From a virus (taxonomy: Duplodnaviria; Caudoviricetes), in IMG/VR virus record IMGVR_UViG_3300020021_000008, positions 1 to 63,215 of that record: 63,215 bases of DNA; one strand, 5' to 3'. The notes under the pieces were generated by a model. The model was not told the DNA's origin. It made no database searches and saw nothing but the letters and a program-made list of their open reading frames with translations. Positions 1 through 63,215 of this stretch are shown piece by piece (positions within the stretch are counted from its first letter, which is position 1; every line of letters begins with the position of its first letter). Made by a program: the position numbers and the translations under genes.

Positions 1-137
1 TGGATTGAGTTCCACACCAATGAGCGTCGTATCCACGAATAGAAACGAGCTGAGATCCCTGGTACGCTGGAGTGTCGCATCCATTTCGCTCGTCGGAAAC
101 ACCTGAGCAACCAGCGCCCTGGGCCGGAGGTTCAGCA
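1..137. repeat. Terminal overlap (circular assembly), copy 1
   Basis: Identical to 63079-63215 except one mismatch (T at position 11, G in the other copy); an ORF reads through the join. Confidence 0.95.
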
Positions 138-354
138 GTTCACACTCAACATCACTAGTGCTGTGGTACGCAGGATCCACGACGCGAGTGGGGGTATTGA
201 TCGGCACCATTCCAGGCGTTGGCAGGTGGATTGCTGGACTCGGCTCACCCTGTTCCACTGGAGTTTGCTGGATGTAGAGATTGAGACTCCGCTGCATCCC
301 AGCGATAACACTGCGCGCTACGTATGCCCCACCAAGGAGTTGGATCTTAGCCAT
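1..354 (-). CDS. 5' part of the tailspike gene; continues across the circular join into 63078..61348
   Basis: ATG at 354 gives MAKIQLLGGAYVARSVIAGMQRSLNLY...LVAQVFPTSEMDAT, in frame with ORF 61348..63180; absent from the ORF track because of the window edge. Confidence 0.85.
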   Translation of the reverse strand, partial: MAKIQLLGGAYVARSVIAGMQRSLNLYIQQTPVEQGEPSPAIHLPTPGMVPINTPTRVVDPAYHSTSDVECELLNLRPRALVAQVFPTSEMDATLQRTRDLSSFLFVDTTLIGVELNP

Positions 355-355
355 C

Positions 356-1579
356 TCAGTCCAACACCACGAGGAATGGCCGAGTTTGTCCACCGCCAGC
401 ACGGGTAAGAGCAACGGCACTGAGGGGCGTGATTGGGTTTGGTACCAGGGGAGTGGAGCGGCCCAGCGAGGCCGCAGGCAATGCCGAGGGCCGAATTGCT
501 TCGCGAAGCGAGCGACTTCGAGCCACGGCACACACAAGCGCACTGGCAGGCCGCACGGCCTCGGTCATCCCAATAGCAATGTTGGGGAAGCAGTTCAGCA
601 GCGAGACTGGCGCAACATTCTCAGTAAGCGCCCGGCTACGAGCCAACGCCGCCGTCAACAGCGATGTAGATGCCAAATCTGCTTGGAGGGTGCGAGTCCG
701 CGCAACCAGCACCGACACCGGCGTAATAGCCTCCACCAGAGCCCGTCGACGTGCAATCGAAGCAGTCAACGCACTGACTGGTATAATCGCCTCGGCGAGA
801 TCCTTACCCTTCTTGAGCACCGGTGCCACAATCGCACTGGTCGGTACCAACGCTTCACTCAGCACTCCATGCTTGTGCAGCCCAGCAACAAGCAAGCTCA
901 CAGGAATATTTGCGGCGGAGATGTTGCCCGTACGCGCAAGGGCCGCGGCAAGTAGACTAGTCGGGAATACGGCCTCGGCGATTGGTCGTGCTACACCAGT
1001 TGGATCCCAACTGGTAAAACCACTGGGCACCGTACCAACATAGGTGGAGGCACCAAAGTTAACCGTAGCGGTATCGCCTACAGTTTGCAAACTAACTGCC
1101 GCGAACATTGCCCCGGTAGAGCCGTAGCTGAAACCGGAAGTTCCAGTTGCTGGATTGGGAGTTGCAGATGCCGTGAGGTTCCAGTTGGTTGGCGTGCCCT
1201 GTAGGTTAGCTTTAATCCAGAAAAGCTTATTCGTAAAATCTACGGCTACCCCGATAACAACACTCGAGGCCGTCAGCCAAGAACCACTCAGTGCATTCGA
1301 ACCATTGTAGAAAATTCCGAGATCCTGAAATGCCGAGACCCCATTAGTGTCAATGCCAGCATAGTTCGTCAGCGCAGCCGTTGCATTTGCAATACCCACA
1401 CTGATGCGGGCGCTGACCTGATGCACCGCTACTTCGAAATAAAACTTCCCAGAGGATTTACTTGTGGTGCTGCGACAGCTTTTCCAGGCAGAGATGCCCG
1501 TGATGCCAGTGGCAATTAGATTGCCACCTGACATGGTGATATGACTGTCAGTGTCGGACGGGTTCCATGTTGTGGCCAC
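356..1579 (-). CDS. Virion/tail protein with N-terminal SPRY/ConA-like domain and Ala/Leu-rich repeats
   Basis: SGKFYFEV..VGIA..VIGVAVDFTNKLFW..TVNFGAS..PSGF is a SPRY pattern; structural module. Confidence 0.65.
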   Translation of the reverse strand: MATTWNPSDTDSHITMSGGNLIATGITGISAWKSCRSTTSKSSGKFYFEVAVHQVSARISVGIANATAALTNYAGIDTNGVSAFQDLGIFYNGSNALSGSWLTASSVVIGVAVDFTNKLFWIKANLQGTPTNWNLTASATPNPATGTSGFSYGSTGAMFAAVSLQTVGDTATVNFGASTYVGTVPSGFTSWDPTGVARPIAEAVFPTSLLAAALARTGNISAANIPVSLLVAGLHKHGVLSEALVPTSAIVAPVLKKGKDLAEAIIPVSALTASIARRRALVEAITPVSVLVARTRTLQADLASTSLLTAALARSRALTENVAPVSLLNCFPNIAIGMTEAVRPASALVCAVARSRSLREAIRPSALPAASLGRSTPLVPNPITPLSAVALTRAGGGQTRPFLVVLD

Positions 1580-1603
1580 GGCAGAGCCTCATTTGTGGAG
1601 GCC

Positions 1604-1993
1604 CTAGGTGAGCGTGATGGTCAGCGCCCCAATGGCGATCGTAGCAGTGTCGCCAACAGCATAGCTCACCGCCGCACTCACCGTGCCCTGGGCGAGGCAC
1701 ACCCCCGTGGTGACACTGTCCCAGATGGTAATATCCGTGACCGAGCCCCAGTTGCCAGTAGTGTCTGGGCCAAACGAGATGGCACCGCTATTGCTAGCGA
1801 CATTGCCGCTTACCGTGAACGCTACGGCCTGCCGAGCATAGCCGTTGCCACTGATCTCATTGCTCGCACCCGCACCGCCATTCGCGCCAGTGTGCAGCGC
1901 GAGAAACCACGTGGTGGGCCGGGTGGGACTCGAGGTGGTGAAGATCCAATTCAACACCCGGTTTTCGGCAGTGGCTGTGAATGAACCTGCCAT
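1604..1993 (-). CDS. Small tail-associated structural protein
   Basis: WFLALHT..EISGNGYARQAV pattern common in phage tail-fibre-adjacent proteins; gene context. Confidence 0.55.
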   Translation of the reverse strand: MAGSFTATAENRVLNWIFTTSSPTRPTTWFLALHTGANGGAGASNEISGNGYARQAVAFTVSGNVASNSGAISFGPDTTGNWGSVTDITIWDSVTTGVCLAQGTVSAAVSYAVGDTATIAIGALTITLT

Positions 1994-2019
1994 GAAGGGA
2001 ACTCCTCAGTGTTATTGGA

Positions 2020-3081
2020 TCAGGTTCGGTTACCCGATACTGTGACCCATGCGTCGGTGGGAGTGCCCACCACAGAATTAATCGTAAGCGTCACAGTGGC
2101 GCCAATGCCAACGTAGCCATTACCGGGAGTAGTGGTTTTCTCCACGGCCGAGACGAGAATATCACTGAGGCTCACAATCGGCACCCCATCAATGGAGAGG
2201 GTGAAAGTGAACTGGCCCCCGAGACTTCCAACCGAGGTCTCAACGCTCATGATGTTGAAGGCATAGGGGGCGGACCCCGTGAGCACATAGTCCCCGAGCG
2301 TAACCAGAGAGCCTCCGGCCCAGTTTTCGGTGAAACTAACTCCGGTCCAACCACTACCACCGCCAAAGAGCCCAATTCCCAATCCCAGCGGCATCACTCC
2401 CGGCAAGTCCATCGGCATCTGGAGCGTGGCCAACTGGAGGTCCGCCCCTCTCACCACATTGAGCGCATCTCGCGCAAGTCCATCCAGGCCCGTGTCCGCA
2501 GGGAGCTGATAGCTCACTCGCAACCGTCGAGCCAAATTGAAGTGCAGCGCTGCATAGTACTCCGCTGGGAGCACAATGTCATCGTTCACGGTGGAGAATT
2601 GGGGGAGGGTATCTTTGATCGCGAGATGGATCTCGAATAGGCCCGACGCAGGCGTGGGGGTGAATAGCACGTTGCCGAGCGGAAAAGCACTGTCGTAGAA
2701 AATGCTACTCGGGAATGAGGGATAGTCCTTGAGCGTGATGAGGTTGTAGTCCTCTCGGGCCTCGATAATCTCCAGTCCAAAGTCGGCCCGCAGAGATGGA
2801 CTGGCTACCATCTGCCTCACAAATGCACTGGCAATTTTCTCCGGCCGAAGAGGCATGTCGAAATCCCCTCCTGGCCCGATCGTATAGCTGTTGTGGCCGT
2901 TCGACACCAGCGCCATGTCAACCAGATGATACACCAACCAGCGCTTGCGCTGCCATTGGCTTAGCATCCAGTTCATGTCCGTGAGCGCGTCAGCGGTGTC
3001 CTCGGCGAGGGCCGTCTGCCCTACGCCAAGCACTCCCGCTGTCTTGAGCGCCCGCTTGATAATGTCGCCGGCAGTGGGCAC
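2020..3081 (-). CDS. P22 gp4-like head-tail adaptor with C-terminal extension
   Basis: TAGDIIKRALKTAGVLGVGQT..DALTDMNWMLSQW N-terminus; lies downstream of the coat gene. Confidence 0.7.
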   Translation of the reverse strand: MPTAGDIIKRALKTAGVLGVGQTALAEDTADALTDMNWMLSQWQRKRWLVYHLVDMALVSNGHNSYTIGPGGDFDMPLRPEKIASAFVRQMVASPSLRADFGLEIIEAREDYNLITLKDYPSFPSSIFYDSAFPLGNVLFTPTPASGLFEIHLAIKDTLPQFSTVNDDIVLPAEYYAALHFNLARRLRVSYQLPADTGLDGLARDALNVVRGADLQLATLQMPMDLPGVMPLGLGIGLFGGGSGWTGVSFTENWAGGSLVTLGDYVLTGSAPYAFNIMSVETSVGSLGGQFTFTLSIDGVPIVSLSDILVSAVEKTTTPGNGYVGIGATVTLTINSVVGTPTDAWVTVSGNRT

Positions 3082-3084
3082 GGG

Positions 3085-3399
3085 TTATGCTCCGCGCTTC
3101 GCAGGCGTGTAACCGGAAGTCGCCTTTGGCGAGTCCTCCGCCCGGATCTTGCCCAGGGAGGCCGAGACCGTAGCAATTGCATCAGCGCTAAGCGGCGCCG
3201 ACTCCACCTCAGCCCGGGCCTCAGCCAGGGCCACCTGCGTGTACCAATCCGCTTCTTCCGCCTCGCTCAGCACGGTCGTTCCGACGCCCTCCGCGTCATA
3301 GAGCATCCGGGGATACGGCCGATACTCATAGTCCGGAAACTTGATATGGCTGTACATGTTGTTGGCTTTAACATCACTCTCAGGCACAGAGACCTCCAT
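3085..3399 (-). CDS. Hypothetical protein
   Basis: Fills the operon on the structural strand; YPRMLY motif. Confidence 0.6.
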   Translation of the reverse strand: MEVSVPESDVKANNMYSHIKFPDYEYRPYPRMLYDAEGVGTTVLSEAEEADWYTQVALAEARAEVESAPLSADAIATVSASLGKIRAEDSPKATSGYTPAKRGA

Positions 3400-3422
3400 G
3401 AGTTAATGAGGGGCGAAGCCCC

Positions 3423-3794
3423 TCATGCTGGGTTGGTGTACCACTGCAAAGACACCGGACAAATGAACTCCACGTTCTTGCCCGCCGCCAGCGCATACAC
3501 AGCGTTCGCTGAGAGAGCATTGATCTTGTCCCCGAGCGCAGGAAACACTCCCATCGAATTGGCGCTGCCGTTGATCACATAGTACTTGGCACCAGCCGTT
3601 GCTACCGGCAGCACCGCGCTGTCCGCTGCCGTGGTAACGGTGGTGAACTGCGATATGTCAGCAGAGATCTGGAAGCTATTTCCCTGTACTCCACTGGCCG
3701 TAGCGGTGAGTCCCGCCGCGGTGGAGGGATAAAAATCCTCTCCCTTCATCAGTCGATAACCTGGGGCCTGTCGTGGCATCACACGGTACTCCAT
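3423..3794 (-). CDS. Hypothetical virion (possible decoration) protein
   Basis: Ala/Thr-rich beta-type protein downstream of the coat gene. Confidence 0.55.
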   Translation of the reverse strand: MEYRVMPRQAPGYRLMKGEDFYPSTAAGLTATASGVQGNSFQISADISQFTTVTTAADSAVLPVATAGAKYYVINGSANSMGVFPALGDKINALSANAVYALAAGKNVEFICPVSLQWYTNPA

Positions 3795-4027
3795 AAAAGG
3801 GGCAAGGCCCCAAGTCGCAGTCGTTGTACCCCACCACCATCAATCAACGACAACAGGGCTCCGATGCAAATCAGTGCGATCAGCACTATGAGAACCACCC
3901 TGGCGACTTGCTGAATGGGCGGCGGGATCAGCGTGATGATAGCATTGCCTGCCCACCAGAGCAGCCACAACACCAACACGAAAATCAGTGCGTACACCAG
4001 CAAGTACACCAGGGATGCTATGGTCAT
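3779..4027 (-). CDS. Small two-TM membrane protein
   Basis: Two long hydrophobic segments; GGAGG RBS. Confidence 0.7.
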   Translation of the reverse strand: MTIASLVYLLVYALIFVLVLWLLWWAGNAIITLIPPPIQQVARVVLIVLIALICIGALLSLIDGGGVQRLRLGALPLLWSTV

Positions 4028-4039
4028 AGCGGCCTCCCG

Positions 4040-5245
4040 TTACGGCACCACGTCAGGGATCACCACCGCCCACTCTGGACGAACGAACAGATAGCCATAC
4101 AGGATATCCATTCTGGTGATGAACGCATCGGTAAGCACTGCATAGGCAGTGATCATACGAATGCTGATACCATCGTACGACTGTCTCGCTGCCTCGTGAA
4201 CACCGCGCGGGAGTTCCAAGTCCGCCGTCGCCATGGTGATGGCCTCAGGGACGAATGCGAAGTTCTTCCGATAAGTGCCAGTAGCAACGAGCCGAATGGC
4301 AGCAGCATCCGCTGGAAGCGACGCCACCGTCTGGTACGCCACGGGGTTGCCACCGCTCGGCCCAATCACCGCCGGATAGAGCGACAGACTCGTGGCCGCC
4401 GTGAGTGCCGCCGCCGTGAGCACGAACTGGGCCAACTGCCCAGTGTCCTGCTTGGTAATGCGGTTCACGGAGTTCACTCCGTCGATGGTCACAATGTCGC
4501 CGACCTTGAGCGTGCCGGTCGTAGCATTGGTCGTCATCGTGAGGCCGCTTTGACTCGCCCCATTGATCGTGCCGGCAGTGAATGTGCCACTGACGTGCAC
4601 CAGAGTCGTTTGGTCCATCATCCACTCAAAACCCAGAGCGGACTTCATGATTCCAGTTTCATACTGCTTGGAGATTGCGGGAGCAGGGTTGAACAACCCG
4701 GCCAGACCGGCGATAACGCGGGCCTCCGTGAACTGCGAGTTCACGATTTTCCGATCATTCATCGGCGAGCTATAAGTGCTGAGTACGGCACCAGCGGTGA
4801 GGTACGTGGTGGCGGTGGGGGTGCTGACCACCTGCGAGGTGATGTTGCCCGCCATGTTGCTGACGCCACCTTCGGCGCCAGACATAATGTCCGCCGCGAC
4901 CGCACCAGCGAGATTGTTCACCGCCGGCCGCAACACCCGCTTGCTGTAGTCGTCCAGCTGCATTGTGCGTTCCACCGAACTAAACGACACGTCGACGCCC
5001 TTCTGAGTGGCGAGCGTCAGCGTGGTGTTCTTTTCAGTGGTGTCCTGCGGAGTCGCCGTCGCACCACTTCTCACCGTATAGTCGTTCGGGAGGCGAATTC
5101 TCAGCGCCGTGCCGATTTTCGCGCCTGTGCGTGCGAACGCATCATCGTACTGCGTGTCGATATTCATCAGAAACGCGTTGGAGTTCTTCCAGAGGCGAAT
5201 TGCCTCCCGCGTAATTTGGCTGATAGTGAGGATTGTGTTGGCCAC
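4040..5245 (-). CDS. Major capsid protein, P22 coat (gp5)-like
   Basis: MANTILT..ITREA..AKIGTALRIRLPNDY..RMDILYG pattern; follows the scaffold gene. Confidence 0.9.
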   Translation of the reverse strand: MANTILTISQITREAIRLWKNSNAFLMNIDTQYDDAFARTGAKIGTALRIRLPNDYTVRSGATATPQDTTEKNTTLTLATQKGVDVSFSSVERTMQLDDYSKRVLRPAVNNLAGAVAADIMSGAEGGVSNMAGNITSQVVSTPTATTYLTAGAVLSTYSSPMNDRKIVNSQFTEARVIAGLAGLFNPAPAISKQYETGIMKSALGFEWMMDQTTLVHVSGTFTAGTINGASQSGLTMTTNATTGTLKVGDIVTIDGVNSVNRITKQDTGQLAQFVLTAAALTAATSLSLYPAVIGPSGGNPVAYQTVASLPADAAAIRLVATGTYRKNFAFVPEAITMATADLELPRGVHEAARQSYDGISIRMITAYAVLTDAFITRMDILYGYLFVRPEWAVVIPDVVP

Positions 5246-5417
5246 GAGTCCTGTCCTAACCGGGGGCGCTCCAGCGCCGGGGATTGAGTTGGACGGGACT
5301 CACTGTTGGCGTCCAGAGGACAGAGCACTTGCTGCTCAGGGAGCGCACGAGGCTAGATGGTTCCTCGGATAACCTGCACGGGATTACGCCCCCGGAGCGG
5401 TGAGGCCCAAGTGCGCC

Positions 5418-6278
5418 TCAGTGAAAGCCCTGTTCGCGCTTTTCCTTCAAGCCCTTTTCTCTCCACGCAAGCCACTCCTTCATCGGCATCTTATCCGGAT
5501 CTTTCTCGACGGACGTTCCGCCGGAACCGATGGACTTGATGGGAGGGGGAGCGGAAGAGGTCTTAGGAGCAGCAGTGAGCTTGGCAGCGACCTTGGCGAG
5601 CGCCACGGCCTGGCGTGTGGGAGAGAGGACCATGATCCTTGAGGCCTCATCCATGTCCTGAGCCAGCGATTGCAGTATCACATGCGCATCGCCGGCCTCC
5701 ATGGTGGCCTCGATGAACGCCGGAGTGAGGCCCCCCAAATTCGCATAACTCTTGAGCGAGTCATCGAAATCCGGGTACTGTTCCTTGCCCTTGGAGTAGA
5801 TTTCGTTGCAGCTACGATCGAACTCCCTTTGCGCAGCGATTTGCGCAGCACGGCTCTCAACATCGCCGTCGCTCGCGCGCTGCGGCTGTTGCCGCTGCTG
5901 CTGCTGGTCCTCGGGCTTAGCCTCTGGATTTGCTCTGGTGCTGAGGGCCTCTCTTAGCTGCCGGTTTTCTTCGGCGATAGCCGCCGCCTGTCGGATAGTC
6001 TCAGACTTCTCTCGAGTAAGTGCATCGATGCGTCGCTGGAACCATGGGACCTGGCCTTTGGGCTTAGGCCCACCTTCGGCGGGCTTGGCCTCGACGGGAG
6101 GCTTTTCTCCATCAGCTTGTTTGCCAGTGGCATCAGCGTCGCCCTCGGTGTTGGCATCAGACTCGCCGCCTTCCTCTTCCGTGAGTTGTGGAGTCGGCGT
6201 TTCGACCAGACCAATGTCCTCAGTACCCTCAGCGTCTCCGCCTGTGGCCTCGGCATTCGGTTCCGTCTCTCCAGCCAT
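5418..6278 (-). CDS. Scaffolding protein
   Basis: Acidic N-terminus, PWFQRRIDALTREK coiled coil and SAPPPIKSIG..MKEWLAWR C-terminus; ATG 6278 preferred as start. Confidence 0.75.
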   Translation of the reverse strand: MAGETEPNAEATGGDAEGTEDIGLVETPTPQLTEEEGGESDANTEGDADATGKQADGEKPPVEAKPAEGGPKPKGQVPWFQRRIDALTREKSETIRQAAAIAEENRQLREALSTRANPEAKPEDQQQQRQQPQRASDGDVESRAAQIAAQREFDRSCNEIYSKGKEQYPDFDDSLKSYANLGGLTPAFIEATMEAGDAHVILQSLAQDMDEASRIMVLSPTRQAVALAKVAAKLTAAPKTSSAPPPIKSIGSGGTSVEKDPDKMPMKEWLAWREKGLKEKREQGFH

Positions 6279-6374
6279 TGCTGCAACTCCAGTGAGAATG
6301 ATTGGGCTGTATAATACGCGCGCGAGGCCATACGGCCAACCCACCAACGGTCACAACAGCCCGACAGCGTGGGC

Positions 6375-6665
6375 TCAGTGGAACGCCCCGATAACGCGAC
6401 GACCACCAATCCGCAGTTGGTTATCCAGTATCAATGCCTCCGCCACGAGTTCCTTCTGGTCCTCCGGCAACAGCGAGCCCTCACCAAGCGAGCCCGCGAG
6501 TACCTCTCGAGCCTGCTCTAGCAGCTTCGGCCAGAGCAATCTCACGAAGCGCTTCCTCGAGGGGTTGAGTCGTCGAAACTCGTTGTGGTAGGCAAGGACC
6601 TCGTAGTACTCCTCGGCCATCCCTACGGCGGTATCACGGATCATGGGGTGAGCGACTGTAGCCAT
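6375..6665 (-). CDS. Hypothetical protein
   Basis: Translationally coupled to the upstream gene. Confidence 0.65.
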   Translation of the reverse strand: MATVAHPMIRDTAVGMAEEYYEVLAYHNEFRRLNPSRKRFVRLLWPKLLEQAREVLAGSLGEGSLLPEDQKELVAEALILDNQLRIGGRRVIGAFH

Positions 6666-8527
6666 TATTTTGTCTCCGTGGGAAGGAGGTCCTGCTTGGG
6701 TGAGTTAGTTAAGACACTGCCTCGTATTCTACGGTTTTGATTCTCTAACCAGGCAGGATACCAATCCCTAGTAATACCCGGCCGAGCAACTTCACCAGGA
6801 TTAAGTCTAGTAGGATCGGAGAGCCCCTTAGGAACGACACTTACTTTGTCCTCATCTGGGAAGCCACGAGCAATTAGATCCTCTGGAGACTTGCCATAAA
6901 GAACCGGAGTTCCATTCGGCGATACCAATGTGTGAGAACTGTCACTAAAGTATTTTGCCATGTCCCCTCCCAGTGGGGCACTGTGGTCTTTGTAGACAGT
7001 ATAGCCGTTGCTGAGTGTGTGGGTTGGGTAGTAGCCTTGGCGCACGAGATCCTTTTGATTGTCACTTTTGATCCCGGCAATGAGGCGAGCGTTCTGGATA
7101 TCCTGTATAGAGGTCACTGGACCAACGTTCTGGTTACTGATCGCTGGATCCACTCCCCATCCGCTAGTTTTAAGCCTGTCGCGGATCATGCTGTAGGCTG
7201 GGTCGAATGGGTCGCCATCTACTGGCTCAGCCGCCATGGCACTACCATCAGCACTCTTGGTGTAGAACCGTACAATTTGACCACTTGACGGATAGCCCGA
7301 GGTATCTAGTGGATGGACCGCCCTTGGATCCTCTAACCCCGCTCGGGCCTGTACATTCCTCGCCTCGACCTCACCAGCAATACTCTTGTACTTTGCCATG
7401 GCGTTATCGCTCATACCGCGAAGCAACTTATAATAGTCCATGGCCTTGATGTAAGGACTCAGTACACCATTCTGCATCGCCGCGCCTAGCGTCGCTTGTT
7501 CGCCTGGACTTACATACCCGCCGGACTTGCTGCTCATCACGGCATTCTGGAGATCCATCGGATTCATCGGCGCCCCGGTCACTGGATCTGGAATTTGCTT
7601 GATCTGGGAGTGCAATGCCACGAGTTTATTGATGGCTCCCTGCTCCACTTCTGTGTGCCCCGCAGGCAGAAATTCCATAGGACTGCCGCCAGTAGCGAAT
7701 CCCTCTTTATTTTGGATCTGGTGCTGGACCTCGTGCAATAGCGTGGATTTCATGTCGTCAGGATGACCTGGAGCCAGAGAGATACTTCCGTCCTCATGAG
7801 CAATGCCAAGAATACCTTGGTCAACCAACTTCTGATCAAGTGGCTTGATCGTGGTGTTTTCGAGTTCAGGATAGGCATTGAACAACTTTTCATGCTGCAG
7901 CATATCTCCGAGCTTAGTTGGTCCGTCTATGCTCACACGAGGACTTGGATCGGAGATATCCCATCTGGTCATATCAGCTGGAGCCTGGTCTGGCAGCTTT
8001 AGCTTGGCGTCTTGATCGGGGATCTCGAACTTCCACTTCCCATCCACATCCTGAAACCAGCCAGTACCTCCCCATGAGTCTCCCTCGGCACCTTGAATCC
8101 GCTGTGCTTGCATGAAGCGATTCAACCCGCCCTGTGCGCCGCCCTTACCTCCAGGAAGTGACTCGGCGCTGGCACCTCGTCCGGCAAAAATTCCAGCCGT
8201 GGCATCATCCGCCACCGGGCCTGCCACCACGCCACGTCCCAACGCCACGCTCGCGAGCGCCTGCGTCGCCGCGGGAGTCACCTCGCCGGTCTTAGTGCCC
8301 TGGAGCAGATCCAGAATCCCATTCCCAAAATCTCTCAGTCCGGTCGGAATCCCAAAACCCTGGTCGAGAATTTGCCCCGTATCTGGGTCCTTGCGCATTT
8401 TGATCGGCAACTGATTACCATACGTCCAACCGGGGTCTGGCGTCAACGCGTTACGGAGCGGAGTGAAAAAGGAGTCCGACTGAGCCCCTGCCGTCAGGTC
8501 ATTCTGAACCCCAGTGTCGTCGGCCAT
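6665..8527 (-). CDS. LPD23-like domain protein with HExxH zincin motif
   Basis: GWFQDVDGKWKFEIPD..LLHEVQHQIQNKEGFATGG..AGEVEARNVQAR. Confidence 0.7.
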   Translation of the reverse strand: MADDTGVQNDLTAGAQSDSFFTPLRNALTPDPGWTYGNQLPIKMRKDPDTGQILDQGFGIPTGLRDFGNGILDLLQGTKTGEVTPAATQALASVALGRGVVAGPVADDATAGIFAGRGASAESLPGGKGGAQGGLNRFMQAQRIQGAEGDSWGGTGWFQDVDGKWKFEIPDQDAKLKLPDQAPADMTRWDISDPSPRVSIDGPTKLGDMLQHEKLFNAYPELENTTIKPLDQKLVDQGILGIAHEDGSISLAPGHPDDMKSTLLHEVQHQIQNKEGFATGGSPMEFLPAGHTEVEQGAINKLVALHSQIKQIPDPVTGAPMNPMDLQNAVMSSKSGGYVSPGEQATLGAAMQNGVLSPYIKAMDYYKLLRGMSDNAMAKYKSIAGEVEARNVQARAGLEDPRAVHPLDTSGYPSSGQIVRFYTKSADGSAMAAEPVDGDPFDPAYSMIRDRLKTSGWGVDPAISNQNVGPVTSIQDIQNARLIAGIKSDNQKDLVRQGYYPTHTLSNGYTVYKDHSAPLGGDMAKYFSDSSHTLVSPNGTPVLYGKSPEDLIARGFPDEDKVSVVPKGLSDPTRLNPGEVARPGITRDWYPAWLENQNRRIRGSVLTNSPKQDLLPTETK

Positions 8528-8530
8528 AGC

Positions 8531-9481
8531 CTATGCTCCTGGAGGTGCAAACGGATCGTGGTCCACAGGGTTGTAGCCGTAGCCGGCACTCGCCAGAGGG
8601 CTGTATGCCGCCCCTCCCATTTGCATCAGCGAGTTGGGATCAGACTGCTGCGGAACGTATCCACCGCCCATGGACTGCATCGTGGGGTTGGACTGTTGTG
8701 GAGTGTACCCCGGACCCATCGGTTGCATGCCACTGGTATTGGGTCCAGACATTTGCGGAGTGTATCCGCCTCCCATTTGCTGCATCCCGCTGCTATCGGG
8801 TCCGCCCGTCGAGGGGGCCGTGAAACCCGGCATCTGCTGCATCATAGTGTTGCCACTCAAGTCCAGCGGCAGCGGTTGCTGCATCGGTACGTTGCCGTTG
8901 CCGGGCCAAGCAGTCAGTCCAAAATCAGCAGGGTTTTGCGGTCCCCCTCCACCGAGTCCCGTATGCCCAGGCAATTGCCAACTAGCTGCGCCGGTGTCTC
9001 TTGGGCCGGGTGGTAGCCATCCCCCCGGAGCCGCTGTCGAGCCCCAAGTCCCGGTACCAGTTCCGCCCGTCCCGCCAACTGGAGTAGGACCTCCAACTGC
9101 ACCGCCGACACCAGCGGGGACCGAGCCCAATCCGGTGCCGAACGTGCCGGTGGCCCAGGAATTCGCCGGAGTCACCCCAGAGTTCTGTGCGTACTGCCCC
9201 TGGAGTTGTGACACCGGGTCCCCTCCACTCGACGGACCTCCAGCCAGACTCTGTGTCGTTAGTGGATTGGGAGGGGTGCCGGCGGAGGGAGCGTATTGAG
9301 TTGGCCCCGGTTGCATCGCCGAGGCAGCGGGTGATGCTGCTGTGGGCATATTCATGTAGTAGGTAGGGGAACTGCCGTCAGCACCGTTGATGGTGTTGAT
9401 CATTGGAGCGTCGCCGGTTCCACCCGCCGCCGCCCACTGTTGCATCAACGAGTCCCGGTTGTCAGAGTATGCTTGTGACAT
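8531..9481 (-). CDS. Gly/Pro/Gln/Met-rich low-complexity protein
   Basis: Abuts the portal gene; repeated MQ.MG.GY.PQ units. Confidence 0.65.
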   Translation of the reverse strand: MSQAYSDNRDSLMQQWAAAGGTGDAPMINTINGADGSSPTYYMNMPTAASPAASAMQPGPTQYAPSAGTPPNPLTTQSLAGGPSSGGDPVSQLQGQYAQNSGVTPANSWATGTFGTGLGSVPAGVGGAVGGPTPVGGTGGTGTGTWGSTAAPGGWLPPGPRDTGAASWQLPGHTGLGGGGPQNPADFGLTAWPGNGNVPMQQPLPLDLSGNTMMQQMPGFTAPSTGGPDSSGMQQMGGGYTPQMSGPNTSGMQPMGPGYTPQQSNPTMQSMGGGYVPQQSDPNSLMQMGGAAYSPLASAGYGYNPVDHDPFAPPGA

Positions 9482-9482
9482 C

Positions 9483-11828
9483 TCAGCGTCCCCTCTTCAC
9501 GAGCTTGGCGTACTTGCCAGGTCGAGTAGGATCAGGAATGTACCACTCCCCATCAGGGGCTCGGCGAGCGCCGTGGACCGGAGGGAGATCAGATCCGGGT
9601 GCAGCAGGAAGAGGCTGTGGGCCTCCCGGTAGCATTCCACCAGGGCCGACGCCAGGAGGGGGCATGTCGCCCAGATGCTGTGGTAGCGTTGCCCCGACAG
9701 GAGGGGGTGCGGAGCCCATCTGCTGTGCTGGAGGCGTAGGTCCGGTCCCTGGTACCGCCGTACCTCCGGGGCCACTCCCAGCCGCCTCGTCTGCCTGGTT
9801 CATCTGCTGAATGCTGTCGAGGTGGCTTTTGAGCGAGTCCCCCACCAGCTGATGAATCATCGCCGCCAGGCCCTGCGGATCGGTCGGCAGCATTTTCTGC
9901 AGCGCTGCCATGCGCTTGGTCTCGGCCTCATAAACGTCGATATCCCGCATCTGGTCCTTCGAGGCAAGCTTCGCCTTGGCAAAGTCGATCTCCTGTTGCT
10001 GCTGTTGCACTTTACCTGCGAGCATCTTGAGCTGTTGCTGGGCTTGGAGTAGCTGCGGATCGGGAGCATCGCCAAGTGCCTGAGGTGGAACCATCCTTTT
10101 CAGCCGCAGTGCCGCCTCGTCCGCACCGGGGAAGTCTCCAGCCCTGAACAGAATGTCGCCAATCAGTGAGGCCATCTGTGGTGCCTGGGTGAGGATCAGA
10201 GTAAAGGCGTTGAAGGCCTCCTCGCGCCGAGTCGAGTACGCAGGACCCACGTCAGCTTGGACCTCATAGCGTCCGATGTTCGGGTTGAATATCCGCTGGA
10301 CGACCTTGTTAGTGTGGGAGAGCTTTTCGGCATATGCCTTCTGGGCTTGTGGATCAATCTCTACGTCCTGAGTGGTTCCGTCCTCGGCCATAATGAGCAT
10401 CAGGCGTTTGGTGTCGTAGATCTTAGGCACCAGATCCAGAATAATCTTCCCGGTAGTCCGAATTGCTATCGCGAGGTTGTCAATAAAATGGTAAGTGCTG
10501 TTGTCGCCCTTCCGCTGCCTCGCGTTGATGGCCGCCCCGGTCCGCTCTGAACCCTGTTGGCCCATCTGGGGCTCGTATTGCCCCGAGACCATCTGCATTT
10601 CCATACCAGCCGTCTGCATACCCTGGATGTAGGCCTGGGCCATGGTGGGCGGCTCTTGCCGCACCGGCGGAGCGAGTTGTTGGCCCTGATCATCATAGGC
10701 GTTGTACGGCAACACCGCGTAATTCTCTCTATTTCCGGTTTCCCAGTACTTTTCTTGGCCCTCAATGCTCTCAGCACTTGCGATGTAGGGAATTTTGTTC
10801 TGCAGCGCCACATTCTCCACCGCACTCGAGGTCCAGTAGTTGTACATCCGCTGAGCATCCTTGAGTGCCCTCGTGTGGCCCTTCCGATCGAGCTTTCCGT
10901 CGATCTTAGTCTCTTCCCCGACCACCCTCACGAGCGGAATGTACTTTCCAGGCCAAGTTTTGTGCTCCGCAATCTTGTGACCGACGATCTTATACCACTC
11001 CACGGTGGACGACACGGTTTCCCTGGTGGTGGTTTCGGGGTGATCGAGCACACTTTCGCGTAGTTCCTTTGGAATATCCGAGCGAAGGGTTGTTACTCGC
11101 TCTCCAGTTGAGGGATTGGTGAAATTCACCACCACACCTGGAGTGTCGACCTTGCGCCAGTAAGCGGCAATCCTTACAGTATCACCTCTCACCCACTGGT
11201 TTTCATTGCCGAACGGAGGGCTCGGCATATCGTCCACGTACTCGGGGTACTCTTTTTCGAACTCCTTACGCGAAATGTCAATAAACTCAAAAGCGTACTT
11301 CGCGTCCAGGCCATCTTTGCGTTTAATATCCGGGTCGAGGTAGATTAGTAGTGGGTCCGGGACCTCTTCAATGCAAATGTCCTGGTCGCTCGAGGTGTCG
11401 TCGATGTAATCAGTGGAAATTCGCCAATAACCTATGCCCGCTTTGACCTGGAACTCCGTAGCGGTGTCATACGCCACAGATGCGGCGCTCTGATACTCGA
11501 TATAGCGAACCAGCGCAGCGAGAACCTGGGCAGACTCGTAGCTCGCCCCGCCTCCAACCGGGCGCACACTTACGGAGGCCTTGTTCTGCTTGCTATCGTT
11601 GATGATTTGGAGATTGTGCTGGCGAGTTTTGTTGATCGTCAGGCAGGGCTTTTGGTCACTGACTCTCCCCTGCCACAGCATGTCCGGCCACTGCCAGTTA
11701 TTGTCGCTGTCCCCGTTCGCGAACTTGAGGTCCTCCATAAAGAGTTCCCGAGCCGTTGACTCGTAATCCTCGCACCGCTGAAAACGGTCCATTGCCTCGT
11801 CAAGAATGTCGTCGTCCTTCTCACTCAT
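9483..11828 (-). CDS. Portal protein, P22-like
   Basis: EDLKFANG..QW..KPCLTINK..KDAQRMYNYW..DVGPAYSTRREE; follows terminase. Confidence 0.92.
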   Translation of the reverse strand: MSEKDDDILDEAMDRFQRCEDYESTARELFMEDLKFANGDSDNNWQWPDMLWQGRVSDQKPCLTINKTRQHNLQIINDSKQNKASVSVRPVGGGASYESAQVLAALVRYIEYQSAASVAYDTATEFQVKAGIGYWRISTDYIDDTSSDQDICIEEVPDPLLIYLDPDIKRKDGLDAKYAFEFIDISRKEFEKEYPEYVDDMPSPPFGNENQWVRGDTVRIAAYWRKVDTPGVVVNFTNPSTGERVTTLRSDIPKELRESVLDHPETTTRETVSSTVEWYKIVGHKIAEHKTWPGKYIPLVRVVGEETKIDGKLDRKGHTRALKDAQRMYNYWTSSAVENVALQNKIPYIASAESIEGQEKYWETGNRENYAVLPYNAYDDQGQQLAPPVRQEPPTMAQAYIQGMQTAGMEMQMVSGQYEPQMGQQGSERTGAAINARQRKGDNSTYHFIDNLAIAIRTTGKIILDLVPKIYDTKRLMLIMAEDGTTQDVEIDPQAQKAYAEKLSHTNKVVQRIFNPNIGRYEVQADVGPAYSTRREEAFNAFTLILTQAPQMASLIGDILFRAGDFPGADEAALRLKRMVPPQALGDAPDPQLLQAQQQLKMLAGKVQQQQQEIDFAKAKLASKDQMRDIDVYEAETKRMAALQKMLPTDPQGLAAMIHQLVGDSLKSHLDSIQQMNQADEAAGSGPGGTAVPGTGPTPPAQQMGSAPPPVGATLPQHLGDMPPPGVGPGGMLPGGPQPLPAAPGSDLPPVHGARRAPDGEWYIPDPTRPGKYAKLVKRGR

Positions 11829-12030
11829 CGAGGTTACTCCGAGGAACGGGGAAGTAGATCAGCGGAATCACATGCACCCAGATATCTCGCAACACATCGT
11901 AGTGATAGTTTGGGTTCTCGCGCACGATCTTCAGCAGTGCCACATCGTGGAACACATCCATAGCGGTGATGAGTGAAGGTAACACCATCACTGCTGGGGC
12001 TGGAGGTAAAGGTAACACCCTGGCCATCAC
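11821..12030 (-). CDS. Hypothetical protein
   Basis: Overlap-coupled between terminase and portal. Confidence 0.5.
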   Translation of the reverse strand: MMARVLPLPPAPAVMVLPSLITAMDVFHDVALLKIVRENPNYHYDVLRDIWVHVIPLIYFPVPRSNLDE

Positions 12031-13388
12031 ATTTTCATCCAGTCGTGCTGGTTGCTGGGGGTGTTGTCGCGCGAGAGTCTTAGCGCCGCCTTCACCCGGT
12101 CGAGCACCGCCGCACCGCCTTTCGCAGGCTTTTCACGCAATCCGACCGCGAGATACCGAAACCCATCTGCTCCGTGTGAGGCCCAATCATGAACCGGTTG
12201 ACGGGACAGAGTACCAAGCTCCCCGGCCCGTTGAGGCTCAGAAACGATTTCATACCTGTAGTGACGGAGGGCATTGAGTCCATCAACGCATCGCTCACTG
12301 TCGAAGTAGATATTAGGGAACATGGTTCTGGCGGCATTGATCCCATCCTCCACACTTAGCCTTGGAATGATCCGGACCGTACGACCGGAGGCACGGACTA
12401 TTTCCTCGATACTTTTGCCAGTACCAAGGCTCTTCGCCCGCGCATCTGGCGGCAGCCAGAAGTCCCCATAAATGTAGGGCCGCTGCTGGCACTCCATGAG
12501 GTACCAGCCGATGGGCTTCTGAGTGTTTTCCACATAATCAATAATCCTGATTTCGAACCCCACGAGCTGGGCAAACCAGAGCGAGGTGCTGTCCGCCCAG
12601 CCCAGATCCCAGAACACATGGACGGGTTTGAGCGGCTCGTATGGCACCTTGGTGATGTGACCGCTCATAGTCGCCACCCGCAACTCTGTGGCGTAGACCG
12701 CGCCCTCCATCATCACCCGGCACTTGCCCTCCCAGACATTCAGGTACGCATCTGGGTCCTGGGCCCTCAGGTAGTCCTTCTCCCGCCTCATAGTCTCGGT
12801 GAACCAGGGGTTATCGCGCCACCCGATCTCCATGACCACGCCGTCATTGGGAGGCCGCACTACGAACCGCTGATAGGTGTCATCGGTCTCGAGCATGGGG
12901 TTGAACGAGACCCAAATTTCGCTGCCGATCTTACGTACTGTCGGAATCAATATGTCCCAGGAGGTCTTGGTGACCGCATGGGCCTCTTCCACCCAACAAA
13001 CATCGATGCCCTCGTAGGATTTAATCTTGCTCACATTCTGGCGAATACCCTCGAACGAGAATTCCGTTCCGGTGTTCCGACACTTGATGCTCGTCAGTTG
13101 CACCTCATAGTCGTCCTCCATGCCCAGCAGCACGATCTGATCGCTCAGCAGCTTATGCACCGAGTCCTTGATGGAGTTCTGAAACTCTCTGGCACAGAGC
13201 ACCCGGATGGTGCGCTGGTTGCCGATAATCAGTAGCGCCCTCGCAATACCCCAAGACTTCGCACCGCCACGGCCTCCCCACAAAACCTTATAGCGATGAG
13301 GTTGGAAGAGGAACTGCAGTTTCACCGGGAACTGGGCGATCGGGCCGGAGGGCGTAGCTGCTGCTGCTCCGTGGGGGGCAGTGGTCAT
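12027..13388 (-). CDS. terL: Terminase large subunit (PBSX-like)
   Basis: YKVLWGGRGGAKS Walker A, CAREFQNSI, WVEEA Walker B, WDLG nuclease motif, HDWASHGADGFRY. Confidence 0.95.
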   Translation of the reverse strand: MTTAPHGAAAATPSGPIAQFPVKLQFLFQPHRYKVLWGGRGGAKSWGIARALLIIGNQRTIRVLCAREFQNSIKDSVHKLLSDQIVLLGMEDDYEVQLTSIKCRNTGTEFSFEGIRQNVSKIKSYEGIDVCWVEEAHAVTKTSWDILIPTVRKIGSEIWVSFNPMLETDDTYQRFVVRPPNDGVVMEIGWRDNPWFTETMRREKDYLRAQDPDAYLNVWEGKCRVMMEGAVYATELRVATMSGHITKVPYEPLKPVHVFWDLGWADSTSLWFAQLVGFEIRIIDYVENTQKPIGWYLMECQQRPYIYGDFWLPPDARAKSLGTGKSIEEIVRASGRTVRIIPRLSVEDGINAARTMFPNIYFDSERCVDGLNALRHYRYEIVSEPQRAGELGTLSRQPVHDWASHGADGFRYLAVGLREKPAKGGAAVLDRVKAALRLSRDNTPSNQHDWMKM

Positions 13389-13885
13389 GGAACTGGACCC
13401 ACGTTCATTCCGTGAATGAACCCACGTTTGCCTGCCGGTTTCGGAGGCCAGGGCCAGTGCAGCGTCGGCAAATGCGAGGACGCAAGTGCGTTCTCAAGCG
13501 TGCCGACCACATTGGTGCTCTCGGGGGTGAGATTACGAGCGACGATAACACCTCTCGCTGGCCGCCCAAACAGGTGCCTCATTACCGGGAGGTACAGCCC
13601 AAGCAACTGCGCCTTGGCTTCCATCACATCGGTGAGCTTACATTCCATCACAAGCACCACGGTGGGCGTGACTCGCAGAAAGTCCGGCTGGCAGTACCCA
13701 ATTCCGCCCTCATCACAGAATTTAAACCACTGGCCGTGGAGCCATCCCGCGCCAAGAGCGCGGGATACCGCACGCTCGTACTGCAGGCCCTTGAGCTTTG
13801 CGCCTCTTGCGCGGGGAGTGCCGAAGGTGCTCGGTCGCTCCGCATGCGCCGTCCACTCGATCTCCCCAGTGATTCTCCGTCCCAT
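13385..13885 (-). CDS. PD-(D/E)XK nuclease-like protein
   Basis: GLQYE..QPDFL..VMECKL motif. Confidence 0.6.
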   Translation of the reverse strand: MGRRITGEIEWTAHAERPSTFGTPRARGAKLKGLQYERAVSRALGAGWLHGQWFKFCDEGGIGYCQPDFLRVTPTVVLVMECKLTDVMEAKAQLLGLYLPVMRHLFGRPARGVIVARNLTPESTNVVGTLENALASSHLPTLHWPWPPKPAGKRGFIHGMNVGPVP

Positions 13886-14529
13886 CAGGGGACCTCCTCG
13901 GAGTCCAGATCAATAACAGTGCGGGTAGTGTCGCGGCCCCCTTCGGGGGCCTCCGGAGTCGGAGTAACGAACTGCACCGTGAGGGACATGGACCCCGGGG
14001 GCTTTTGCGCAACGCCCTTAGTTAGTGACCGGTCGAGTGCCATCTCGGCGATTTCCTTTACCTCGCGGTTGGTGATCTTGTGGGGCTCCTCGTCAAGGCG
14101 CTGCTGGAGTTCCTCGACCGCCGTGATCGCCAGGGTGCCGAGGCGCTGGTGCACGTCGAGATAGATCGCCTCCTTCTGAGTCCGGTAGTATTCGATAAGC
14201 TCCTGAAACGCAGGGTCCCCTTTGAGTATGCTGATCCGCGATTGGCTATACCCCGTGATTGCCGAGATCTCTACCTGCTTGGTCCCATCTGCAAGTAACC
14301 TCGCGATGGTGTGGTGCCCGTGGCGGAGTTCCAACACCGTAGGAGTCTGACTCCCCACCTCGGGTGGGTCCAAAATCGCCGGCAGATCCCCATCATCCAA
14401 GTCCCTGACCTTGGCGATCTTTACCGCCCCGCCATGTGTCGGCCGAGCCTTCCGCGATCCCCTGGCGCTCCCGATCACCAGCGTCCGTGCGATCTCCTCG
14501 ACTTCCCGATCCAACTCGTCCATCACCAC
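13885..14529 (-). CDS. HTH protein, probable terminase small subunit
   Basis: HHTIARLLADGTKQVEISAITGYSQSRIS HTH; upstream of terL. Confidence 0.6.
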   Translation of the reverse strand: MVMDELDREVEEIARTLVIGSARGSRKARPTHGGAVKIAKVRDLDDGDLPAILDPPEVGSQTPTVLELRHGHHTIARLLADGTKQVEISAITGYSQSRISILKGDPAFQELIEYYRTQKEAIYLDVHQRLGTLAITAVEELQQRLDEEPHKITNREVKEIAEMALDRSLTKGVAQKPPGSMSLTVQFVTPTPEAPEGGRDTTRTVIDLDSEEVP

Positions 14530-14541
14530 AGTCCCATCACT

Positions 14542-14940
14542 CTATTGGTGCCTCAGCGCCCCATCCTGCGTCACTAGCGCATCCTCTGCTGGCCGATACT
14601 CATGCACCGTGTAGGGGTCCTCGCCCGGACCGTGAAGCGGAGCGAACGGGAGTTCCCCACCAATTCGAAACCACTCCCCAAGCTCATGGTTCTCAACCCT
14701 CCTACAGACCTCAAACATCCAGCGAAGCCAAGTGCGTTCGTTGTACGTGGCAGTCGGTACCGGGAAGTAGTGGTCCACCGTGTAGCGCGTGAGCTTATCG
14801 GGCTTCGCCGAGTCCCACCCTTCCACCCTCACCACCAACCTCAACGCCCCATCCTCGTCCTTCAACCTAAACCCCCACCCAGGTTTGCACTTCACCTTCT
14901 CCGCCAGTTCCCAGAGAATCTTATGAGTGTCCTGTGCCAC
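14542..14940 (-). CDS. Hypothetical protein
   Basis: GGAG RBS before GTG; first gene of the late strand. Confidence 0.65.
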   Translation of the reverse strand: MAQDTHKILWELAEKVKCKPGWGFRLKDEDGALRLVVRVEGWDSAKPDKLTRYTVDHYFPVPTATYNERTWLRWMFEVCRRVENHELGEWFRIGGELPFAPLHGPGEDPYTVHEYRPAEDALVTQDGALRHQ

Positions 14941-15561
14941 GGCTCCACTCCATCATGACTATCGCCGCATCTCGCCGCTATTGCGCGCGCGCGCGCGAGT
15001 GTGCGCAAGCGCGTTTGAAGAGGTGTGGGGAGGTTCGTGGGTCGAGGAACCTTCTGCTTCTCGTCGGCAATTGCTGTGCCGCCTCTCGGCGGTACTGGTG
15101 TGCTGGTGCATGAGGGGGCGAGGCTGTGGTACGAGTTGGTGGGCCGAAGGCCCACCGGAACGCCCCAGTTGGGTGTGACGTTTGTGGGTAAGCATAAACT
15201 GAAGCTCCGAGTAAAGCGTCTGGGGCCAGGCAATGCAAACCCACTCTCCATGGGTCAGGCCCCCGGCTGCAATCTGCAGTGGAACCCGGTGGGTTCCATC
15301 CCAAGCTGTGGTGTTGGCCGCTGCAATCTGGAGCTGGGTTGGCACGCCGCTTGCAAGGACCTTCGGTCCCCAGTCGGCGGAACAAACTGGGAACAAAAGG
15401 TGTCCGAATGCGATACATCGCAGCGGCCGGGGCGTTGTGGCGGACCCCAGCACCGAACGCGTCCACGGTGCCTTGCGGGCGTGTTTCCGGGCAAGTCCGC
15501 AAGGGGAGGGGCGAAAGCCCCTCTGTTCACATCGCTTCAATGTGACGCTTTAGGCCAAAGT

Positions 15562-15750
15562 CGGTCGGACGGCCGGACGGACAGAGCGATTGGCATGATG
15601 TTTGCAGGGCATGCAAGAAGCGTGCCAGGATTTGTAATATGTCTGTTGTCAGACAAATTTTTTTTTTGAAACCAAACTAGAAAACCCTCCCCAATCTCAC
15701 TCGACCCACAATCCGCCAAGGGGCGGATCGTCCGTCCGGCCGTCCGACCG
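15562..15750. repeat. Perfect 21-bp inverted repeat around an AT-rich/T10 core at the strand switch
   Basis: CGGTCGGACGGCCGGACGGAC (15562-15582) and GTCCGTCCGGCCGTCCGACCG (15730-15750); T10 at 15658-15667. Confidence 0.85.
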
Positions 15751-16124
15751 CGGACGGCCTTTCGGGTAATAACCACACCATATGAACGCGCGCCCTTCGG
15801 GCGCGTCCTGACGCGCCTAGCACGTGGCGCAAGGGCGCCCCCGCGCACGCACGGGCACGCACGTGAGGGAAACTCGCCCCAAAACTATTTTCGAAAGTTT
15901 GTGAGAAACCCCTTGAACCCGACACACCTACGCACCACATACCTATTGTGGGTGATACGAACCACGCGGCGCAGAACGCGCCACCTACGCGGACGTTGCG
16001 CACGGCCAAGGCCCTTCGGGCTGTTGGGTTATTTGAACCGCAAAGAACCATCGCTCCACGAACGCAGGATTGCGTTCGCAGATGGATCGCGCGGCAGGGC
16101 GCAAGCGCCCTGTTGTTAAACCCC

Positions 16125-16475
16125 GATGATCATGCCTCACAAGGGACGCGCACAACGCAAGGAACCTGTGATGCAAACTAAACAAACAGACTTCAAAGAT
16201 CCCACCTGTCGGACCGAAGTAATCGTTTACTTAGGTGCAACAGAAACCGTCAGTCTTATTGCCCATCGCAAAAATGCCAAGTTTGAAATTTGGGTGTGGG
16301 CAGACTCCAACGGAGATGGATACGTTACGAAACAACTGGGCAAACGTGCCTTTGGTTGGAAGCTGCATCGCGAAGCCTTCCAATCTTACCCTGCCAATCG
16401 CGGCGATATCTTCGCTGCTTCTAATCGCATTCCTTTCATCTAGCAACACTGCGTCCCTTATGAGGCATGATCATC
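16125..16475. repeat. 25-bp inverted repeats enclosing ORF 16171-16443
   Basis: GATGATCATGCCTCACAAGGGACGC (16125-16149) and GCGTCCCTTATGAGGCATGATCATC (16451-16475), 1 mismatch. Confidence 0.85.
16171..16443 (+). CDS. Early hypothetical protein
   Basis: AAGGA RBS, ATG 16171. Confidence 0.6.
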   Translation: MQTKQTDFKDPTCRTEVIVYLGATETVSLIAHRKNAKFEIWVWADSNGDGYVTKQLGKRAFGWKLHREAFQSYPANRGDIFAASNRIPFI

Positions 16476-16530
16476 AAAACCTGCCATCATGCCTCACAGC
16501 GCGCTTATGCACGCAAGGAGGCACAACGCA

Positions 16531-16785
16531 ATGTCACTTAACCGTAGGCTCTCCAATATCTACCGCGAACTCGGACTCAATCCGAACGCGCACCTACCGG
16601 ACCAAGGGCTCGCGCCCAGGTTTATCAACCACGTTCTCATTTGGGTTGCGCCAAAACACTTATCGAGGCGCATTGCACACCGAGTCATGTGTAGGTGCCC
16701 GATATGCGGAACAACTCTTTCCGCCGGTCGCCTTTACCAACACCAAGGCACCCAAACCTGCACCAACACCCTCAACCACAACTAA
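16531..16785 (+). CDS. Small Zn-finger-like early protein
   Basis: AAGGAGG RBS; CPICG..HQ....C. Confidence 0.65.
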   Translation: MSLNRRLSNIYRELGLNPNAHLPDQGLAPRFINHVLIWVAPKHLSRRIAHRVMCRCPICGTTLSAGRLYQHQGTQTCTNTLNHN

Positions 16786-16817
16786 TCCCCACAACTAATC
16801 CCCCACAACTACTCCCC
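16776..16817. repeat. Short tandem repeat CCACAACTAATCC, about 3 copies
   Basis: Read directly from the sequence. Confidence 0.7.
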
Positions 16818-16865
16818 TAGGCGCGCTTTGAAGCATGATGGCACAACCGAAAGCCGAGTATCATC

Positions 16866-17648
16866 ATGAGCATACTAAAGTTCGAGTCGCGGAACGTATC
16901 AATCCTCTCGCGTACCGTGGACTCCACAGCCGTTGATCCCATCAACGGTATCCCCTACCTCCTCAATTACGGCTTCGCTCAGTCCCTCCAAGACTCCATC
17001 GCGGGTCTTGTCAAGAACCTCAAGCTGGAGTTGCGGGAGGATGGCAAGCGCCACGTGCTCACCAATACCACCAAGGGCATGAGCAACGCGGAGCGGACCG
17101 ATCTCCACACCATCGCCGGTCAGACCTACGGTTACCGCTATTTCACGGCGGCAGCCATGGAGTCCGTCGCTTCCGGTTCGTTCTCCAAGGAGCAATTCAC
17201 GGAAGACGAACTGGCCAAACCGGCCCAGGAGAACCTTTACGACATGGCCGCGATCTACGCCGTGGTCAACGAAACCACCCAGGAGCGGATGGACGATATC
17301 ATCGCCGGCACCGTTGCCGTACGTGCTGCCTCCTCCGCCCCGAAGCTCGACCCTGTTACTCGTCGCATGAAGGAACTGGCTCTCGCCGAAGTGCAGAAGC
17401 GCATCAAGGCCCGAGCCGCTGCCGACCCCACCGCTCCGACCATCCCCGAGGCGGACGTGACCGGTTATGTGGAGTTGTACTTCACGAAGAACTACGAGCG
17501 GCTCAACACCGAAGCCCTGGCGTTTTTCAATCCGCCCAGCGCAACGATCGTTAAGACCCTTGATCTGTCGACCCTTTTTGGGGACGAGCCTGACGAAGGG
17601 GCGTCCGAGCAGTCCAATACCGACGAACCGAAGGAGGATGTTGCGTAA
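16866..17648 (+). CDS. Hypothetical helical protein (possible distant paralog of 36943-37548)
   Basis: Long ORF with typical codon use, followed by a terminator. Confidence 0.8.
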   Translation: MSILKFESRNVSILSRTVDSTAVDPINGIPYLLNYGFAQSLQDSIAGLVKNLKLELREDGKRHVLTNTTKGMSNAERTDLHTIAGQTYGYRYFTAAAMESVASGSFSKEQFTEDELAKPAQENLYDMAAIYAVVNETTQERMDDIIAGTVAVRAASSAPKLDPVTRRMKELALAEVQKRIKARAAADPTAPTIPEADVTGYVELYFTKNYERLNTEALAFFNPPSATIVKTLDLSTLFGDEPDEGASEQSNTDEPKEDVA

Positions 17649-17654
17649 TCCAGT

Positions 17655-17683
17655 GAGGGAGGCGAAAGCCTCCCTCTCTTTTT
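17655..17683 (+). terminator. Intrinsic terminator
   Basis: GAGGGAGGC-GAAA-GCCTCCCTC followed by TCTTTTT. Confidence 0.8.
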
Positions 17684-17726
17684 CCGCACCTCGAAGGTGT
17701 TACCTTCTACTCCAGGAGTCCGTCAC

Positions 17727-17984
17727 ATGAAAAACACCACCAGTGTTTCTGCATCCCTGCCGCGTATCATCGGCAGCATTTCCATCGCAATCATCAAGCA
17801 CGTAAACGTGCCCGTCGAGAGCGATCCGTCCGGCCGCTCCATTGGCGAGCTAATCGACGCTCACCTCACCGAGCAGTACAACCAGGGCAACGCGGTACAA
17901 TCCGTCACCCTGGAGTTGAGCGAGCCCCAAGCCCGTCTGGAGGAGTTCCACCAGCACAGTCCCTACGCCCGCGCCGTCGAGTAA
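17727..17984 (+). CDS. Hypothetical protein
   Basis: AGGAG RBS, ATG 17727. Confidence 0.6.
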   Translation: MKNTTSVSASLPRIIGSISIAIIKHVNVPVESDPSGRSIGELIDAHLTEQYNQGNAVQSVTLELSEPQARLEEFHQHSPYARAVE

Positions 17985-18177
17985 CTCCTCATGGTTCAAC
18001 TCCTGGCGTTTCTCGCAATCGCCACAGGGTGTCTCATTCTTGTGTCAGTTGTGCGTATCATCGAGACAATACAACGGGCGTTCAAACGCCCCCACCGTTA
18101 CAAACGCCCGCCACCTCCACCCTAACCTAAATCCCCCACCAAGCGGTGGGGGATCCTTTCACCTCCAGGGTGTTACC

Positions 18178-18501
18178 ATGGTGTTACCACCAGCCATCCG
18201 CAATACCACCTTCCGAGCCGCACTTACCTTCATCGGCATCGCCCAGGCACTCGACGTGCTATCCACCCAAACCGCGCTAGCGCACGGCTCAATCGAGCTA
18301 AACCCCGCCGCCCTCTACCTCCAGCAAACCCTAGGTCCAGTGTATTGGGGTGCCCCCAAACTCTTGATGGGAGCCATCGCCATCGCCATCGCGGCGCGGC
18401 TTTCTCCTCACCTCATCACCCCACCAGTCTTCTGGACAGCCCTAGTCATTGCCAAACTCTACGCCATCGTAATCCTCAACAACTACCTCCAACTGGTGTG
18501 A
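18178..18501 (+). CDS. Small membrane protein (DUF5658-like)
   Basis: LDVLST..G.IELNP motif and three hydrophobic helices. Confidence 0.6.
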   Translation: MVLPPAIRNTTFRAALTFIGIAQALDVLSTQTALAHGSIELNPAALYLQQTLGPVYWGAPKLLMGAIAIAIAARLSPHLITPPVFWTALVIAKLYAIVILNNYLQLV

Positions 18502-18773
18502 CACCAGCCAAAGCCCTGCACCAGTGTGCAGGGCTTTTCTCTGTGGTGTTACTTTCAGCTGTGCTTCTCAGCAAATCAAATCTCCAGTTAGCCAAAACCC
18601 TCCAGCACTAATCACACCTGCGCACGTGCAACACCCACACCCGACCCACCATTCGCCAAAAGAATATGTGTCCACCCCTATACCTCTTGCCAGTTCACAC
18701 CACCTATGCAACAATACAACTCAAGAGGTGCGTTCCGCACCTCTCTCCCCCTCAACTACTGAGGAGCACTCTC

Positions 18774-19235
18774 GTGCCCATCCCCAAGGAGCGACTCTTC
18801 GCTCTAATCGACGCCAGCCGTGAAATCCTAGCCACCAGCAAAAACCGTGATGCTGCCATCACCACAGCATTAATCCAGCACTCCGCCCAGCTAATTTCCA
18901 CTTCCCAGTTGGTTCAGCAAATTTACGAGGCCCTCGCGTTTCATCAGCCAGAAGCCCCAGCAATTCTCACCATCCAGCAAGAACACGCGTGGCGCATAAC
19001 CACTGGTGCTCGCAACGAGTACCGCAAGCTCTGGACTCAACAGCACCGGGCCGGACACTGGGCAGAGGCCGCGAGCGGCCTCGCTACTCGTGGATTCTCC
19101 CGAGAAGAGATCCTCGCCGAGTTCCGCCGTGAGAACAACATACCAGACCCCTCAACTATTACCCTCGAGACGCTTGGTCTCGCGGAGCCGCTTGGCTCTG
19201 CCACAATTACACTTAGTGAGGACGACCAGTCATGA
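18774..19235 (+). CDS. Hypothetical protein
   Basis: GAGGAG RBS before GTG 18774. Confidence 0.6.
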   Translation: MPIPKERLFALIDASREILATSKNRDAAITTALIQHSAQLISTSQLVQQIYEALAFHQPEAPAILTIQQEHAWRITTGARNEYRKLWTQQHRAGHWAEAASGLATRGFSREEILAEFRRENNIPDPSTITLETLGLAEPLGSATITLSEDDQS

Positions 19236-19711
19236 CCACAGGCCACGTCACCCCAGCCTCGCTCCTCAACCCAACGAACTTTCCCCCTCGCATCGACCGA
19301 TCCACTTCCATTCCCCCTGGCACCAAGCTTATCCTCGCCGCCGACCTCTCCCATCGAGACCTAACCTCCGCCGAGAAGCACGGATTACACTGGGGCACCC
19401 ACATCCTCATTACCCAGGATCGCGTTAACCAGCGCTTTTCAACCTGGGACGAAATCGACCACGCCCGCGCAGTCGTAGCCAGAGCCCTCGCCGACGAGCG
19501 GCGCAAAGCCACCAGAGCAGCGGAACTGGCCGAACGCGCAGTAGCCGGCGAAGCCCCACCACTCAAGCGCGAAACAAGCTCCAAAACACAGTGGCGAGCT
19601 AACCGCTCGCCAGAACAAATTGCCACTGACCGCCAGCGAGATGCAGAGCGCAAGCGGGCGGCACGGAGTGCCGCCAAAGCGGCACCAGTTAGCCAAGGCC
19701 ATTCCAGCTAA
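19232..19711 (+). CDS. Hypothetical basic protein
   Basis: ATGA overlap with the upstream gene. Confidence 0.6.
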   Translation: MTTGHVTPASLLNPTNFPPRIDRSTSIPPGTKLILAADLSHRDLTSAEKHGLHWGTHILITQDRVNQRFSTWDEIDHARAVVARALADERRKATRAAELAERAVAGEAPPLKRETSSKTQWRANRSPEQIATDRQRDAERKRAARSAAKAAPVSQGHSS

Positions 19712-19797
19712 CACCGACACCCCACTCCGGGCAGCCAAGGCGGAATCAGCATTGACCGCAATCCACCTCCTACAACCTAAGGTTGAGTAGATACCGG

Positions 19798-19825
19798 TTG
19801 CATATGTGTGTCATTGTGGTATCAT
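19798..19825 (+). promoter_or_regulatory. Putative sigma70-type promoter
   Basis: TTGCAT-N16-TATCAT with a TG extended -10 in an intergenic gap. Confidence 0.4.
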
Positions 19826-19861
19826 TGGGTTGCGGTCCCATGCCGCCACAGCGCTCCAGCT

Positions 19862-19887
19862 GGAGTCGAGTCCTAGGACTCGACTCC
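19862..19887. repeat. Perfect 26-bp palindrome
   Basis: GGAGTCGAGTCCTAGGACTCGACTCC. Confidence 0.8.
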
Positions 19888-19912
19888 CCGCAAACTAGGG
19901 AGTACCCAACCA

Positions 19913-20371
19913 GTGTCGCTTAGCCCAACCGGCCTGACCCTCAGCCTAACCTTCGATCTCGGCCCCAGGCACTTCCGAGTGTGGAGCGATCCGCTCTACC
20001 GCACAGCCCTCACCATACAGGAACTCGAACCCGGCGCTCCGCCCCTCCAGCTGCCATTTCAGCGCCACTGGGCCGGGTTCGACCCAGAGCTTATCGTCAA
20101 GCGCGCCCTCTACATCATTGCCCAGGCAGACTATTTCGGCGAGGCTAAGGCCTCGTCCAGCCATGCCCCAGTCCACTACATCCCAGCCCGACAGGCAGCA
20201 GGCCACCGCGACGATTGCACCACCTGCGGTGGCTTTGCCCTAGCCTACAAGCGCAAACACAACCACAGTTGCCCCGGATGCGCAGGCACCGGAGTGAAAT
20301 CCCCCAAGGGGGCCACTTCCAAGCCGTCCAGCCGCAAACCCGCCCTCTCCCTCGCGGACATAGGGCTATGA
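19913..20371 (+). CDS. Zn-ribbon protein ending SLADIGL
   Basis: CTTCGG..CPGCAGTG; GGGAG RBS. Confidence 0.65.
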   Translation: MSLSPTGLTLSLTFDLGPRHFRVWSDPLYRTALTIQELEPGAPPLQLPFQRHWAGFDPELIVKRALYIIAQADYFGEAKASSSHAPVHYIPARQAAGHRDDCTTCGGFALAYKRKHNHSCPGCAGTGVKSPKGATSKPSSRKPALSLADIGL

Positions 20372-20534
20372 GCATCATATACCTCACATTCCCAAACTAC
20401 CGCCGGAGCAGTCCTATGCCACCTGCCCCAACCACCGAGGGCATAGCAGGGATTATCCTGCTGGTGTTCTCAGCCATCATAGTGGTGACACTCGTCAGCC
20501 TCTTCGCCCTCGCGCTTTTCTCATAGGTGTTGTC

Positions 20535-20795
20535 ATGGCCCCTGTTCCGTTCTCCGTTCACGAGCATATTGCAGAACGTGCCCACCACGCTCGACGTGGC
20601 CATCCTGCAATCCCTGCCGGAACCAAGCTATTTCTCATAGCCCTCCCAGGTGGAGGATGGTTCTCCTACTCCTATGTGTTCGAGGATGCTGCAAGGGCAG
20701 TTGCAGATAAGCTCGATCGCGATCGCTCCCTCGATCCTAACTTCAACCGCCGTGCTGACCCTGAGCATTGCCTGCACTCTCACATTCGCGAGTGA
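20535..20795 (+). CDS. Hypothetical protein
   Basis: AGGTG RBS; early strand. Confidence 0.45.
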   Translation: MAPVPFSVHEHIAERAHHARRGHPAIPAGTKLFLIALPGGGWFSYSYVFEDAARAVADKLDRDRSLDPNFNRRADPEHCLHSHIRE

Positions 20796-20906
20796 GTACG
20801 CGCGCCGAGGCGCGTAACGCGCGCACAGGTGTTCTATTCTTATGGTGTTACGGGCGATCTTCGATCGCCTCCGTCCAACCAAAACCCCAGCCAAGGAGCA
20901 CCTCCA

Positions 20907-21143
20907 ATGAACACCGAATACGATTATCCCGAAGGCTCCGACCCCGACTGGACCGACGAAGAGGGCCACCAGTTCGCCGACCCAGGCGGCCGAAGTGCCC
21001 TGCGCGCCTCTTCGGCCCGCAATCCTCGCAACCTCCCATGTCCGAACTGCGAGGAGCCCAATCGGCTTACTCCCCGTGACCATGCCCTGGGCTACCAGTG
21101 CGACAGCTGCGCCGACTGCGCAGAGCGTGGAGGGGAGTACTAG
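20907..21143 (+). CDS. Small Zn-finger protein
   Basis: AAGGAG RBS; CPNC..CDSCADC. Confidence 0.7.
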   Translation: MNTEYDYPEGSDPDWTDEEGHQFADPGGRSALRASSARNPRNLPCPNCEEPNRLTPRDHALGYQCDSCADCAERGGEY

Positions 21144-21147
21144 CACC

Positions 21148-21366
21148 ATGGAAAAGCGCCTTACCATGCTTGGCGAACTCCAGTTCGCCTTCCTCAATTT
21201 CGCCGAGGCCGGAAACCTCCTCCACGAGGCCATCGACGCCTATCGCGTCGCAAACGAGGACTTTCCAGGTGACTCAATGCTCGAAGCGGTGCAAGTGTAT
21301 CTCGAAACCGCTCCGGATTTGCCTGATATCGAAGGAGATACCTGGCAACCGTATGTAGGACCATAG
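21148..21366 (+). CDS. Hypothetical protein
   Basis: Tight operon spacing. Confidence 0.6.
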   Translation: MEKRLTMLGELQFAFLNFAEAGNLLHEAIDAYRVANEDFPGDSMLEAVQVYLETAPDLPDIEGDTWQPYVGP

Positions 21367-21368
21367 CC

Positions 21369-21560
21369 ATGACCATTCCCGAGATCAAACTCCTACCCAC
21401 CTGGGAGGAGTGCGAAACGGCCAGCGCTGCTGGTTCCGCCACTCCCCTCCAACTCTTCATCTACCTCGAGGAGACCGCCGAGCCCGACACGCACCTCTTC
21501 CGCGAGCGCCTAATCGCCCTACTCAACTCAATCACCACAGACACCTGGCAGGAGTCCTAA
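21369..21560 (+). CDS. Hypothetical protein
   Basis: AGGA RBS; operon spacing. Confidence 0.6.
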   Translation: MTIPEIKLLPTWEECETASAAGSATPLQLFIYLEETAEPDTHLFRERLIALLNSITTDTWQES

Positions 21561-21562
21561 TC

Positions 21563-21748
21563 ATGCAAACCATCTCCATCATGAAGCCCACTCGCGGTAA
21601 CTCTGGTTGGATCGTCTGGATCCAGGTGGATGGCCACCAGTCGGTAGCGGTATTGCACTCTAATGCCGACACCGCAACGCTCCGCGCCTCCACCATCGCC
21701 GGCGTCCTCCGTGATACCCTTTCCCTCCACCCCCACCTAGAATTCTAG
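21563..21748 (+). CDS. Hypothetical protein
   Basis: AGGAG RBS; followed by a UUCG hairpin TAGAATTCTAGCCC-TTCG-GGCTAGAATTCTA. Confidence 0.55.
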   Translation: MQTISIMKPTRGNSGWIVWIQVDGHQSVAVLHSNADTATLRASTIAGVLRDTLSLHPHLEF

Positions 21749-21798
21749 CCCTTCGGGCTAGAATTCTACCCACCACCTGTAACCACGGAGCACCTCCA

Positions 21799-22167
21799 AT
21801 GTATGTTCATGTCGGGAACGAGTGTGATGGCCGCTGGGTCAAAGCCTTCAACACCGAGGCCGAGGCACGCACCAGCATCAAAGCCTATGCTATTATCGAC
21901 GAGTCCGACGCCCTCCCCCGTCGAGGAGTAAGTTACCACAGTGATATCGGCGGAACCCACTCCTACCACCGCCTCCCCCCAATTACTCACGCCACTCTCG
22001 TCGCGGCGCAATTCGAGTCCCTTCTCGATGCCTTCGACTCCCGCGAATGCGGCACCCTCACCGCCGCCCAGGTGGAGTTGTTGGCTCGAGTGGAACCGAC
22101 CTATGCCGAAGAAGAGCGCGGTGCCGCCATTCCAGAGCCGCCGAGAGGCGGCTCGCCCCAGCGCTGA
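21799..22167 (+). CDS. Hypothetical protein
   Basis: GGAGCACCTCCAATG leader, identical to the leader of 20907. Confidence 0.6.
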   Translation: MYVHVGNECDGRWVKAFNTEAEARTSIKAYAIIDESDALPRRGVSYHSDIGGTHSYHRLPPITHATLVAAQFESLLDAFDSRECGTLTAAQVELLARVEPTYAEEERGAAIPEPPRGGSPQR

Positions 22168-22285
22168 TAGGAGCACATTTCATGAGCACATTGCAGAGCA
22201 CCTTACTAGCCTATGCTGTTGAGCGAGCGATCACGAGACTCTTCCGAGGGCTTCGCCCTCTCCCTCTTACTCCGGAGTCATTGCA

Positions 22286-22714
22286 ATGCCTTTCGATGCA
22301 GCACCAGAGACCGGCAAAGCCGGTCTCGCTCCCTGGCAAACCCTTCTCCTCGACGCCGCTGATATCATGGAGCGTCGAGGCGGATGTAAAGGCGAGCTTG
22401 TCAACAAGCGTGGCGAGGTGTGTTTCCTCGGCGCCCTGTCCGCCAGCGCATACGGCGATCCCTTCGCCCTCCATCACACCGGGGGTCGTTGTGACCATAA
22501 CTCCCCTTTAATGCAAGCTGTCAGCGCAATGGCTCGCCACACTCACGCACCTCGCCCCCACGACGCCGAGCAGTACGCTCGCCAGATGAGCCACACAGCT
22601 ACGTGGAACAACTACTACGCGCATACCACCCAGTTTATCGTTGCCACCATGCGAACAGTCGCCGTCCACGGCAGGCCTCACACCAGTCCCTGGGAGGAGG
22701 TCGCCCCGCTCTAG
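22286..22714 (+). CDS. DUF6197-like protein (MPFD start)
   Basis: LLDAADIMERRG..G..C.LGAL..WNN. Confidence 0.6.
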   Translation: MPFDAAPETGKAGLAPWQTLLLDAADIMERRGGCKGELVNKRGEVCFLGALSASAYGDPFALHHTGGRCDHNSPLMQAVSAMARHTHAPRPHDAEQYARQMSHTATWNNYYAHTTQFIVATMRTVAVHGRPHTSPWEEVAPL

Positions 22715-22760
22715 TCACCACTTATCCTGACGCTCAACCGCCTTTCTCGGAGCACTTCTC

Positions 22761-22985
22761 TTGCAGCTCTTTTACATTAACTACACCGAACGGAGCCCGT
22801 CGGGCTCCACTGACACGGATTACCAAGCGGGACCATTCCCCACACCAGCGATAGCGGAGCAACGTATCGCCGAACTCGAATGTGAACCCCGCGTGAGAGC
22901 AATCTATGTCAGCGACTTCCGAAATTGTCGCCGAGCGTTAGTTTCAACCCAAACCACGGAGCCACTCCAATGCCCTTCGACCTAA
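22761..22985 (+). CDS. Hypothetical protein
   Basis: GGAG RBS before TTG. Confidence 0.45.
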   Translation: MQLFYINYTERSPSGSTDTDYQAGPFPTPAIAEQRIAELECEPRVRAIYVSDFRNCRRALVSTQTTEPLQCPST

Positions 22986-23344
22986 GCCCTCCAGAGCCCA
23001 CTCCCCGCACCATCTCCACGGTACTACTCAAGGCCGCAGAGTTAATCCGCACTCATGGCCTCGCCAAGTTCCTCCGCCAGGACGACGCCGGCCAGCTCTG
23101 CATCCATGGAGCCATCTGCATGGCCCTCTACAACAACCCTTACGGAGCCAACCGGGACTGTGACATGTACGATCCTGCACAGCACAAAATTGGTCAGCTC
23201 ATCCGACGTGAACTGGGACACGTTAGCTGGCCAGGCGATTGGGGCTGTGCTTACTGGAACAACGCCCCAGAGCGCACCGCCGAGGAGGTCATCGCAGTGC
23301 TCATCAAAACGGCCGCCGCCGAGCACGCCGCAGCAGCGCTCTAG
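22970..23344 (+). CDS. DUF6197-like protein (MPFD start), paralog of 22286
   Basis: LLKAAELIRTHG..G.LCIHGAI..WNN.PERTAEEVIAVL. Confidence 0.65.
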   Translation: MPFDLSPPEPTPRTISTVLLKAAELIRTHGLAKFLRQDDAGQLCIHGAICMALYNNPYGANRDCDMYDPAQHKIGQLIRRELGHVSWPGDWGCAYWNNAPERTAEEVIAVLIKTAAAEHAAAAL

Positions 23345-23437
23345 GACGAAACGGAGCCCTCTGGGCTCCGTCACGAGGTATTGCCTCGTCTGATGAGTCC
23401 GAGCGGGCCTTCGGCCCGCTCCTATGGAGTAATTGCT

Positions 23438-24796
23438 ATGCGAACATCTACAGCAATAGGCTTGGCCCTAGTGGCGTTCGCATACGCCATTCCGCCCAAT
23501 GCCCTTGCGCAGACTGCCAGCCCCACCACCATCAACGCCTGCACCACCGCCCCCAGTGGTGTTAAGGCCTGCGTCACCGGAACCCTCACCATCACCGTGA
23601 CCCCTGCTGCAGTGAGCCCTCCTCCTCCACCTCCCCCACCTCCTCCACCACCGCCCCCACCGCCACCATCGACCAGCTACGTCTGCCTCCGCAACTGGTA
23701 CGTCAGTCCCGGCGGAGGCGGCGCAGGCACCAGCGCCAGTCCGTGGCCCAGCATTTCTGCCGCCGACACCAGCGGAAAGCTCGCCGCCGGCGATTGCATC
23801 AATGTGGCCAGCGGCACCTACAGCAGCGGCCCGACAACACTGTCGCATGGTGGCAACGCCAATGCCGTCAGCGGCTACGTCGTCTATCGGAGCGCTACGA
23901 AGGGCGCCGCTCACCTCGTCGCCACTGGCAGCATGCAGAACTGGATCCAGGTAAACGCCCCCTACGTAGTGTTCGACGGGTTCGACCTCAACGGTGGCAA
24001 CAGCGGGCGAAGCAGTTCCCCTGTGACTGCTGGCGCATGCCTCACCGGCCAAAGCCATCATTTCCAGGCCCTCAACAACACCGCTCACGACTGCGGCGGG
24101 GCCGGCATCGGAGCCCTCTACCAGGATTGGTACTGGTTTGTTGGCAACGTGGTGCATGACTGCGCCAAGTTCTCTGGCTACCAGGAGTCCGGGATCAGCA
24201 TCTACGAACCAGCCAAGGTCACGTTTACCGCAACAGCACTTGACACCAGTGCCACCTACCACATCCAGGTCACCGGGAACACCACCTACTCCAACGCCGA
24301 GACCTACCTCCCAGGAACCGGCCACACGGATGGCAACGGAATTATCCTCGATGATTTCCTAGACGCTCAGGGCAACAATCCCAACGTCCCAGCCGGTACG
24401 GTCTACCCCTACAAGAGCCTGGTTAGCGGCAACACCAGCTACAACAACGGTGGGAGGGGGATACATAGTTTCTCCAGCACCGGGATCACCATAACCGCCA
24501 ATACAGTATACAACAACGTGCTCGACACCTCACTCCTGGGCCAAGAGCGCGGAGGCCTCTCCGTGGTCAACAGCACCAACACCACCATTACTGCCAACAA
24601 AGCCGCAGCACCAACGAGTTCCACGGGCCTCCTCCAGTACGGCACCGCCGCTATGGACAAGCGTTCCAGTGGCTCCACCTGGAGCGGCAACGCCACCTTC
24701 GACCCTCGCAACGGCCAACGCAGCATGAACACCGACAACTCAGCACTTTCCAGCTCATTTCCCGGCAACAACCCACTCGGTGGTCCGTTGCCATAG
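23438..24796 (+). CDS. Secreted right-handed parallel beta-helix (pectin-lyase-fold) protein, paralog of the tailspike C-terminal domain
   Basis: Signal peptide ending NALA-Q, poly-Pro linker, HDCGGAGI, HTDGNGIILDDF, NNGGRGIH; ends FPGNNPLGGPLP like 61348. Confidence 0.85.
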   Translation: MRTSTAIGLALVAFAYAIPPNALAQTASPTTINACTTAPSGVKACVTGTLTITVTPAAVSPPPPPPPPPPPPPPPPPSTSYVCLRNWYVSPGGGGAGTSASPWPSISAADTSGKLAAGDCINVASGTYSSGPTTLSHGGNANAVSGYVVYRSATKGAAHLVATGSMQNWIQVNAPYVVFDGFDLNGGNSGRSSSPVTAGACLTGQSHHFQALNNTAHDCGGAGIGALYQDWYWFVGNVVHDCAKFSGYQESGISIYEPAKVTFTATALDTSATYHIQVTGNTTYSNAETYLPGTGHTDGNGIILDDFLDAQGNNPNVPAGTVYPYKSLVSGNTSYNNGGRGIHSFSSTGITITANTVYNNVLDTSLLGQERGGLSVVNSTNTTITANKAAAPTSSTGLLQYGTAAMDKRSSGSTWSGNATFDPRNGQRSMNTDNSALSSSFPGNNPLGGPLP

Positions 24797-24835
24797 GCGT
24801 GCAAGCGCGCCTACCCTTCACCTGGGAGACTAGCC

Positions 24836-25021
24836 GTGATTGATCTAGCAGACCTTTTCGTCGGGTACGTTATCATCTGCGCGATAATCTATGGCGTGTA
24901 TCGCGTACTCGTAGCGGTCCCGCGCCTCCAGCGGCATAAACCAACTCTCCTGTTGGTGCTCCGCACCAGCGTCATTCTCACGGGCATCCTGTTTCTCATC
25001 AGTGCCATAATCCCCGAGTAA
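24836..25021 (+). CDS. Small membrane protein
   Basis: Two hydrophobic helices; GGGAG RBS. Confidence 0.55.
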   Translation: MIDLADLFVGYVIICAIIYGVYRVLVAVPRLQRHKPTLLLVLRTSVILTGILFLISAIIPE

Positions 25022-25037
25022 GCGCGGAGGCATTCTC

Positions 25038-25286
25038 ATGGACCCTAATCCTCCGACGGAGTTCGAAATCGAAGTATGGAAGCAGAAAATTGCCCGCCTC
25101 ACTCGCGAGGAGTGTGCTCGACTATACCGCTTCGCCCCGACTGGCCATCCGGTATTCAACTCCGAGCTTCCGCTCTACGCCTTGTTCACCGAGCGCTATT
25201 CGGCGCTCGGCGGACTGGACGCAGAACTTTCCCACAAGATCGGATGGAGCGAGGGTCCTCAGGGCATTCCAACCGTGGAGCTGTAA
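25038..25286 (+). CDS. Hypothetical protein
   Basis: GGAGG RBS; RLYRFAPTGHPVF..GG..LSHKIGW. Confidence 0.65.
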   Translation: MDPNPPTEFEIEVWKQKIARLTREECARLYRFAPTGHPVFNSELPLYALFTERYSALGGLDAELSHKIGWSEGPQGIPTVEL

Positions 25287-26236
25287 CCAACAATTTCGAC
25301 CTAGCCCGACTACTGTTGGCACTGGATGTAGTCGCCACCCATACCCAAACTCTGTTGCACCTTCCGAGAAGCACTGCAAGTGCAGTGCTTCTCCGTGGCG
25401 ACCTCGCAGTCTACGGATTTTTCATCATCTCGGGGTTTCTGATCTTTCGGAGTGCCCGCCGGAGCGACCTAAAGTCGTATGCACTGAAGCGTCTCCGACG
25501 AGTGTTACCGGCCTATGCGGCCGTAGGAGTGGTCTGTGTGCTGGTCGGTTCACTCATCACCACAGCACCAGTTACGGTCTACTGGATCGACGCTACAAAG
25601 TACCTTCTAGCTCATCTCGCATTCGCCACCTTCGCCCACCCAGGCCTCCTTGGTGTGTTTACCTCGAACGAATTCCACTACGTGAACGGAGTCCTCTGGA
25701 CCCTCAAGATCGAAGTCGGGTTCTACGCCCTGGTGCCGCTACTACTACGAGTTCGGGTTCCATTCAGCGTCACCGCCCCCGTTATTTACGCCGGAGCAAT
25801 CTTGTGGTTTACATTCCTATCCACAACGCACTACACGCTGGCCACCCAGTTGCCCGGTCAACTCTCCTACTTTATGGCAGGAGCGCTCATCGAGCGGTAC
25901 GAGCGAGCCTTCCGCCGCAGCTATGGCGGAGTACTTTGCGTGGCCCTAGCCATCATAGCGTCACAATGGTATCCACTGTTCCCGGCCGCTCTCGCGGTGT
26001 TGGTATTGGGCTTCTGCATAGTATTGCCGCCCCTGGCTCACGCCTCACGCTTCGGAGACTTTTCATACGGAACTTACATCTGGCACTTCCCGACTCTCCA
26101 GCTCATTGCAACGCAACACTGGCCCGCTACTACCAGCACAGCCGTCGCACTTATCGCCATAGGTGTTGCGACAGTGTTCTCTTGGCACGTTATCGAAGAG
26201 CCCTGGTTACGGGGCTCCCCTCGAACCCAGTCCTAA
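25244..26236 (+). CDS. Acyltransferase-3 (OafA-like) membrane O-acyltransferase
   Basis: NNFDLARL, AVYGFFIISGFLI, KRLRRVLPAY, NGVLWTLKIEVGFY, GDFSYGTYIWHFP, SWHVIEEP; start uncertain. Confidence 0.9.
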   Translation: MERGSSGHSNRGAVTNNFDLARLLLALDVVATHTQTLLHLPRSTASAVLLRGDLAVYGFFIISGFLIFRSARRSDLKSYALKRLRRVLPAYAAVGVVCVLVGSLITTAPVTVYWIDATKYLLAHLAFATFAHPGLLGVFTSNEFHYVNGVLWTLKIEVGFYALVPLLLRVRVPFSVTAPVIYAGAILWFTFLSTTHYTLATQLPGQLSYFMAGALIERYERAFRRSYGGVLCVALAIIASQWYPLFPAALAVLVLGFCIVLPPLAHASRFGDFSYGTYIWHFPTLQLIATQHWPATTSTAVALIAIGVATVFSWHVIEEPWLRGSPRTQS

Positions 26237-26246
26237 GGATAAGCTC

Positions 26247-26459
26247 ATGCCTTTCATCGCCGACAGCATAGCCATCGCACCACCTCCAGCCGACGACGGC
26301 GAGGAGTGGGTCATCTGCGAGGACGAGTACGGCGACCCCTGGGAGTGCGAGTTCTGCCACAACACTGGCTGGTTGATTTTCCGCAACCACATCACCAAGG
26401 CCGAGCGCGCCGAGGTGTGTAGTGAGTGCGGCAACCCCCACGACCTCCCGAAGCCATAA
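26247..26459 (+). CDS. Small Zn-finger protein
   Basis: AAGGA RBS; CEFC..CSECGNP. Confidence 0.6.
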   Translation: MPFIADSIAIAPPPADDGEEWVICEDEYGDPWECEFCHNTGWLIFRNHITKAERAEVCSECGNPHDLPKP

Positions 26460-26475
26460 CCCAGGAGTTACCTTG

Positions 26476-26718
26476 ATGCCTGACACTTCGCCCCCGCCTC
26501 CTTCCGACGACGGCATCCAGCGTGCTTTCGAGGCCATCTTCAAAACCAGCAAAGAGCTTACCGAGGGTCCAGACCCGGTGAATGTCCCGCAGGTCATCCT
26601 CGCCATTACTCGCCTCCTTGGTATCACTCTCGACGCACTGGAGTCCCAGGACCCCGTAAGCGGCTCTCTCCTTCGCCTCGTCGCCCGCGTTACTCTTTTC
26701 TCGGAGCACAAGTTATGA
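26476..26718 (+). CDS. Small helical hypothetical protein
   Basis: AGGAG RBS; coupled operon. Confidence 0.55.
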   Translation: MPDTSPPPPSDDGIQRAFEAIFKTSKELTEGPDPVNVPQVILAITRLLGITLDALESQDPVSGSLLRLVARVTLFSEHKL

Positions 26719-27011
26719 CCGACGCACCCGACGGCCCAACTATGCTTGCAGTCATTCGCGCTCTGGATATTCTCGAGGATGCCGCTGATGGCGAGTCCAT
26801 TCGCTTCCTCAATCTCACTCTTATGGTCGTAGTGAACGTGCTGAACAAGATCGGTGTGGAGGAGCGTATGCCAGAGTTGGTCGATGCTTTCAGCGACAAG
26901 CTGCGAAAGAGCATAGCGCTGGTTGCCCAGGCCAAAGCAACAGGCGACATGAGCGACTACGAACGGAGAGTGGAGCGCGATCATGGAGAGGAGCGCGATC
27001 ATGGAGAATAG
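26715..27011 (+). CDS. Small helical hypothetical protein
   Basis: ATGA overlap. Confidence 0.6.
   Translation: MTDAPDGPTMLAVIRALDILEDAADGESIRFLNLTLMVVVNVLNKIGVEERMPELVDAFSDKLRKSIALVAQAKATGDMSDYERRVERDHGEERDHGE
26972..27007. repeat. 18-bp tandem duplication of an RBS plus start codon
   Basis: GGAGCGCGATCATGGAGA twice. Confidence 0.85.
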
Positions 27012-27276
27012 CATAAGTCGTCTCAAAGTCCTCCAGATCACCGCCGAGCTTATGGCCATCCATGACTCAGCCGAGGCCCTTATAATTCTCGAGGGAGTTG
27101 CCGTCGGAGTGCTTTTTCTGTGCGCAAAGTCGGGCCATCACGACGAGGTGGCGAAGCTGTTTTGCGAGGACGTGCTGAAGCAGATGAAGAGTTTCGAACG
27201 CTTCCACCGAGCCGCTGTGGAAGCCCGCAAGGCAGGTCCCACCGCTCCCACTCCGCCAGAGGATCCCCTAGCATGA
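27001..27276 (+). CDS. Small helical hypothetical protein
   Basis: Start at 26983 or 27001 (duplicated RBS). Confidence 0.6.
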   Translation: MENSISRLKVLQITAELMAIHDSAEALIILEGVAVGVLFLCAKSGHHDEVAKLFCEDVLKQMKSFERFHRAAVEARKAGPTAPTPPEDPLA

Positions 27277-27530
27277 TTACCGACGATCAAGGCCAAGCAA
27301 TCCTCGACCAGATAGTCGAGATCTCCAGCTCTCCACTGGAGGCCATGGAGTTGTGTGCCTCCATGCCAGCCACCTTTATCTACCACCACATCCCAGTATC
27401 TTCCACCGAGAACTTTCTCGTGGAGTACCTGGCCTCTATCCGCAGGTGCATCGAGGAGCACCAGCGTCTACACAACGCCCCAGACGGAACAGTCGACACT
27501 CCCGATACCGAGGCCAAGGAGCCCCTGTGA
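27273..27530 (+). CDS. Small helical protein, paralog of 36160-36387
   Basis: TDDQGQAILDQI versus TAEQGQALVDQI. Confidence 0.6.
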   Translation: MITDDQGQAILDQIVEISSSPLEAMELCASMPATFIYHHIPVSSTENFLVEYLASIRRCIEEHQRLHNAPDGTVDTPDTEAKEPL

Positions 27531-27958
27531 TGACCGAGATCCACCTAGTCGCCACCCTCGTTGGAATGCACTTCCGCCCACCAGCCAAGGCCGTGCTCGC
27601 GCACCTCCCCGCCGAAGCCCAAGTCGATCTAATCCCGGAGCCGGACAATCCCTACGACGAGTTCGCGGTCAAGGTGTTAGTCGATCCCGATGCAGTCCCT
27701 GAGGACGAGTACGAGGCGCTGAGAGAGGATCTCGCCGCAAGCGGCTTCGACCTAGAGGAGCTACTCGGTGGCCCCTTCCTCCAGCTTGGTTACGTCGGCT
27801 CCAAACCAGGCAAAGCCGGACCAGTCTTTGGTGTCACCTACGCCCCGGAGTTGCAACCTCAGCTGCTCTCCGCCGAGGACTACAAAGCCACTCTCGGGTT
27901 CGACGTAAGCGGCGATCCTCTAGTCCACATTACAATTATCACCGAGGAGGCAACCTGA
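27530..27958 (+). CDS. HIRAN-domain protein
   Basis: LVGMHFR..VDLIPEPDNPYDEFAVKV..LGYV; TGATG overlaps at both ends. Confidence 0.75.
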   Translation: MTEIHLVATLVGMHFRPPAKAVLAHLPAEAQVDLIPEPDNPYDEFAVKVLVDPDAVPEDEYEALREDLAASGFDLEELLGGPFLQLGYVGSKPGKAGPVFGVTYAPELQPQLLSAEDYKATLGFDVSGDPLVHITIITEEAT

Positions 27959-28824
27959 TGCCTACCAATCCCAACGACCTCAGACCTGATCTGGATCCAG
28001 TCGCGAGGCTGACTCGCGACATTCGCAACGCGGCAAGGACTCTCTCCACCGCCGAGGCGAGGTTCCTCGTCGATAGTTACTACCAAATGCAGCGGGATCG
28101 CATCCGTGCTGCTCACCAAGAGCGAACCCTCTCCGAAGGTGCCGAGCCCCACGACACCATGATGTGGCTGATGGGCCAGCGAGTCACCCTGGAGCAGCAG
28201 GTCGCCAGGGCACTGGACGCCTACAGCGCCAGCCATCCAGTAGGCGACTGGGCACGGAGCATATGCGGCATCGGCCCAGTGATCGCCGCCGGTCTCCTTG
28301 CTCACATCGATATCACCAAAGCCCCCAGCGTCGGTCATATCTGGCGCTTCGCCGGGCTGGACCCAACCGTGAAGTGGACCAAGGGCAACAAGCGCCCTTG
28401 GAACGGCGCGCTCAAGAGGCTCTGCTGGCTCATCGGCGAGTCGTTCGTCAAAGTGTCCAGCAATGAGAACGACATTTACGGCCAGATCTACAAGGCCCGC
28501 AAGGAACTCGAGATCCAGCGCAACGAGGCCGGTCGGTTCGCTGACCAGGCCAAAGCCGCGCTCGCCGAGAAGAAGTTCGGTGCCGACACCGAAGCTCGGA
28601 AGTGGTACGAGCTGGGAAAGTTACCGCCGGCAAGGATCCACCTGAGGTCCGAGCGTTACGCAGTTAAATTGTTCCTATCCCACCTCCACCACGTGATGTA
28701 CGAGAACCACTTTCACAAACCTCCTGAGAAACCCTACATCTTCAACGAGGGAGCAGCTATCGCCACGGGGACCGGACCGCATACCCATTACCTCGCCCCA
28801 CCGAACTGGCCCCGGAGCACCTAG
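27958..28824 (+). CDS. tasA: IS110-related Nop-domain RNA-guided DNA-binding protein (TasA-like, no nuclease domain)
   Basis: Coiled-coil N-terminus, GIGPVIAAGLLAHID..IWRFAGLDP..WNGALKRLCWLIGESFVK..YKARK..RYAVKLFLSHL; no DEDD RuvC and no IS110 SG motif; adjacent dual-spacer array. Confidence 0.8.
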   Translation: MPTNPNDLRPDLDPVARLTRDIRNAARTLSTAEARFLVDSYYQMQRDRIRAAHQERTLSEGAEPHDTMMWLMGQRVTLEQQVARALDAYSASHPVGDWARSICGIGPVIAAGLLAHIDITKAPSVGHIWRFAGLDPTVKWTKGNKRPWNGALKRLCWLIGESFVKVSSNENDIYGQIYKARKELEIQRNEAGRFADQAKAALAEKKFGADTEARKWYELGKLPPARIHLRSERYAVKLFLSHLHHVMYENHFHKPPEKPYIFNEGAAIATGTGPHTHYLAPPNWPRST

Positions 28825-28826
28825 AG

Positions 28827-28994
28827 GTGCTCCGGCAGTGGCGACACCCAATACTGAAACTAGCATTCCTGTCGGTGTTGGCAGGAGGAGTGGGTTACGT
28901 ACTTGGTGTAGCGTTTCCGCTGCCTTGGAATATAATTGCGTCAACTGTCAGTGGTGTATGTTTCGGGAGGTTCTACATACGCTGGAGCCGATAA
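28827..28994 (+). CDS. 55-aa two-TM membrane protein between the Tas gene and the array (below the ORF-track cutoff)
   Basis: GTG 28827: MLRQWRHPILKLAFLSVLAGGVGYVLGVAFPLPWNIIASTVSGVCFGRFYIRWSR*. Confidence 0.5.
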   Translation: MLRQWRHPILKLAFLSVLAGGVGYVLGVAFPLPWNIIASTVSGVCFGRFYIRWSR

Positions 28995-31106
28995 TGTCGA
29001 GAGTACCGTTATAACGGAGTAACTGAGACCACCGTAGCCAGGAGGCGCGAGTGTGCTAATAGTGGAGAGCAGGCCAAGGCCACTTGAGCCATCATCCACG
29101 AGTGTACCAATGAATGGGAGCGAGCCGCAAGCTATGAGTGTACCGGTATTCTGGAGCGAGCTGGAAAACGTGAGTGTACCGTTCTGGACGAGCCGGGGCC
29201 AGACGAAACTACCGAGTGTACCGATTAAGGTGATCGAGCCCAGTCGAATGAGTGTACCAAACTAGGCGAGCCAGCAGAGGTGAGTGTGCCATCAACGCTG
29301 AGCAAGCCGAGAAGTTGGAGTGTGCCGAAAGCTCTGTGCGAGCCGCGTTGTAGGAGTGTACCGCGTCCCACGAGCCCAGACGTGATATCTGAGCGTACCG
29401 ATTAAGGTGATCGAGCCACCACCTTTGAGTGTACCATGTTTGTAGAGCCCGAAGTTGTGAGAGTACCATCTATGGAGAGCATCTAACCGTGTAGTGAGAG
29501 CGTACCGTGCAAGAAGAGCGAGCCGGGAGTCTCGAGTGTGCCATGTTTGTAGAGCGAGCCCGAGGCTTTGCCTCAGCCAGCGACGATGAGAGTACCGCCG
29601 ACATGAAGCAGAGCACTTCGTGCTTCAGCCGTCATACTCGAGTGTTCCGGAGTATCTGAGCAAGCCAGCCCTCGTGAGTGTACCGTCGAACCTGAGCGAG
29701 CCAGGGGACATGAGTGTTCTGGAAGTGTGGAGCGGCAAGTCGAAGCGAGCCGGTAAGTGTGAGTGTACCGTGTGGAGCGAGCCGAGACGTGTGAGTGTGC
29801 CGAAAACTCTGAGCCACGCGCAGCCGTCGTTCGAGAGTGTGCCACAGCTATTGAGCCGGAGCGCGTGAGAGTACCATGTATCGCGAGCAGCCGAGAACTG
29901 CTAGTGTGCCGTGCAGTTCGAGCGGGCCACAGAACCTGAGCGTACCGTGCTATTGGAGCAGGGGCAAAGCCCACTCAGCCCCAACGGCTGAGAGTACCGT
30001 GGCAAACGAGCCGAGAGATGTGAGTGTGCTAGGGCATTTGAGCCAAGATACAGGAGTGTACCGCCCGCAGCGAGCCGAGGCCGCGAAGCGGCCTCTCTAG
30101 CCAATGATATCGAGTGTACCGTGAATAGGGAGCCCCAGAGCCGAGGCCATCGAGAGTACCAAGTTTCGCGAGCCAAAAGCACAGTGTGTACCGTACTGGA
30201 CGAGCCCCGACAGTTGAGCGTGCCGAGGTATCTGATCGAGCCGGATAGCAGGAGTGTACCGAGTTTGGAGAGCCAGGGTACGGGAGTGTACCGCCTGACA
30301 GGAGCTCCAGCGTGAGGCCAGCCGGATTGTCGGAGTGTGCCGCTTCCCACGAGCAAGCCCGGGTTGTTGAGTGTGCCATTTGGGCTGAGCCAAGCCAACA
30401 CCCGTGAGTGTACCAATGTCCTTGAGCGAGCCGACATGTTTGAGTGTACCGGAGTGTCAGAGACCACCAGCCGTGTCCTATAAGTGTGCCACAACTGTCG
30501 AGCCGATAGTCTTGAGTGTGCCAACATTACAGAGCAAGCCAACTGGCGCGAGTGTACCAAGCCTCTGGAGCAATAGTTGCTGCCCTAGCCGGAACAGCTG
30601 AGTGTACCGCCTTGCATGAGCAGCCGCCAAGCTTGAGTGTACCGTAATTACGGAGCCAACTGGTGTGAGTGTGCCAATCCTCTGGAGCCAACTCATGCGA
30701 GTGTACCGTACTTGTGGAGCAGCCGTCGGCCGTGTAGTGTACCGAGTGATGTGAGCAGCCATTTGATGGGAGTGTACCGTGCTGTTAGAGCAGCGAAGCC
30801 ACCTTTAGCCACAACTACTGAGAGTACCGGAATTCTGGAGCGAGCCAAGTGGAGTGAGTGTACCATGACTGCAGAGCCCCACAGACGAATGTCCCGAGTG
30901 TACCATGATTGCTGAGCCGCAAGGTCCGAGTGTGCCAAGGCAATAGAGCCGAGTCGAGGCCCGAAGGGCCTCTAGCCTGAAATCGTGAGTGTACCAAACC
31001 ATAGGAGCTGGGCTTCACCATCAGCCACAAGGGTAGAGTGTACCAAAGTCATGGAGCGGCGAAGCCGCTCTCAGCCAAAACACCAGAGAGTACCATCGAT
31101 ATGGAT
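28985..31106 (+). ncRNA. TIGR-like tandem dual-spacer guide-RNA array, about 54 units
   Basis: Unit AGCC-N9-GAGTGT(A/G)CC-N9-GAG(C), e.g. gagcgagcc-gcaagctat-gagtgtacc-ggtattctg-gagcgagct; 36-nt basic period; 54 central repeats counted by hand. Confidence 0.88.
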
Positions 31107-32633
31107 CGCGCTGACATTATCCCTACCCCAGAACAATCCGCCATCATCGACGCAGCGATCAATTCTCCGCTGTCCCTCATGATCAGCGCCGATGCCGGTT
31201 GTGCCAAGACCACTGCGCTTGAACTCGCCGCATGGGCCATGCCTCCAGGGCCATCGCTCGCCCTCGCCTTCGGAGTGAAAAACAAAACCGAACTCGAGCG
31301 TCGGTTCCCTCCTCACTTCACGGTGCTGACGCTGAATGGCCTCGGCCACCGGGCTTGGGGCCGAGCGTCCCGCCAGACCCTAATAGTCGATGAGCGTAAA
31401 GTCGGAAGGTTGTTAACTGCTGTGGCTAAGGACCAGGGCTATGCACTGTCGAAAGAGCAGTGGAGTGACGTCCGCTCTATCGTGTCGCACGCTCAGCACT
31501 TGGGCCTGGTCCCCAGTGACTATCCTCACAAGGGTCTCATGGTGGACACGCCGGAGAGCTGGGTGGACATTGCCGATGCGCTGCTCGTCACCGACGCCGA
31601 GCCCCTCCTGCCATTGGCCAGATCCGTGCTCTGTGCTGCCATTGCCGAGTCGTTCACGGGCCTGATCTCCTACGACGACCAGATCTACATGAGTGCTCTG
31701 TTCAACGGGAATTTTCCTCGCTTCCCGAGGGTGTTCGTGGACGAGGCCCAGGACCTCTCCCCCATCAACCACCTCCAGATTAAGCGAACCCTCCTCGACC
31801 GTCTCATTGTCGCCGGAGATGACAAGCAGGGGATATACGCCTGGAGAGGTGCCGACAGTAGTTCCATGCGCTCCATGCGAGCACTCCGCAAGGATTGGCT
31901 AGACCTGAGGCTCTCGGTGACCTTCCGCTGCCCGCGAGTCGTAGTGGCTCGCCAGCAGTCCCACGCCCCAGGTTTCACGGCAGCACCAGCCAACGCCGAC
32001 GGCGAGATCTGGGACTGGAGCTTCAACCACGACCGTTGGACCTGGGCCACCATTGGCGCCGAGCCCAAGCAGTCCGTAGCCATTCTCTGCCGCAACAACG
32101 CTCCCCTCATGGCGATTGCCATGAAGCTCATTCGCCAGGGTGTCGGGGCGGTGATGCTTGGGAGAGAGATCGGAAAGGGCCTAGTCTCGCTGGCCAAAAA
32201 GATCATCCCTCTCGATAGCATTCCCGCCTCCGAGTGCCGAAGGTTGATCCTGCAGTGGGCCTCGGACCAGATCGAAGTTGCTGCCGCCAACGACAAGCAC
32301 GAGAAAATCGCCGGTTTCGAGGATCGCCGAGACAGCCTCCTCGCTGTGCTGGACTCCGGTCCGCCTAACTCCGGTGCCATGCGCAAGGCGCTCGACGAAT
32401 TGTTCTCCCGTGCCTCTGGCCGAGTGACCCTCTCCACCATCCACAAGTTTAAGGGCCTCGAAAGTGATATTGTCGTCCACCTCGATCCGTGGCGAGTCCC
32501 CTCGAAGTGGGCGCGCTTAGCGTTGTCTGCCGGCGACGACAGACCCATGATGCAGGAGTTGAACCTTCGCTACGTAGTGGAGACTCGTACTCGCCATACT
32601 CTAATACTTGCCAACTTGGAGGATTTCCAATGA
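31101..32633 (+). CDS. UvrD/Rep-like SF1 helicase
   Basis: PTPEQ, ADAGCAKTT (variant Walker A), VFVDEAQD, GDDKQGIYAWRGA, TFRCP, STIHKFKGLE, YVVETR. Confidence 0.9.
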   Translation: MDRADIIPTPEQSAIIDAAINSPLSLMISADAGCAKTTALELAAWAMPPGPSLALAFGVKNKTELERRFPPHFTVLTLNGLGHRAWGRASRQTLIVDERKVGRLLTAVAKDQGYALSKEQWSDVRSIVSHAQHLGLVPSDYPHKGLMVDTPESWVDIADALLVTDAEPLLPLARSVLCAAIAESFTGLISYDDQIYMSALFNGNFPRFPRVFVDEAQDLSPINHLQIKRTLLDRLIVAGDDKQGIYAWRGADSSSMRSMRALRKDWLDLRLSVTFRCPRVVVARQQSHAPGFTAAPANADGEIWDWSFNHDRWTWATIGAEPKQSVAILCRNNAPLMAIAMKLIRQGVGAVMLGREIGKGLVSLAKKIIPLDSIPASECRRLILQWASDQIEVAAANDKHEKIAGFEDRRDSLLAVLDSGPPNSGAMRKALDELFSRASGRVTLSTIHKFKGLESDIVVHLDPWRVPSKWARLALSAGDDRPMMQELNLRYVVETRTRHTLILANLEDFQ

Positions 32634-33031
32634 CCAGCAAGTCCGGAGTGTCTCGGCGGACTACTCGGCCCTCCGAGCCCATCAACCACAACCCCTCTCC
32701 AGCCGTCGAGTACGTCGCAATCCACCCCTCAGGGCGCGAGGACCGCTTTATCGCCCGACTCCCGATCCGCCCCACCTACAACGAAATTGCCAAGGTGGTC
32801 GCCCCGCACTTTCCCAATGCCAAGTTCGAGCACGTAAGTGTCCTCTGGGATCACAAGCCTCTTGATATGTTCGTGGATGAGAGCAGTCAGATTAAAGGCC
32901 TTCCAAAGAACATTCGCGCTACGAAAATCTATCGCAACAACTGGATGCAAACTCACCCAGCAGCAGACCCCGAAGCGTTGCCCGACATTGCTGGACTGGC
33001 GCTATTGTTCTTCCGTCGCATCTGGTACTGA
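32630..33031 (+). CDS. Hypothetical protein (DUF3846-like)
   Basis: GGAGG RBS; DMFVDE...KGLPKNIRAT..IAG. Confidence 0.65.
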   Translation: MTSKSGVSRRTTRPSEPINHNPSPAVEYVAIHPSGREDRFIARLPIRPTYNEIAKVVAPHFPNAKFEHVSVLWDHKPLDMFVDESSQIKGLPKNIRATKIYRNNWMQTHPAADPEALPDIAGLALLFFRRIWY

Positions 33032-33070
33032 GGCGCACTTGCGCCTCACTTTAACTCAGGAGTAACTGTA

Positions 33071-33508
33071 ATGCCCTTCGATGCAACACCAGCGATCGTC
33101 GACACTTACGTCCCCGAGGACCACACCTGGGCCAGCAAACACCTGAGCCCCCGTGAGCACGGAGCCCTGGTTTGCGTTCGCGATGATCTCCGCTCGGGCA
33201 AAATCCCCTCGGAGAACTTCAACATGAACACCTTCACCAGTTCACGAAGCTGCGGCACAGTCCACTGCATTGGCGGCTGGATGACCACCTACATGAGAAT
33301 GGAGTTCAGCGAGGCCGAAGTGCTGCACACCGACACTCGCTTTCAGTCGCTATTCTTCGGCTATTCAAACTGTAGCGATTTCAGTCCGACGGCTGCCGCC
33401 GATACCATCGACCACTTCTTTGCCACCGGGGTTGGCTGGCAACAACTAAGCATCTTTCCCTCACCAGACCAAGGCTACTTAATCCCTCTCAACCTACTTT
33501 TGTTCTAG
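33071..33508 (+). CDS. Hypothetical protein (MPFD start)
   Basis: AGGAG RBS; FNMNTF..CGTVHCIGGW. Confidence 0.7.
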   Translation: MPFDATPAIVDTYVPEDHTWASKHLSPREHGALVCVRDDLRSGKIPSENFNMNTFTSSRSCGTVHCIGGWMTTYMRMEFSEAEVLHTDTRFQSLFFGYSNCSDFSPTAAADTIDHFFATGVGWQQLSIFPSPDQGYLIPLNLLLF

Positions 33509-33518
33509 GAGCCCCATC

Positions 33519-33875
33519 ATGCCCTTCGACGCCACTCCCTCCTACGCCCTTCTTAATCTCACTGACGCCGAGCGTGATGCTCTCACTCATGTCCGCGATG
33601 CCCTAGCCTCCGGCTGGATTTCTCCACAGGACTTCGACATGCGTCGCTACGGCAGTGGTCCCTGCTGCATCGGCAAGCACATGCAAAAGATCATGTACGA
33701 TCGCTGCGGAAGCGGTTTTGATCTAATGGACTCTCGCTTCGCAGAACTTTTCCATTTTTGCCAGACTGGCGACAGCCTCGTATACGCTGCCACTCCTGCC
33801 CAGGCCGTTGTCGCCATCGATAGCTTTCTGGCTACCGGCCGTCCCCATTGGGCTCGAGCCCTAGCGTCGGTATAG
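33519..33875 (+). CDS. Paralog of 33071 (MPFD start)
   Basis: AL..VRD.L.SG.I....F.M..CIG..LF..ID.F.ATG shared with 33071. Confidence 0.7.
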   Translation: MPFDATPSYALLNLTDAERDALTHVRDALASGWISPQDFDMRRYGSGPCCIGKHMQKIMYDRCGSGFDLMDSRFAELFHFCQTGDSLVYAATPAQAVVAIDSFLATGRPHWARALASV

Positions 33876-33889
33876 GAGCACCTCTCGCC

Positions 33890-34216
33890 ATGCCCCGCGA
33901 TTACCGCTTCATCGACAAAGACCCAGTAGTGGACCTGTTGCGAACCCTGCTGGAGGGGCGCCTTCCTCGTGGCACCATCAACCGCCTCGCAGTCGACGCC
34001 CACCTAGCACCCAGCACCATCATGAAGCTCTTCTACGGTGACACCAAGCGCCCGCAGAACTTTACCGTGGACAACCTGCTGAGAGCGATGGGGTACGAGC
34101 GACAGCTGGTGCGATTTGAGGTTCGCACTGTGGTGGATAATGGAGAGGCCAAGGCGGACGAGGTGTCCACCAAGGCCACCACTCCCATTCGGCGCAAAAC
34201 CAAGGAGAAACCCTAA
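33890..34216 (+). CDS. XRE-type HTH regulator
   Basis: INRLAVDAHLAPSTIMKLFYGDTKRPQNFTVDNLLRAMG. Confidence 0.7.
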   Translation: MPRDYRFIDKDPVVDLLRTLLEGRLPRGTINRLAVDAHLAPSTIMKLFYGDTKRPQNFTVDNLLRAMGYERQLVRFEVRTVVDNGEAKADEVSTKATTPIRRKTKEKP

Positions 34217-34557
34217 TGCCAGCTTACGACGAAATCGCCTGGGAGAAAATCCCAAACCAGCAAAACTCCTTCATGACCACCGCGGTGCAGGAGTACATCA
34301 TGCACGGCAATCACCCAGGAGACTTTTTGCGGTGTTTCCTCTGCAATGACCTCAAAGGTGCTGCCGAGCACGCTGACGACGTGAACGGCCCCTTGCTGTT
34401 CGAATGGGTCAAGTGGTTCTACAACCAGGCCCCCTACGAGTGCTGGGGCTCGTCGCAACGTTTCTACGCCTGGATCCAGAAGGGTGGAGTCCTGGGACGA
34501 GCGCCCCAGGACAACGAGCCCACCACCCCAGAAGTCGAACCGAGGGAACTGCCATGA
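34216..34557 (+). CDS. Hypothetical protein
   Basis: HGNHPGDFLRCFLCNDL..A..AD..N..APYECWGS conserved-looking phage motif. Confidence 0.7.
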   Translation: MPAYDEIAWEKIPNQQNSFMTTAVQEYIMHGNHPGDFLRCFLCNDLKGAAEHADDVNGPLLFEWVKWFYNQAPYECWGSSQRFYAWIQKGGVLGRAPQDNEPTTPEVEPRELP

Positions 34558-34814
34558 CCGCCCCCAACACCATTTCCGAGGTCTGGGCCTGGATATCCTC
34601 CAACGAGGAGGGCGAGGGAGTGCTCGCAATCCAGGCACTCATGGATGGGGAGTTGATGTGGATGCCCCTCATCAGCGCCGACCAAGAGCGCATGGCAGCA
34701 CTCCGCCCTCAGGCGATCGGCATCGCCCAGCGCAAGCAGATGACCATCAAGCTCATCCACCTGAGCACCAGGGAGGATCTCGAGACCATCGAGCCTGGAG
34801 AGCCACTCCCATGA
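34554..34814 (+). CDS. Hypothetical protein
   Basis: ATGA overlaps. Confidence 0.65.
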   Translation: MTAPNTISEVWAWISSNEEGEGVLAIQALMDGELMWMPLISADQERMAALRPQAIGIAQRKQMTIKLIHLSTREDLETIEPGEPLP

Positions 34815-35275
34815 CCCGCCACACCGACGAGCTACTCGAAAACGCCGTGAGGTTCGCCCACGACTACTACACCACGCAGGAGGAGTTGCTACCGCAGCTG
34901 CTGTTCGAGGACGGCGAGGGCACACCAGTGGTTGTGGTGTTCCCATTCACTAACGATACCGAGAAGCACGCCTCTCTCAGCATTCTCCACGAGATGCTCA
35001 TCAACCATGAGGCCACTAGCTACACCGTGATGACCGAGGAATGGGTATCGATGCACCCAACTCCAGAGGCCAAAGCAGCGGCCGTTAGGCCGTCTCTGGA
35101 CCCGAACCATGTCGAGGTACTCACCATTGCCGTAGTGACGCGGAGTGGCGAACGCGCTGGTGCCATCTACGCAATCGAGCGTGAGGCAAGTGGCAAGGTC
35201 ACTAACCTCATCGACACCGGCGCTGAGGTAATGGCCGGAGGTACGTTCTCGCAGCTTTTCGAGCCCCAGCCATGA
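34811..35275 (+). CDS. Hypothetical protein
   Basis: ATGA overlaps. Confidence 0.65.
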   Translation: MTRHTDELLENAVRFAHDYYTTQEELLPQLLFEDGEGTPVVVVFPFTNDTEKHASLSILHEMLINHEATSYTVMTEEWVSMHPTPEAKAAAVRPSLDPNHVEVLTIAVVTRSGERAGAIYAIEREASGKVTNLIDTGAEVMAGGTFSQLFEPQP

Positions 35276-35463
35276 CCAGGCATCAGCTATTGGCCATTCG
35301 CAAGGCCATTCACGGTGCCTCAGTCGCCATTGAAACCACTCCAGACTACGACGATATCCTACCCTCTACCGCGTTCTGGCTTGGCCGAGTATTAGGCGCA
35401 GCTGGTGCCGCCATCGAGCAGATTGACCGAGACCTTGAAGCAGGTACACCACCCAGGTTATAG
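35272..35463 (+). CDS. Hypothetical protein
   Basis: ATGA overlap. Confidence 0.55.
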   Translation: MTRHQLLAIRKAIHGASVAIETTPDYDDILPSTAFWLGRVLGAAGAAIEQIDRDLEAGTPPRL

Positions 35464-35473
35464 GGAGGATAAA

Positions 35474-35710
35474 GTGAAGCATACGCTAACCACAACTTAT
35501 CAATTGGCAGATGATGAACATCTTCCAGTTGATATTACATTCAGACACTATACTGACAGTGATACGTTAGAATTCATCTGGGCCACTATCCCAGAGAGTC
35601 AACACGCCACCACTCCAAAACTCCGCATCACCATCGAGCGGTGGGCGGCGAACTGGCTCCAGGAGCACAGGGCTGAAGCCCTCGCCATCGCCAAAGGAGA
35701 GGGGCCGTAG
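35474..35710 (+). CDS. Hypothetical protein
   Basis: GGAGG RBS before GTG. Confidence 0.6.
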   Translation: MKHTLTTTYQLADDEHLPVDITFRHYTDSDTLEFIWATIPESQHATTPKLRITIERWAANWLQEHRAEALAIAKGEGP

Positions 35711-35720
35711 GCCCCTCTCC

Positions 35721-35930
35721 GTGGCCAACGAGTACAAACTCACAATCGTGCGCAAGTGCAAGCGGTGTGGCCTCCGAGGCCGTCACACTATAATTCGCAT
35801 GCGCGCGTACTACGGCCGCGAAGCCACAGCAGGGTGTTTGCACTGCGGACGGATCACCAGGGTGTATCTTACGAGGACAGAGCAGGCAAGCTACCGCTAC
35901 GGACTAAGCATAAAGGAGCCCCTAAGATGA
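35721..35930 (+). CDS. Small Zn-ribbon protein
   Basis: CKRCG..CLHCG. Confidence 0.55.
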   Translation: MANEYKLTIVRKCKRCGLRGRHTIIRMRAYYGREATAGCLHCGRITRVYLTRTEQASYRYGLSIKEPLR

Positions 35931-36016
35931 AGTGGCTAGCTCTTGTACTCGTTGTAGCATTTTTGATCATATTCCTGCTGTTGATTGCGGGACCTGAAGA
36001 CTAGAGAGGTGTTACT

Positions 36017-36160
36017 ATGGCCGAAGCTGCAGACGACGTTCTCGACGGATCGTGCTGTCAACTCTGTGGAGAGTGGTTTGACGATGTGCTTAGCGGCGAC
36101 GAACCTCCAGGGTTCCCACGTACCTGCGAGGCGTGCGAGCAGAGCGGAGTGTCCGAGTGA
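36017..36160 (+). CDS. 47-aa Cys-rich protein (not in ORF track)
   Basis: GAGGT RBS; MAEAADDVLDGSCCQLCGEWF..GFPRTCEAC. Confidence 0.55.
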   Translation: MAEAADDVLDGSCCQLCGEWFDDVLSGDEPPGFPRTCEACEQSGVSE

Positions 36161-36387
36161 TGGGCCTCACCGCAGAGCAAGGCCAAGCCCTCGTCGACCA
36201 GATTCTCACTCTGGCCAACAACGACGTAGAGGAGGCCGCGCACATGCTCGTGGAATTATCCGCTACAATGATCTGCGCCGTAATTTGGGACCCGGAACAG
36301 CGTATAGCCTCCGCGGAAGTTTTCCACCGCGGCATGCTCCACTTGATTGCACAACTCCCCACAAAGATCGAGGAGGACACCCCATGA
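36160..36387 (+). CDS. Small helical protein, paralog of 27273
   Basis: TGATG coupling. Confidence 0.6.
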   Translation: MGLTAEQGQALVDQILTLANNDVEEAAHMLVELSATMICAVIWDPEQRIASAEVFHRGMLHLIAQLPTKIEEDTP

Positions 36388-36725
36388 ACTACTACGACGA
36401 GGGACGACCGCGAGTCAGCTACCGCCCAGCCTACGTCGACAGTGTTGGTCGGCCAATTGCCCCACTTCCCAGCCTGTCGGTGTTACCGCTGCTGAATGGC
36501 GGCTACCGTATTGGAGTATGGGTGCGTACTGATTTCCACTCTGCGCGAGAGCTACACTACAAAGCCGACAGCCCCGATGACCTGTTGCAAATACTCACGA
36601 GCTTTATGAACGACCCAGAAGCTACACTGTTCAATGTGTTCGGCTACGAGGGCATGCTCCGCAACGACCCACCAGCAGGTGCGCCAGTAAAACCCACCTT
36701 ACGACTGAGCGATATCGGACTGTAG
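36384..36725 (+). CDS. Hypothetical protein ending LSDIGL
   Basis: GAGGAGG RBS, ATG 36384. Confidence 0.65.
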   Translation: MNYYDEGRPRVSYRPAYVDSVGRPIAPLPSLSVLPLLNGGYRIGVWVRTDFHSARELHYKADSPDDLLQILTSFMNDPEATLFNVFGYEGMLRNDPPAGAPVKPTLRLSDIGL

Positions 36726-36747
36726 GCGCGATCGGACTGTAGGCGCG
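36714..36747. repeat. 17-bp tandem duplication
   Basis: ATCGGACTGTAGGCGCG twice, spanning the stop codon. Confidence 0.85.
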
Positions 36748-36942
36748 GTACTCCAGTAAGGTGGTATCCACTTAGGTTTGTGGGTCAATTCATTCCTTGA
36801 ATGTGTGCCGGGCACTTTTCCCTTGCGCTCGGTCCCCATTGTGTGTCAACATACCCATACAATAAATTGATTGCCTAACTGCTTTCCCCGCCGTACCTTG
36901 CGCCCGAGGCAATCCGTCTCTATTCAGCCCAAAGGACCAATC

Positions 36943-37548
36943 ATGGCTAAGCCTGCCACCAAGCCCACCACCAATGGCGACAACTCCGCTGACTCTGGCA
37001 CCCAGACAATCCTCATCCAGGGCCTGCAGTTTTCTGCCCCCGCTCCGTACAACGAGGGCCACGTGCTCTCTGAGGCCGAGGCCAACGTGCTGAACCAGAC
37101 CTTCGGCGAGAACCTCCGCAACAACTTCGCCTCGGTGGTCAAGGCGGCTCGGACCGCACTCAATCTCCCTGACAAGACCGACCTCACCGATCCGACGGTA
37201 CTGGGGGAACTGACTGCCAAGTTCGCCGAATACGCCTCCAGCTATACGTTCTCCGGCCGACGGGCGCCGAGGATCGTGGCTGACCCTGTGGAGCGTGAGG
37301 CGATCCGCATTGCCAAGTCCATCGTCACGGAGCACCTGGCTGCTCACAAGGTCCTGGTCAAGAACCTCCCCGAGGGCCGGATGGACTCCCTAGTGTCGGA
37401 ACTCCTCTCGAAGCGCCCTGACATTCGCGTCGAGGCGAAGCGTCGGATCGATGTGACCAAGGACGCTGCGACGGAGGTGCTGGACGATCTGATCGCCAAG
37501 GCCACCGCCCCGGCGACACCGGCTGAGGCTGAGCAGCCCCAGGCCTAA
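36943..37548 (+). CDS. Hypothetical helical protein
   Basis: AAGGA RBS; APYNEGHVLSEAEANVLNQTFGENLRNNF. Confidence 0.8.
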   Translation: MAKPATKPTTNGDNSADSGTQTILIQGLQFSAPAPYNEGHVLSEAEANVLNQTFGENLRNNFASVVKAARTALNLPDKTDLTDPTVLGELTAKFAEYASSYTFSGRRAPRIVADPVEREAIRIAKSIVTEHLAAHKVLVKNLPEGRMDSLVSELLSKRPDIRVEAKRRIDVTKDAATEVLDDLIAKATAPATPAEAEQPQA

Positions 37549-37552
37549 CACT

Positions 37553-37628
37553 CTGCGGGGATGGTGATACGGCTCGGGTACTTCATCCAACGAAGCGTCC
37601 CCGATCCAGACTTTGTTCCTCTCTGCAG
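37553..37628 (+). ncRNA. Y-RNA-like unit 1
   Basis: Closing stem CTGCGGGGA/TCTCTGCAG; TGGTG..GGGTACTTC..TGTTCC motifs. Confidence 0.65.
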
Positions 37629-37636
37629 TTCCCATT

Positions 37637-37704
37637 GGGAGGTGGTGTTACGCAACGGGTACTTCTTTGGTGAAGCGTTCCCGTAGCACGGTTGTTCCCC
37701 TCCC
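37637..37704 (+). ncRNA. Y-RNA-like unit 2
   Basis: GGGAGG/CCTCCC stem; same motifs. Confidence 0.65.
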
Positions 37705-37718
37705 GCTTTCGCAACCCC

Positions 37719-37785
37719 TGGCGAGTGGTGTTCGGCACGGTTACTTCAGCGGTGATGGTACCGTACCAGCAGTGTTCCCTCGCCA
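37719..37785 (+). ncRNA. Y-RNA-like unit 3
   Basis: TGGCGAG/CTCGCCA stem; same motifs. Confidence 0.65.
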
Positions 37786-37793
37786 CCTCACCT

Positions 37794-37874
37794 GTTGGGT
37801 GGTGTTTGCCGCAGTTACTTCGATCCTCGCCATACTTGAGGCTTTACGTACTGTGGCTGCCGTATTCCCCCAAC
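37794..37874 (+). ncRNA. Y-RNA-like unit 4
   Basis: GTTGGG/CCCAAC stem; TGGTG..AGTTACTTC..TATTCC. Confidence 0.6.
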
Positions 37875-37887
37875 GCCTCTTCCCTGG

Positions 37888-38012
37888 GTGGATGGTGTAG
37901 TTATCGGTTACTTCAACTTTGGGTCGAGGGTTCAAATCCCTCCAGGTGGTGACACCTGTAGCTCAGTTGGTAGAGCAAAAGTCCTCGTGCCGTAACACTG
38001 CTGTTCCTCCAC
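37888..38012 (+). ncRNA. yrlA: YrlA-type Y RNA (tRNA mimic), unit 5
   Basis: T arm GAGGG-TTCAAAT-CCCTC precedes capped acceptor CAGGTG-GTGA-CACCTG and D arm TAGCTCAGTTGGTAGAGC; next to the Ro60 gene. Confidence 0.8.
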
Positions 38013-38014
38013 TG

Positions 38015-38040
38015 GAGGGCCGAAAGGCCCTCCCCTTTTT
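38015..38040 (+). terminator. Intrinsic terminator within the Y-RNA cluster
   Basis: GAGGGCC-GAAA-GGCCCTC followed by CCCTTTTT. Confidence 0.7.
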
Positions 38041-38060
38041 GCCCACAGTCACAACCTAGC

Positions 38061-38202
38061 GTTGCGTGGCGTATGGGTCGGTTACTTCGGTTAGAGCGCC
38101 GACGTCCGCTTGTGTCGGAGGTTGTGGGTTCGAGTCCCACTGAGGGTGGCAGTGATGCTGCGCTTATAGCTCAATCCCAACTGTCCCTCCTGTTCCCGCA
38201 AC
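38061..38202 (+). ncRNA. Y-RNA-like unit 6 with a tRNA-like domain permuted at the D loop
   Basis: GTTGCG/CGCAAC stem; GGTTAGAGC, CCGAC/GTCGG arm, T arm GTGGG-TTCGAGT-CCCAC, hairpin, then TAGCTCAAT. Confidence 0.7.
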
Positions 38203-38222
38203 TCGGAGCCCCGGAGCCCATC

Positions 38223-39533
38223 ATGGAACTCAACCGCACAGTCGGTCCCGTCACTTTCGAGGGAGCCCCCGCAGCGCCCACCACTCCCGAGCAGGCTCTC
38301 CGCCGCTCGGTAATGTCGTGCCTGTTGTGGGAGCGTGAGTTCTACGAGGATGGAACAGCAATTGCGGACCGCATAGAGATACTCTGTGCCAAGGTTCCCC
38401 ACAGCGTCATCGCGGCACTCGCCATCGAGGCCAGGCATAAAATGCACCTGCGGCACGTGCCGCTCCTGCTGTTGGCAACGCTTGCCAAGCTGGCCCCGGG
38501 GTCATCTCTGGTGTCCGACACCATCGAAACCACCGTGGCGAGAGCGGACGAGCTTACCGAACTCCTTGCCATCTACTGGCGCCGTGGCAAGTGCCCGCTG
38601 AGTGCCCAACTCAAGAAGGGCCTCGCCAAGGCATTCCGCAAGTTCAACTCCTACCAGCTGGCCAAGTACAACCGCCCGAAGCCAATTCGCTTGCGGGATG
38701 TGATGTTCCTCGTCCACGCCAAGCCGGACGCCGAGAGCGAGTCCACCTATCGGGACCTCGCAAACAAGACTCTTGCCTCGCCCGACACCTGGGAGGTCGC
38801 TCTGAGTGCCGGTGCGGACAAGTGCGAAACGTTCACTCGGCTCATCAAGGCCGGAGAGCTGGGGTATTTGGCGCTCCTCCGTAACCTCCGCAACATGGCC
38901 GAGGCGGGAGTGGACACAGAGCTAGTCCGCAACGCCATTGTCGCAGGGAAGGGGGCGCATCAGGTCCTCCCTTTCCGCTACGTTGCGGCGCTGAGAGCCG
39001 CCCCTCAGTTCGCGAACGAACTCGACTACGCCTTACAGCAGTCCATCGCGAAGCTGCCCCTGCTACTCGGAACCACTCTGGTGGTGGTGGATGTGTCGGG
39101 CTCGATGAACGATACGCTGTCCCAGCGTTCGGACCTCACTCGCATGGACGCCGCTGCGGCCCTCGCCGCACTCATCAACGGGAGTCGCCTCAGGGTATTT
39201 ACCTTCTCCGACAAGGTGGTCGAGTGTGCTCCGTGGCGCGGCCTCGCTGGGATCTCCGAGATCCTTGGCTCCCAGCACCACTCGGGCACGTACCTCGGCC
39301 AGGCCCTTGCCACCATCCTCGCCGCAACAGAGAACCAGTGGGACCGCCTGATTGTCATCACTGACGAGCAGTCCCATGATCGTGTGAGGCACCCTGGCCG
39401 GGGCCGCTGTTACATGATCAACGTCGCCAGTGCGAAGCACGGCGTCGGCTACGGCGAGTGGCTTCACATCGACGGCTTCAGCGAAAATGTGATCCGCTAC
39501 ATCGCCGAGTTCGAAGCAGCTTTGGCCCGGTAA
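38223..39533 (+). CDS. rsr: Ro60/Rsr TROVE-domain RNA-binding protein with vWA domain
   Basis: TFEGAPA, SCLLWEREFYEDG, RHVPL, RADEL, YQLAKY, TWEVALS, ALLRNLRN, PFRY, VDVSGSM, IVITDEQ; start 38223 (GGAG RBS). Confidence 0.92.
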   Translation: MELNRTVGPVTFEGAPAAPTTPEQALRRSVMSCLLWEREFYEDGTAIADRIEILCAKVPHSVIAALAIEARHKMHLRHVPLLLLATLAKLAPGSSLVSDTIETTVARADELTELLAIYWRRGKCPLSAQLKKGLAKAFRKFNSYQLAKYNRPKPIRLRDVMFLVHAKPDAESESTYRDLANKTLASPDTWEVALSAGADKCETFTRLIKAGELGYLALLRNLRNMAEAGVDTELVRNAIVAGKGAHQVLPFRYVAALRAAPQFANELDYALQQSIAKLPLLLGTTLVVVDVSGSMNDTLSQRSDLTRMDAAAALAALINGSRLRVFTFSDKVVECAPWRGLAGISEILGSQHHSGTYLGQALATILAATENQWDRLIVITDEQSHDRVRHPGRGRCYMINVASAKHGVGYGEWLHIDGFSENVIRYIAEFEAALAR

Positions 39534-39540
39534 ATCCTCC

Positions 39541-39777
39541 ATGGAAGAGTACGAAATCCTAGCGCTGCTTTACGATGCTCTGGCCTCGAAGCTGGGGATT
39601 GCAGTCCGAGTGTCACACTTTTCTACAGCGAGTCAGATGCTCGGCAACGCCAGGAAGAAGTGTGGCGATCCGGCCCTACAGTCGCTCCAGTTTCGAGCTA
39701 GCCCATACGCCGAGGACGAGTTGTGGATTGTCCGGGCCGGCGCGGTAAAGCTGCCGCCAGGGGAAGACGACAAGTGA
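39541..39777 (+). CDS. Hypothetical protein
   Basis: Operon spacing. Confidence 0.65.
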   Translation: MEEYEILALLYDALASKLGIAVRVSHFSTASQMLGNARKKCGDPALQSLQFRASPYAEDELWIVRAGAVKLPPGEDDK

Positions 39778-39962
39778 CCTTGTACTGGATGAAAGTTCTC
39801 GAGGTTGGAGGAAGCGCGATAGTAATTGCGTTGGGCACGTGGATGTGTTTTCTGCTGATAGAGTGGATGGTGAACGGCCCAACTGTGAAAAATTTACTGC
39901 TGATCGGTGTGCTGGCAATTGCAGTTATTTTAGGCACCGCAGCACTAGCACTGTTGCCGTAA
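39774..39962 (+). CDS. Small membrane protein
   Basis: GTGA overlap; two hydrophobic helices. Confidence 0.5.
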   Translation: MTLYWMKVLEVGGSAIVIALGTWMCFLLIEWMVNGPTVKNLLLIGVLAIAVILGTAALALLP

Positions 39963-39977
39963 CCAGAGGGACGAGTA

Positions 39978-40229
39978 ATGCCAAAGTACGAAAGTGAAGA
40001 GATTGCTCGGCGCCACATCTGGTTGTATGCGAGGGATATAGAGCGAACAGAGTTGCTGTTTGGTCGAACGCTGGGCTTCAGTAAAGCGATCCGCCTCATG
40101 GTCAGGAAGTTCCTGAACTCTGTCGAGGCAAAGGGCCTCATCGAGGCCCATCACCCCATCGTCACCGAGAGTGACCTCAAGCTCATGGAAGAGATGGTGG
40201 ACGGAAGCGAGGAGGACACAGTTCTATGA
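39978..40229 (+). CDS. Small protein, possibly ribbon-helix-helix type
   Basis: RRHIWLY..SKAIRLMVRKFL. Confidence 0.55.
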   Translation: MPKYESEEIARRHIWLYARDIERTELLFGRTLGFSKAIRLMVRKFLNSVEAKGLIEAHHPIVTESDLKLMEEMVDGSEEDTVL

Positions 40230-40429
40230 CAGCCCTTAGCGAGGCGTCACCACAGAGTCTCGACGAACTTTTTAGTCGGGACCCTCTCAAGCTCTCCGAC
40301 GCCGACATTACTGTCATTGTCGTGGAACTCCGCAGACAGCGAGAGAAATGGGAACTGAGCGGAACCAAGAGCAAAGACCCTGACGCCAAGCGTGTTGTTC
40401 CAAAATCACTATCTGACATAGGCCTCTAG
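40226..40429 (+). CDS. Hypothetical protein ending SLSDIGL
   Basis: GAGGAGG RBS; ATGA overlap. Confidence 0.7.
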   Translation: MTALSEASPQSLDELFSRDPLKLSDADITVIVVELRRQREKWELSGTKSKDPDAKRVVPKSLSDIGL

Positions 40430-40431
40430 CC

Positions 40432-41370
40432 ATGGTCAACAGCTCCTTCTCCACCGTATTGCCAACCCTGCAATTGGCCTGGGACTCCACCAGTCTCGGC
40501 GCCCTCAAAACCTGCGGGAGGTTCTACCAGTACGAACTGATTGAGGGCTGGACTCCCAAGCGCCCCAGCGTCCACCTCGTGTTCGGACAGATTTTCCACT
40601 CGGCTCTCGAGGAGTATGACCGGGCGAGGTTCCTGGGTGTGGACCACGAGGGAGCAACCATCGTTGCCGTGAGGGTGGTCTTGGAGCAGACCTGGAACAA
40701 GAGCCTCAACCGCCCTATCACCTGGGACGACAAGAACAAGAACCGCTTCACCCTGCTCCGCTCGATAGTCTGGTACCTCGAACAGTTCAAAATCGACCCC
40801 ATTGAGACCGTCCGGCTCGCCAACGGCAGACCTGCCGTGGAGTTGTCATTCCGCTACGAGAACGGCTATACCAGCACTCTGACCGGAGAGCCGTTCCTCT
40901 CGTGCGGTCACATGGACCGCCTCGGTACACTGAACGGCCAGACCTACATAGTTGACCGGAAAACGACTAAGTCCACGATCTCCCAGGACTTTTTCGGCAA
41001 GTTCAGCCCGGATAATCAGTTCAGCCAGTACGTGTTGGCGAGTAAGATCGTCTATGGCCTCCCCGTAGCCGGACTGATTGTCGACGCCGCCCAGGTCGCC
41101 ATCACGTTCAGCGCCTTTCAGCGGGGCTTCATCACCCGCACCCCGGCACAGATCGAAGAGTGGCACCAGGACCTTGGCCACTGGTTACAGCTCGCCGAGC
41201 GCTATGCCGCCAATAACTATTGGCCGATGAACGACAAAAGCTGCAACAACTACGGCGGCTGCAGGTACCGGGGGATCTGCAGCAAATCTCCGCAGGTGCG
41301 CCAGCAGTGGCTAGAGGCGGACTACAATAAGCGGGTGTGGGACCCACTCCAAATCCGAGGAGACGTGTGA
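40432..41370 (+). CDS. Cas4-like PD-(D/E)XK exonuclease
   Basis: KTC, FGQIFHSALE, VELSF, GHMDRL..IVDRKTT, QFSQY, C....GC.YRGIC Fe-S cysteines. Confidence 0.85.
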   Translation: MVNSSFSTVLPTLQLAWDSTSLGALKTCGRFYQYELIEGWTPKRPSVHLVFGQIFHSALEEYDRARFLGVDHEGATIVAVRVVLEQTWNKSLNRPITWDDKNKNRFTLLRSIVWYLEQFKIDPIETVRLANGRPAVELSFRYENGYTSTLTGEPFLSCGHMDRLGTLNGQTYIVDRKTTKSTISQDFFGKFSPDNQFSQYVLASKIVYGLPVAGLIVDAAQVAITFSAFQRGFITRTPAQIEEWHQDLGHWLQLAERYAANNYWPMNDKSCNNYGGCRYRGICSKSPQVRQQWLEADYNKRVWDPLQIRGDV

Positions 41371-41642
41371 TGTTAAGTCATTACTTTGGAGTTGACGCCA
41401 TAGAACGTTACCTCAAGGAATTGCAGCAGCAGTGTGCTGCGAACATCAACCAAGCAGGCATGCAGCCCAACGACCCATTCGAGGGTGATCCTGCGGCCAA
41501 GGCACTCCACGACCAGCTTGCCGCGGAGGAGGCCGAGACCGCTGTGTGCCCTCTGTGTCGCGACACCGTTCCGCGCTCCAAACCCCAATGTACCTCAGTC
41601 GCATTCTGCAACTCGATGCCAGTCAGGAGAGCCCCGCTATGA
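41370..41642 (+). CDS. Hypothetical protein
   Basis: TGATG coupling; CPLC..C....C. Confidence 0.55.
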   Translation: MLSHYFGVDAIERYLKELQQQCAANINQAGMQPNDPFEGDPAAKALHDQLAAEEAETAVCPLCRDTVPRSKPQCTSVAFCNSMPVRRAPL

Positions 41643-41986
41643 GCACAGGATGGATCGGAGTGGACCTCGACGGCACTCTAGCTCACTATGACGGATGGGT
41701 GGACAGCAGCCACATAGGAGCCCCAATACCCGTCATGGTGGATCGAGTTCGTCGGTGGATCGACAGTGGACTCACGGTCAAAATCTTCACAGCTCGTTTC
41801 CACAACGGCCCAAAGGCCATAGCAGTTATCAACGAGTGGAGCCTGTTCCACCTGGGCCAAGTCCTCGAAGTCACCGCAACCAAGGACTTTCGCATGGTGG
41901 AACTCTGGGACGACCGAGCCATTCGAGTTCGCATCAACACGGGAGAAATCATCCTCGGTTCCGATCTATTAGGAGAGCCCTCATGA
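41639..41986 (+). CDS. HAD-superfamily phosphatase-like protein
   Basis: IGVDLDGTLA, IFTAR, K..LWDDRA. Confidence 0.8.
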   Translation: MSTGWIGVDLDGTLAHYDGWVDSSHIGAPIPVMVDRVRRWIDSGLTVKIFTARFHNGPKAIAVINEWSLFHLGQVLEVTATKDFRMVELWDDRAIRVRINTGEIILGSDLLGEPS

Positions 41987-42118
41987 CCTGGGAAAAGCCC
42001 CCTCCACCTCCAGTGCCGTTCGAAGTCCCCACCTCCGTCAACTGGCACTGCACTGCTTGCGGAGCCCGCAATCGCAACCACTGGGACCACTGCTCAGAGT
42101 GTGGTTCGGAGAAACCTC

Positions 42119-43024
42119 ATGCCCCCTCTCAGCCAGCACCAGTCCGCCACAACCACCAAGCTTCTACTTATTGGCGACTCGGGCAGTGGCAAGACGGGGG
42201 CGCTGGCATCCCTAGCTTCTGCGGGGTTCAATCTCCGAGTGCTGGATCTGGACAACGGCCTGGACGTGCTGCACAACCTCCTATCGGATCCAAGAAGTCC
42301 GTATGCGAAGGACTCCCTGGACCGAGTAAAATTCGTCACTCTGACCGAACCTATGAAGATGGTAGGGAAGACCCTGCAGCCGGTCCGAGTGGACGTGTGG
42401 CCCAGGACCATGAACATGCTCTACCACTGGATGGAGCCAGCCACGCCGGACTCCCCGGCCCTGGACCTCGGTTTGTTGACCTCGTGGACTCCGCAGGACG
42501 TACTTGTTATAGACTCGCTATCGACCTTCTCAACAGCCGCGATGAACTTCGTGCTCTCCATGAACGGTCGAGTGGGCAAGGCCCCCTTTCAGTCCGACTT
42601 CGGACAGGCACAGAACCTAGTCGAGTCGGCGTTGCAGATGCTCTTCGACAGCACAATAAAGTGCAACGTTATTGTGACTGCTCATATTGCGTTTATTGGC
42701 GAGGACAACGGGCCACTCCGGGGATACCCGGCCAGCCTCGGGAAAGCACTACCACCGAAGGTCGGGAGGTACTTCAATACTATGTTGGGTGTAAAAAGCA
42801 CGGGGCAGGGCAGTGCGGTCCGGCGCAAGATCCACACCAACACCCAGGGAGTGATCGACCTCAAGAACACGGCGCCCCTCCGCGTCCCGCCGGACTTTCC
42901 CATCGAGACTGGGCTAGCAGAGTACTTCAAACTGGTCCGAGGGGCCGGAACTTCGGTCCCCGTTACAACTGGTAACACCGTCGAGCCAACCCCTGCCATG
43001 GCTGCACTGGAGCCGCCGCGATGA
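42119..43024 (+). CDS. AAA_24/Sak4-like ATPase (recombinase-type)
   Basis: LLIGDSGSGKTG, LDLDNG, VLVIDSLS, VTAH. Confidence 0.8.
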   Translation: MPPLSQHQSATTTKLLLIGDSGSGKTGALASLASAGFNLRVLDLDNGLDVLHNLLSDPRSPYAKDSLDRVKFVTLTEPMKMVGKTLQPVRVDVWPRTMNMLYHWMEPATPDSPALDLGLLTSWTPQDVLVIDSLSTFSTAAMNFVLSMNGRVGKAPFQSDFGQAQNLVESALQMLFDSTIKCNVIVTAHIAFIGEDNGPLRGYPASLGKALPPKVGRYFNTMLGVKSTGQGSAVRRKIHTNTQGVIDLKNTAPLRVPPDFPIETGLAEYFKLVRGAGTSVPVTTGNTVEPTPAMAALEPPR

Positions 43025-43154
43025 ACCGTCGTCACAGGCACGACACTCAATACCTCTCCATCCGTGAGGTAGAGCGCTGGGCGTGGCCGGATCGCACTCT
43101 CATGACCCCTGCCATAGTGCTATTGCACCAGCGCCCTCTCTCGGAGATCCAACT

Positions 43155-43409
43155 ATGCCAACTCCTTCGGACTTGCGTCACTCCGATATCGAAGAAAAGC
43201 ACCGTACACAAATGAACGCCCTAGCCGCACTTCTTCAAGACGAGTTCCCCGAGTACGGCTTCGCCCTACTGGTTTTCGACTTCAACAGCCCAGGGAGGAT
43301 GAACTACATCAGCAACGCACAACGAGCCGATATGGTCAACGCACTCAAGGAGCTTATCACCAAGTTCGAAAGTCAAACACATGGCCAAGCACGCACCCCC
43401 ACAACCTAG
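43155..43409 (+). CDS. Hypothetical protein
   Basis: GGAG RBS; GFALLVFDF..NYISNAQRADM. Confidence 0.7.
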   Translation: MPTPSDLRHSDIEEKHRTQMNALAALLQDEFPEYGFALLVFDFNSPGRMNYISNAQRADMVNALKELITKFESQTHGQARTPTT

Positions 43410-43437
43410 CGCAACAACCTCCACGGAGTCCACTCCC

Positions 43438-43881
43438 ATGTCCGACAGCAACATCGCCACCGACTTCCGCGCCCTGCTCTCGAAGCCCGCCGACTCGATC
43501 GAGCGTCCGAAGCCCCTCCCTGCCGGAACCTATGAGGGGACCATCACCAAGTACGAATACGGCAAGTCCAAGGAGAAGAAGACCCCCTACGTGAGGTATT
43601 TCGTCCAGGTCAACTCCGCAGGCGAGGATGTGGACCCCGTTGAGATGGACGGAATCGACCTCAGCAAAAAGCAACTCCGTCGCGACTACTACCTCACCGA
43701 CGACGCCGAGTACCGAGTGAAGGAACTGTGGGAGTCCTGTGGCATTGACGGCACGGGGAGGGCTCTCGGCGAAATCCTCCCAGACCTCATCGGGTGCCAG
43801 GTGCTCTTGGAGGTCACTACGCGGAACAGCGACGACGGCAAGGACACCTACAACGACGTAGGCAACCTCAAAGGCGTGTAG
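43438..43881 (+). CDS. DUF669-like single-strand DNA-binding protein
   Basis: PLPAGTYEGTI..KSKEKKTPY OB-like pattern; beside the AAA and nuclease genes. Confidence 0.65.
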   Translation: MSDSNIATDFRALLSKPADSIERPKPLPAGTYEGTITKYEYGKSKEKKTPYVRYFVQVNSAGEDVDPVEMDGIDLSKKQLRRDYYLTDDAEYRVKELWESCGIDGTGRALGEILPDLIGCQVLLEVTTRNSDDGKDTYNDVGNLKGV

Positions 43882-43886
43882 CTAGG

Positions 43887-43906
43887 GTGGGGGCGAAAGC
43901 CCCCAC
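43887..43906 (+). terminator. GC hairpin (terminator or processing site)
   Basis: GTGGGGGC-GAAA-GCCCCCAC; weak U tail. Confidence 0.5.
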
Positions 43907-43932
43907 TTCCGCACTCTGTAGGAGCCCTCGCT

Positions 43933-45324
43933 ATGCCCATCACCGACGACTTCCAAGTAATCCACACTGCCTCCATTATCATCAATCGTGACGAGCGCCA
44001 GCGCAGCAAAATCGACACAGGGTCGCTTCGCGACAGCATCCGGCGCAACGGCCTCATCAGCCCGGTCGTAGTGACCAGGGATCTGGTGCTGGTGGCCGGT
44101 GAGCGCCGCCTTACGGCGTGTCGAGAACTCGGTCACGAGACCATTGCAGTGAGGTTCGTGGAGGATCTCTCGCCCCTGGAACTCATGATCATTGAGCTAG
44201 AGGAGAACCTCAAACGGAGTGATTTGCCGTGGCAGGACGAAGTGAAGGCCGTGGCGAAACTTCACGAGTTGTACTGCACCATCACCCCTGGATGGTCGCA
44301 GGTTCAATCCGCCGAGGCCCTCTCCATCGCCGGCTCGTACTTGAGTTCCATTCTACGCGTAGCACGAGAACTCGATGACCCCCGTATCTCGACGGCTACT
44401 GGGGTGATGCCCGCGTACAACGTCCTCGCACGCATTGATGAGCGCAGGATCGGCGATGCAGTAGGCGCCATCATGGATGCCGGGGAGGAGATATTTGCGC
44501 CGCCATCAATCCCGGCGCCACCGCTCAAGCCCGGCGAGAAAGCCCCACCTAAGGCCACCGTGATCGCCGCTCCGGCAGAGTCAATTCTCCAAACATCCTT
44601 TTTCTCCTGGGCACCCCAGTACACCGGACCCAGGTTCAACTTCATCCACTGCGACTTCCCCTACGGAATGAACGTGTTCGGTGGGGCTATGAGCGGCCGT
44701 GACAAGTGGGCCACCACAGCCCAAGGGAAGGCACCGTATAGTGATAGCAAAGAGGACTACTGGAACCTCATCGCGTGTCTCTGCGATAACCTCGACCGAA
44801 TAATGAGCCCGCAAGGGCATCTGATGTTCTGGTTCTCCATGGAGCACTACGTGGCGACTCTCGAGGCTTTCCGCAAGCAAGCACCATCACTGATATTCAG
44901 CCCTTTCCCCCTAGTGTGGGTAAAGAGCGACAACGTGGGGATCCTCCCCGACTCCAACCGTGGTCCCCGGCGAGTGTACGAGACCGCCCTAGTCGCCTCG
45001 CGAGAGGACCGCTTCATCGTCAAACCTGTTGGCAACGCCATCTTCGCTCCCACCAACAAGGACCACCATCCCAGCACCAAGCCCGAGCCCGTGCTCAAGC
45101 ATTTCTTCCAGATGTTCGTGGACGAGAACACCACCCTGTTCGACCCAACGTGTGGGAGTGCCAGTGCTCTACGCGCGGCGGAGTGCCTCGGAGCGAAACG
45201 AGTCCTTGGCCTCGAGTCCGACATCGAACACCACGCAAATGCGTGCTCAGCGCTCAAGCTCTTTCGCACTCTCCGCGCTGCGGCGAACCTGCTGGCGAAG
45301 CCCGAACCCCTGCCGGCACCATGA
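43933..45324 (+). CDS. ParB-N domain fused to an N4/N6 DNA methyltransferase-like domain
   Basis: LVAGERRLTA..ELEENLKR; CDFPYG (DPPY variant), HPSTKP, FDPTCGSAS. Confidence 0.8.
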   Translation: MPITDDFQVIHTASIIINRDERQRSKIDTGSLRDSIRRNGLISPVVVTRDLVLVAGERRLTACRELGHETIAVRFVEDLSPLELMIIELEENLKRSDLPWQDEVKAVAKLHELYCTITPGWSQVQSAEALSIAGSYLSSILRVARELDDPRISTATGVMPAYNVLARIDERRIGDAVGAIMDAGEEIFAPPSIPAPPLKPGEKAPPKATVIAAPAESILQTSFFSWAPQYTGPRFNFIHCDFPYGMNVFGGAMSGRDKWATTAQGKAPYSDSKEDYWNLIACLCDNLDRIMSPQGHLMFWFSMEHYVATLEAFRKQAPSLIFSPFPLVWVKSDNVGILPDSNRGPRRVYETALVASREDRFIVKPVGNAIFAPTNKDHHPSTKPEPVLKHFFQMFVDENTTLFDPTCGSASALRAAECLGAKRVLGLESDIEHHANACSALKLFRTLRAAANLLAKPEPLPAP

Positions 45325-46385
45325 GCGGGCTTGCGCCGCCGTTCGCTCACACCAGTGGGCCAAGGGACGCCTCCGTGGTGCTGGTCGGTGAGGCATGGGG
45401 AGAACAGGAAGAACTAACCGGCTATCCATTTGTAGGTGCATCGGGCCAGGAGTTGTCGCGGATACTACTCGACGCTGGCCTTAAGCGCCAGGACCTCCTG
45501 CTGACGAATGTCCTCGCCAAGCGCCCTCCCAACAATAACATCGATCTCCTCTGCGGTCCCAAGAAAGACGCCGGGTTCAACTATGCACTTGCTCCGCTCC
45601 GACAAGGCAAATACCTCATGCCCGAGCATCTCCCAGAACTCGACCGTCTGGGCGAGGAGTTGGCGTTTGCTCCGCGCACTCTTGTTGTGGCTCTTGGGGC
45701 TACTGCTTGCTGGGCTCTGTTGGGCCGTGGTGCTATTGGGAGTTTACGTGGTGTCGTGGCTCGGGGAGTGGGTCCTGGGGAACACCTAAAAGTGCTCCCG
45801 ACCTACCATCCAGCAGCAGTGTTGCGCAACTGGTCCCTCCGCGTAGTGGTGTTGCAGGATCTGCTCAAAGCCAAGCGGGAGGCGCTGTTCCCCGAGATTC
45901 GCCGTCCGCATCGCGAGGTGTTAGTCGATCCGACACTCCCGGAGATAGCGGAGTGGTATCAGGAGGCTTCCCGTGCTGAGTTGCTCGCTGTTGACATTGA
46001 GACTATGCACAAAACAATCTCCTGCGTGGGCTTTGCACGCAGCGCCAATCGGGCTATCTGCATCCCTTTTGCTGATGATCGATTTCTGGCTCGAAGTTAC
46101 TGGCCTACTGTCGCTGATGAGGTAGCGGCGTGGGAGTGGGTGAGGGCGCTACTGCAACTTCCGGTCCCCAAGGTGTTCCAAAACGGAGTGTATGACATTT
46201 CGTACCTCTGGCGGATGGGCCTCCCCGTCCGCAACAGCCTCCACGATACCATGCTTCTTCACCACTCGATGTTTCCGGAATTGCAGAAGAGTCTCGGGTT
46301 TATGGGCAGCATTTATACCTCGGAGAGTTCATGGAAATTAATGCGGCAGAGGAAGAAGGAAGAAGATTTGAAGAGGGAGGAGTGA
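45321..46385 (+). CDS. Uracil-DNA glycosylase (family 4-like) fused to the N-terminal part of a PolA 3'-5' exonuclease
   Basis: LVGEAWG..PFVGASG..TNV..PTYHPAAVLR; then AVDIET (ExoI), QNGVYD (ExoII), HDTMLL. Confidence 0.85.
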   Translation: MSGLAPPFAHTSGPRDASVVLVGEAWGEQEELTGYPFVGASGQELSRILLDAGLKRQDLLLTNVLAKRPPNNNIDLLCGPKKDAGFNYALAPLRQGKYLMPEHLPELDRLGEELAFAPRTLVVALGATACWALLGRGAIGSLRGVVARGVGPGEHLKVLPTYHPAAVLRNWSLRVVVLQDLLKAKREALFPEIRRPHREVLVDPTLPEIAEWYQEASRAELLAVDIETMHKTISCVGFARSANRAICIPFADDRFLARSYWPTVADEVAAWEWVRALLQLPVPKVFQNGVYDISYLWRMGLPVRNSLHDTMLLHHSMFPELQKSLGFMGSIYTSESSWKLMRQRKKEEDLKREE

Positions 46386-46775
46386 ATGCCAGGAGTTATT
46401 CACAGTGTTCCATGCGTTACGAAGCGCTTCAAGCGTCGTCGTTGCAGTGAATGCAAAGAGTTTTTCTCTCCGCGCAAATATGGGCAACGGTGCTGTTCAC
46501 GGAAATGTCAAGGGAGTTGGAACAAAGCACTTAGGAATGCCCTGGCGGAACCGCGATCGGGACCATCACCGGAACCCATCCACGGAAACCCGGTAAATTT
46601 GACCGCCACGGTGGCACGTCCCCTTTCGATTGGGGTAAGACCGTCAAAAGGGGTTGCCCCTTCCTTGCCCGTTTATCCGGGGTTTCCGGCGGGGTGGGCA
46701 AACTGGCCCCGACACCGCCGTCTCCTACACGAGACAGCTAGATTTGGAATTTTGCTCGAAGATATTGGACTATAG
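46386..46775 (+). CDS. Cys-rich hypothetical protein ending LEDIGL
   Basis: CSEC..F....Q.CCSRKC. Confidence 0.55.
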   Translation: MPGVIHSVPCVTKRFKRRRCSECKEFFSPRKYGQRCCSRKCQGSWNKALRNALAEPRSGPSPEPIHGNPVNLTATVARPLSIGVRPSKGVAPSLPVYPGFPAGWANWPRHRRLLHETARFGILLEDIGL

Positions 46776-46793
46776 CTTAAGAGGAGATCTTCC

Positions 46794-47135
46794 ATGCTGT
46801 GCGTCTTCATTTGCTCTCCCTACCGTGCCGCCAATTCCGGCACCCATCTCCGCAACACCGACTACGCCCGCCAGGCCATGTTCGACAGCTTTGCCCGAGC
46901 TGAGGCCCCATTCGTACCGCACATCCTCTACCCCCAGATCCTGAACGACGACGACGAGGTGGACCACAATCTCGCGATCGCTGCGGCTAACGCCTGGATG
47001 GAAATGGCCGACACTCTCGCGGTGTATGAGGATCTGGGGATTAGCGCTGGAATGGCGGCGGAGATTAAACTGGCGCAGGAGTTGGACATTCACGTAGAGT
47101 ACCGCTCAATTGCCACAGAAGGAACTGCAGCATGA
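46794..47135 (+). CDS. Nucleoside 2-deoxyribosyltransferase-like/DUF4406-type small protein
   Basis: FICSPY..APFVPH.LYPQ..AVYEDLGISAGMAAEI. Confidence 0.65.
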   Translation: MLCVFICSPYRAANSGTHLRNTDYARQAMFDSFARAEAPFVPHILYPQILNDDDEVDHNLAIAAANAWMEMADTLAVYEDLGISAGMAAEIKLAQELDIHVEYRSIATEGTAA

Positions 47136-47154
47136 CCGTTCGGGATAACTAGCC

Positions 47155-48666
47155 GTGCCAGTCATCCGCACCGACGAACTCGTCGAGGGCCAGCGCACCC
47201 CACAGCAGGAGCAGATTTACAATGGTCTGGACTGCTGTGTGACGTTCGAGGTACATGAGGCGCTCCAAACGCTCTTCAACGTGGAGCCTGAGGTCTATGG
47301 GTTTGAGCGGGCGCTCCAGGGACCAGCGCTCGAAATGTCGATGAGAGGGTTTAGGATTGATGAAACCGAGAGGCGAATTGGTGCAGCGGCGCTAAGGCGC
47401 AAGCTCGTCAGGTTAGACAACGTGTTGCAGCAACTCGCGTTCGCCGTGTGGGGAAAGGGCCTTAACCCCAGGTCACCCAAACAGCTGATCGACTTCTTCT
47501 ACGGCACGATGCACCTGCCGGAACAATGGTCCAGCAAGAAGGGCGTGAGGCGGCTCTCCACCGATAGGGAGACCCTGGAGAAGCTCCAGATCTACTTCCA
47601 CGCCCTCCCCATCATCACCACCATTTTGGCAGTTCGTGATTATGCAAAGCAATTGGAGGTACTGGAGACCGAGATCGACCCGGACGGCCGGTTTCGTACA
47701 AGCTTTAATATCGCAGGAACTGAGACATGGCGGTTCAGCAGCTCAGGTAGTGTCACTGGAACGGGGAGAAATATCCAAAACATTGCTCCCGAATTACGCA
47801 AAATGTTCGTGGCGGACCCCGGCTACATTCTGGTCGGTATCGATCTGGAGCAGGCGGAGAGTCGAGAGGTGGGTTGGCTCTGCGGCACCATTCTGGGCGA
47901 TTGGACCTATCTCGATGCGTGTTACAGTGGAGACCTGCACGTTACCACAGCAAAGCTTATCTGGAGAGATCTCGGTTGGACTGGAGATCCGAAGCGCGAC
48001 CGAGCTTTGGCTGACGTCAAATTCTATCGTGAGTTCTCATATCGGGACCTGGCCAAGCGAGGGGGACACGGTAGTAACTATATGGGTACGCCGTGGACTA
48101 TGGCGAGGCATCTCAAAGTGGTGCTTCGTCTTATGGAAGATTTCCAAAGGGCGTATTTCACTGCGTACCCGGCCATTCCCAAATGGCACAGGTGGGTTGC
48201 TACGCAAATCCAAACCACGCACCAGCTCACTACTCCGTGGGAGGTGACGAGGACGTTTTTCGGCAGGCCGAGCGACGACACCACGCTCCGCGAAGCGATA
48301 GCATTCAGCCCACAGAGTTCTACTGCGATGCGGATGAACCTCGGCATGTGGAGGGTCTGGAATGAAATGGGATCGGACGTTCAACTTCTCGCTCAAGTCC
48401 ACGACGCCATTTACTTCCAGGTCCCCATCACCAGCGACATTCCAGCGATTTGTTCTCGTGCCCTCAGTCTCATCGATATCCGTCACAGTCACGGTGGACG
48501 TGAGTTGGTCGTGCCGGGAGAATGCAAGGTTGGATTCAACTGGGCCGCGCACCACGTCCACGACGAGAAGTGTCAGCCCGGTTGCACTCTAACTGTCAAC
48601 CCTAATGGACTGCGGAAGGGCACCGCCCTTCGACCCAGACTGGAGGGCCTCGACCGCGTGTTCTAA
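47155..48666 (+). CDS. polA: Family A DNA polymerase (ExoIII plus polymerase domain)
   Basis: YNGLD, TETWRFSS, DLEQAESR (motif A), RDLAKRGGHGSNY (motif B), QVHDAI (motif C). Confidence 0.92.
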   Translation: MPVIRTDELVEGQRTPQQEQIYNGLDCCVTFEVHEALQTLFNVEPEVYGFERALQGPALEMSMRGFRIDETERRIGAAALRRKLVRLDNVLQQLAFAVWGKGLNPRSPKQLIDFFYGTMHLPEQWSSKKGVRRLSTDRETLEKLQIYFHALPIITTILAVRDYAKQLEVLETEIDPDGRFRTSFNIAGTETWRFSSSGSVTGTGRNIQNIAPELRKMFVADPGYILVGIDLEQAESREVGWLCGTILGDWTYLDACYSGDLHVTTAKLIWRDLGWTGDPKRDRALADVKFYREFSYRDLAKRGGHGSNYMGTPWTMARHLKVVLRLMEDFQRAYFTAYPAIPKWHRWVATQIQTTHQLTTPWEVTRTFFGRPSDDTTLREAIAFSPQSSTAMRMNLGMWRVWNEMGSDVQLLAQVHDAIYFQVPITSDIPAICSRALSLIDIRHSHGGRELVVPGECKVGFNWAAHHVHDEKCQPGCTLTVNPNGLRKGTALRPRLEGLDRVF

Positions 48667-48691
48667 TGAACAACGAGAGGGGAACCCCTGG

Positions 48692-49876
48692 GTGGATTGG
48701 ATTGACGACTACTTGGTGTCCACGGAAAATGTGGCCTCGCCAGAGATCTTTCGTCTCTGGGCGGGGATCAGCTGTATCGCCGGGGCGCTCGAGCATCGAG
48801 TCACCGCGAGAACCTCCATGGGGGAGATATTTCCGAACCTCTATGTGCTGTTGGTGTCACCTCCAGGCATTGGTAAGAGCGAGGCACTCAAACCAACCCG
48901 AGACCTCTGGATGGGAACCAAGCATATTAAAGTTGCCCCCAACAGCACCACCAAAGCAGCACTGTTGGACGTGCTCGAGTCCAGCCACCAGATCGAGACG
49001 AACAACCCACTCAAGCTCGTGGAGTACCACTCACTGTCGATGGCCAGCAGTGAGTTCGGAGTGTTGCTCCCCTCGCATGATATGGAGTTCCTCTCGGTAC
49101 TCACCGACATTTACGACAACCCAAAAGTCTTTTCGGAGAGCCGCCGTACCAGCAAATCCGTTGACATTATCAACCCTCAGCTCAACATTATCGCCGGCAC
49201 CCAGCCAGGGTATCTCGCCTCGCTCTTTCCGGAGGAAGCGTGGAGCATGGGGTTTATGAGCCGCGTCATTATGGTGTACGCCGGAGCCGCTCCCCGCCTG
49301 GGGCTCTTCGATGACTACACTCGGCTCTCCACGGATGCACTGCTCACCGGGCTGAAGCAGATGATCACCACCAATGCCGAGTGTGGTTGGGCGCAGAGCG
49401 CCCAGGACGAGCTGTCGCGGTGGTACGACGCCGGGCTGCCACCCATTCCGTCCCACTCCCGCCTGAGCAATTATTGCGCCAGGCGACTGGTCCACGTCAT
49501 CAAGCTCTCGATCATCTCCACCGTCAGCCGTACCAATGGTAGTGGTAATCCCCTGGTGATCACGCTCTTCGACGTCGATCGGGCTCGAAATTGGCTGCTG
49601 GCTGCCGAGGTCGTAATGCCGGATGTGTTCCGAGCTATGGCTGGGAAATCCGACATGACGCTACTGATGGAGATGCACTTCTACTTCTGGCGCTCGTATG
49701 TCGTGGACAAGGCCCCCATCCACGAAGCCAAACTAATCCAGTTCATCTCGGCGAAAACCACTTCAGAGCGTGGCCCGCGACTGCTGGATATTGCCGTGCG
49801 AGTCGGAATGTTCGCTAAAATCCCCGGAACTGATCTCTACACCCCACGCCCACATAGTGACTTCGGAATGGAATGA
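48692..49876 (+). CDS. DUF3987/YfjI-like P-loop protein (replicative helicase-like)
   Basis: PNLYVLLVSPPGIGKS, SSEFG, GFMSRVI; GTG 48692 preferred as start. Confidence 0.75.
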   Translation: MDWIDDYLVSTENVASPEIFRLWAGISCIAGALEHRVTARTSMGEIFPNLYVLLVSPPGIGKSEALKPTRDLWMGTKHIKVAPNSTTKAALLDVLESSHQIETNNPLKLVEYHSLSMASSEFGVLLPSHDMEFLSVLTDIYDNPKVFSESRRTSKSVDIINPQLNIIAGTQPGYLASLFPEEAWSMGFMSRVIMVYAGAAPRLGLFDDYTRLSTDALLTGLKQMITTNAECGWAQSAQDELSRWYDAGLPPIPSHSRLSNYCARRLVHVIKLSIISTVSRTNGSGNPLVITLFDVDRARNWLLAAEVVMPDVFRAMAGKSDMTLLMEMHFYFWRSYVVDKAPIHEAKLIQFISAKTTSERGPRLLDIAVRVGMFAKIPGTDLYTPRPHSDFGME

Positions 49877-49897
49877 GGCGGCCCTAGGGCCGCCTCA
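49872..49897. terminator. Hairpin at the convergence of the replication and lysis modules
   Basis: ATGAGGCGGCCCTAGGGCCGCCTCAT palindrome. Confidence 0.6.
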
Positions 49898-49959
49898 TCA
49901 CACATTCATTCACCGCATGGTGGGCCTGCTATTTCCAGACCCCCATTACTCCCACCCAA

Positions 49960-50403
49960 CTACGGTGCAGGAGTCGGCGGAGTGGTTGTAACCGTTCCGT
50001 CGGTGGCAGTGGTGGTAGTGCTTCCGTCGGAAAACGTCACCGTGACGCTGCCGTCTGCATTGGTCACGGTGGACACCACAGTGGGTGTTCCGACGGAAGC
50101 CGCCGCAGGAGTGTTCGCGACAACCGCCGCCGAGAGTCCTGCCGTGTTCGCCTGGATGTTGGTGAGGATAGCGGTGAGCTTGGTCGGATCGCCGCTAGCA
50201 ATCGCCGCAGTGAGATCAGCGCTTAGCTCGTTGAGCAGCGCAATGACGCTGGCCTCTACGGTTGCTTCCGCCGCTACCGCTGCCGCAATGTCGTCCAAAT
50301 TCGCCATAACCTGTGACTCCTTGATCGTGAGTTGCTGTACCAGTTGAATCAAGTGATCCAACTTGGCATCGGTGTCTCCGTGGACGTAAATGTCGAGTCT
50401 CAC
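49960..50403 (-). CDS. Hypothetical coiled-coil protein of the lysis region
   Basis: GGGAG RBS before GTG; Ala-rich helix with Thr-rich tail. Confidence 0.7.
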   Translation of the reverse strand: MRLDIYVHGDTDAKLDHLIQLVQQLTIKESQVMANLDDIAAAVAAEATVEASVIALLNELSADLTAAIASGDPTKLTAILTNIQANTAGLSAAVVANTPAAASVGTPTVVSTVTNADGSVTVTFSDGSTTTTATDGTVTTTPPTPAP

Positions 50404-50430
50404 CTCCCTATCCTCCCGGGCTGTTGATGA

Positions 50431-51357
50431 TTACTGAGACTTGAGTGGCCGATTGCAAATCTGCGGGTAGAGCGCATTGTCGGTCGGCATTACGGAGTCT
50501 GGAAAGGTCTTGTGCCAGATTATCGAGGTGATCCGCATATCGCTAGCATGGATCAAATTTCGCACAATATCACTCGCACAGAACTGCGTTTCCACCTCAG
50601 CAAGCCGTGAGTCTATCGTCTGCATCTGGCCGTTCCGTGCCTGCTGACCAGCACTGAACATATTTTCAAGGTTTCTGACTCGATCATTGAGTTGTCCTCG
50701 ATCAGACCTACTTTGCACATCAGCCGCCACGGAGCCGTTTGTTACGTTTTCGAGTTGGCTTATCCGCGTCACATCAGTGTTGATCGTTGATTGCATACCA
50801 CTCTGTTGCACAACAACCGGGGTTATGACTGCATCGATTTTGAGTCCAATGATCAACCAGACCCCACTCACCATGAGCAGGAAGAGCGAGCCGACCGAGG
50901 CCATGAGTGGCCAATTGGGCTTGCTCTGATTTTCGATCTTCTCGGAGATAGGTTTAATCTCGGAGTCAAACCGGTTCCCCAGTCCCAAAATCTTGCCATC
51001 GAGCCGCTCAGCTACTGAGCTGATCGCTTTTTGCAGCCCATCCGTTACAATATCGTGCTCGGACCGATTAATGAACTTCGAGGCCTGATCCGTCAGCGTT
51101 CCCCGAAACTCATTAACACTATCAAAGCGCTTCTCATTGGCGACCTCGGCTTTACTAACTGCCCGATCGGCTGCGGCCAGTGCTGCTGCCACCGCCTTTT
51201 CCGCCGCATCAAGCGCCGCACCCAAAGCTTCTTGCTGAGCCGCAAACCGTTGCTCATATCGCAAGTCCCGCTCGCGGTTAATTCGAATAAACAGTTCTCT
51301 CAGTCCTCCAACTGTTAGAGCACCTGCCTCGAGTTCGGTTTCGGTTTCGTCGGGCAC
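50431..51357 (-). CDS. Coiled-coil protein with one TM helix
   Basis: EKRFDSVNEFRGTLTDQ; TM segment WPLMASVGSLFLLMVSGVWLII. Confidence 0.7.
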   Translation of the reverse strand: MPDETETELEAGALTVGGLRELFIRINRERDLRYEQRFAAQQEALGAALDAAEKAVAAALAAADRAVSKAEVANEKRFDSVNEFRGTLTDQASKFINRSEHDIVTDGLQKAISSVAERLDGKILGLGNRFDSEIKPISEKIENQSKPNWPLMASVGSLFLLMVSGVWLIIGLKIDAVITPVVVQQSGMQSTINTDVTRISQLENVTNGSVAADVQSRSDRGQLNDRVRNLENMFSAGQQARNGQMQTIDSRLAEVETQFCASDIVRNLIHASDMRITSIIWHKTFPDSVMPTDNALYPQICNRPLKSQ

Positions 51358-51359
51358 GG

Positions 51360-51908
51360 TTACGCTCCGGGAGACAATAATGGCGGAGTGGACTGTGCCA
51401 GGAGTTCGGTCTTGCGGTCACTTCCAGCACTGGTCCCAAAGTAGTACCCTACACACGAGATCCAGGCAGTACCCAGCACTCCAGTCATTGCAACCAGAAG
51501 ATCGTGGGAGGTCGTTGGGACAGAGGCAAAGCACAAAAATGTGAGCAGGCCAAAAAACCCCACTGTCAAGCCATACGCCAATATCGCTGGGGTGCGATCC
51601 TTGACAGCAGTTTCGCGTTCACGCGCACTTGCGCGGTCCCCAGCAGCTACAGTCTCAGCACTCACATCGAGTTGTTTGAGCGCCAGTGTGAATTGTTGTT
51701 CCGCGCTCTTGATGGCAAGGAGTTGGTCCGGAGTCGCTCCTACGATCGCCGCCGCTACAGCAGGTGCTGGCGTAGTAGGATCCAACCCAAGCGCCCCCAC
51801 CAGCAAATTCGCGGCCAATCCACCGAGAGGTCCACCAACAGCACTACCCAAGGTCGGTGCCACCACACCGAGTACCTGCTTAGCCTCATCCCAAAAAGAG
51901 TTTACCAT
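51360..51908 (-). CDS. Holin-like membrane protein
   Basis: APTLGSAVGGPLGG..DRASARERE..two TM..YYFGTSAGS; follows the endolysin gene. Confidence 0.7.
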   Translation of the reverse strand: MVNSFWDEAKQVLGVVAPTLGSAVGGPLGGLAANLLVGALGLDPTTPAPAVAAAIVGATPDQLLAIKSAEQQFTLALKQLDVSAETVAAGDRASARERETAVKDRTPAILAYGLTVGFFGLLTFLCFASVPTTSHDLLVAMTGVLGTAWISCVGYYFGTSAGSDRKTELLAQSTPPLLSPGA

Positions 51909-51914
51909 GGTCAG

Positions 51915-52391
51915 CTACCCCAGCGGCTTCGCCGCCACAGAGTGAAATGCCAGCGAAACGCCAGCAGCCACCACGGCGCTGCTGTACCACTCCGGCCGAC
52001 CGTATTTCAGCGGATCCCCGAGTTCGAACCGAATGAGGGCCTCGATGAACGCCGGCGCAGTGGCCTCGGTAATGCTGATCGTCTGGTCTGGGCTCAGTCC
52101 CAGTTGCACCGCTACGAACGTGATGTACTGGTCAGTTGGATTGTCGTCGCTAGACGGTGCCCAGCGGTTCATGATCTGGCGAATGGTGTGGAGTCCGTAG
52201 TTCTCCTCGTATCGCAGGAGGATCCGCACTCCGGCCCGAATGCCGTGTTCAGCGTCACCAAACATCAAGTACCCCGGTTCACCGCCTGTGGTGTCGGTTC
52301 CCACTATGCCCTCCCAGGGCTGGCTGGGGCGCAGGTTGAGCGGATTGTTATTGCGATAGCCGCGAGGCAGAGGCTTAGGTGCTGTTGTCAT
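51915..52391 (-). CDS. Lysozyme-like endolysin/virion muramidase
   Basis: PRGYRNNNPLNLR..F....GIRA..TIRQIMNRWAP..DNPTDQY. Confidence 0.75.
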   Translation of the reverse strand: MTTAPKPLPRGYRNNNPLNLRPSQPWEGIVGTDTTGGEPGYLMFGDAEHGIRAGVRILLRYEENYGLHTIRQIMNRWAPSSDDNPTDQYITFVAVQLGLSPDQTISITEATAPAFIEALIRFELGDPLKYGRPEWYSSAVVAAGVSLAFHSVAAKPLG

Positions 52392-54136
52392 CGCTGTTGT
52401 CCATTCAAGGCGTTGCGGACTTTCGGCTCACCGTACAGGTCAGTCCCTGCCACCGGGGCAATAGCCCCCGCGGCATCAAGGGCATTTATTTGCCCGAGTG
52501 CCCGACGAATGAGTGTGTTGGTGAGTGCGGGAGAGCCCTGGACCTGCCGCCGAGTCGCTTCGAGCAGATACTTGGACCCCGCTGTGGCCAGGCCCGTAAG
52601 CACTGCCTCATGTGGATCGTTCCTCGCAGCGAAATCGACCGCCCCACTCAGCGCTCCGGTAGTAGCACTCTCCCTTGCTGATGGCAGTTTAACTCCGCCA
52701 CCAACCGTAGGAGATGCCAAGAACTTTCCAACCTGCGCCAACTGGTCCATGTCATCCGAACCCCGACCAGCCTTGGCCGCGTTCTGGAGCGTCTGCGGAT
52801 TGATAATTCCAGTCGGACCTGCCGCAAGCGCAGGCTTCTCCAGCCTTAGCGTATCAGCATATTGTTGCCGTAACTGCCCCCAACGGCCTGCATCAGCACC
52901 AGCACCCTGTTCGAACTGGTCGTGGATTAGGTCGAGGAGATCTCCGGAGATGTGAGCGGTGGGAGAGCCGCTCCGGGCATCGCGGCCAAGCATCGAGTGC
53001 GAGTCAGCCAGGCTCTGCAGCGTCGGACCGTCGATTTGCCCAGGGATCAACTGACCGGTGGTCTGGTCATAGCGAGCATTACCGACGGCCCCTCTCAGGC
53101 GATCGAACATCCCGAGCACCTTAGTGCGTTCTGCCGTATCGGTCAGCGAAACCTGCTGCCCACCCTGACTGACAGTTTTACTCGGTTGGAACTCCTCCAG
53201 GGCCTGGTTCCGCAGTGCCGATACTCTGCTGCCAAAATCTGGTGTGGCAATGAGTCCATGCTGCCCCATCAGATCATCCATGCCCTGGCCTACGGCCTGG
53301 AGATTTGCCTGGACCGCTTGCGGAGTCACCCGGTTTCCAGGCATTCCTGCTACATCGGTTGCAGCCTTAGTGAAGTCCTGTAACTGCTCCCGTGTCCCAC
53401 CAACTGGCGCACCTTCGTTGCTAATTTGCGAGGGCAGTAACTTCACCCCAAACCGCTGATCCGCAGCCCGGGCCATCAGTGCCACATCAGGATCCACTCT
53501 TGGCAACAAATAGTTCCCAATCGCTCTACCACCAACTGCCAACGGACCGCCGAGGAGCGCTCCGGTTGCCATCTGCTCTCCAACCGGCACGTCAGGATGC
53601 GCAGACGAGGTTGCCGCCGCCGCAAGTCCACCTTGGAGTGCTCCGGTCAGTGCAGCACCAGTAAGTCCAGTTCCGGCCAGTGCAGTCACTGGCGCCGCCA
53701 CAGCAGCGATTGGTAGCGTCCCAGCTACCTGTCCGGCAAACCGTCCCCACTGCCCAGCATTGCTTTTGCCCTCCGGCGAGGCCTCATAAGCGGTCCGTGC
53801 AGCAGTGCCCTTCGTCGCCAATGCATCAGGGTCGATACCAAGTGCGTCATCAATACGCTTCGCCATCGGGAACTTTTCGTCGGTCCACTTCCCGAGATTA
53901 ACAACCGAGTTTCCAACGTCCTGTAGTCCCTGGTAAGCGCCGCGAACCTGGGCACCAGTCACACCAGCGGGAGGGGGGACCGAAGGTCCCCCCGCTGCCA
54001 CCTCCGCCGGCGAGGGCGTCACATCGGTGCCAAACGCGAGCTTCTCAAACGAGTTTGCTGGGACGGGACCTGGGTCAGGAGTAGCGGGAGCGGCCTTGCC
54101 ACTCCCGAATGCCATGGTTTCGAAATCATCTGCCAT
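52388..54136 (-). CDS. DNA ejection (internal virion) protein
   Basis: Ala/Gly-rich, third gene of the ejection-protein cluster. Confidence 0.6.
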   Translation of the reverse strand: MADDFETMAFGSGKAAPATPDPGPVPANSFEKLAFGTDVTPSPAEVAAGGPSVPPPAGVTGAQVRGAYQGLQDVGNSVVNLGKWTDEKFPMAKRIDDALGIDPDALATKGTAARTAYEASPEGKSNAGQWGRFAGQVAGTLPIAAVAAPVTALAGTGLTGAALTGALQGGLAAAATSSAHPDVPVGEQMATGALLGGPLAVGGRAIGNYLLPRVDPDVALMARAADQRFGVKLLPSQISNEGAPVGGTREQLQDFTKAATDVAGMPGNRVTPQAVQANLQAVGQGMDDLMGQHGLIATPDFGSRVSALRNQALEEFQPSKTVSQGGQQVSLTDTAERTKVLGMFDRLRGAVGNARYDQTTGQLIPGQIDGPTLQSLADSHSMLGRDARSGSPTAHISGDLLDLIHDQFEQGAGADAGRWGQLRQQYADTLRLEKPALAAGPTGIINPQTLQNAAKAGRGSDDMDQLAQVGKFLASPTVGGGVKLPSARESATTGALSGAVDFAARNDPHEAVLTGLATAGSKYLLEATRRQVQGSPALTNTLIRRALGQINALDAAGAIAPVAGTDLYGEPKVRNALNGQQR

Positions 54137-56127
54137 TACTGAGCCCCCTCAATGAGGCCCTGGTCATGACCAAGATGCCAACTGGCTTGGAACGCAGCCT
54201 TCTTCGCCGCAGAGAGGCCCTGGTAGTATTTCTGGGTATCGCTTTTGCTGAGGTCCGTCATGAAAGCATGTGGGTCCACCAGCGGTGCATTCTGTGCCAT
54301 CCAGTCGGAGTATTGTGCTGGTGCCGTTTGGGTGTTGGGATGCTGGGTGATGAACTCCTTGGTGAGGGCCTGGTTCATCCGAGTCATGGCGATGTTAGCA
54401 CCAAGAACCGTCTTGGCCGCCTCCGGAGAAATATCCACTGTCGGATTGGCACTCTCTCGAGTGTTCAATTCCTCCACACTCATTCGCCCATTCTTCAGGA
54501 TCAAGCCTTGGAGGTACTTGTTGGCCTCTTCCCGTTTCGCCACGTCCGGCTCACTCATGACGAACGGAATGAGGTTTGCGATCATCGAGGGTGTCATGGT
54601 GCGGATAATAGCGGAGGCCCGATACAGTTGTTCCGACCCTCGACCAGTAGTGGGAGTGCTGCTATCGAGTGCGTTGTACGCCGCCTGCATGGGATAGATT
54701 GCAGTCTGGTAGTTCGCGGCCGCAGTTCGAGCAATGCCAAAATCCTTGGCCGACTGTGCCATCGCCTCATCAGCACCGACCGGCAGTCCAACCGGCATGG
54801 CGCCAGGGACACCACCAGCAGCGGTAGCGGTGGGAGTGGCGGTCGGCCCCGCTGTCGGCGGCAGCAGTGATGGTGCTGTTGGTGCCGCCCCCTTGCCGCC
54901 AGGCATCAACTCACGTCCACCAGCATTCTGCGCCGCCTGAGTCAGCACATCTGACACGGTCATTCCAGCAAGCTTGGGATTTGCGCTCATTGCACTGGCA
55001 CTCAGCACCTGCGACGCTGGTTCGTATCCCGGAGCTTTCAGCAGCGCTGTTGCTCCAGCCGCTCCAAACCCATGCGCAAGGTAGAGGGTGTCAGCCCGAA
55101 TCCCACTCGCCGGAATGCCCCTATTCATCATGTCCTGGGCATTGGTTTGCATATACTGCTGGACCACATCCTTTGTGAGTTGGAGATTCTGGGGATCTAT
55201 GCGCATGGCGTAGATTTGCTGATCGGTTTTCCCCGTCACCAGTTCCGGATGAACTTTCGTAAGCTCTTGTTTCCAAGTGCTGTTAATCATGGCTGCCGCC
55301 CCGGCGGCACTGGAGTTTGGATCCTGCGCCGTCATGCCATAGATGGTGTTCTCGTGGCCGATAATGTGATTGACGAGATCGTCGGCAGTGCGAGTAGGAG
55401 CGCCAGCAGCACCAGGGGTGGGCGCCGGACCAGGACCTGGTGTTGGTACCACTGGTGGTGACGCCGGTGCTCCGAGTCCCCCGATAGGCGGCGGGCCTCC
55501 AGCCAATGCTCCCGTGATCGTCGGGGCTCCCACCAGCCCAGGCGCCACACCCGGTGCCGTAACTGCTGGCACCGTCTGTGCCACACCACCAGGACCCGGA
55601 GGACCAGTAACTCGCGAAGCCTGCTCGGCAGGTCCAGCTTGATTTTGCACCCAAGACTGTACAGGACTAATTGCTCCCGTAAGTTTGTTTCTCAGTGCTC
55701 CGTAGCCGGTCTGCGCACCAGTGTCGACGTTGAAGCCCTCAGGCACTTGGTAGCCGCCCCTGGTGTCGGCGCTCATGAGCGCCCCATTCACCGTGCGTAA
55801 TGCAGCGTCTCGTGCTACCCGATCCTTTTCGGCGTTGCCAGTAGCTGTTGGTAAGTTCGCTGCCATCGCCGCCGCGATGCGATCGGACTGAGGGTCGTTC
55901 AGTGACTTTGCTGCGAGTGTCAGCGCCTTGGCCCCATCTGCGGTTGTGGATCCAGGGTCCTGGAGCGCTCCCGCCAGGGCATTTCGCAGGAAATTCGTTT
56001 TGCCCTGTGCCACATCGAATTGAGTCGCAAGCGTCGATGCCTGCGCCCGGTTCATCTCGGCGCCTTCCAGCGACATTTTCATAATGTCGGGAGGCACATA
56101 CGCAGGGGCGATTGGGAGTGATGACAT
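54136..56127 (-). CDS. Ejection protein with a lytic transglycosylase-like domain
   Basis: IIGHEN..SSAAG....INSTW..LYLAHGFGAAGA..ANP. Confidence 0.65.
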   Translation of the reverse strand: MSSLPIAPAYVPPDIMKMSLEGAEMNRAQASTLATQFDVAQGKTNFLRNALAGALQDPGSTTADGAKALTLAAKSLNDPQSDRIAAAMAANLPTATGNAEKDRVARDAALRTVNGALMSADTRGGYQVPEGFNVDTGAQTGYGALRNKLTGAISPVQSWVQNQAGPAEQASRVTGPPGPGGVAQTVPAVTAPGVAPGLVGAPTITGALAGGPPPIGGLGAPASPPVVPTPGPGPAPTPGAAGAPTRTADDLVNHIIGHENTIYGMTAQDPNSSAAGAAAMINSTWKQELTKVHPELVTGKTDQQIYAMRIDPQNLQLTKDVVQQYMQTNAQDMMNRGIPASGIRADTLYLAHGFGAAGATALLKAPGYEPASQVLSASAMSANPKLAGMTVSDVLTQAAQNAGGRELMPGGKGAAPTAPSLLPPTAGPTATPTATAAGGVPGAMPVGLPVGADEAMAQSAKDFGIARTAAANYQTAIYPMQAAYNALDSSTPTTGRGSEQLYRASAIIRTMTPSMIANLIPFVMSEPDVAKREEANKYLQGLILKNGRMSVEELNTRESANPTVDISPEAAKTVLGANIAMTRMNQALTKEFITQHPNTQTAPAQYSDWMAQNAPLVDPHAFMTDLSKSDTQKYYQGLSAAKKAAFQASWHLGHDQGLIEGAQ

Positions 56128-56139
56128 GGAAATTCTCCG

Positions 56140-56928
56140 TTACACAGGTCCGGCCAGCAGTCCGCCCGGCCCAGTCGACACCTGAGGCGTGTACGGGGTG
56201 CCAGTCCCACTACCGCCAAACAGTGAGCCGATGCCCGACGCCAGCGATCCGAGCGCCCCACCACCTTGGATAGTGCTTGCCGCTCCGCCAGGTGCGAACG
56301 CGGCAGTAAGAGGGCCGGTCCCCGTGGCGATGCTACTGCCCAGCGCATTCGCTCCCATAGTATTGTATGCACCAGACGCTCCGGCACCCTGCATACCAAA
56401 TCCGGCCTCGGCCTGGCCGGCGCCAATGACCTGGTTGCCCTGCTGAAGCGCGCCCGAGAGGCCCGTGTTCGTAAGGCCGGTCAGCATGTTATAGTCCTGC
56501 TGGTTCTGGGTGAGGTAGTTCTGTAACTGCTGGTTGTAGGTGGTACTCGCGAGGTTCTGGGCGTATTGGTCTCCGGCTTGGATAGCAGGGCCGCTAACCC
56601 CTAATCCTCTCGCCGTTTGGCTGTTCTGGGTGGCCTTGAGGCCCTGCTGCAGCTGAAACTGATAGCCCGGTGTGGAGGCCAAGTCTGTTGGATTGAACTG
56701 CGCCGTGTAGCCCGGTAGGTTGGCAGCCAGCATTGGCAACGCCTGTTGCGACGGAGCAAAGTATGGGTTCTCCGTATTCGTCGCAGCATTCACATGATCC
56801 TGGAGGTTCTTGGTCCAAGTCCCCACCGCGTTGTTGAGAATGCCTTGGCTACCACCAGTCCCACTGCTCGAGATGGCCCCACCAACGATACTCCCAACCG
56901 CTCCAATAGCTGCACCCCAAGGCATCAC
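56140..56928 (-). CDS. P22 gp7-like DNA transfer protein
   Basis: TPGYQFQLQQGLKATQNS..ARG..SG; Gly-rich ends. Confidence 0.75.
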   Translation of the reverse strand: MMPWGAAIGAVGSIVGGAISSSGTGGSQGILNNAVGTWTKNLQDHVNAATNTENPYFAPSQQALPMLAANLPGYTAQFNPTDLASTPGYQFQLQQGLKATQNSQTARGLGVSGPAIQAGDQYAQNLASTTYNQQLQNYLTQNQQDYNMLTGLTNTGLSGALQQGNQVIGAGQAEAGFGMQGAGASGAYNTMGANALGSSIATGTGPLTAAFAPGGAASTIQGGGALGSLASGIGSLFGGSGTGTPYTPQVSTGPGGLLAGPV

Positions 56929-57272
56929 AGATCTCCAGTCAATTCATGCTGCTCCATCACCTCGACCGCACCACTATGCGAGAGGTTATGGATGCAGTAG
57001 AGCGTGGTGTTGTCTTCGAGGGTCTCGAACAGATGTTTGGTGCCGCGCTTGATGACGAGCATGTACGGGGCACTGTAGTTGCCCGTTGGCTCGCCATCGA
57101 TCCAGATAGACACTCGACCAGTAGCGATAAGGGTGCTGTGGTCGTAGCAGTGGGAATGCTGAGGTATGAATGTTCCAGCCTTGCGCACCACCATCTGCTT
57201 CACAAACACACCGTCGACAGTCGTGAAATCCAGCTGTACCGGTTGCACTGCGAGCCGTTGGTACTCGGTCAT
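56925..57272 (-). CDS. Cupin-domain protein
   Basis: PQHSHCYDHSTLIATG..KHLF..YCIH. Confidence 0.75.
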   Translation of the reverse strand: MTEYQRLAVQPVQLDFTTVDGVFVKQMVVRKAGTFIPQHSHCYDHSTLIATGRVSIWIDGEPTGNYSAPYMLVIKRGTKHLFETLEDNTTLYCIHNLSHSGAVEVMEQHELTGDL

Positions 57273-57805
57273 CACTCTACCCTCATGCAAACAATGAGTG
57301 TCACCCGATCACTATCCCCGTGGTTTTGCACCGAGTGCTCTCGCAGATTATCGAAGTACCAAGCTTCGCCCTCACCCATCACCACGTTCTCGCCCTCGCA
57401 GATGTTAACACATCCGGGGTTCGTGGCGATCGGAACGTACAGCTTCACATTCATGTTCTCTGCGTGCCAGGTGCCCCGGTCGTTGTGAGGGAGGATCATC
57501 CCTCCAGCCGGGATGCGAGTAATCAACACCCCGCCGAGAAACGTGGCAGCGACGTGCTGCATCAGCCCGAACACAATAGGCCTCAGCGCGGAGAGTGCGT
57601 GCCAGGCGGGCATCCACTCCGGCAGGAACGGAGCTTCGCCTAGCTCCCCCTCCCGCCACCGAACCCAAATATCACTCGCCTCCCGATGCGGAGACTCCCG
57701 ACCAGTCCGAGCGCGGTGCGCGTTCCAGAGTTCCGGATGCAGAAGGAGTTGCAGTTTCACCCCCTCCACATTGATGCCCCCGGCCAGTCGATGGAAATTC
57801 TGCAT
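57272..57805 (-). CDS. Aspartyl/asparaginyl beta-hydroxylase-like 2OG-Fe(II) oxygenase
   Basis: ILPHND..GEAWYFDNLREHSVQN..DRVTLIV. Confidence 0.85.
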   Translation of the reverse strand: MQNFHRLAGGINVEGVKLQLLLHPELWNAHRARTGRESPHREASDIWVRWREGELGEAPFLPEWMPAWHALSALRPIVFGLMQHVAATFLGGVLITRIPAGGMILPHNDRGTWHAENMNVKLYVPIATNPGCVNICEGENVVMGEGEAWYFDNLREHSVQNHGDSDRVTLIVCMRVE

Positions 57806-57911
57806 CTGGAGTTCTCCACACTATGTCGGGACGCTATCACAACAGGGTGGCCAGGGCCACCCCATACCAACCCACAAACAACCCCCGTGGCCCGAGCCAG
57901 GCTTGCAGCCC

Positions 57912-58550
57912 TCATGGCCCAATCAAATGTAGTGTGGCGAGGTCCAACTCCAACGCCGCCAACCGAGTCGACAAAACCTGCACCTGCACCACCACCGCTT
58001 GAACCTCGGCCTGCGTAGGCGGGTTCGAAATGGTCTGAGTGAACCCAGCATTAAAGGTAGCGCGAGAGACCGTACCAGTTGGGGCTGTCCAGCCAGTCTG
58101 GGTGCCGAGTCCCAGGTTCGTTCGGCTCGTTGCACTGCTCAGCAAATCACCCAGGTTATTAGCCTTCTGGAGTGAGTTATCCGCTTCAGTTCCCTGGGTG
58201 GCGGTGGCAAAGTCAGTCGTGTCGTGGGTTGCCGCCGTGCCCAGGTCGAGATTAAGTCTCGCGGCTACCGCATCCGTAAGGTCGCTGAGATTGGCCGTCT
58301 TCTTGGCTCCGGCGTTCGCTGCCAGCTGGGCCACCTGAGCGGCAAGCTGAGCAATTGCTGCCGCCGTCTGCGCTGCCGCCGCCGCATCAACAGCACTCTG
58401 AGTAATCACCCCCAATGACTGCCCGGTACGGATCCAGAGCGCCCTCAGCAGTGAGTACCAGGTCCCAGTGACTTTGTTGTCCTTGTCCACGAACGGAGAG
58501 CTAGAGTCCGGAAGTCCCTGGTTGGCGGCACTTTGAACTGGATTGGCCAT
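57912..58550 (-). CDS. Tail needle/fibre-like protein (gp26-like)
   Basis: Ala-rich coiled coil, NLSDL..AR.NL repeats, QTGWTAPTGTVSRATF tip; ATG 58550. Confidence 0.65.
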   Translation of the reverse strand: MANPVQSAANQGLPDSSSPFVDKDNKVTGTWYSLLRALWIRTGQSLGVITQSAVDAAAAAQTAAAIAQLAAQVAQLAANAGAKKTANLSDLTDAVAARLNLDLGTAATHDTTDFATATQGTEADNSLQKANNLGDLLSSATSRTNLGLGTQTGWTAPTGTVSRATFNAGFTQTISNPPTQAEVQAVVVQVQVLSTRLAALELDLATLHLIGP

Positions 58551-61351
58551 TAAGTCCCCGCCCTGACTGCGTCGATCCAGGCACCTTGGAGTGCCGTCGG
58601 ACCAGACTGCCAACTGAGCTCGTACACCCGATCCCGAGCCATGCCAAGGCGGCGCCACTGAACGCTGGTGTAGAAATCTCCCTGGAGACCAAGAGTTTGC
58701 AACACCGGGGGGTTCCAGGTAGCGCCGCGAGTGTCGCTCCACCTAAGTGCCATTCCAGCATTACCGGACTCAATATTTCCTACCTGCACATCAGCCACAA
58801 ACCTGTTGTGGACCATCCTACGTCCATCATCGAGTATGTGTGGGAACGAGCGCAGGAATTTCATTGGAGCCCCGTTGTCGGTGTTAACGGTCGGATCGAG
58901 GGCGTAGATGTTGGCGTTCTCCCAGTCCCCAATGATCACCTTGTCGTAGGCAAATGCCACGCAGTTCATCCGATGCCGATGCTCGGTGATACCGTCGTTG
59001 GTGTCCAGCCAACAGCGCTCATGCCAGAACCCAGTGGTAATATCGAACACCCAAGTCTTATCGGCGGTGGGAAACGTGAGGACGTAGAACGCATGGCCCT
59101 GCTGTTGATACACCATCCCAATAGCATCATCAATCACAGCATACCCACTAATCGCCACCTCAATCGCATGAGTACTCACCCGGTTAACTGTGGTGTTTTG
59201 TCCCATCACTACCATAGCGTGGCCAGAGAGGCTCCTCGACAGCCAAATCACCGTCTCGCCGGCCTTCTGTGCCGAGTACTTAGCGGCACAGCCCATGTTG
59301 ACAACGGCGTTGGGAACTCGCTCAAACGGGAACGTCCCTCCAGCCTGTCCACCAGAGTTATACCAGATTTCACTCGTGTAGCGGCCCAGAAGCCAAATCT
59401 CCGAATGCACAATCACCACGGTAATAAGCCCATCGGCATAGGAGACCTTGCTAGCAAAATCGAGTGGATCGAACGTCGTGTCCTCACTCCCACTGCAGTA
59501 GAATATTGGGGTCTGAGGTTTGTTCAGCACAAAGAACGTGTCCACATAGTCCACCTTGTCAGCACCGTAGAACCCCTGCTCATTCGGCGTTGTCGACCCA
59601 GGGTCAATCACAAACATGATCCGAGTCGCGAGATCCACCACATACCCTCCAGTGGTGCCATCCACTAACACGAGTTTCGTTCCGTTGTCGGCCATGGAAA
59701 CTGGCGTAAGCCCCGGTGCAATGGTGCCTAGTGCGGTGAACGTGTAGGTGTCATCGACCCAATAAAGCGTGTCGTAACACACTGCATAGAGGTCGCCGTT
59801 GCCGGCAGTGTAGAGACCTCTTACCGGGCCAGATCTGGGCATAACGACTCCTGGGGCATATTGTAACTGCACGGTCAGGCGGTAGTCGAACGAGGTGGCG
59901 ATGCCGAAGTTGGGATCCGGTATCAGCCCACCAGCATTCTGTGCATAGTACGTGCTTCCAACGCTGTAGGCCATAAACTGCCAGGGCATTGCGAACGTGC
60001 CGTCAGACCCGGAGGGTCCGTCCTCCCCAGCCTCGCCAAGCAGACCAACCCAGTAGTCGCCAACAGGGAGTGCCACTCCAACCGGGAAGTGATAAATTCC
60101 AGGGAGGAACCGAGTATCATCACCTCCAAACCCATTTCCCACTGTCTGTAGTGGTGACTGCGCCAACAGGTCTCCGGGCACTCCAGCGTTATTGCTATAG
60201 ATCACCGCTCGGTATTGCGGCCAGGTAACAATTCCAGTTCCTTGGTGATACAGCACTGCAAGCACATTCGACACAAATCCCTGCTCATGCATGAACAGTC
60301 GACTTACGGCTCGCTGGTTGTAGTCTGGACGAATGTCGCCGTTAATCAGCGTATCCACAAACGGTATAATAACGCTGCTGTGAAACGGGGCAATAGTAAA
60401 GTCGGTCGGATTGCTCGTATTGAGTGATCCGACATAGCGGCTAGTTACCGTGTAGCCCTTGAAACCCTCTGGAGGTGCAAACGCAAAGGGGTCCTGACCG
60501 GAGTTGACTGTAAGCTGGTCCCCAAGTACTCCTGGCTGTGCCGATGGATATGAGGCACTGAGATTGCCGGGGGAGAATGGGTTGAGGTTGATTAGCACTC
60601 CATTCGTGGGATCTGTGCTATCCCATACGTAGTCCGCCACGGGAGTCCCATTCAACCAGGTTCCATTCTTTCCGAACCACACAGTGGATGCATTGAACGG
60701 TACTCCACCAACGTCAACGCTGGCGACCACATATGCAAACTGCAACACGTCACCAGCAACAAAAGGTATTGGACCAGGTTGAAAACTGCCAGGAAAATAC
60801 GTCCCGTCAGCCCGCCAGGCGAAACTCCCATCACTGGTATCAGCCATGGTGGTACAGAAATCTGCCGACATAGTTTCAAAGAAGCTCGTAACTCCCACCG
60901 CCGTCAGTGGCGAGGTACACACATCCACCTGCATTTCCCAATACCAGTTACCAGTATTTTTGATCTCCTGGAACACTGCAGTGGACATCTGCGGGCCAAC
61001 AGCATCGGAGTCACTGTAGGGTCCGAAAGTCCCTCCCTGATCCACCCCTCCAGTCACAGTGCGATCGAAATTACTGATCACAATGAACTCTGGATCCGCA
61101 TTCGCCGTAGTGTCCGGATCGAACGCCACCGCCGTAGGCTGCACCACAAACTGCTCCCCGAGGTTCGTCGAGCCCGGCGAAGAGTAGTAGATGTAAGCAG
61201 GGGATTGAGTGGTGGCGTTGCCAAGCTTTGGTGGAATGGGCTCTCCCTCTGGGGTGGGAATTTCCTCCGCGTAGAGGTTAAGTGAGCGCTGGGCACTCGC
61301 GATTAGCGATTGCGACACATACGACCCACCGCCGAGGAACACCTTGGTCAT
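58550..61351 (-). CDS. P22 gp10-like tail hub/DNA stabilisation protein with inserted SPRY and beta-sandwich domains
   Basis: VSMADNG, DTFFVLN, SEIWYNSG, QQGHAFYVLTFPTADKTWVFD, WRRLGMARDRVYE; ~440-aa insert after the N-terminal segment. Confidence 0.8.
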   Translation of the reverse strand: MTKVFLGGGSYVSQSLIASAQRSLNLYAEEIPTPEGEPIPPKLGNATTQSPAYIYYSSPGSTNLGEQFVVQPTAVAFDPDTTANADPEFIVISNFDRTVTGGVDQGGTFGPYSDSDAVGPQMSTAVFQEIKNTGNWYWEMQVDVCTSPLTAVGVTSFFETMSADFCTTMADTSDGSFAWRADGTYFPGSFQPGPIPFVAGDVLQFAYVVASVDVGGVPFNASTVWFGKNGTWLNGTPVADYVWDSTDPTNGVLINLNPFSPGNLSASYPSAQPGVLGDQLTVNSGQDPFAFAPPEGFKGYTVTSRYVGSLNTSNPTDFTIAPFHSSVIIPFVDTLINGDIRPDYNQRAVSRLFMHEQGFVSNVLAVLYHQGTGIVTWPQYRAVIYSNNAGVPGDLLAQSPLQTVGNGFGGDDTRFLPGIYHFPVGVALPVGDYWVGLLGEAGEDGPSGSDGTFAMPWQFMAYSVGSTYYAQNAGGLIPDPNFGIATSFDYRLTVQLQYAPGVVMPRSGPVRGLYTAGNGDLYAVCYDTLYWVDDTYTFTALGTIAPGLTPVSMADNGTKLVLVDGTTGGYVVDLATRIMFVIDPGSTTPNEQGFYGADKVDYVDTFFVLNKPQTPIFYCSGSEDTTFDPLDFASKVSYADGLITVVIVHSEIWLLGRYTSEIWYNSGGQAGGTFPFERVPNAVVNMGCAAKYSAQKAGETVIWLSRSLSGHAMVVMGQNTTVNRVSTHAIEVAISGYAVIDDAIGMVYQQQGHAFYVLTFPTADKTWVFDITTGFWHERCWLDTNDGITEHRHRMNCVAFAYDKVIIGDWENANIYALDPTVNTDNGAPMKFLRSFPHILDDGRRMVHNRFVADVQVGNIESGNAGMALRWSDTRGATWNPPVLQTLGLQGDFYTSVQWRRLGMARDRVYELSWQSGPTALQGAWIDAVRAGT

Positions 61352-63215
61352 GGCAGCGGGCCTCCCAGCGGATTAGCTCCAGGGAACGCCGATCGCACCG
61401 TAGCATCGTCAATGTTGAAACTCCGTGCCCCGGTCCTCGGATCATAGGTGGCGTTGTTGGTCCAGGTAATCGAGGTGCTTCGTGCGTGCAACACCGCCGT
61501 GCAGAACGGGTTGAACCCAGTAGTCAGTGATGTGCTCGCCCCCCTGTTGTTGCTCATGGTGCAATTGGTGCTGTTCACCGCACAAATATCTCCCCTCTCC
61601 GTGCCAGTAAGGCCCTGGTCTCGCACGTTATTGTAGGCGATATTACTGTCCATGAGCACCTTGGTCGAGCTAAACACATGGACACCCCTACCGCCATTAT
61701 TGTAGCAGGTGTTGCGTTGGCACAACGAAGTGTGGGTGTAAGCGGTGGCGGCTCCAGGAGGAGTGGTATTGGAGTTGTTTCGCTGCGCCAGCAAAAAGTC
61801 GTCCATGATAATGCCATTGCCATCAGTATGGTTGGTCGAGGTGATCCCACTACCACCCAAAATGATATTGTCATGGCATACATTGTTGATCACCTGGATC
61901 CGGTAAGTAGCGGCGATATCCGCAGCACTTGGAGTGTAAGGGATCTCGGTAGGCTCGTAGATGGAGATACCTGAGGTTTGGTTGCCATTCCAGCAGGAAT
62001 TTGCATAGCACTCATTTCCATCCATAATGTACCAGTCTTTGAAATTGGCCTGGATGCCCGAGCCTCCGCAGTCGTGGATCTTGTTGTTCAGTGCGATTAG
62101 GTGATGGCCCCAGAAGCCGAGGCCCGACCCAATAGTCCGTGCACCTCCGAGCGTCGTCACTCCAGCATTGCCACCATCAATCTCAAAGCCATCGAAAATG
62201 AGATAGTTCCCATTCACATGCACTACGTCATCGGAATTACTGCTGTTAATTACCAGCTTCGCACCATGGAGTACCGTGGAGTAATAGACCACGAACCCGA
62301 TCATCGAGTTGGTATTGCCGCCACGGGAGAGCACCTGGCTGCCAGGCAGATTGTACGTACCGGCAGCAAAATTCACCACATCGCCAGCGGCAAGCTTGCC
62401 GCTCGCATCCGCCCCGGCGAGAGTTTTCCACGGAGATACTGAGGTGCCCTGCCCGGTCGGAGGATCGTTGCCGTTGGGCGCCACAAACCAGTTCCGTACC
62501 GCAGTGTAATACTGTTGGGTGGTTTTGGGTGTGAGCGTGGCGAAAAATGCACTAAGCGGAGCAAGGCCCTCGACCAAGCGGCCAGGGCTCTTCGCCGAAC
62601 CGCTTAAGGCGGACCGAGGCAACAGCGCACCACGAAGAGGCCGCACTCTGCGGGTAGTAAGCGTTGGCACTCCCCTGGGGTTCAAGTTCGCCGCCAGCGC
62701 ATGACCGCGATGAATGCTTCCAACCACCGTCGACGTAGGTGTAAGGTGGCCCTGCAGCCGTGAACTCAGTGCCGTAGCACTAACACTGCTAGTCATCGCA
62801 AGTGTAGCTAGGAGGCGACGCCTACGACGCAGCGTCGCAGCCACAACGCTACTTGGCGTTACCGCCTCGGCAACACGACCGTGCTTGTGCACAGCACCCA
62901 CCACCGTACTGGTACTGCGAAGGGCTTCGCCTAACCCGCCCGCCACAAGTGCCTTGCCAATCGATGCTGACAGCAGTGATGTATCAGTGATGCTCTCGGC
63001 AACGAGAGCCCGAGAACGCCGTTGCGCCCCGGCCACGACGCTGGTCGGTACTGCGGCCTCGGCTAGGGGTTTGAAGAGTGGATTGAGTGCCACACCAATG
63101 AGCGTCGTATCCACGAATAGAAACGAGCTGAGATCCCTGGTACGCTGGAGTGTCGCATCCATTTCGCTCGTCGGAAACACCTGAGCAACCAGCGCCCTGG
63201 GCCGGAGGTTCAGCA
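61348..63215 (-). CDS. Tailspike-like protein (3' part; starts at 354) with a C-terminal parallel beta-helix
   Basis: HDCGGSGI, HTDGNGIIMDDF, NNGGRGVH; GTCA overlap with the gp10-like gene. Confidence 0.85.
   Translation of the reverse strand, partial: LNLRPRALVAQVFPTSEMDATLQRTRDLSSFLFVDTTLIGVALNPLFKPLAEAAVPTSVVAGAQRRSRALVAESITDTSLLSASIGKALVAGGLGEALRSTSTVVGAVHKHGRVAEAVTPSSVVAATLRRRRRLLATLAMTSSVSATALSSRLQGHLTPTSTVVGSIHRGHALAANLNPRGVPTLTTRRVRPLRGALLPRSALSGSAKSPGRLVEGLAPLSAFFATLTPKTTQQYYTAVRNWFVAPNGNDPPTGQGTSVSPWKTLAGADASGKLAAGDVVNFAAGTYNLPGSQVLSRGGNTNSMIGFVVYYSTVLHGAKLVINSSNSDDVVHVNGNYLIFDGFEIDGGNAGVTTLGGARTIGSGLGFWGHHLIALNNKIHDCGGSGIQANFKDWYIMDGNECYANSCWNGNQTSGISIYEPTEIPYTPSAADIAATYRIQVINNVCHDNIILGGSGITSTNHTDGNGIIMDDFLLAQRNNSNTTPPGAATAYTHTSLCQRNTCYNNGGRGVHVFSSTKVLMDSNIAYNNVRDQGLTGTERGDICAVNSTNCTMSNNRGASTSLTTGFNPFCTAVLHARSTSITWTNNATYDPRTGARSFNIDDATVRSAFPGANPLGGPLP
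63079..63215. repeat. Terminal overlap, copy 2
   Basis: Matches 1-137. Confidence 0.95.

Follow-up and report, generated by a model that had tools for sequence, protein, structure and literature searches.

An elastic edge repeat in a phage array that almost certainly belongs to a dual-repeat TIGR-Tas locus

The soil phage genome IMGVR_UViG_3300020021_000008 (Caudoviricetes; the window is the whole stretch analysed, 63,215 nucleotides) carries an array of two alternating short repeats, one of constant length and one that varies several-fold. The locus raises two questions: to which kind of system does such an array belong, and how can it keep one repeat fixed while the other stretches? A repeat parse combined with a unit-grammar pattern placed 54 units on the + strand at 28985–31112. 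[quoted passage not shown] The first edge is GAGCC (28985–28989). The last loop repeat (31086–31094) and last spacer B (31095–31103) are followed by a terminal degenerate edge, GATCGCGCT (31104–31112), with 7 of its 9 bases shared with the junction variant GATCGAGCC. The original prediction that the array starts and ends on the junction side agrees with GAGCC at the start and this edge-like element at the end.

The GAGTGTACC-type loop repeat occurs in 54 parsed copies between 28999 and 31094, 24 exact and 30 with one or two substitutions. All are 9 nt long, as had been predicted, save for one 1-nt ambiguity at unit 45/46. Its GAG, directly after spacer A, is kept in 50/54 copies. The final CC is kept in 51/54, and CC plus a purine precedes spacer B in 51/54 units. 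The other junction varies from 5 nt upwards, also as predicted, and keeps conserved handles. The 53 internal junctions measure 5 nt (13, all GAGCC), 8 nt (3), 9 nt (16), 10 nt (2), 12–15 nt (6) and 22–32 nt (13); the edge is 8–12 nt long in only 22/53 junctions, 5 nt in 13 and 13–32 nt in 18. The 16 junctions of 9 nt are GAGCGAGCC-like and the other 37 are not 9 nt. Several long edges (e.g., GAGCC-AAGCC and GAGCC-CCA-GAGCC) resemble handles that have collapsed or been duplicated. Unit length ranges from 32 to 59 nt. At the 5′ side of the junctions, directly after spacer B, GAG is present in 48/53 (GAGC in 46/53), and at the 3′ side, before spacer A, GCC in 47/53 (AGCC in 46/53). Within the locus, the loop repeat is conserved and the edge sequence variable, with GAG(C) and (A)GCC handles conserved in 46–48 of the 53 junctions.

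With spacers set at 9 nt on either side of the loop, which forces length variation into the junctions by construction, deviations from the fixed length were found in 0/54 loops and at most 1/108 spacers, and all length variation lay in the edges. The parse is validated because the junction remainders still align despite the imposed 9-nt spacers. Exact GAGTGTACC matches number 24 in the array, one elsewhere on the + strand and none on the − strand. The unit-grammar pattern gave 39 matches, all within the array, and none on the − strand. The regularity of the array is far beyond chance. Tandem Repeats Finder nearly missed it because the period is irregular, returning a single row covering 86 nt of 2.1 kb.

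By analogy, the GAG and CC-purine bases can be assigned to box D and box C, respectively. A purine stands directly 3′ of the loop repeat in 54/54 units (directly 3′ of the junction in 47/54). The original prediction was right about this purine and had counted it as the first base of the spacer. A better reading places it third in box C, which is CCA in relatives.

The array lies downstream of a tasA-type gene (27958–28824, + strand) coding for a protein of 288 amino acids, P0001, with a coiled-coil and a Nop domain and without HNH or RuvC. Its stop is 160 nt upstream of the array. Sequence matches in the PDB included TasR (9mty_A, E 7.1e-12) and TasH (21kl_A, E 2.5e-9), and the alignments start at residue 78. 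In the AlphaFold2 model (pLDDT 83), residues 1–77 form helices only, where TasH and TasR have nuclease domains. Foldseek placed only chains of TasR and TasH at ranks 1–10 (E 4e-7 to 2e-6), with the IS621 and ISCro4 recombinases next. Family searches assigned Transposase_20 of Pfam (E 2.6e-5) and phrog_4285 (E 3.5e-50), and neither Pfam nor PHROGs gave a nuclease family. P0001 is of the TasA subtype, having no nuclease domain on the coiled-coil and Nop core. TasA proteins are described as binding DNA and repressing transcription (preprint 10.64898/2026.09.09.750476).

Tyr260 and His275 of P0001 align with Y289 and H296 of the Salicola phage TasH (SpTasH), residues named as catalytic for cutting of the pre-tigRNA (PMC13421893). 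Among homologues, the histidine is present in 33/33 and the tyrosine in 29/33. Compared with most of them, the Tyr/His loop has 8 additional residues, and model confidence is low there. This insertion between Tyr260 and His275 was considered as a cause of the elastic edges and rejected: the related loci L092, with a 6-residue insertion, and L089 and L090, with 9 residues, have canonical 9-nt edges.

Dual-repeat TIGR arrays have two distinct alternating repeats of 8–12 nt and spacers of about 9 nt (PMC12045711). TIGR (tandem interspaced guide RNA) systems are RNA-guided and target DNA, and they were described recently. The region is almost certainly a dual-repeat TIGR-Tas locus, and the only unusual feature of its array is the elasticity of one of the two repeats, from 5 to 32 nt.

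The 160 nt that separate the tas stop codon from the first edge form a leader (28825–28984, + strand, by sequence reading) and contain a TATAAT hexamer at 28931–28936 with no matching −35 element. Consensus scans of 27000–33000 gave no + strand promoter or terminator. In two sister phages, the array begins within about 40 nt of the tas stop, so that co-transcription with tas is equally possible. Most likely, the array would be transcribed on the + strand, with the tasA-type gene or just after it. Published TIGR arrays usually have a terminator at their end; this array instead runs into a UvrD-like helicase gene (31101–32633, + strand; Pfam UvrD-helicase E 1.2e-11 and UvrD_C; phrog_1967 DNA helicase E 2.7e-63). 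The helicase ATG falls within the last spacer B, and in two sister phages the helicase has the same place 3′ of the array.

Relatives were compared by period histograms and explicit parses; an automatic loop-repeat finder was too noisy and missed the window itself. Most related arrays have a strict 36-nt period. Sister phage G001, with a Tas protein 84% identical, has 30 units with the same handles and edges of 5–28 nt. Sister phage L092 (Tas 82% identical) has about 45 units with canonical edges, and 82 of its 90 inter-repeat gaps are 9 nt. Sister array sizes are about 45–50 units. Judged from these sequences, elastic edges are rare and derived. Two units are common to the window array and the G001 array and the remaining units differ, which indicates ongoing turnover rather than a frozen state. 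A near-identical phage record was not found. Three DNA runs gave only the probable source contigs and 151-nt fragments from two other soil samples.

The edge repeat is defined as the repeat that begins and ends the array (PMC12045711). The arrays of Salicola phage CGphi29 and many relatives have a GAGCGAGCC-type repeat at both ends, and by this published criterion the elastic junction, being homologous to it, is the edge repeat. The edge sequence has no literal match in the text of PMC12045711, and the edge/loop assignment of the Salicola phage array rests on which repeat stands at its two ends. In characterised TIGR systems, processing is described as occurring within the edge repeat (PMC12045711; PMC13421893). 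The original prediction had proposed the unit and named the elastic junction as the processing site, and it had not recognised the system as TIGR-Tas. Homology to the edge repeat and the retained Tyr/His pair point to the same site, and the edge is probably where the precursor would be cut.

We infer that each unit would give one tigRNA of the form 5′-(A)GCC, spacer A (9 nt), GAGUGUACC, spacer B (9 nt), GAG(C)-3′. If the solved TasR and TasH complexes are a guide, a TasA dimer would grip this RNA via two box D/box C pairs, box D being the AG of GAG and box C the CC plus purine. One pair would lie inside the continuous loop repeat and the second between the two RNA ends, each derived from a different edge repeat. 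Spacers A and B would base-pair with an 18-bp DNA site, one on each strand. As TasA is without a nuclease domain, it would probably bind DNA or repress transcription rather than cleave. This tigRNA geometry would explain the asymmetry between fixed loop and elastic edge. The loop linker would stay in the mature RNA and span a fixed distance, which sets 4 nt between the boxes, and the edge linker would be cut out of the precursor, making its length irrelevant after the cut. The constraint on the edge sequence (GAGCGAGCC in relatives) has probably relaxed in the window phage and one sister. GAGCC would have arisen from (GAGC)2C by loss of one GAGC, and long edges from insertions, duplicated handles and palindromes. 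Selection would retain GAG(C), (A)GCC and the 9-9-9 geometry. Hairpins would most likely be tolerated insertions in a discarded linker. We consider this whole account, a TIGR array with TasA-bound guides, a discarded elastic linker and tolerated hairpins, quite likely to be right.

The four hairpins described in the original prediction were recovered, with energies of −14.9 (30077–30095), −12.4 (30956–30972), −11.6 (31054–31070) and −5.8 kcal/mol (29562–29574). That junctions ‘often’ carry hairpins was overstated: only 7/53 fold at −5 kcal/mol or better, all among the 13 junctions of at least 22 nt. The strongest is the 31-nt edge of unit 28 (30072–30102; GAGCC, an 8-bp hairpin with a GAA loop, TCTAGCC) at −16.3 kcal/mol, an energy reached by 1% of shuffles. 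Hairpins of 7 bp with a GAA loop are present in the 32-nt edge of unit 51 (30946–30977; −13.8 kcal/mol) and the 23-nt edge of unit 53 (31054–31076; −12.8 kcal/mol). The latter takes in the box D-side GAGC, and its energy was reached by 0/300 shuffles. The 27-nt edge of unit 15 (29552–29578) consists of a complete GAGCGAGCC, C, a 5-bp hairpin and AGCC; the whole edge folds at −8.1 kcal/mol (hairpin alone −5.8), no better than shuffles (0.29). Weaker hairpins are located in the edges of units 2 (24 nt, 29067–29090; −8.4 kcal/mol), 16 (29606–29630; −7.1 kcal/mol) and 25 (29956–29980; −8.5 kcal/mol), each folding better than about 95% of shuffles. All these edges are on the + strand.

These structures could be functional, in line with the original prediction, which suggested that hairpins tune guide abundance or act as polarity or processing signals. 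The array would then be an intermediate between dual-repeat and stem-loop arrays, with structured junctions as signals for processing, insulation or stability, perhaps with a host RNase making the cut in place of the TasA Tyr/His pair, and with the junction type setting the abundance of the 54 guides. Among the 19 junctions of at least 12 nt, 6 fold better than 95% of mononucleotide shuffles, compared with an expectation of about one, which is above chance and leaves room for a hairpin function. The five strong hairpins (units 15, 25, 28, 51 and 53) have a common form: the 5′ base of the stem is GAG and its 3′ base CTC, and 0–3 nt and AGCC follow. A hairpin of this kind, GAGCG-TTT-CGCTC then TCCAGCC, is also present at a non-homologous unit of G001, and Faure et al. 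(PMC12045711) name palindromes at the edge position together with conserved loops as a possible intermediate stage. Against this stand the small share of junctions with hairpins and the 13 bare GAGCC junctions. In G001, only 1/9 long edges beats shuffles, and at the one clearly orthologous junction the hairpin of window unit 16 is absent from G001 unit 21. In published stem-loop tigRNAs, the stem pairs the 5′ end of a unit with its 3′ end (preprint 10.64898/2026.08.11.744272), whereas the strong hairpins here are local to one junction. A search for unit-closing stems gave no signal in the only 5 units with long edges on both sides, where flank-to-flank duplex energies lay within about 1.3 SD of mismatched controls. 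Stem-loop Tas proteins are described as lacking the Tyr/His loop (preprint 10.64898/2026.09.09.750476), and P0001 has the pair. A functional role of this kind appears unlikely. It is somewhat more probable that the hairpins are without specific function than that they have one, and they may secondarily affect cutting or RNA stability.

A related and comparably doubtful proposal goes further. The lineage would have uncoupled guide maturation from the edge sequence, and TasA or a recruited host RNase would measure the cut from the box D/box C handles, accepting linkers of 0–27 nt. The junction type (5-nt shared handle, canonical or hairpin) would set which of two neighbours matures and the abundance of the 54 guides. 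The array would be a natural snapshot of a transition between the dual-repeat and stem-loop types, in a Tas clade that still possesses the Tyr/His pair.

The discarded-linker account also has to be weighed against decay, in which the edges have drifted because processing and use of the guides have ceased and the remaining regularity is historical. An edge that is near-invariant in relatives is lost in the 37 junctions that are not 9 nt. Because the edge is so strongly conserved in relatives, the Tyr/His site may need the canonical form, and if so, these 37 edges might be cut badly or not at all. Target searches can be read in the same direction. The 54 guides had no site with at most 2 mismatches in their own genome outside the array, in both half-site orders and with gaps of 0–2; with 3 mismatches, there were 7 and 11 sites, similar to shuffled A/B pairings (3–8). 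Searched against G001, they gave one 2-mismatch site, which is at chance level. The G001 guides gave no site with at most 2 mismatches in the window phage or in G001 itself. No site with at most 1 mismatch was found in 0.80 Mb of related loci, where 2-mismatch counts resembled controls. The negative terminator scan and the long edges that look like collapsed or duplicated handles would also fit decay. However, both elastic-edge phages have an intact tas gene that retains the catalytic pair, and the two shared units among otherwise different ones indicate turnover. Length change is confined to the edge linker, with loops, both spacers and the GAG and GCC handles kept in 54 + 30 units, a pattern that would not be expected of uniform decay. 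We regard decay as improbable.

The register could also be reversed. Cleavage would then fall in GAGTGTACC as the edge, and the variable junction, which sometimes contains a stem, would be an internal loop between the two spacers of a guide. In the uncut transcript, each junction has box D, linker and box C in cis like a loop repeat, and some stem-loop tigRNAs (CsTasR) are reported with a stem between the spacers (preprint 10.64898/2026.09.09.750476). Yet the array opens with the junction type (GAGCC at 28985), is preceded by nothing that resembles GAGTGTACC and closes junction-like; the junction is homologous to the repeat found at both array ends in relatives, the Salicola phage among them; and a 5-nt junction leaves no linker and could not loop back between the boxes. 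This register is very improbable. There is hardly any chance that, instead of guides, the region holds a CRISPR-like array, a repeat that codes for protein or a structured RNA of a known family: several ORFs of 60–219 amino acids overlap it on both strands, but most of the periods of 32–59 nt are not divisible by 3, Pfam gave no family for either of the two longest antisense ORFs, the two kinds of 9-nt repeat are unlike CRISPR repeats and there were no Rfam matches and no tRNA.

TIGR-Tas systems are new (2025) and under development as compact, PAM-free DNA-targeting tools, and how the precursor is cut and what the edge must contain are still being worked out. The array is a natural mutational series of the edge, with 13 junctions of 5 nt, 16 canonical ones and 24 of other lengths including the 7 with hairpins, and a sister phage with canonical edges provides a matched comparison. 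Should most units mature, GAG plus CC would be the minimal edge, and design rules for arrays could be relaxed to allow shorter units or insulating hairpins; otherwise, the locus would illustrate the decay of TIGR arrays. Annotation tools that search for a 36-nt period would miss or split arrays of this kind.

Among known systems, the closest are the dual-repeat TIGR-Tas loci (Faure et al. 2025, PMC12045711; e.g., TasH of Salicola phage CGphi29 and TasA-type loci). As described there, a Nop-domain Tas gene adjoins an array in which two short repeats alternate, separated by spacers A and B of 9 nt, and in which box D/box C handles are present. The TIGRSafari catalogue of the 2026 preprint has 4,126 dual-repeat arrays. 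The edges belong to the same family (GAGCGAGCC here, AAGCGAGCC in the Salicola phage), Salicola TasH and P0001 have the Tyr/His processing pair in common and both are phage-borne. In contrast to the edge conserved within a locus and the 36-nt unit of these systems, the edge here spans 5–32 nt, with 16/53 at 9 nt, units span 32 to 59 nt and seven junctions carry hairpins. The 54 units also compare with ‘most often 5 to 15’ in the 2025 paper. Stem-loop TIGR arrays (PlTasA, CsTasR and BlTasA; PMC12045711 and 2026 preprints) are described with a variable, sometimes palindromic edge, a conserved inner repeat and an effector without nuclease, as here. Their stems close the unit, whereas the hairpins of the window array are linker-local and most junctions are without a palindrome. 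Stem-loop Tas clades are presented as having no Tyr/His loop (preprint 10.64898/2026.09.09.750476), whereas P0001 is of the dual-repeat type with the loop.

More distant are the box C/D s(no)RNPs of archaea and eukaryotes (Nop5, Nop56 and Nop58), which share the fold family and a two-guide RNA on box C/D-like motifs (PMC12045711). Compared with them, TIGR-Tas is without K-turn, L7Ae module and methyltransferase, its guides are arrayed and the target in characterised systems is DNA. The IS110-family recombinases with bridge RNA (IS621 and ISCro4) gave the next-best fold matches (E 6e-3 to 1e-2) and share Transposase_20. Unlike them, P0001 lacks a RuvC-like DEDD domain and stands beside a many-guide array, not a single bipartite bridge RNA. 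CRISPR arrays likewise have repeats alternating with variable spacers and a precursor cut into guides. They differ from the window array in their identical direct repeats of about 25–36 nt, compared with two 9-nt repeat kinds and 9-nt dual spacers here, and in the effector family; Pfam and PHROGs scans gave no cas genes beside the array, the neighbours being Tas, the helicase and unknowns.

The TIGR array occupies 28985-31112 on the plus strand, a non-coding stretch of 2.1 kb. With up to two substitutions allowed, the repeat GAGTGTACC matched 55 times within 28901-31200; the match at 30887 is located within a spacer, and 54 copies are true repeats. Twenty-four copies are exact and 30 carry one or two substitutions, with GAG retained in 50/54 and the final CC in 51/54. 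Elsewhere, exact GAGTGTACC occurs once on the plus strand and not on the minus strand, and a pattern for the unit grammar gave 39 matches, every one within the array. Tandem Repeats Finder reported only a single 86-nt row for the array. Spacers were set as the 9 nt on either side of each repeat copy and the remainder was taken as junction. By construction, this pushes all length variation into the junctions, and the junction ends were used as a check. Internal junctions begin with GAG (48/53; GAGC, 46/53) and finish with GCC (47/53; AGCC, 46/53). As these ends line up, both spacers are 9 nt long throughout, save for a 1-nt slip at unit 45/46. Junctions of 5 nt (13, all GAGCC), 9 nt (16) and 22-32 nt (13) are the most frequent, besides three of 8 nt, two of 10 nt and six of 12-15 nt. 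The original observation of a fixed 9-nt repeat and an elastic junction was confirmed, with 54 loop copies and junctions of 5-32 nt. As had been noted, the array starts and ends on the junction side, with GAGCC first and GATCGCGCT last.

TIGR arrays are defined by two alternating short repeats, 9-nt spacers A and B, and an adjoining Nop-domain gene (PMC12045711). The array and the neighbouring gene are a TIGR-Tas system, an already known kind. The gene (27958-28824, plus strand) codes for P0001, a protein of 288 aa, and its stop is located 160 nt upstream of the array. The P0001 sequence matched the solved structures of TasR (9mty_A, E 7.1e-12) and TasH (21kl_A, E 2.5e-9), both alignments covering residues 78-189. 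An AlphaFold2 model with 33 homologues had a mean pLDDT of 83. Chains of TasR or TasH made up its ten best Foldseek matches (E 4e-7 to 2e-6), ahead of the bridge-RNA recombinases IS621 and ISCro4. Pfam assigned the IS110-type Transposase_20 alone and PHROGs the label 'transposase', which are usual mis-annotations of the Tas fold. Residues 1-77 are helical and an HNH or RuvC domain was not found in P0001, which places the protein in the TasA subtype. In P0001, Y260 aligns with Y289 and H275 with H296 of SpTasH, the TasH of Salicola phage CGphi29; these two SpTasH residues are named as catalytic for the cutting of pre-tigRNA (PMC13421893; tigRNA, guide RNA of the TIGR system). Among the 33 homologues, the histidine is present in all 33 and the tyrosine in 29. 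The segment between them, residues 261-274 (28738-28779), has an 8-residue insertion relative to 23/33 homologues and a model pLDDT below 50. In a separate clade (P0006, P0008 and P0009), nine unrelated residues are inserted at this Tyr-His position.

The repeat that starts and ends an array is the edge repeat by the published rule (PMC12045711). Arrays of relatives begin and end with GAGCGAGCC, which is thus their edge repeat. The array of CGphi29 has AAGCGAGCC first and ends with a GAGCGAGCC-type repeat and a terminator. The window has 16 9-nt GAGCGAGCC-like junctions. Judged by these junctions and by the type on which the array starts and ends, its elastic junction is the homologue of the GAGCGAGCC edge repeat, which makes GAGTGTACC the loop repeat. 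Cutting in characterised TIGR systems takes place within the edge repeat (PMC12045711; PMC13421893). The predicted unit, with the elastic junction as the putative processing site, is right by homology: the junction is the edge homologue and the Y260/H275 pair is kept. A purine, also noted before, directly follows the fixed repeat in 54/54 cases and the junction in 47/54. It had been assigned to the spacer but is more plausibly the third position of box C, which reads CCA in most relatives.

Phages and MAGs that are only very distantly related share the edge core GCGAGCC in their TIGR arrays and differ in their loop repeats. Carriers (L001, L002, L007-L021 and others among the fetched loci) include the Salicola phage, Microcystis phage Mvi-JY20, and viral, metagenome and MAG loci of other collections. 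Across loci, the edge is more conserved than the loop; inside the window it is the opposite. In several relatives, an edge-like repeat takes the place of the loop repeat (edge, 9 nt, edge-like, 9 nt, edge), as in L013 (1573-1609), L017 (6897-6933), L019 (6999-7035), L021 (4362-4398) and many places of L092; the two repeat kinds can thus interconvert. Three window edges end with AGAC, not AGCC (29190-29204, 29372-29381 and 30874-30886), and spacer A after each starts with G. In related arrays of other metagenomes, the loop repeat has ACA as box C (GATAGAAACA), so that the AGAC ending is possibly an accepted variant of box C.

At least 5,134 homologues of P0001 were found at E <= 0.001 (8,000 candidates scored). 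Eighteen viral, one MAG and 55 metagenome loci were fetched with P0001 and a further 31 loci with P0006. In their readable arrays, a 36-nt period with 9-nt GAGCGAGCC edges dominates. Phages with the same loop type have at most one GAGCC among about 15-25 edges, and a few loci (L004/L028, L021) include variant edges, among them GAGCAGCC and GAGCGTCAGCC. Among the fetched loci, broad edge elasticity outside the window was present in one genome only, the sister phage G001 (= L026). Its Tas is 84% identical to that of the window, and its 30 units have edges of 5-28 nt with the same handles. The sister phage L092 (Tas 82% identical) shares the loop repeat and gene order of the window and has about 45 canonical units; gaps from one repeat to the next measure 9 nt in 82/90 cases. 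This distribution argues that the elastic edge is a recent, lineage-specific relaxation. The 8-residue Tyr-His insertion was rejected as its cause, as canonical edges are kept by clades with comparable insertions (L092, L089, L090). The novelty is how far the edges vary in an array with a dual-repeat, Tyr/His-bearing Tas type; no description of such arrays was found in PMC12045711, PMC13421893 and the preprints 10.64898/2026.09.09.750476 and 10.64898/2026.08.11.744272, and the locus may already figure in the TIGRSafari catalogue.

Solved structures show the Tas dimer bound to one box D/box C pair inside the continuous loop repeat and to a second pair, made by the two RNA ends (PMC12045711; 10.64898/2026.08.11.744272). 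The loop linker would be retained in the mature RNA, so that its length would matter; the edge linker would be cut and its length need not matter, which may be why the repeat is fixed and the junction elastic. Box spacing in the window is 4 nt in all loops and 0-27 nt in edges. The 5-nt GAGCC is the product expected if (GAGC)2C had lost one GAGC, and the opposite product, GAGCGAGCGAGCC, is present in one relative. Several longer edges have a complete GAGCC first and a second AGCC handle last, for example GAGCC-AAGCC, a pattern that hints at handle duplication or at the collapse of units.

The window, 63,215 bp long, spans a complete virus record of soil origin. Three phages share the order of an ORF without known function, tasA, the array and a UvrD-like helicase. 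In 31095-31112, the helicase start codon (31101, plus strand) is located within the last spacer B, 6 nt downstream of the loop repeat GAGAGTACC, and the degenerate edge that closes the array overlaps the first helicase codons. The helicase start of G001 is placed likewise at the array end. No terminator was found between array and helicase gene. The ORF directly upstream of tasA (27530-27958, plus strand; likely start Met60 of a 201-aa frame) has a counterpart at this place in both G001 and L092, with 60-62% identity. It had no Pfam family and only a weak match to a PHROG without assigned function; its NPYD-containing stretch may resemble HIRAN domains. Further upstream on the same strand (23381-26236), a tailspike-like right-handed beta-helix protein and an Acyl_transf_3 acyltransferase suggest recognition and modification of surface polysaccharides.

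Spacer B is identical or one mismatch apart in seven unit pairs across the array (4/48, 5/31, 6/11, 9/21, 10/35, 12/15 and 41/44; including 29172-29450), with about 0.15 pairs expected by chance. No pair has spacer A so similar. Units 6 and 11, with unrelated A spacers, are both followed by the rare edge GATCGAGCC and preceded by a rare edge ending with CAGAC; pairs 9/21, 10/35 and 41/44 are similar in both halves (3-4 differences in 18). Such pairs may stem from units that were duplicated and then diverged, or the guides may be directed at related half-sites. Only two guides are common to the window and G001: unit 16 (29579-29605) differs from G001 unit 21 in 1/18 spacer bases, and unit 29 (30103-30129) shares spacer A alone with G001 unit 12. 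All remaining spacers differ despite the 84% identical Tas, so the array content turns over quickly. A 151-nt contig of another soil sample (run X4) has six differences from window 30533-30683. Among them, one in a loop repeat (30641 A>G) agrees with the A/G variant common among loops, and two (30611 and 30651) are in B spacers. Spacers thus seem to acquire point mutations at the strain level. Targets of the 54 guides were not found in the own genome, the sister phage or 0.8 Mb of relatives.

The four hairpins originally located in junctions (30077-30095, 30956-30972, 31054-31070 and 29562-29574) were recovered, with -14.9, -12.4, -11.6 and -5.8 kcal/mol. Of the 53 junctions, seven reach a folding energy of <= -5 kcal/mol (units 2, 15, 16, 25, 28, 51 and 53), all among the 13 junctions of at least 22 nt. 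Five of the seven are alike: their stems have GAG at the 5' and CTC at the 3' base and are followed, after 0-3 nt, by AGCC. A GAA loop closed by C-G is present in three of these five. Six of 19 junctions of at least 12 nt beat 95% of their shuffles, against about one expected. In G001, one of nine long edges was better than its own shuffles, and the single clearly orthologous junction (window unit 16, G001 unit 21) has a hairpin in the window and none in G001. In our reading, the hairpins are insertions that the array tolerates, perhaps with some modulating effect; that they tune guides, as had been proposed, seems unlikely. Pairing of a unit's 5' and 3' ends gave no signal in five testable window units. 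In published stem-loop tigRNAs, the unit's own 5' and 3' ends pair to form the stem (10.64898/2026.08.11.744272), whereas the window hairpins are local, confined to the linker. In the sole preprint testing the TasA subtype (10.64898/2026.09.09.750476), DNA binding and transcriptional repression were observed. That repressor is a different TasA, from a stem-loop system; the TasA of the window is of the dual-repeat type.

Follow-up and report, generated by a model that had tools for sequence, protein, structure and literature searches.

The window, the whole stretch of DNA analysed here, comprises 63,215 bases and is the complete 63-kb genome of a soil phage. It carries an array of paired short guides downstream of a tas gene of 288 amino acids. 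The genes and features needed for what follows are these:

27353..27958, plus strand: ORF of 201 amino acids with its stop at the tas start; its sole match is weak (phrog_27141, E 2e-4)
27958..28824, plus strand: tas gene, predicted TasA type (Nop domain without a nuclease domain), from structure, Pfam and PHROG matches
28985..31108, plus strand: TIGR array of 54 units, parsed by the loop repeat; a repeat-family search agrees
31098..32633, plus strand: UvrD-like helicase gene (Pfam UvrD-helicase, E 1.4e-11; phrog_1967, E 2.3e-63)
40432-41370, plus strand: exonuclease (PHROG match, E 3.8e-14)
42101-43024, plus strand: Sak4-like single-strand annealing protein (PHROG match, E 3.3e-16)
43381-43881, plus strand: SSB (PHROG match, E 1e-4)

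Residues 78-189 of the Tas protein match the Nop regions of TaTasR (PDB 9mty, residues 153-267; phmmer E 7.1e-12) and TasH (21kl; phmmer E 2.5e-9), and the protein is also matched by Pfam PF02371 (E 2.6e-5; 24.9 bits against a cut-off of 21.3) and PHROG 4285 (E 3.5e-50). Only 77 residues lie ahead of the Nop match, compared with 152 in TaTasR, and a Pfam search at E values up to 0.01 found no nuclease family in the protein. Judged by these matches, the gene is predicted to encode the Nop-type Tas of a TIGR-Tas system and would be of the TasA type, having neither an HNH nor a RuvC nuclease N-terminal to Nop. Its C-terminal HTHYLAPPNWP aligns to HVDYIKPPHWN of TaTasR (9mty); conserved Tyr/His residues in the C-terminal loop are described as used for processing in the dual-repeat subtype (Xu et al. 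2026, 10.64898/2026.09.09.750476). The 201-aa ORF upstream of tas is kept in the closest relative alone (61% over 137 aa) and is absent from the other loci searched.

Every unit of the array has the same layout, namely an edge repeat (GAGC..GCC, 5-32 nt), spacer A (9 nt), a loop repeat (GAGTGTRCC, 9 nt), and spacer B (9 nt). An edge opens the array, and a truncated edge, GATCG, closes it. Edge lengths (n = 53) are irregular, with 5 nt in 13 cases, 9 nt in 16, and at least 22 nt in 13, and stable hairpins lie inside some of the long edges. Unit length consequently runs from 32 to 59 nt and equals 36 nt in just 16 of 53 units; similar irregularity is seen in the array of the closest relative, G001. 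On the plus strand, CC stands before every spacer (as ACC or GCC, rarely GAC) and GAG or GA after it, in both repeat types. In the window array CC is followed by a purine, G or A, compared with CCA in relatives of the clade. The first base of the spacer is a purine in all 54 B spacers and in 47 of the 54 A spacers, and position 4 of spacer A is an A in 31 of 54. No terminator was found after the array, and the helicase gene has its start codon inside the last unit's spacer B, an arrangement that recurs in the relative.

These features place the array closest to the dual-repeat TIGR-TasA systems (Faure et al. 2025, PMC12045711). As in those systems, a Nop-domain Tas adjoins an array in which two distinct short repeats (within 8-12 nt, if the variable edge length is set aside) alternate with spacers of about 9 nt, in the order edge, spacer A, loop, spacer B with (truncated) edges at both ends; the system is phage-borne and without adaptation genes, and a His/Tyr stretch at the C-terminus of its Tas can be aligned to the one in TaTasR. 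It differs in its 54 units, where 'most often 5 to 15' are reported (PMC12045711), in edges of 5-32 nt (9 nt in 16 of 53) and units of 32-59 nt in place of a uniform 36 nt, in the hairpins of some long edges, in the lack of a terminator with the next gene starting in the last unit, and in having CC plus a purine (G or A) where box C 'CCA' has A. The motifs published for TasR are CCA and UG (Faure et al. 2025, PMC12045711). With stem-loop TIGR arrays (PMC12045711; 10.64898/2026.09.09.750476) the window shares variable unit length and a palindrome at the place of the edge repeat. Its hairpin, however, lies within one edge between units rather than pairing the two ends of one unit, its loop repeat is strictly conserved, and its Tas keeps the C-terminal stretch that is described as absent from all stem-loop clades (10.64898/2026.09.09.750476).

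Several units resemble each other in one or both spacers. Below, dA and dB are the mismatches between the A spacers and between the B spacers of two units, and spacers are written A / B.

29127..29189, plus strand: units 4 and 5, whose B spacers are one base off those of units 48 and 31, respectively
29205..29240, plus strand: unit 6 (GAAACTACC / GATTAAGGT), edge GATCGAGCC, related to unit 11; spacer B at 29223
29309..29335, plus strand: unit 9 (GAGAAGTTG / GAAAGCTCT), near-duplicate whole unit of unit 21 (dA = 3, dB = 1)
29345..29371, plus strand: unit 10 (GCGTTGTAG / GCGTCCCAC), near-duplicate whole unit of unit 35 (dA = 3, dB = 1)
29382..29417, plus strand: unit 11 (GTGATATCT / GATTAAGGT), edge GATCGAGCC; spacer B at 29400
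29418..29444, plus strand: unit 12 (ACCACCTTT / ATGTTTGTA); spacer B (29436) equals that of unit 15 (dB = 0, dA = 7)
29525..29551, plus strand: unit 15 (GGGAGTCTC / ATGTTTGTA); spacer B at 29543
29579..29605, plus strand: unit 16 (AGCGACGAT / GCCGACATG), the only guide with clear conservation in the relative G001 (84% identical)
29784..29810, plus strand: unit 21 (GAGACGTGT / GAAAACTCT), near-duplicate of unit 9
30175..30201, plus strand: unit 31 (AAAAGCACA / GTACTGGAC), B related to unit 5
30324..30350, plus strand: unit 35 (GGATTGTCG / GCTTCCCAC), near-duplicate of unit 10
30541..30567, plus strand: unit 41 (AACTGGCGC / AAGCCTCTG), near-duplicate whole unit of unit 44 (dA = 2, dB = 1)
30658..30684, plus strand: unit 44 (AACTGGTGT / AATCCTCTG), near-duplicate of unit 41
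30811..30837, plus strand: unit 48 (ACAACTACT / GGAATTCTG), B related to unit 4

A first-pass annotation of the sequence had counted 108 nine-mers in the array, which is what the 54 parsed units yield, and had quoted five related spacer pairs, all of which were found where it placed them. It missed two further B pairs, units 4/48 (GGTATTCTG/GGAATTCTG, dB = 1, dA = 5) and units 5/31 (GTTCTGGAC/GTACTGGAC, dB = 1, dA = 7). Its reading of two pairs as one B spacer joined to different A spacers is right for the B spacers of units 12/15 and 6/11; the latter two units also share rare edges on both sides. Both have an upstream edge ending in CAGAC and the same downstream edge GATCGAGCC, each of which occurs in only 3 of 54 units. 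Spacer B is identical, and the sole differences are six of the nine bases of spacer A (dA = 6) and one base of the loop. With A changed at 6/9 positions and B at 0/9 (two-sided Fisher p ~0.009, hand calculation) between shared rare edges, this pair requires replacement of a patch rather than a single crossover or uniform drift. Units 6/11 are the only ones in the window with a mark of common descent at the DNA level. Among the seven B-related pairs the loop variant is unlike in six, units 9 and 21 both having loop GAGTGTGCC, and the downstream edges agree fully in one pair and in length alone in one more.

The all-vs-all comparison of spacers, set beforehand as the test of chance similarity, used column-preserving shuffles that keep the positional base bias (2000 shuffles for spacer pairs). 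Identical B-B pairs number 2, against 0.01 expected; at up to one mismatch there are 7 (0.36 expected) and at up to two 15 (4.30 expected), and none of these counts was reached in 2000 shuffles. Whole units with dA + dB of at most 4 occur as 3 pairs against 0.046 expected (0/1000 shuffles), so that chance was refuted for both the B-B and the whole-unit counts. In the window the A-A comparison gave no excess (0 against 0.58 at up to one mismatch; 4 against 5.89 at up to two, reached in 1684/2000), nor did the A-B comparison (1 against 0.55 at up to one mismatch). The 15 B-B pairs within two mismatches have a mean dA of 5.4, compared with 6.29 for random pairs (156/20000 permutations). For the seven closest pairs, the A spacers of the same units lie within three mismatches in three cases, the A spacers of the next units differ at 6-7 positions in 7/7, and no pair across the edge (B-edge-A) in the window has a total distance of at most 4. 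The co-varying unit is A-loop-B rather than B-edge-A.

Similar excesses are present in 23 other non-redundant arrays of the same Tas clade (500 shuffles). Within these arrays, near pairs number 18 for A-A (1.62 expected) and 13 for B-B (1.84 expected), neither reached in 500 shuffles, and A-B matches show no excess (2 against 2.80; reached in 380/500). The same holds between eight arrays of one repeat family, with 21 A-A pairs against 3.4 and 14 B-B pairs against 3.8 (0/200 each), and without an A-B excess (9 against 6.6; reached in 46/200). Reuse keeps its register: A recurs as A and B as B. Since swapped spacers are reported to work (Faure et al.), independent capture in either orientation should also yield A-B matches. 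For the 36 related pairs found in all 24 arrays, the other half of the guide is within three mismatches in 12 (about 4% expected) and at four or more in 24, the latter lying in the range of unrelated pairs; thus, both copying of whole units and sharing of only a half occur. Seven of the 36 pairs are adjacent units. Across the 24 arrays, related units do not cluster significantly (mean separation 7.28 against 8.53 at random; 651/5000) and show no significant polarity along the array. The window itself departs from the pooled relatives, which are unbiased, in that its reuse is confined to B (7 pairs against 0 in A; two-sided binomial p ~0.016, by hand).

Changes of this kind are visible directly in closely related arrays. 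Unit gains and losses of 36 nt occur at internal positions rather than at one end. Units 2 and 11 of array L061 are identical, including loop GAGAGCGCC, which is found nowhere else in that array, and units 12-13 of L050 are the block that forms units 6-7 in L012, loop variant GAGAGAAAC included. Units 7-9 of L060 read A7/B7, A9/B7, A9/B9, which is exactly the product that an out-of-phase tandem duplication of one unit would be expected to leave. Among close relatives, one A is found paired with differing Bs, and one B with differing As. The relatives that give the clearest events have a Tas 49-62% identical to that of the window and strictly regular 36-nt arrays.

Point changes can be followed between L014 and L015, whose arrays are collinear but for three 36-nt unit indels. 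Flanks differ at 106/4808 positions (2.2%), repeats at 5/252 (2.0%), and positional-orthologue spacers at 46/253 (18.2%; Fisher p 5.6e-25), an eight-fold higher divergence in spacers than in flanks or repeats. The spacer differences sit in few units: 5 of 14 are identical, and some positionally matching units have changed at 8-12 of their 18 spacer bases next to intact repeats. Leaving out three replaced units (29/54 positions) reduces the difference to 17/199 (8.5%, hand count), and leaving out three reshuffled units at the array start as well reduces it to 5/145 (3.4%, hand count), near the 2.2% of the flanks. Some internal units have no visible parent among close relatives (L055 units 6, 8, and 9; L048 units 3-9), so that spacers must have another source besides duplication.

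Unit 16 of the window and unit 21 of G001 have the same A and a single mismatch in B (17/18), together with an odd edge start, AAGC. In the flanking genes, identity between the two phages at third codon positions is only 47-53%. Among the relatives searched, the unit 16 guide occurs elsewhere only in G001, to which the metagenome locus L031 is identical. No closer relative was found among phage GenBank records, and a scan with the window's repeat pattern returned five viral contigs, none sharing spacers, and no genome contigs. Assembled contigs from two sequencing runs on the probable source sample match the window letter for letter and show no variation within the sample. Fragments from two further studies either match it fully or differ in 6 letters of 151. 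All runs in which the sequence turned up are DNA runs.

Genes for spacer acquisition were sought by six-frame searches of the whole record of 63,215 bases. Cas1 (PF01867) gave no match, the control being positive in 7 of 14 genomes; reverse transcriptase (PF00078) gave none either, and no tyrosine integrase was found, although control genomes were positive. The phage record encodes no Cas1 with the array, as CRISPR-type adaptation has, and no reverse transcriptase, as a diversity-generating retroelement has.

The searches for targets found none. The 54 guides, scanned against their own phage genome in both two-strand geometries with gaps of 0-2, found nothing at up to two mismatches and 18 matches at three, where about 13 are expected (hand estimate). 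In a 58-kb relative there were 13 matches at up to three mismatches, one of them at two; scanning in the reverse direction found 6, and scanning the relative against itself 5. These counts from the phage and its relative are at chance level. Composite targets of units 41 and 44 in viral contigs number 19 and 17 by geometry, about 12 independent hits each once near-identical copies of the same phages are merged, and the places matched by the two variants showed no homology to each other. A test of whether A and reverse-complemented B of one guide share a codon phase gave a null result in the pooled arrays (-19.0 against -24.6; reached in 801/2000). A candidate target of unit 16 was rejected. 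With one genome per species it has at least 120 hits over many phyla, 88 of 120 being gapless among the matches listed, and all gapless hits inspected read A-D-V/M-I-V-A in frame in unrelated proteins, a common high-GC peptide motif.

The best explanation is that the region encodes the guides of a TIGR-TasA system carried by the phage, its recurring half-guides and near-duplicate guides being paralogues copied inside the array DNA, and we consider it fairly probable that duplication and recombination mediated by the repeats, together with point mutation, reshuffle the guides. Slippage or unequal (ectopic) recombination between the 9-nt repeats, which recur every 18 nt, would duplicate, delete, or move stretches of one unit or a whole number of units, an outcome seen in the relatives with enzymes that we can only infer; recombination may also join co-infecting relatives. 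Break points in edge repeats would copy a whole guide. Break points in loop repeats would give an out-of-phase copy that joins A of one unit to B of the preceding one while keeping both parents, the pattern seen in L060. Copies would then drift by ordinary point mutation, as between L014 and L015. No enzyme for capture would be needed: the phage's exonuclease, Sak4-like protein, and SSB (40432..43881), candidate catalysts of the rearrangement, or the host's recombination may suffice.

The first-pass annotation had proposed that guides diversify by duplication, half-guide shuffling at the central repeat, and point mutation, and had suggested comparing arrays of related phages. In those arrays duplication, re-pairing, and point change are each seen directly, and its remark that no Cas1-like acquisition gene is visible extends to the whole 63-kb phage. 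The proposal does not stand as a complete account: judging from the parentless units, duplication cannot be the sole source of spacers, and the explanation covers reuse rather than the first origin of such spacers. Shuffling at the central repeat is upheld by the re-pairing in L060, and units 6/11 do not fit a simple crossover there. Two further points weigh against the explanation. The B-only reuse of the window is not predicted by duplication and recombination, and a re-paired guide has no matching two-part target at its birth, which makes its use unclear.

Chance matches among 108 short, biased 9-mers are highly improbable as an alternative. Spacer composition is biased, at the first-base purine and at position 4 of spacer A, and the window lacks an A-A or A-B excess; nevertheless, shuffles that keep this bias never attain its B-B or whole-unit counts, and the 23 other arrays have a like excess. 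Separate acquisition of related guides from related targets, by a mechanism possibly encoded by the host, we regard as unlikely. Near-duplicates would then follow allelic or escape variants, and guides sharing a half would aim at sites with a common 9-bp half-site, e.g., a repeated motif. Such an origin would suit the mostly unlike loop and edge variants of related window units, which look as if only the spacers were related, as well as the parentless internal units, which argue for input beyond copying, and the retention of unit 16 despite the diverged third positions, which shows that targets constrain at least some spacers. It would also suit a contig from another study over units 41-44 that differs in 6 letters, two of the three listed lying in B spacers and one in a loop. 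Yet it leaves unexplained why A-B cross matches are absent when swapped spacers are reported to be functional (Faure et al.) and why rare repeat variants are inherited together with the spacers. Furthermore, no target is needed to account for the exact duplicate that L061 contains, for the block moved in L050, or for the out-of-phase units of L060; the phage has no acquisition gene, and the target hits of units 41 and 44 are not linked by homology.

Targeted diversification in place, whether by localised hypermutation or by gene conversion acting on single spacers, appears improbable. Units 6/11, which keep the same rare edges and differ in little besides spacer A, are what it would produce, as are the heavily changed same-position units of L014/L015 with their intact repeats and the eight-fold faster divergence of spacers than of flanks. 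The absence of a reverse transcriptase, however, argues against mutagenesis of the retroelement type, the spacer divergence falls close to that of the flanks once replaced and reshuffled units are set aside, and the replaced units are equally explained by loss and gain of a unit at one repeat.

TIGR guides can be compared with two other kinds of guide. CRISPR arrays likewise combine repeats with guide spacers, and in both kinds of array spacers can be lost or doubled when repeats recombine (PMC12045711). Unlike them, the TIGR phage lacks Cas1-Cas2, gains are not polarised to one end, and spacers are 9 nt long and work in pairs; the two kinds of repeat allow out-of-phase copying into new A-B pairings, which has no CRISPR counterpart. 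The second kind of guide consists of box C/D snoRNAs, whose clustered genes grow by tandem duplication. These clusters share with TIGR arrays the two-guide RNAs, box C/D-like motifs, tandem arrangement, and guides that are germline-encoded instead of captured (PMC12045711). They differ in guiding RNA methylation, in their protein set, in not being phage-borne, and in units that are far longer and not made of 9-nt repeats.

The emergence, expansion, and spacer gain of TIGR arrays are stated to be unknown in two papers from one laboratory, Faure et al. (PMC12045711) and Xu et al. (10.64898/2026.09.09.750476), the latter giving 6,685 arrays for the published catalogue, and a full-text literature search, at the level of listings and outside supplementary tables, returned no published analysis of TIGR array evolution. 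The present results offer a concrete and testable partial answer to the origin of TIGR guides. If they are general, long arrays may hold many guides that record no encounter and are instead by-products or variants, guide families should be handled jointly when targets are predicted, and engineered multi-guide arrays would be expected to rearrange at their repeats. It is possible, though doubtful, that TIGR arrays are self-diversifying guide libraries in which interleaved 9-nt repeats re-pair half-guides, mutation adds variants, and co-infecting phages exchange them, i.e., an inherited combinatorial repertoire without an adaptation machine. Such a repertoire would resemble an innate receptor family more than a CRISPR-style memory of invaders, and looking for dedicated adaptation machinery would then be misdirected. 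That a system of the dual-repeat type accommodates edges of 5-32 nt, as seen in the window, is also relevant to guide processing.

The record is a complete virus genome of 63,215 bases, carrying the gene set of a tailed phage (portal, terminase, major head protein and DNA polymerase) together with recombination genes for an exonuclease, a Sak4-like annealing protein and an SSB. Three adjoining features of the window are listed below.

27958-28824, + strand: tas gene (288 aa; residues 78-189 form the Nop region match)
28985-31108, + strand: TIGR array of 54 units, starting 160 bases 3' of tas
31098-32633, + strand: UvrD-like helicase gene, its start codon lying within spacer B of the last unit (array end, 31095-31108)

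The Nop region of the Tas protein (residues 78-189) matches the solved structures of TasR (9mty, E 7e-12) and TasH (21kl, E 2.5e-9), and its C-terminal HTHYLAPPNWP aligns to HVDYIKPPHWN of TasR. Since the N-terminal part before the Nop match is just 77 residues long and the protein has no match to a nuclease family, it is, judged by its sequence, of the TasA type. TasA loci are at times operonic with ParB homologues, according to Faure et al. (PMC12045711); in this genome, an ORF 13 kb from the array (43933-45324, 463 aa) combines a ParB-like N-terminal domain with a DNA methyltransferase-like part.

Each unit consists of an edge (GAGC..GCC), a 9-nt spacer A, a loop (GAGTGTRCC) and a 9-nt spacer B. 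The array begins with an edge and finishes with a truncated one, like the termini given for TIGR arrays by Faure et al. (PMC12045711). Read along the + strand, all spacers have CC directly before them and GA directly after, compatible with a box C / box D orientation. The edges range from 5 to 32 nt (n=53; 5 nt in 13, 9 nt in 16 and 22-32 nt in 13), so that the canonical 9-nt edge occurs in only 16 of 53 and units measure 32-59 nt. Six of the 13 edges of at least 22 nt (units 2, 16, 25, 28, 51 and 53) contain stable hairpins that no more than 15 of 200 shuffles equalled; each hairpin is confined to one edge, between units. The edges that precede units 6, 11 and 50 (29190-29204, 29372-29381 and 30874-30886) terminate in CAGAC in place of GCC; the first two of these units have spacer B GATTAAGGT in common.

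Dual-repeat guides are described as uniformly 36 nt in a 2026 preprint (Xu et al., 10.64898/2026.09.09.750476). The window locus is a TIGR-TasA of this dual-repeat kind in protein and repeat logic, but it lacks the uniformity of the units. Its Tas retains, despite the variable edges, the C-terminal His/Tyr stretch reported as typical of uniform 36-nt systems. No terminator was seen 3' of the array, and the closest relative (G001) has the same array-helicase layout; array and helicase may be co-transcribed.

The first-pass annotation had quoted reused spacers and near-duplicate guide pairs between 29223 and 30684, and all of them are present where it placed them. Against 2000 shuffles that keep the composition of each of the nine columns, with A and B apart, the recurrence is well above chance, and it resides in spacer B: 2 identical pairs (0.01 expected), 7 pairs with at most one mismatch (0.36 expected) and 15 with at most two (4.30 expected), none of these counts being reached (0/2000 each). 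Spacer A shows no excess (0 vs 0.58 expected at up to one mismatch, 4 vs 5.89 at up to two), nor do A-B comparisons (1 vs 0.55 at up to one mismatch). Three whole-unit pairs differ at no more than 4 of 18 positions (0.046 expected; 0/1000 shuffles), and these are exactly the three near-duplicate pairs singled out before; units 4/48 and 5/31 add one-mismatch B pairs to that earlier list. Among the 7 B-related pairs, the spacer A of the same unit lies within 3 mismatches in three, whereas that of the next unit is 6-7 off in all seven. The co-varying unit is thus A-loop-B, which bears out the earlier assignment of GAGTGTRCC as the internal repeat. The claim that one B is paired with different As holds for units 6 and 11 as to the spacers (B identical, A differing at 6 of 9 positions), but these units also have rare edges in common, namely the CAGAC-ending edge upstream and GATCGAGCC downstream, each found in 3 of 54 units; they differ only in spacer A and one loop base. 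Of the twelve units in the stretch 29127-29551 (units 4-15), 8 are related to another unit of the array, and the stretch contains at least one partner of six of the seven related pairs; it was chosen post hoc, and no significance is claimed.

Reuse is not restricted to this phage. A search with the Tas protein yielded 18 viral and 55 metagenome loci; besides the closest relative, 37 of 72 parsed cleanly into units, the other 35 being dropped for want of a 9-mer repeated at least 5 times, for irregular spacing or as truncated loci. Together with the window and G001, these gave 24 non-redundant arrays, with units whose spacers are not 9 nt excluded from pooled counts. In the 23 arrays besides the window, pairs with at most one mismatch number 18 for A-A (1.62 expected) and 13 for B-B (1.84 expected; 0/500 shuffles each), with no A-B excess (2 vs 2.80, reached in 380/500). 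Between arrays of one repeat family the same holds (A-A 21 vs 3.4 and B-B 14 vs 3.8, 0/200 each; A-B 9 vs 6.6, reached in 46/200). Reuse with the register kept, both within and between arrays, is therefore a property of the clade, and the B-only bias of the window is not clade-wide. Of 36 related pairs in the 24 arrays, 12 have the other half within 3 mismatches (vs about 4% of all pairs) and 24 have it at least 4 mismatches away, a distance usual for unrelated pairs, so both whole-unit copies and half-only sharing occur. In each of two arrays, one spacer A appears three times with three different Bs: AGGGCCCTT, which contains the palindrome AGGGCCCT, in L010 (units 2, 4 and 8), and ATGGGGCGA in L013 (units 16, 18 and 19).

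How arrays change is seen directly in two related Tas loci, L014 and L015, whose flanks differ at 106 of 4808 positions (2.2%) and whose arrays are collinear. Mismatches affect 5 of 252 positions in the repeats (2.0%) and 46 of 253 in the spacers of positional orthologues (18.2%; Fisher p 5.6e-25); among the 14 positional unit pairs, 5 show no difference, and three 36-nt units are found in one array only. By our own count, 29 of the 46 differences fall in three replaced units and 12 in three reshuffled units that open the array, while the eight remaining units differ at 5 of 145 spacer positions (3.4%), near the flank rate. Internal units were gained or lost between L006 and L055 and between L046 and L048; unit 9 of L046 equals unit 3 of L048, shifted relative to conserved anchor units. 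A two-unit block standing at a second place in L050 gives two identical units there. In L061, sub-arrays flank tas (1263-1370 and 2178-2537) and two identical units occur, one upstream and one downstream of the gene; these two have in common a loop variant absent from the rest of the array. Between the relatives L005, L036, L037 and L041, the same A is joined to differing Bs and the same B to differing As. Units 7-9 of L060 read A7|B7, A9|B7, A9|B9, as expected if one unit was duplicated in tandem and the breaks fell in loop repeats.

On the most parsimonious account, slippage or recombination, together with mutation, reshapes the array. Repeats every 18 nt would favour slippage in it, as well as unequal or ectopic recombination; guides would be copied by in-phase events and half-guides re-paired by out-of-phase ones, background mutation would let copies drift apart, and exchange between related phages could spread units. 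The enzymes are presumed, the phage's exonuclease, annealing protein and SSB being candidates. The earlier proposal of duplication, shuffling and mutation is partly supported, by the copies and re-paired halves in relatives. Against a simple recombination reading count the parentless units between close relatives, the loop variants that differ in 6 of the 7 related pairs of the window, repeat marks of common descent in units 6/11 only, the patch limited to spacer A that these two units need, and the lack of significant clustering of related units. Alternatively, near-duplicate guides may track variants of a single target. The 'C - 5' cleavage rule (Faure et al., PMC12045711) and an 8-nt 3' overhang in a review table lead us to deduce, rather than cite, a target that carries on one strand spacer A and then the reverse complement of spacer B; no targets were found in the phage's own genome or a 58-kb relative, in viral contigs for units 41/44, or among the matches listed for unit 16 in genomes. 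As to acquisition, the absence of a Cas1-like gene noted before stands: six-frame searches of the whole record, with controls that behaved, did not return a Cas1, a reverse transcriptase or a tyrosine integrase, nor did PHROG scans of 40 larger ORFs. Both laboratory papers declare the spacers' origin unknown (Faure et al., PMC12045711; Xu et al. 2026, 10.64898/2026.09.09.750476), and a full-text literature search, supplementary files being outside its scope, showed no analysis of TIGR array evolution among the papers it listed. The comparative result offers a testable partial answer to this acknowledged question.

No relative closer than G001 (Tas 84% identical, same loop repeat, 29 units, with an adjacent near-duplicate at units 10/11) was found in phage GenBank or in viral, genome and metagenome contigs. 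In tas and the helicase gene, the two phages agree at only 47-53% of third codon positions, near saturation, so the near absence of shared spacers is uninformative. Despite this, unit 16 (window 29579-29605; L025 902-928) agrees with its G001 counterpart at 17 of 18 spacer positions and has an odd AAGC edge start in common with it, a conservation that points to selection on the guide. Read as B plus the reverse complement of A, its 18-mer encodes A-D-M/V-I-V-A; genome matches to it as a target were rejected since, among the matches listed, they reflect this common peptide motif in unrelated proteins. Elsewhere in the clade, the unit AATTATGCA|ATAAAACTC is found in L049 (unit 20), L010 (unit 17), L042 (unit 8, one A mismatch) and L056 (unit 18), in final or penultimate position in these four marine arrays, which differ in other respects; from its sequence and place, the unit is a conserved anchor guide of the tas-distal end.

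Pieces of the window array also occur in contigs of two other studies, either identical or with 6 differences in 151 bases. The latter is a contig from another soil study over units 41-44 (30533-30683), three of its six differences being 30611 C>T, 30641 A>G and 30651 C>T (two in spacers B, one in a loop); the piece that follows in the same study (30702-30848) shows no difference from the window.

Follow-up and report, generated by a model that had tools for sequence, protein, structure and literature searches.

A soil-phage DNA stretch of 63,215 bases, referred to here as the window, carries six co-oriented Y-RNA-like units (37553–38202, + strand) directly upstream of a TROVE+vWA gene. The region probably encodes a phage Ro60/Y-RNA ribonucleoprotein (RNP) system, in which one TROVE-vWA protein and six Y-RNA-like small RNAs would act by the mechanism proposed below. 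The anatomy of the units, their covariation, the linkage to TROVE genes and the homology of the protein are direct observations. A preliminary description of this DNA had suggested that a phage Ro60 gene here follows a cassette of six tandem Y-RNA-like genes, of which four are minimal, and that reading is now supported by covariation, TROVE linkage, a partial YrlA match and homology to the phiLo system. Related phages and soil bacteria often carry such an arrangement, which had previously been described only in part.

Layout of the array

The six units were recovered at the positions first reported for them, with their own stems and motifs, by folding, by motif order and by six matches to covariance model R1 (see below). 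Every unit folds with its own closing stem of 5–9 bp. The motifs TGG(T/C)G, G(G/T)TACTTC and T(G/A)TTCC occur in the same order in all six, while the distal part is variable. The units are located 20–670 nt ahead of the TROVE+vWA start on the + strand; all six are thus encoded less than 4 kb from a Ro60 orthologue and on the same strand, the criterion used by Chen 2014.

Unit 1 (37553–37628, + strand; R1 match 37556–37625) is a minimal hairpin in which a 9-bp closing stem is followed by UGGUG, GGUACUUC, a short apical hairpin and UGUUCC. Units 2 (37637–37704, + strand; R1 match at the same coordinates) and 3 (37719–37785, + strand; R1 match 37720–37784) are minimal Y-RNA-like hairpins, the former sharing 90% identity with the second unit in L005, the closest relative (L005:2714–2781). 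Unit 4 (37794–37874, + strand; R1 match at the same coordinates) is also minimal, with a longer apical hairpin and the 3′ motif UAUUCC. Unit 5 (37888–38012, + strand; R1 match 37887–38013) is a YrlA-type Y RNA with 80% identity to L005:2807–2940. Gaps between units 1–5 are 8–14 nt. Unit 6 (38061–38202, + strand; R1 match 38062–38201) combines a Y stem, closed by 6 bp, with a circularly permuted tRNA-like cloverleaf, and its 3′ end lies 20 nt ahead of the TROVE start. Between units 5 and 6, directly 3′ of the former, a terminator-like hairpin of 8 bp, seven of them G–C, is followed by a T run (38014–38041, + strand).

Fold and covariation of the units

Fold energies gave z-scores against shuffled sequences of −1.55, −2.45, −2.73, −3.32, −2.19 and −1.78 for units 1–6, respectively. 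Shuffles folded as well as unit 1 in 16 of 200 cases and as well as unit 6 in 12 of 200. Because these energies only modestly beat the shuffles, support for the units comes from their motifs and covariation and not from energy.

Covariation was assessed on 25 hand-picked mini units. In this set, 92.6% of cells were paired, compared with 42–52% when the partners were slid, and 131 cells had changed on both sides; none of 500 shuffles came as high. The closing-stem helix was among the criteria used to pick the seed, so its covariation is partly circular. Helix 2 played no role in unit picking; it was 88% paired, with compensatory changes in eight of its nine pairs. The picture was unchanged on 79 Infernal-aligned units.

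The closing stem varies between units and leads into a conserved asymmetric internal loop with U-GG-Y-G-W-A on its 5′ side and G...YUURUU-CC on its 3′ side, followed by a covarying helix and a near-invariant UACUUC. Column conservation places the invariant part of every unit in this stem module and not in the tRNA-like part. Folds, covariation and conservation together show the general anatomy of Y RNAs, with paired 5′ and 3′ ends, a conserved internal-loop region and a variable second module. The internal loop, covarying helix and UACUUC are most likely, taken together, to form the putative Ro60-binding module. The literal GNCGAA(N0-1)G motif, of which GNCGAA is tied to Rsr binding in passages of Chen 2014 (PMC4201824), was found in none of the six units. 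When a relative is aligned to Rfam YrlA, CGGUUACU (CGGKUACUUC) sits at the place of GNCGAA. A conserved apical motif in the minimal units (UUC, U-rich, GG..GAA) was considered and dropped, its pattern fitting only 6 of 44 minis.

Detection by covariance models

Model R1 was built from a seed that included units 1–4 of the window; these units therefore match it by construction (51.2, 59.4, 58.3 and 50.7 bits, respectively). Over the whole 63,215-base window R1 gave exactly six matches, all on the + strand. The two units outside the seed scored 33.7 bits (unit 5, E = 2.3e-7) and 20.9 bits (unit 6, E = 1.2e-3). A second model, R2, was derived from 21 units of other viral contigs only and is independent of the window. 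Searched against the 63-kb genome, R2 recovered units 1–5 (E-values from 2e-10 to 7e-6), with no further match at E ≤ 1: unit 1 at 35.9 bits (E 3e-8), unit 2 at 43.1 bits (E 2e-10), unit 3 at 36.2 bits, unit 4 at 37.5 bits and unit 5 at 28 bits (E 7e-6). Unit 6 was missed by this model, reaching 9 bits (E 0.24) with filters switched off. In the proposed check by a covariance model, R1 matched all six units, four of them by construction, and R2 matched five of the six; unit 6 rests on its motifs and on the weaker match from the model that includes window units.

The YrlA search with Infernal that had been suggested earlier was positive in part. Unit 5 matched Rfam YrlA (RF02553) at 42.1 bits (E 8e-8) over model positions 23–85 of 114, and unit 6 gave 19.8 bits (E 0.23), but none of the six units reached the gathering score of 69 bits. 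At gathering thresholds, no Rfam family matched anywhere in the window. Megablast of the locus against phage records gave no match.

tRNA-like modules

In unit 5 a T arm, a closed acceptor-like hairpin and a D arm come after the Y stem, which stands where a tRNA has its anticodon stem. The unit aligns to YrlA over the tRNA-like core, its T and D loops being canonical, and it is the only one of the six that has the YrlA module. Unit 6 has the same arms with a different connectivity. It is joined via the D-loop and comprises the D stem (GAGC/GCUC), an irregular anticodon-like hairpin, a T arm and a capped acceptor-like hairpin. When the unit 6 module was re-permuted, ARAGORN with default settings called a tRNA, and it did so in none of 200 shuffles. 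The topology of unit 6 recurs at L006:2860-2976. As a common class the D-loop-joined topology was rejected, since among all loci collected the pattern matches only the window, L006 and perhaps L045.

tRNA features are absent from units 1–4, unit 5 lacks an anticodon arm, and the anticodon-like loop of unit 6 is irregular, with 8 nt. ARAGORN found no tRNA and no tmRNA in the whole window. A match to Rfam RF00005 scored 25.3 bits, below the cut-off of 29; it extends across units 5 and 6 and contains an insert of 122 nt. Elsewhere in the family, tRNA-like units have a hairpin that resembles an anticodon arm, with the 7-nt loop CUGYUAA. Such units are annotated as tRNA-Ser and tRNA-Gln in published phages.

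The Ro60-like protein

The TROVE-vWA gene reported directly downstream of the array is confirmed by Pfam matches above the cut-offs, and its start is refined to 38223. The gene (38223–39533, + strand) encodes 436 aa with Pfam, PHROG and PDB profile matches. TROVE (PF05731) scored 47.4 bits against a cut-off of 23, over residues 184–234 only, and VWA_2 scored 40 against 27. The likely start is the ATG at 38223, which is preceded by GGAG, and homologues align from residue 1–11 of this form. The first ATG of the open frame (38073) was rejected; from there the frame would run through unit 6.

The best PHROG match was phrog_850, 'RNA-binding protein' (7e-45). A PDB search identified phiLo Ro60 (9KOP/9L5Y, E 3e-25) as the nearest solved relative. 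A profile built from 24 relatives and run against solved structures matched phiLo Ro60 over its full length (5e-51), followed by RO60 9NEN (8e-12), Xenopus Ro60 1YVP (6e-9) and D. radiodurans Rsr 2NVO (8e-6). In the MIDAS site, DVSGSM aligns with DVSGSM of phiLo and ITDEQSHD with ITDEQTHD; residues D290, S292, S294, T380 and D381 are invariant in the 24 relatives. Five of the seven basic residues mutated in the phiLo paper are basic here, by our own mapping of the numbering onto the alignment. A ring-shaped HEAT-repeat fold is predicted by homology to the phiLo crystal structure.

Transcription signals and neighboring genes

Between 36700 and 39800 there are two terminator-like sites compared with a shuffle mean of 2.2, a count that is not significant. 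It is the placement of the hairpin directly after unit 5, not the count, that is suggestive. At 8–14 nt, the spacers of units 1–5 are too short to hold a promoter for each unit. A search for sigma-70-like promoters found none near the array and none for unit 6 and the gene, and the 27 nt between the terminator-like hairpin and unit 6 hold no convincing −35/−10 pair. A protein-coding reading of the array was rejected, with PHROG matches for none of the seven overlapping ORFs. RtcB was not found in a six-frame search of the window, in agreement with the earlier remark that no rtcB is visible. The PHROG matches of 87 ORFs included no RNA ligase, kinase or PNPase.

Distribution in related phages and bacteria

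The units belong to a family with >400 members recorded in ~150 phage and bacterial loci. Among loci collected by their protein, 79 matches were found in 30 of 31, all on the TROVE strand. Among viral loci collected solely by RNA motif, a TROVE homologue lies within 3.5 kb in 68 of 80 and on the same strand in 67 of those 68, with the units mostly 76–977 nt upstream of the TROVE gene. In cellular genomes collected the same way, TROVE was present in 42 of 80, always on the same strand. Same-strand linkage to TROVE was thus seen at 109 of the 160 motif-first loci.

The preliminary description had implied that the array is unique; instead, tandem arrays of 2–8 units are the rule in relatives. Related loci have 1–5 units and acidobacterial chromosomes up to 8, with arrays as long as 1.2–1.75 kb. 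Xanthomonas phage MET23-P3 has 5 units, and Caulobacter phage CcrColossus has 7 R1 matches and one Rfam-only YrlA match within ~1.2 kb. Minimal hairpins make up more than half of the members in the first set. In L009-L014 and L038, units are found downstream of the TROVE gene as well. Bacterial chromosomal arrays are set among housekeeping genes. In Asticcacaulis (L189), a TROVE gene of the same subfamily is followed by a gene for the RNA-repair protein Hen1 (PF12623, 5e-111); this was the one locus with Hen1 among eight bacterial flanks inspected, most of which have no repair genes. R1 had no match in the distant TROVE loci of crAss001, Rhizobium phage RHph_TM39, Ralstonia phage RsoM2USA and L008. 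Therefore, either the GGUUACUUC type is limited to one TROVE subfamily or R1 is too narrow.

Comparison with known Ro60 systems

The window holds a real variant of Ro60/Y-RNA systems, with GGUUACUUC instead of GNCGAA and with multi-unit arrays. The nearest counterpart is phiLo Ro60/Yrl1/Yrl2 (9KOP, 9L5Y), which likewise pairs a phage TROVE+vWA protein, including DVSGSM, with same-strand Y-like RNA genes immediately upstream. According to the phiLo report (PMC12135203), Ro60 in vitro binds host PNPase as well as both of the Y-like RNAs encoded upstream, whereas the window system is known here from its sequence. The phiLo RNAs number two and were found via a CGAA motif; the window has six, with CGGKUACUUC for GNCGAA, and two of these have tRNA-like modules.

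YrlA and YrlB of S. Typhimurium and M. smegmatis (RF02553; PMC4201824; 10.1101/312249) also adjoin a Ro60 orthologue on the same strand, according to passages of these papers. As described there, YrlA is built like unit 5, with a T arm, a D arm and a closed acceptor-like hairpin in a tRNA-like module whose anticodon stem is the Y stem, and YrlB is a simple long hairpin, like units 1–4. Chen 2014 includes the finding that in M. smegmatis a single precursor is processed into YrlA and YrlB (PMC4201824). In contrast to these RNAs, the window units score under the Rfam cut-off, have GNCGAA replaced and number six instead of two. The D-loop junction of unit 6 was not found in the passages of PMC4201824 and 10.1101/312249 that describe YrlA and YrlB. 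The effector of YrlA is called unknown in a passage of the 2018 structure preprint (10.1101/312249).

CcrColossus (JX100810) resembles the window in its TROVE protein, which is 57.5% identical, and in an upstream tandem array of the same RNA family. Unlike the window, CcrColossus is a jumbo phage of 280 kb that encodes many true tRNAs. Only one of its units, a putative YrlA, is listed in a supplement table of Chen 2014. Another CcrColossus unit is annotated as tRNA-Gln.

The RYPER complex of D. radiodurans is cellular and stress-induced, and Yrn1 belongs to a different Y-RNA lineage. In this Rsr–Yrn1–PNPase assembly the Y RNA gates the Ro60 ring and tethers an exoribonuclease, as proposed here; Rsr (2NVO) is a distant match to the profile of the window protein and its relatives (8e-6).

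Proposed mechanism and alternatives

The distal variable part of each unit would serve as an effector module, which is a short hairpin in four units and a tRNA mimic, of two different kinds, in the other two. Units 1–5 probably form one transcript that continues from the upstream genes and would end at the hairpin and T run after unit 5. Host RNases may trim this transcript to the stems protected by the protein, giving discrete, Ro60-bound RNAs. Unit 6 and the Ro60 mRNA would be made by read-through or from an unrecognised promoter. The RNAs may gate the Ro60 ring or tether Ro60 to host RNA-metabolism factors. The most likely partner would be a 3′–5′ exoribonuclease such as PNPase, a candidate carried over by analogy from two distant systems, the D. 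radiodurans and phiLo complexes. As an outcome, RNA decay would be reshaped during infection, presumably to the benefit of the phage.

The picture of one scaffold with interchangeable RNA adaptors, offered in the preliminary description, fits the anatomy of the array; the remainder of that picture is what we infer. Its furthest extension, rather unlikely when taken as a whole, is a library of adaptors for counter-defence or rewiring of RNA decay. One Ro60-docking stem (UGGYG, UACUUC, UURUUCC) would carry interchangeable heads, namely bare hairpins, YrlA-type and D-loop-joined tRNA mimics and, in relatives, mimics with CUGYUAA loops. A single Ro60 ring could thereby be directed simultaneously to several host enzymes that recognise tRNAs, or to several defence nucleases. 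The kit would have been taken by phages from soil bacteria and then grown or shrunk (1 to 8 units).

Two other roles can be considered for the same RNP, and we give both the same low probability. As a decoy or sponge, it would occupy host nucleases that target tRNAs in defence or titrate host factors that bind tRNAs. Units 5 and 6 are tRNA mimics, the tRNA-like units of relatives show a 7-nt CUGYUAA anticodon-like loop, units have been annotated as tRNA-Ser or tRNA-Gln in published phages, and the window encodes no true tRNA. Nevertheless, this suggestion, made in the preliminary description, found no specific support in the window: tRNA features are missing from four of the six units, and units 5 and 6 present no regular anticodon loop. 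The conserved part of the units is the stem module, and the same arrays occur among bacterial housekeeping genes, where an anti-defence role is not expected. As a repair platform, the RNP would hand damaged RNAs to host RtcB or Pnkp-Hen1. Passages of two papers report that Rsr, YrlA and YrlB adjoin RtcB in many bacteria (10.1101/312249; PMC4201824), and part of a jumbo-phage survey groups phage TROVE proteins with RNA repair (PMC7824862); to these can be added the Hen1 gene after TROVE in Asticcacaulis. The phage, however, has no RtcB, the 87 ORFs yielded no RNA ligase or kinase match, and Hen1 was confined to one of the eight flanks.

It is very unlikely that the units are cis-acting structures in a long Ro60 mRNA leader, serving as autoregulatory sites or stabilisers and not as free RNAs. 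The 20-nt distance from unit 6 to the start codon and the failure to find a sigma-70-like promoter near the array would suit such a leader. It is difficult to reconcile with a terminator-like hairpin between units 1–5 and the gene, with units downstream of TROVE in several relatives, with arrays of 1.2–1.75 kb, and with the report, in sections of Chen 2014, that the homologous YrlA and YrlB accumulate as processed, Rsr-bound RNAs (PMC4201824). Disfavored most strongly, to the point of being barely credible, is the view that the array is what remains of a tRNA gene cluster, or else a repeat, selfish or arisen by chance, that has no relation to the TROVE gene. T-arm and D-arm sequences do occur within units 5 and 6, and taken by itself the octamer GKTACTTC shows only a mild genome-wide enrichment (8 occurrences where 2.2 are expected; 1 of 100 shuffles has as many). 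Against this stand the absence of ARAGORN tRNA calls, a sole Rfam tRNA match that is below the cut-off and stretches across two units, and four units free of tRNA features. The strong compensatory covariation, the same-strand linkage to TROVE and the lack of PHROG matches among the overlapping ORFs also argue against it.

Implications

The conservation of Ro60 and Y RNAs extends from bacteria to humans. The units described here belong to a coherent Y-RNA family of large size, which the curated YrlA model barely touches and in which the protein-side motif differs. Its minimal hairpins would escape homology searches for the tRNA-like YrlA. In practical terms, some units are currently recorded as tRNA genes in phage records. 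The presence of up to eight units beside a single Ro60 gene suggests that the number and variety of RNA partners are under selection. Because the family occurs in cultured, tractable phages (CcrColossus with 7–8 units and MET23-P3 with 5), the purpose of multiple Y RNAs is directly testable.

Six tandem Y-RNA-like units

Folding and motif searches confirmed six co-oriented units on the plus strand (37553–37628, 37637–37704, 37719–37785, 37794–37874, 37888–38012 and 38061–38202), as delimited in the preliminary description. Each has its own closing stem (5–9 bp) and the motifs TGG(T/C)G, G(G/T)TACTTC and T(G/A)TTCC in constant order. The array is placed between the stop of an uncharacterised 225-aa ORF (37548) and the TROVE–vWA gene (38223–39533), with spacers of 4, 8, 14, 8, 13, 48 and 20 nt from the upstream stop to the TROVE start. 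Pairwise identity among the units is 38–74% (mean column identity 43%), which indicates old paralogues and not fresh duplicates. Folding energies by themselves were unremarkable compared with shuffles (z –1.6 to –3.3).

Rfam at gathering thresholds gave no matches in the window, and ARAGORN found no tRNAs there. The suggested comparison with YrlA (Rfam RF02553) was borne out in part: at relaxed thresholds unit 5 matched the tRNA-like core (42.1 bits, positions 23–85 of 114) and unit 6 matched weakly (19.8 bits), but no unit reached the gathering score of 69. Curated libraries barely see this RNA family. A covariance model with window units 1–4 in its seed (R1) identified exactly the six units, and nothing else, on both strands of the window. 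A second model (R2), built from 21 units of other viral contigs and no window sequence, recovered units 1–5 (E 2e-10 to 7e-6), with no further match in the window at E ≤ 1. Unit 6, whose 87-nt insert incurs a heavy penalty, was missed by R2. Its assignment therefore rests on its motifs, 6-bp closing stem, inner helix, position and a weaker R1 match (E 1.2e-3).

Covariation and conserved anatomy

DNA was gathered around 29 viral relatives of the TROVE protein and two phage isolates. The array motifs recur beside the TROVE gene in these relatives, on the TROVE strand. An alignment of 25 minimal units, four from the window and 21 from 17 other loci, supports two helices. Paired cells amount to 92.6%, versus 42–52% with the partners slid by 1–3 columns; both sides changed in 131 cells, and none of 500 shuffles matched the observed pairing. 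The covariation of helix 1 is partly circular, as closing-stem complementarity was partly used in choosing units. Helix 2, which played no part in that choice, is 88% paired with compensatory changes in eight of nine pairs.

In an alignment of 79 units, both the closing stem and the inner helix show variation together with covariation. Near-invariant unpaired positions comprise the U preceding GG, the G in UGGYG and the A two positions on, the UACUUC segment (75–79 of 78–79 units at each position) and, on the 3′ side, a G and UU. The Y of UGGYG and the R of UURUUCC (columns 10 and 160 of alignment A3) occur as U·G in 38, C·A in 17, C–G in 13 and U–A in four of 78 units, which suggests a wobble-type pair inside a conserved internal loop. 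Where a Xanthomonas-phage unit is aligned to the Rfam model, CGGUUACU occupies the place of GNCGAA in the YrlA consensus. GNCGAA was proposed as an Rsr contact (Chen 2014, PMC4201824) and shown to contribute to binding (the phiLo study, PMC12135203). The literal GNCGAA motif occurs in none of the six window units.

Short units of at most 85 nt account for 44 of the 79 and resemble the YrlB and Yrn2 RNAs, described in Chen 2014 as long hairpins whose loop is small. Unit 5 is a mimic of the canonical YrlA type, with a T arm, a closed acceptor-like hairpin and a D arm with GG; its Y stem serves as the anticodon stem, in line with the YrlA architecture outlined in 10.1101/312249. Unit 6 is wired through pairing of GAGC (5′ side) with GCUC (3′ side), forming a D stem that runs on into the Y stem. 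Within this D stem lie a hairpin of irregular, anticodon-like form, a canonical T arm and an acceptor-like hairpin with a cap. With the D-loop re-joined and the cap opened by script, ARAGORN at default settings called unit 6 a tRNA with an 8-nt anticodon loop; none of 200 shuffles of this re-permuted sequence gave a match. The same wiring is found in the TROVE-proximal unit of one relative (L006).

Some tRNA-like units of relatives (L001:2787–2922, L007:2426–2558, L020:2799–2930, L021:2783–2915 and, in Caulobacter phage CcrColossus, L034:2453–2586) have an additional hairpin resembling an anticodon arm, whose 7-nt loop reads CUGYUAA, with GUU or GCU at the anticodon position. This hairpin is absent from the window's units.

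Linkage to the TROVE gene and array size

R1 gave 79 matches in 30 of the 31 loci reached through the protein, all on the TROVE strand. A single 22-nt version of the RNA motif was also used to scan the viral collection, and 80 loci were fetched. A TROVE homologue lies within 3.5 kb in 68 of these, on the same strand in 67 of the 68, with the motif mostly 76–977 nt upstream of the gene and just downstream in eight. The identical scan of cellular genomes gave a TROVE gene in 42 of 80 loci, always on the same strand. Chance occurrences, roughly estimated at ~140 in 596 Gb assuming equal base frequencies, would explain TROVE-less matches in unrelated taxa. Beside TROVE genes that are more distant, those in crAss001, Rhizobium phage RHph_TM39 and Ralstonia phage RsoM2USA, R1 gave no match; the RNA type thus appears to go with one TROVE subfamily.

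Six units per locus is not exceptional. The 31 protein-first viral loci hold no match in one locus, one in five, two in 11, three in six, four in six and five in two; the 80 motif-first viral loci hold 192 matches (maximum five). CcrColossus has seven R1 matches and one Rfam-only YrlA match, all within ~1.2 kb upstream of the TROVE gene; for this phage, Chen 2014 (PMC4201824, supplement) gives one putative YrlA only. The 42 TROVE-bearing bacterial loci contain 158 matches, with up to eight (L226:3107–4855) and seven (L231:3112–4689) in Terracidiphilus assemblies, and have housekeeping rather than phage genes on their flanks. The window's closest relative (L005), whose protein is 82% identical, carries three units that match window units 1 or 3, 2 (90% identical) and 5 (80%); this implies recent gain or loss of units.

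GenBank calls another CcrColossus unit tRNA-Gln (L034:2128–2195), and part of a Y-like unit is annotated tRNA-Ser in the Brevundimonas phage Kikimora record (L002:2784–2858); both annotations overlap YrlA or R1 matches. Kikimora also has a match to permuted tmRNA (L002:6359–6704; 57.7 bits, gathering score 47), which lies a few kb downstream of the phage's TROVE locus. Bacterial chromosomes with the same RNA family and TROVE subfamily include many Acidobacteriota/Terriglobia, Caulobacter, Asticcacaulis, Hyphomicrobiaceae and Verrucomicrobiia. In one Asticcacaulis genome (L189:5362–6753), the gene after the TROVE gene of this subfamily encodes a Hen1 RNA-repair methyltransferase (PF12623, 5e-111).

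The Ro60-like protein and its genome

The TROVE frame is open from 38073. ATG 38223 is the likely start, as GGAG precedes it and homologues align from residue 1–11 of that form. The 436-aa product has TROVE and vWA domains, both above Pfam cut-offs, and matches phrog_850. Its sole direct solved-structure match is Ro60 of Thermus phage phiLo (E 3e-25), and the MIDAS motif is conserved. A profile of 24 relatives reaches RO60 (9NEN, 8e-12), Xenopus Ro60 (6e-9) and D. radiodurans Rsr (8e-6). These matches place the product in the Ro60 family, as a member of short, phage-type form. Relatives occur in 67 genomes of phage records, all below 60% identity, including Brevundimonas, Xanthomonas, Caulobacter, Rhizobium and crAss-like phages.

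The 63,215-bp genome (CheckV completeness estimate 100%) is that of a tailed phage, with PHROG matches to portal, large terminase, helicase, exonuclease, DNA polymerase and endolysin genes. A six-frame search found no RtcB, in agreement with the earlier reading, and PHROG matches to 87 ORFs included no ligase. The DNA polymerase (phrog_17) is split over two ORFs (44916–46385 and 47155–48666) with two ORFs between them, one a nucleoside 2-deoxyribosyltransferase-like gene (46794–47135). ORF 43933–45324 combines a ParB-like nuclease domain at its N terminus with a DNA methyltransferase domain at its C terminus. It shares sequence, in a different frame, with the beginning of the first polymerase ORF; these gene borders need checking. 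A transposase-like ORF lies at 27958–28824 (phrog_4285, 3.5e-50).

Transcription and possible function

A scan near the array found nothing resembling a sigma-70 promoter. Unit 1 begins 4 nt past the upstream stop codon, and the short spacers between units 1–5 leave no room for promoters. Directly after unit 5 comes a strong hairpin followed by a T run (38014–38041); the CcrColossus array too carries annotated terminators inside it. On the simplest reading, units 1–5 would be co-transcribed with the upstream genes up to this hairpin, unit 6 and the Ro60 mRNA would arise by read-through or from a promoter outside the scan's recognition, and host RNases would trim the precursor. Trimming from a precursor is described for M. 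smegmatis YrlA and YrlB in PMC4201824.

Phage Ro60 genes with Y-like RNAs are known, in 22 phages according to Chen 2014 (PMC4201824) and in phiLo as described in 2025 (PMC12135203). In the Y RNA, Ro60 and TROVE phage literature, as far as its text was available, no description was found of arrays exceeding two units, of a stem module of the GGUUACUUC type, of phage-borne minimal units or of the D-loop-joined mimic; earlier mention is possible.

The locus is very probably a Ro60/Y-RNA system. Homology and linkage indicate that the six RNAs are most likely partners of the phage Ro60. The RNAs could possibly act as decoys. A role in RNA repair is also possible: Hen1 adjoins the TROVE gene in one bacterial locus of the subfamily, but the phage has neither RtcB nor ligase. 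Gating or tethering of Ro60 by the RNAs is favored by three precedents: a Y RNA serves as the tether between Rsr and PNPase in D. radiodurans (PMC4201824), phiLo Ro60 and its two RNAs bind host PNPase in vitro and damp its activity (PMC12135203), and the crAss001 TROVE gene is among the earliest transcribed (PMC8375218). PNPase itself is a tentative candidate partner here. Ribonucleoproteins formed during infection would gate the Ro60 ring or tether it to host RNA-decay or tRNA-handling enzymes, and different RNA heads may serve different partners.
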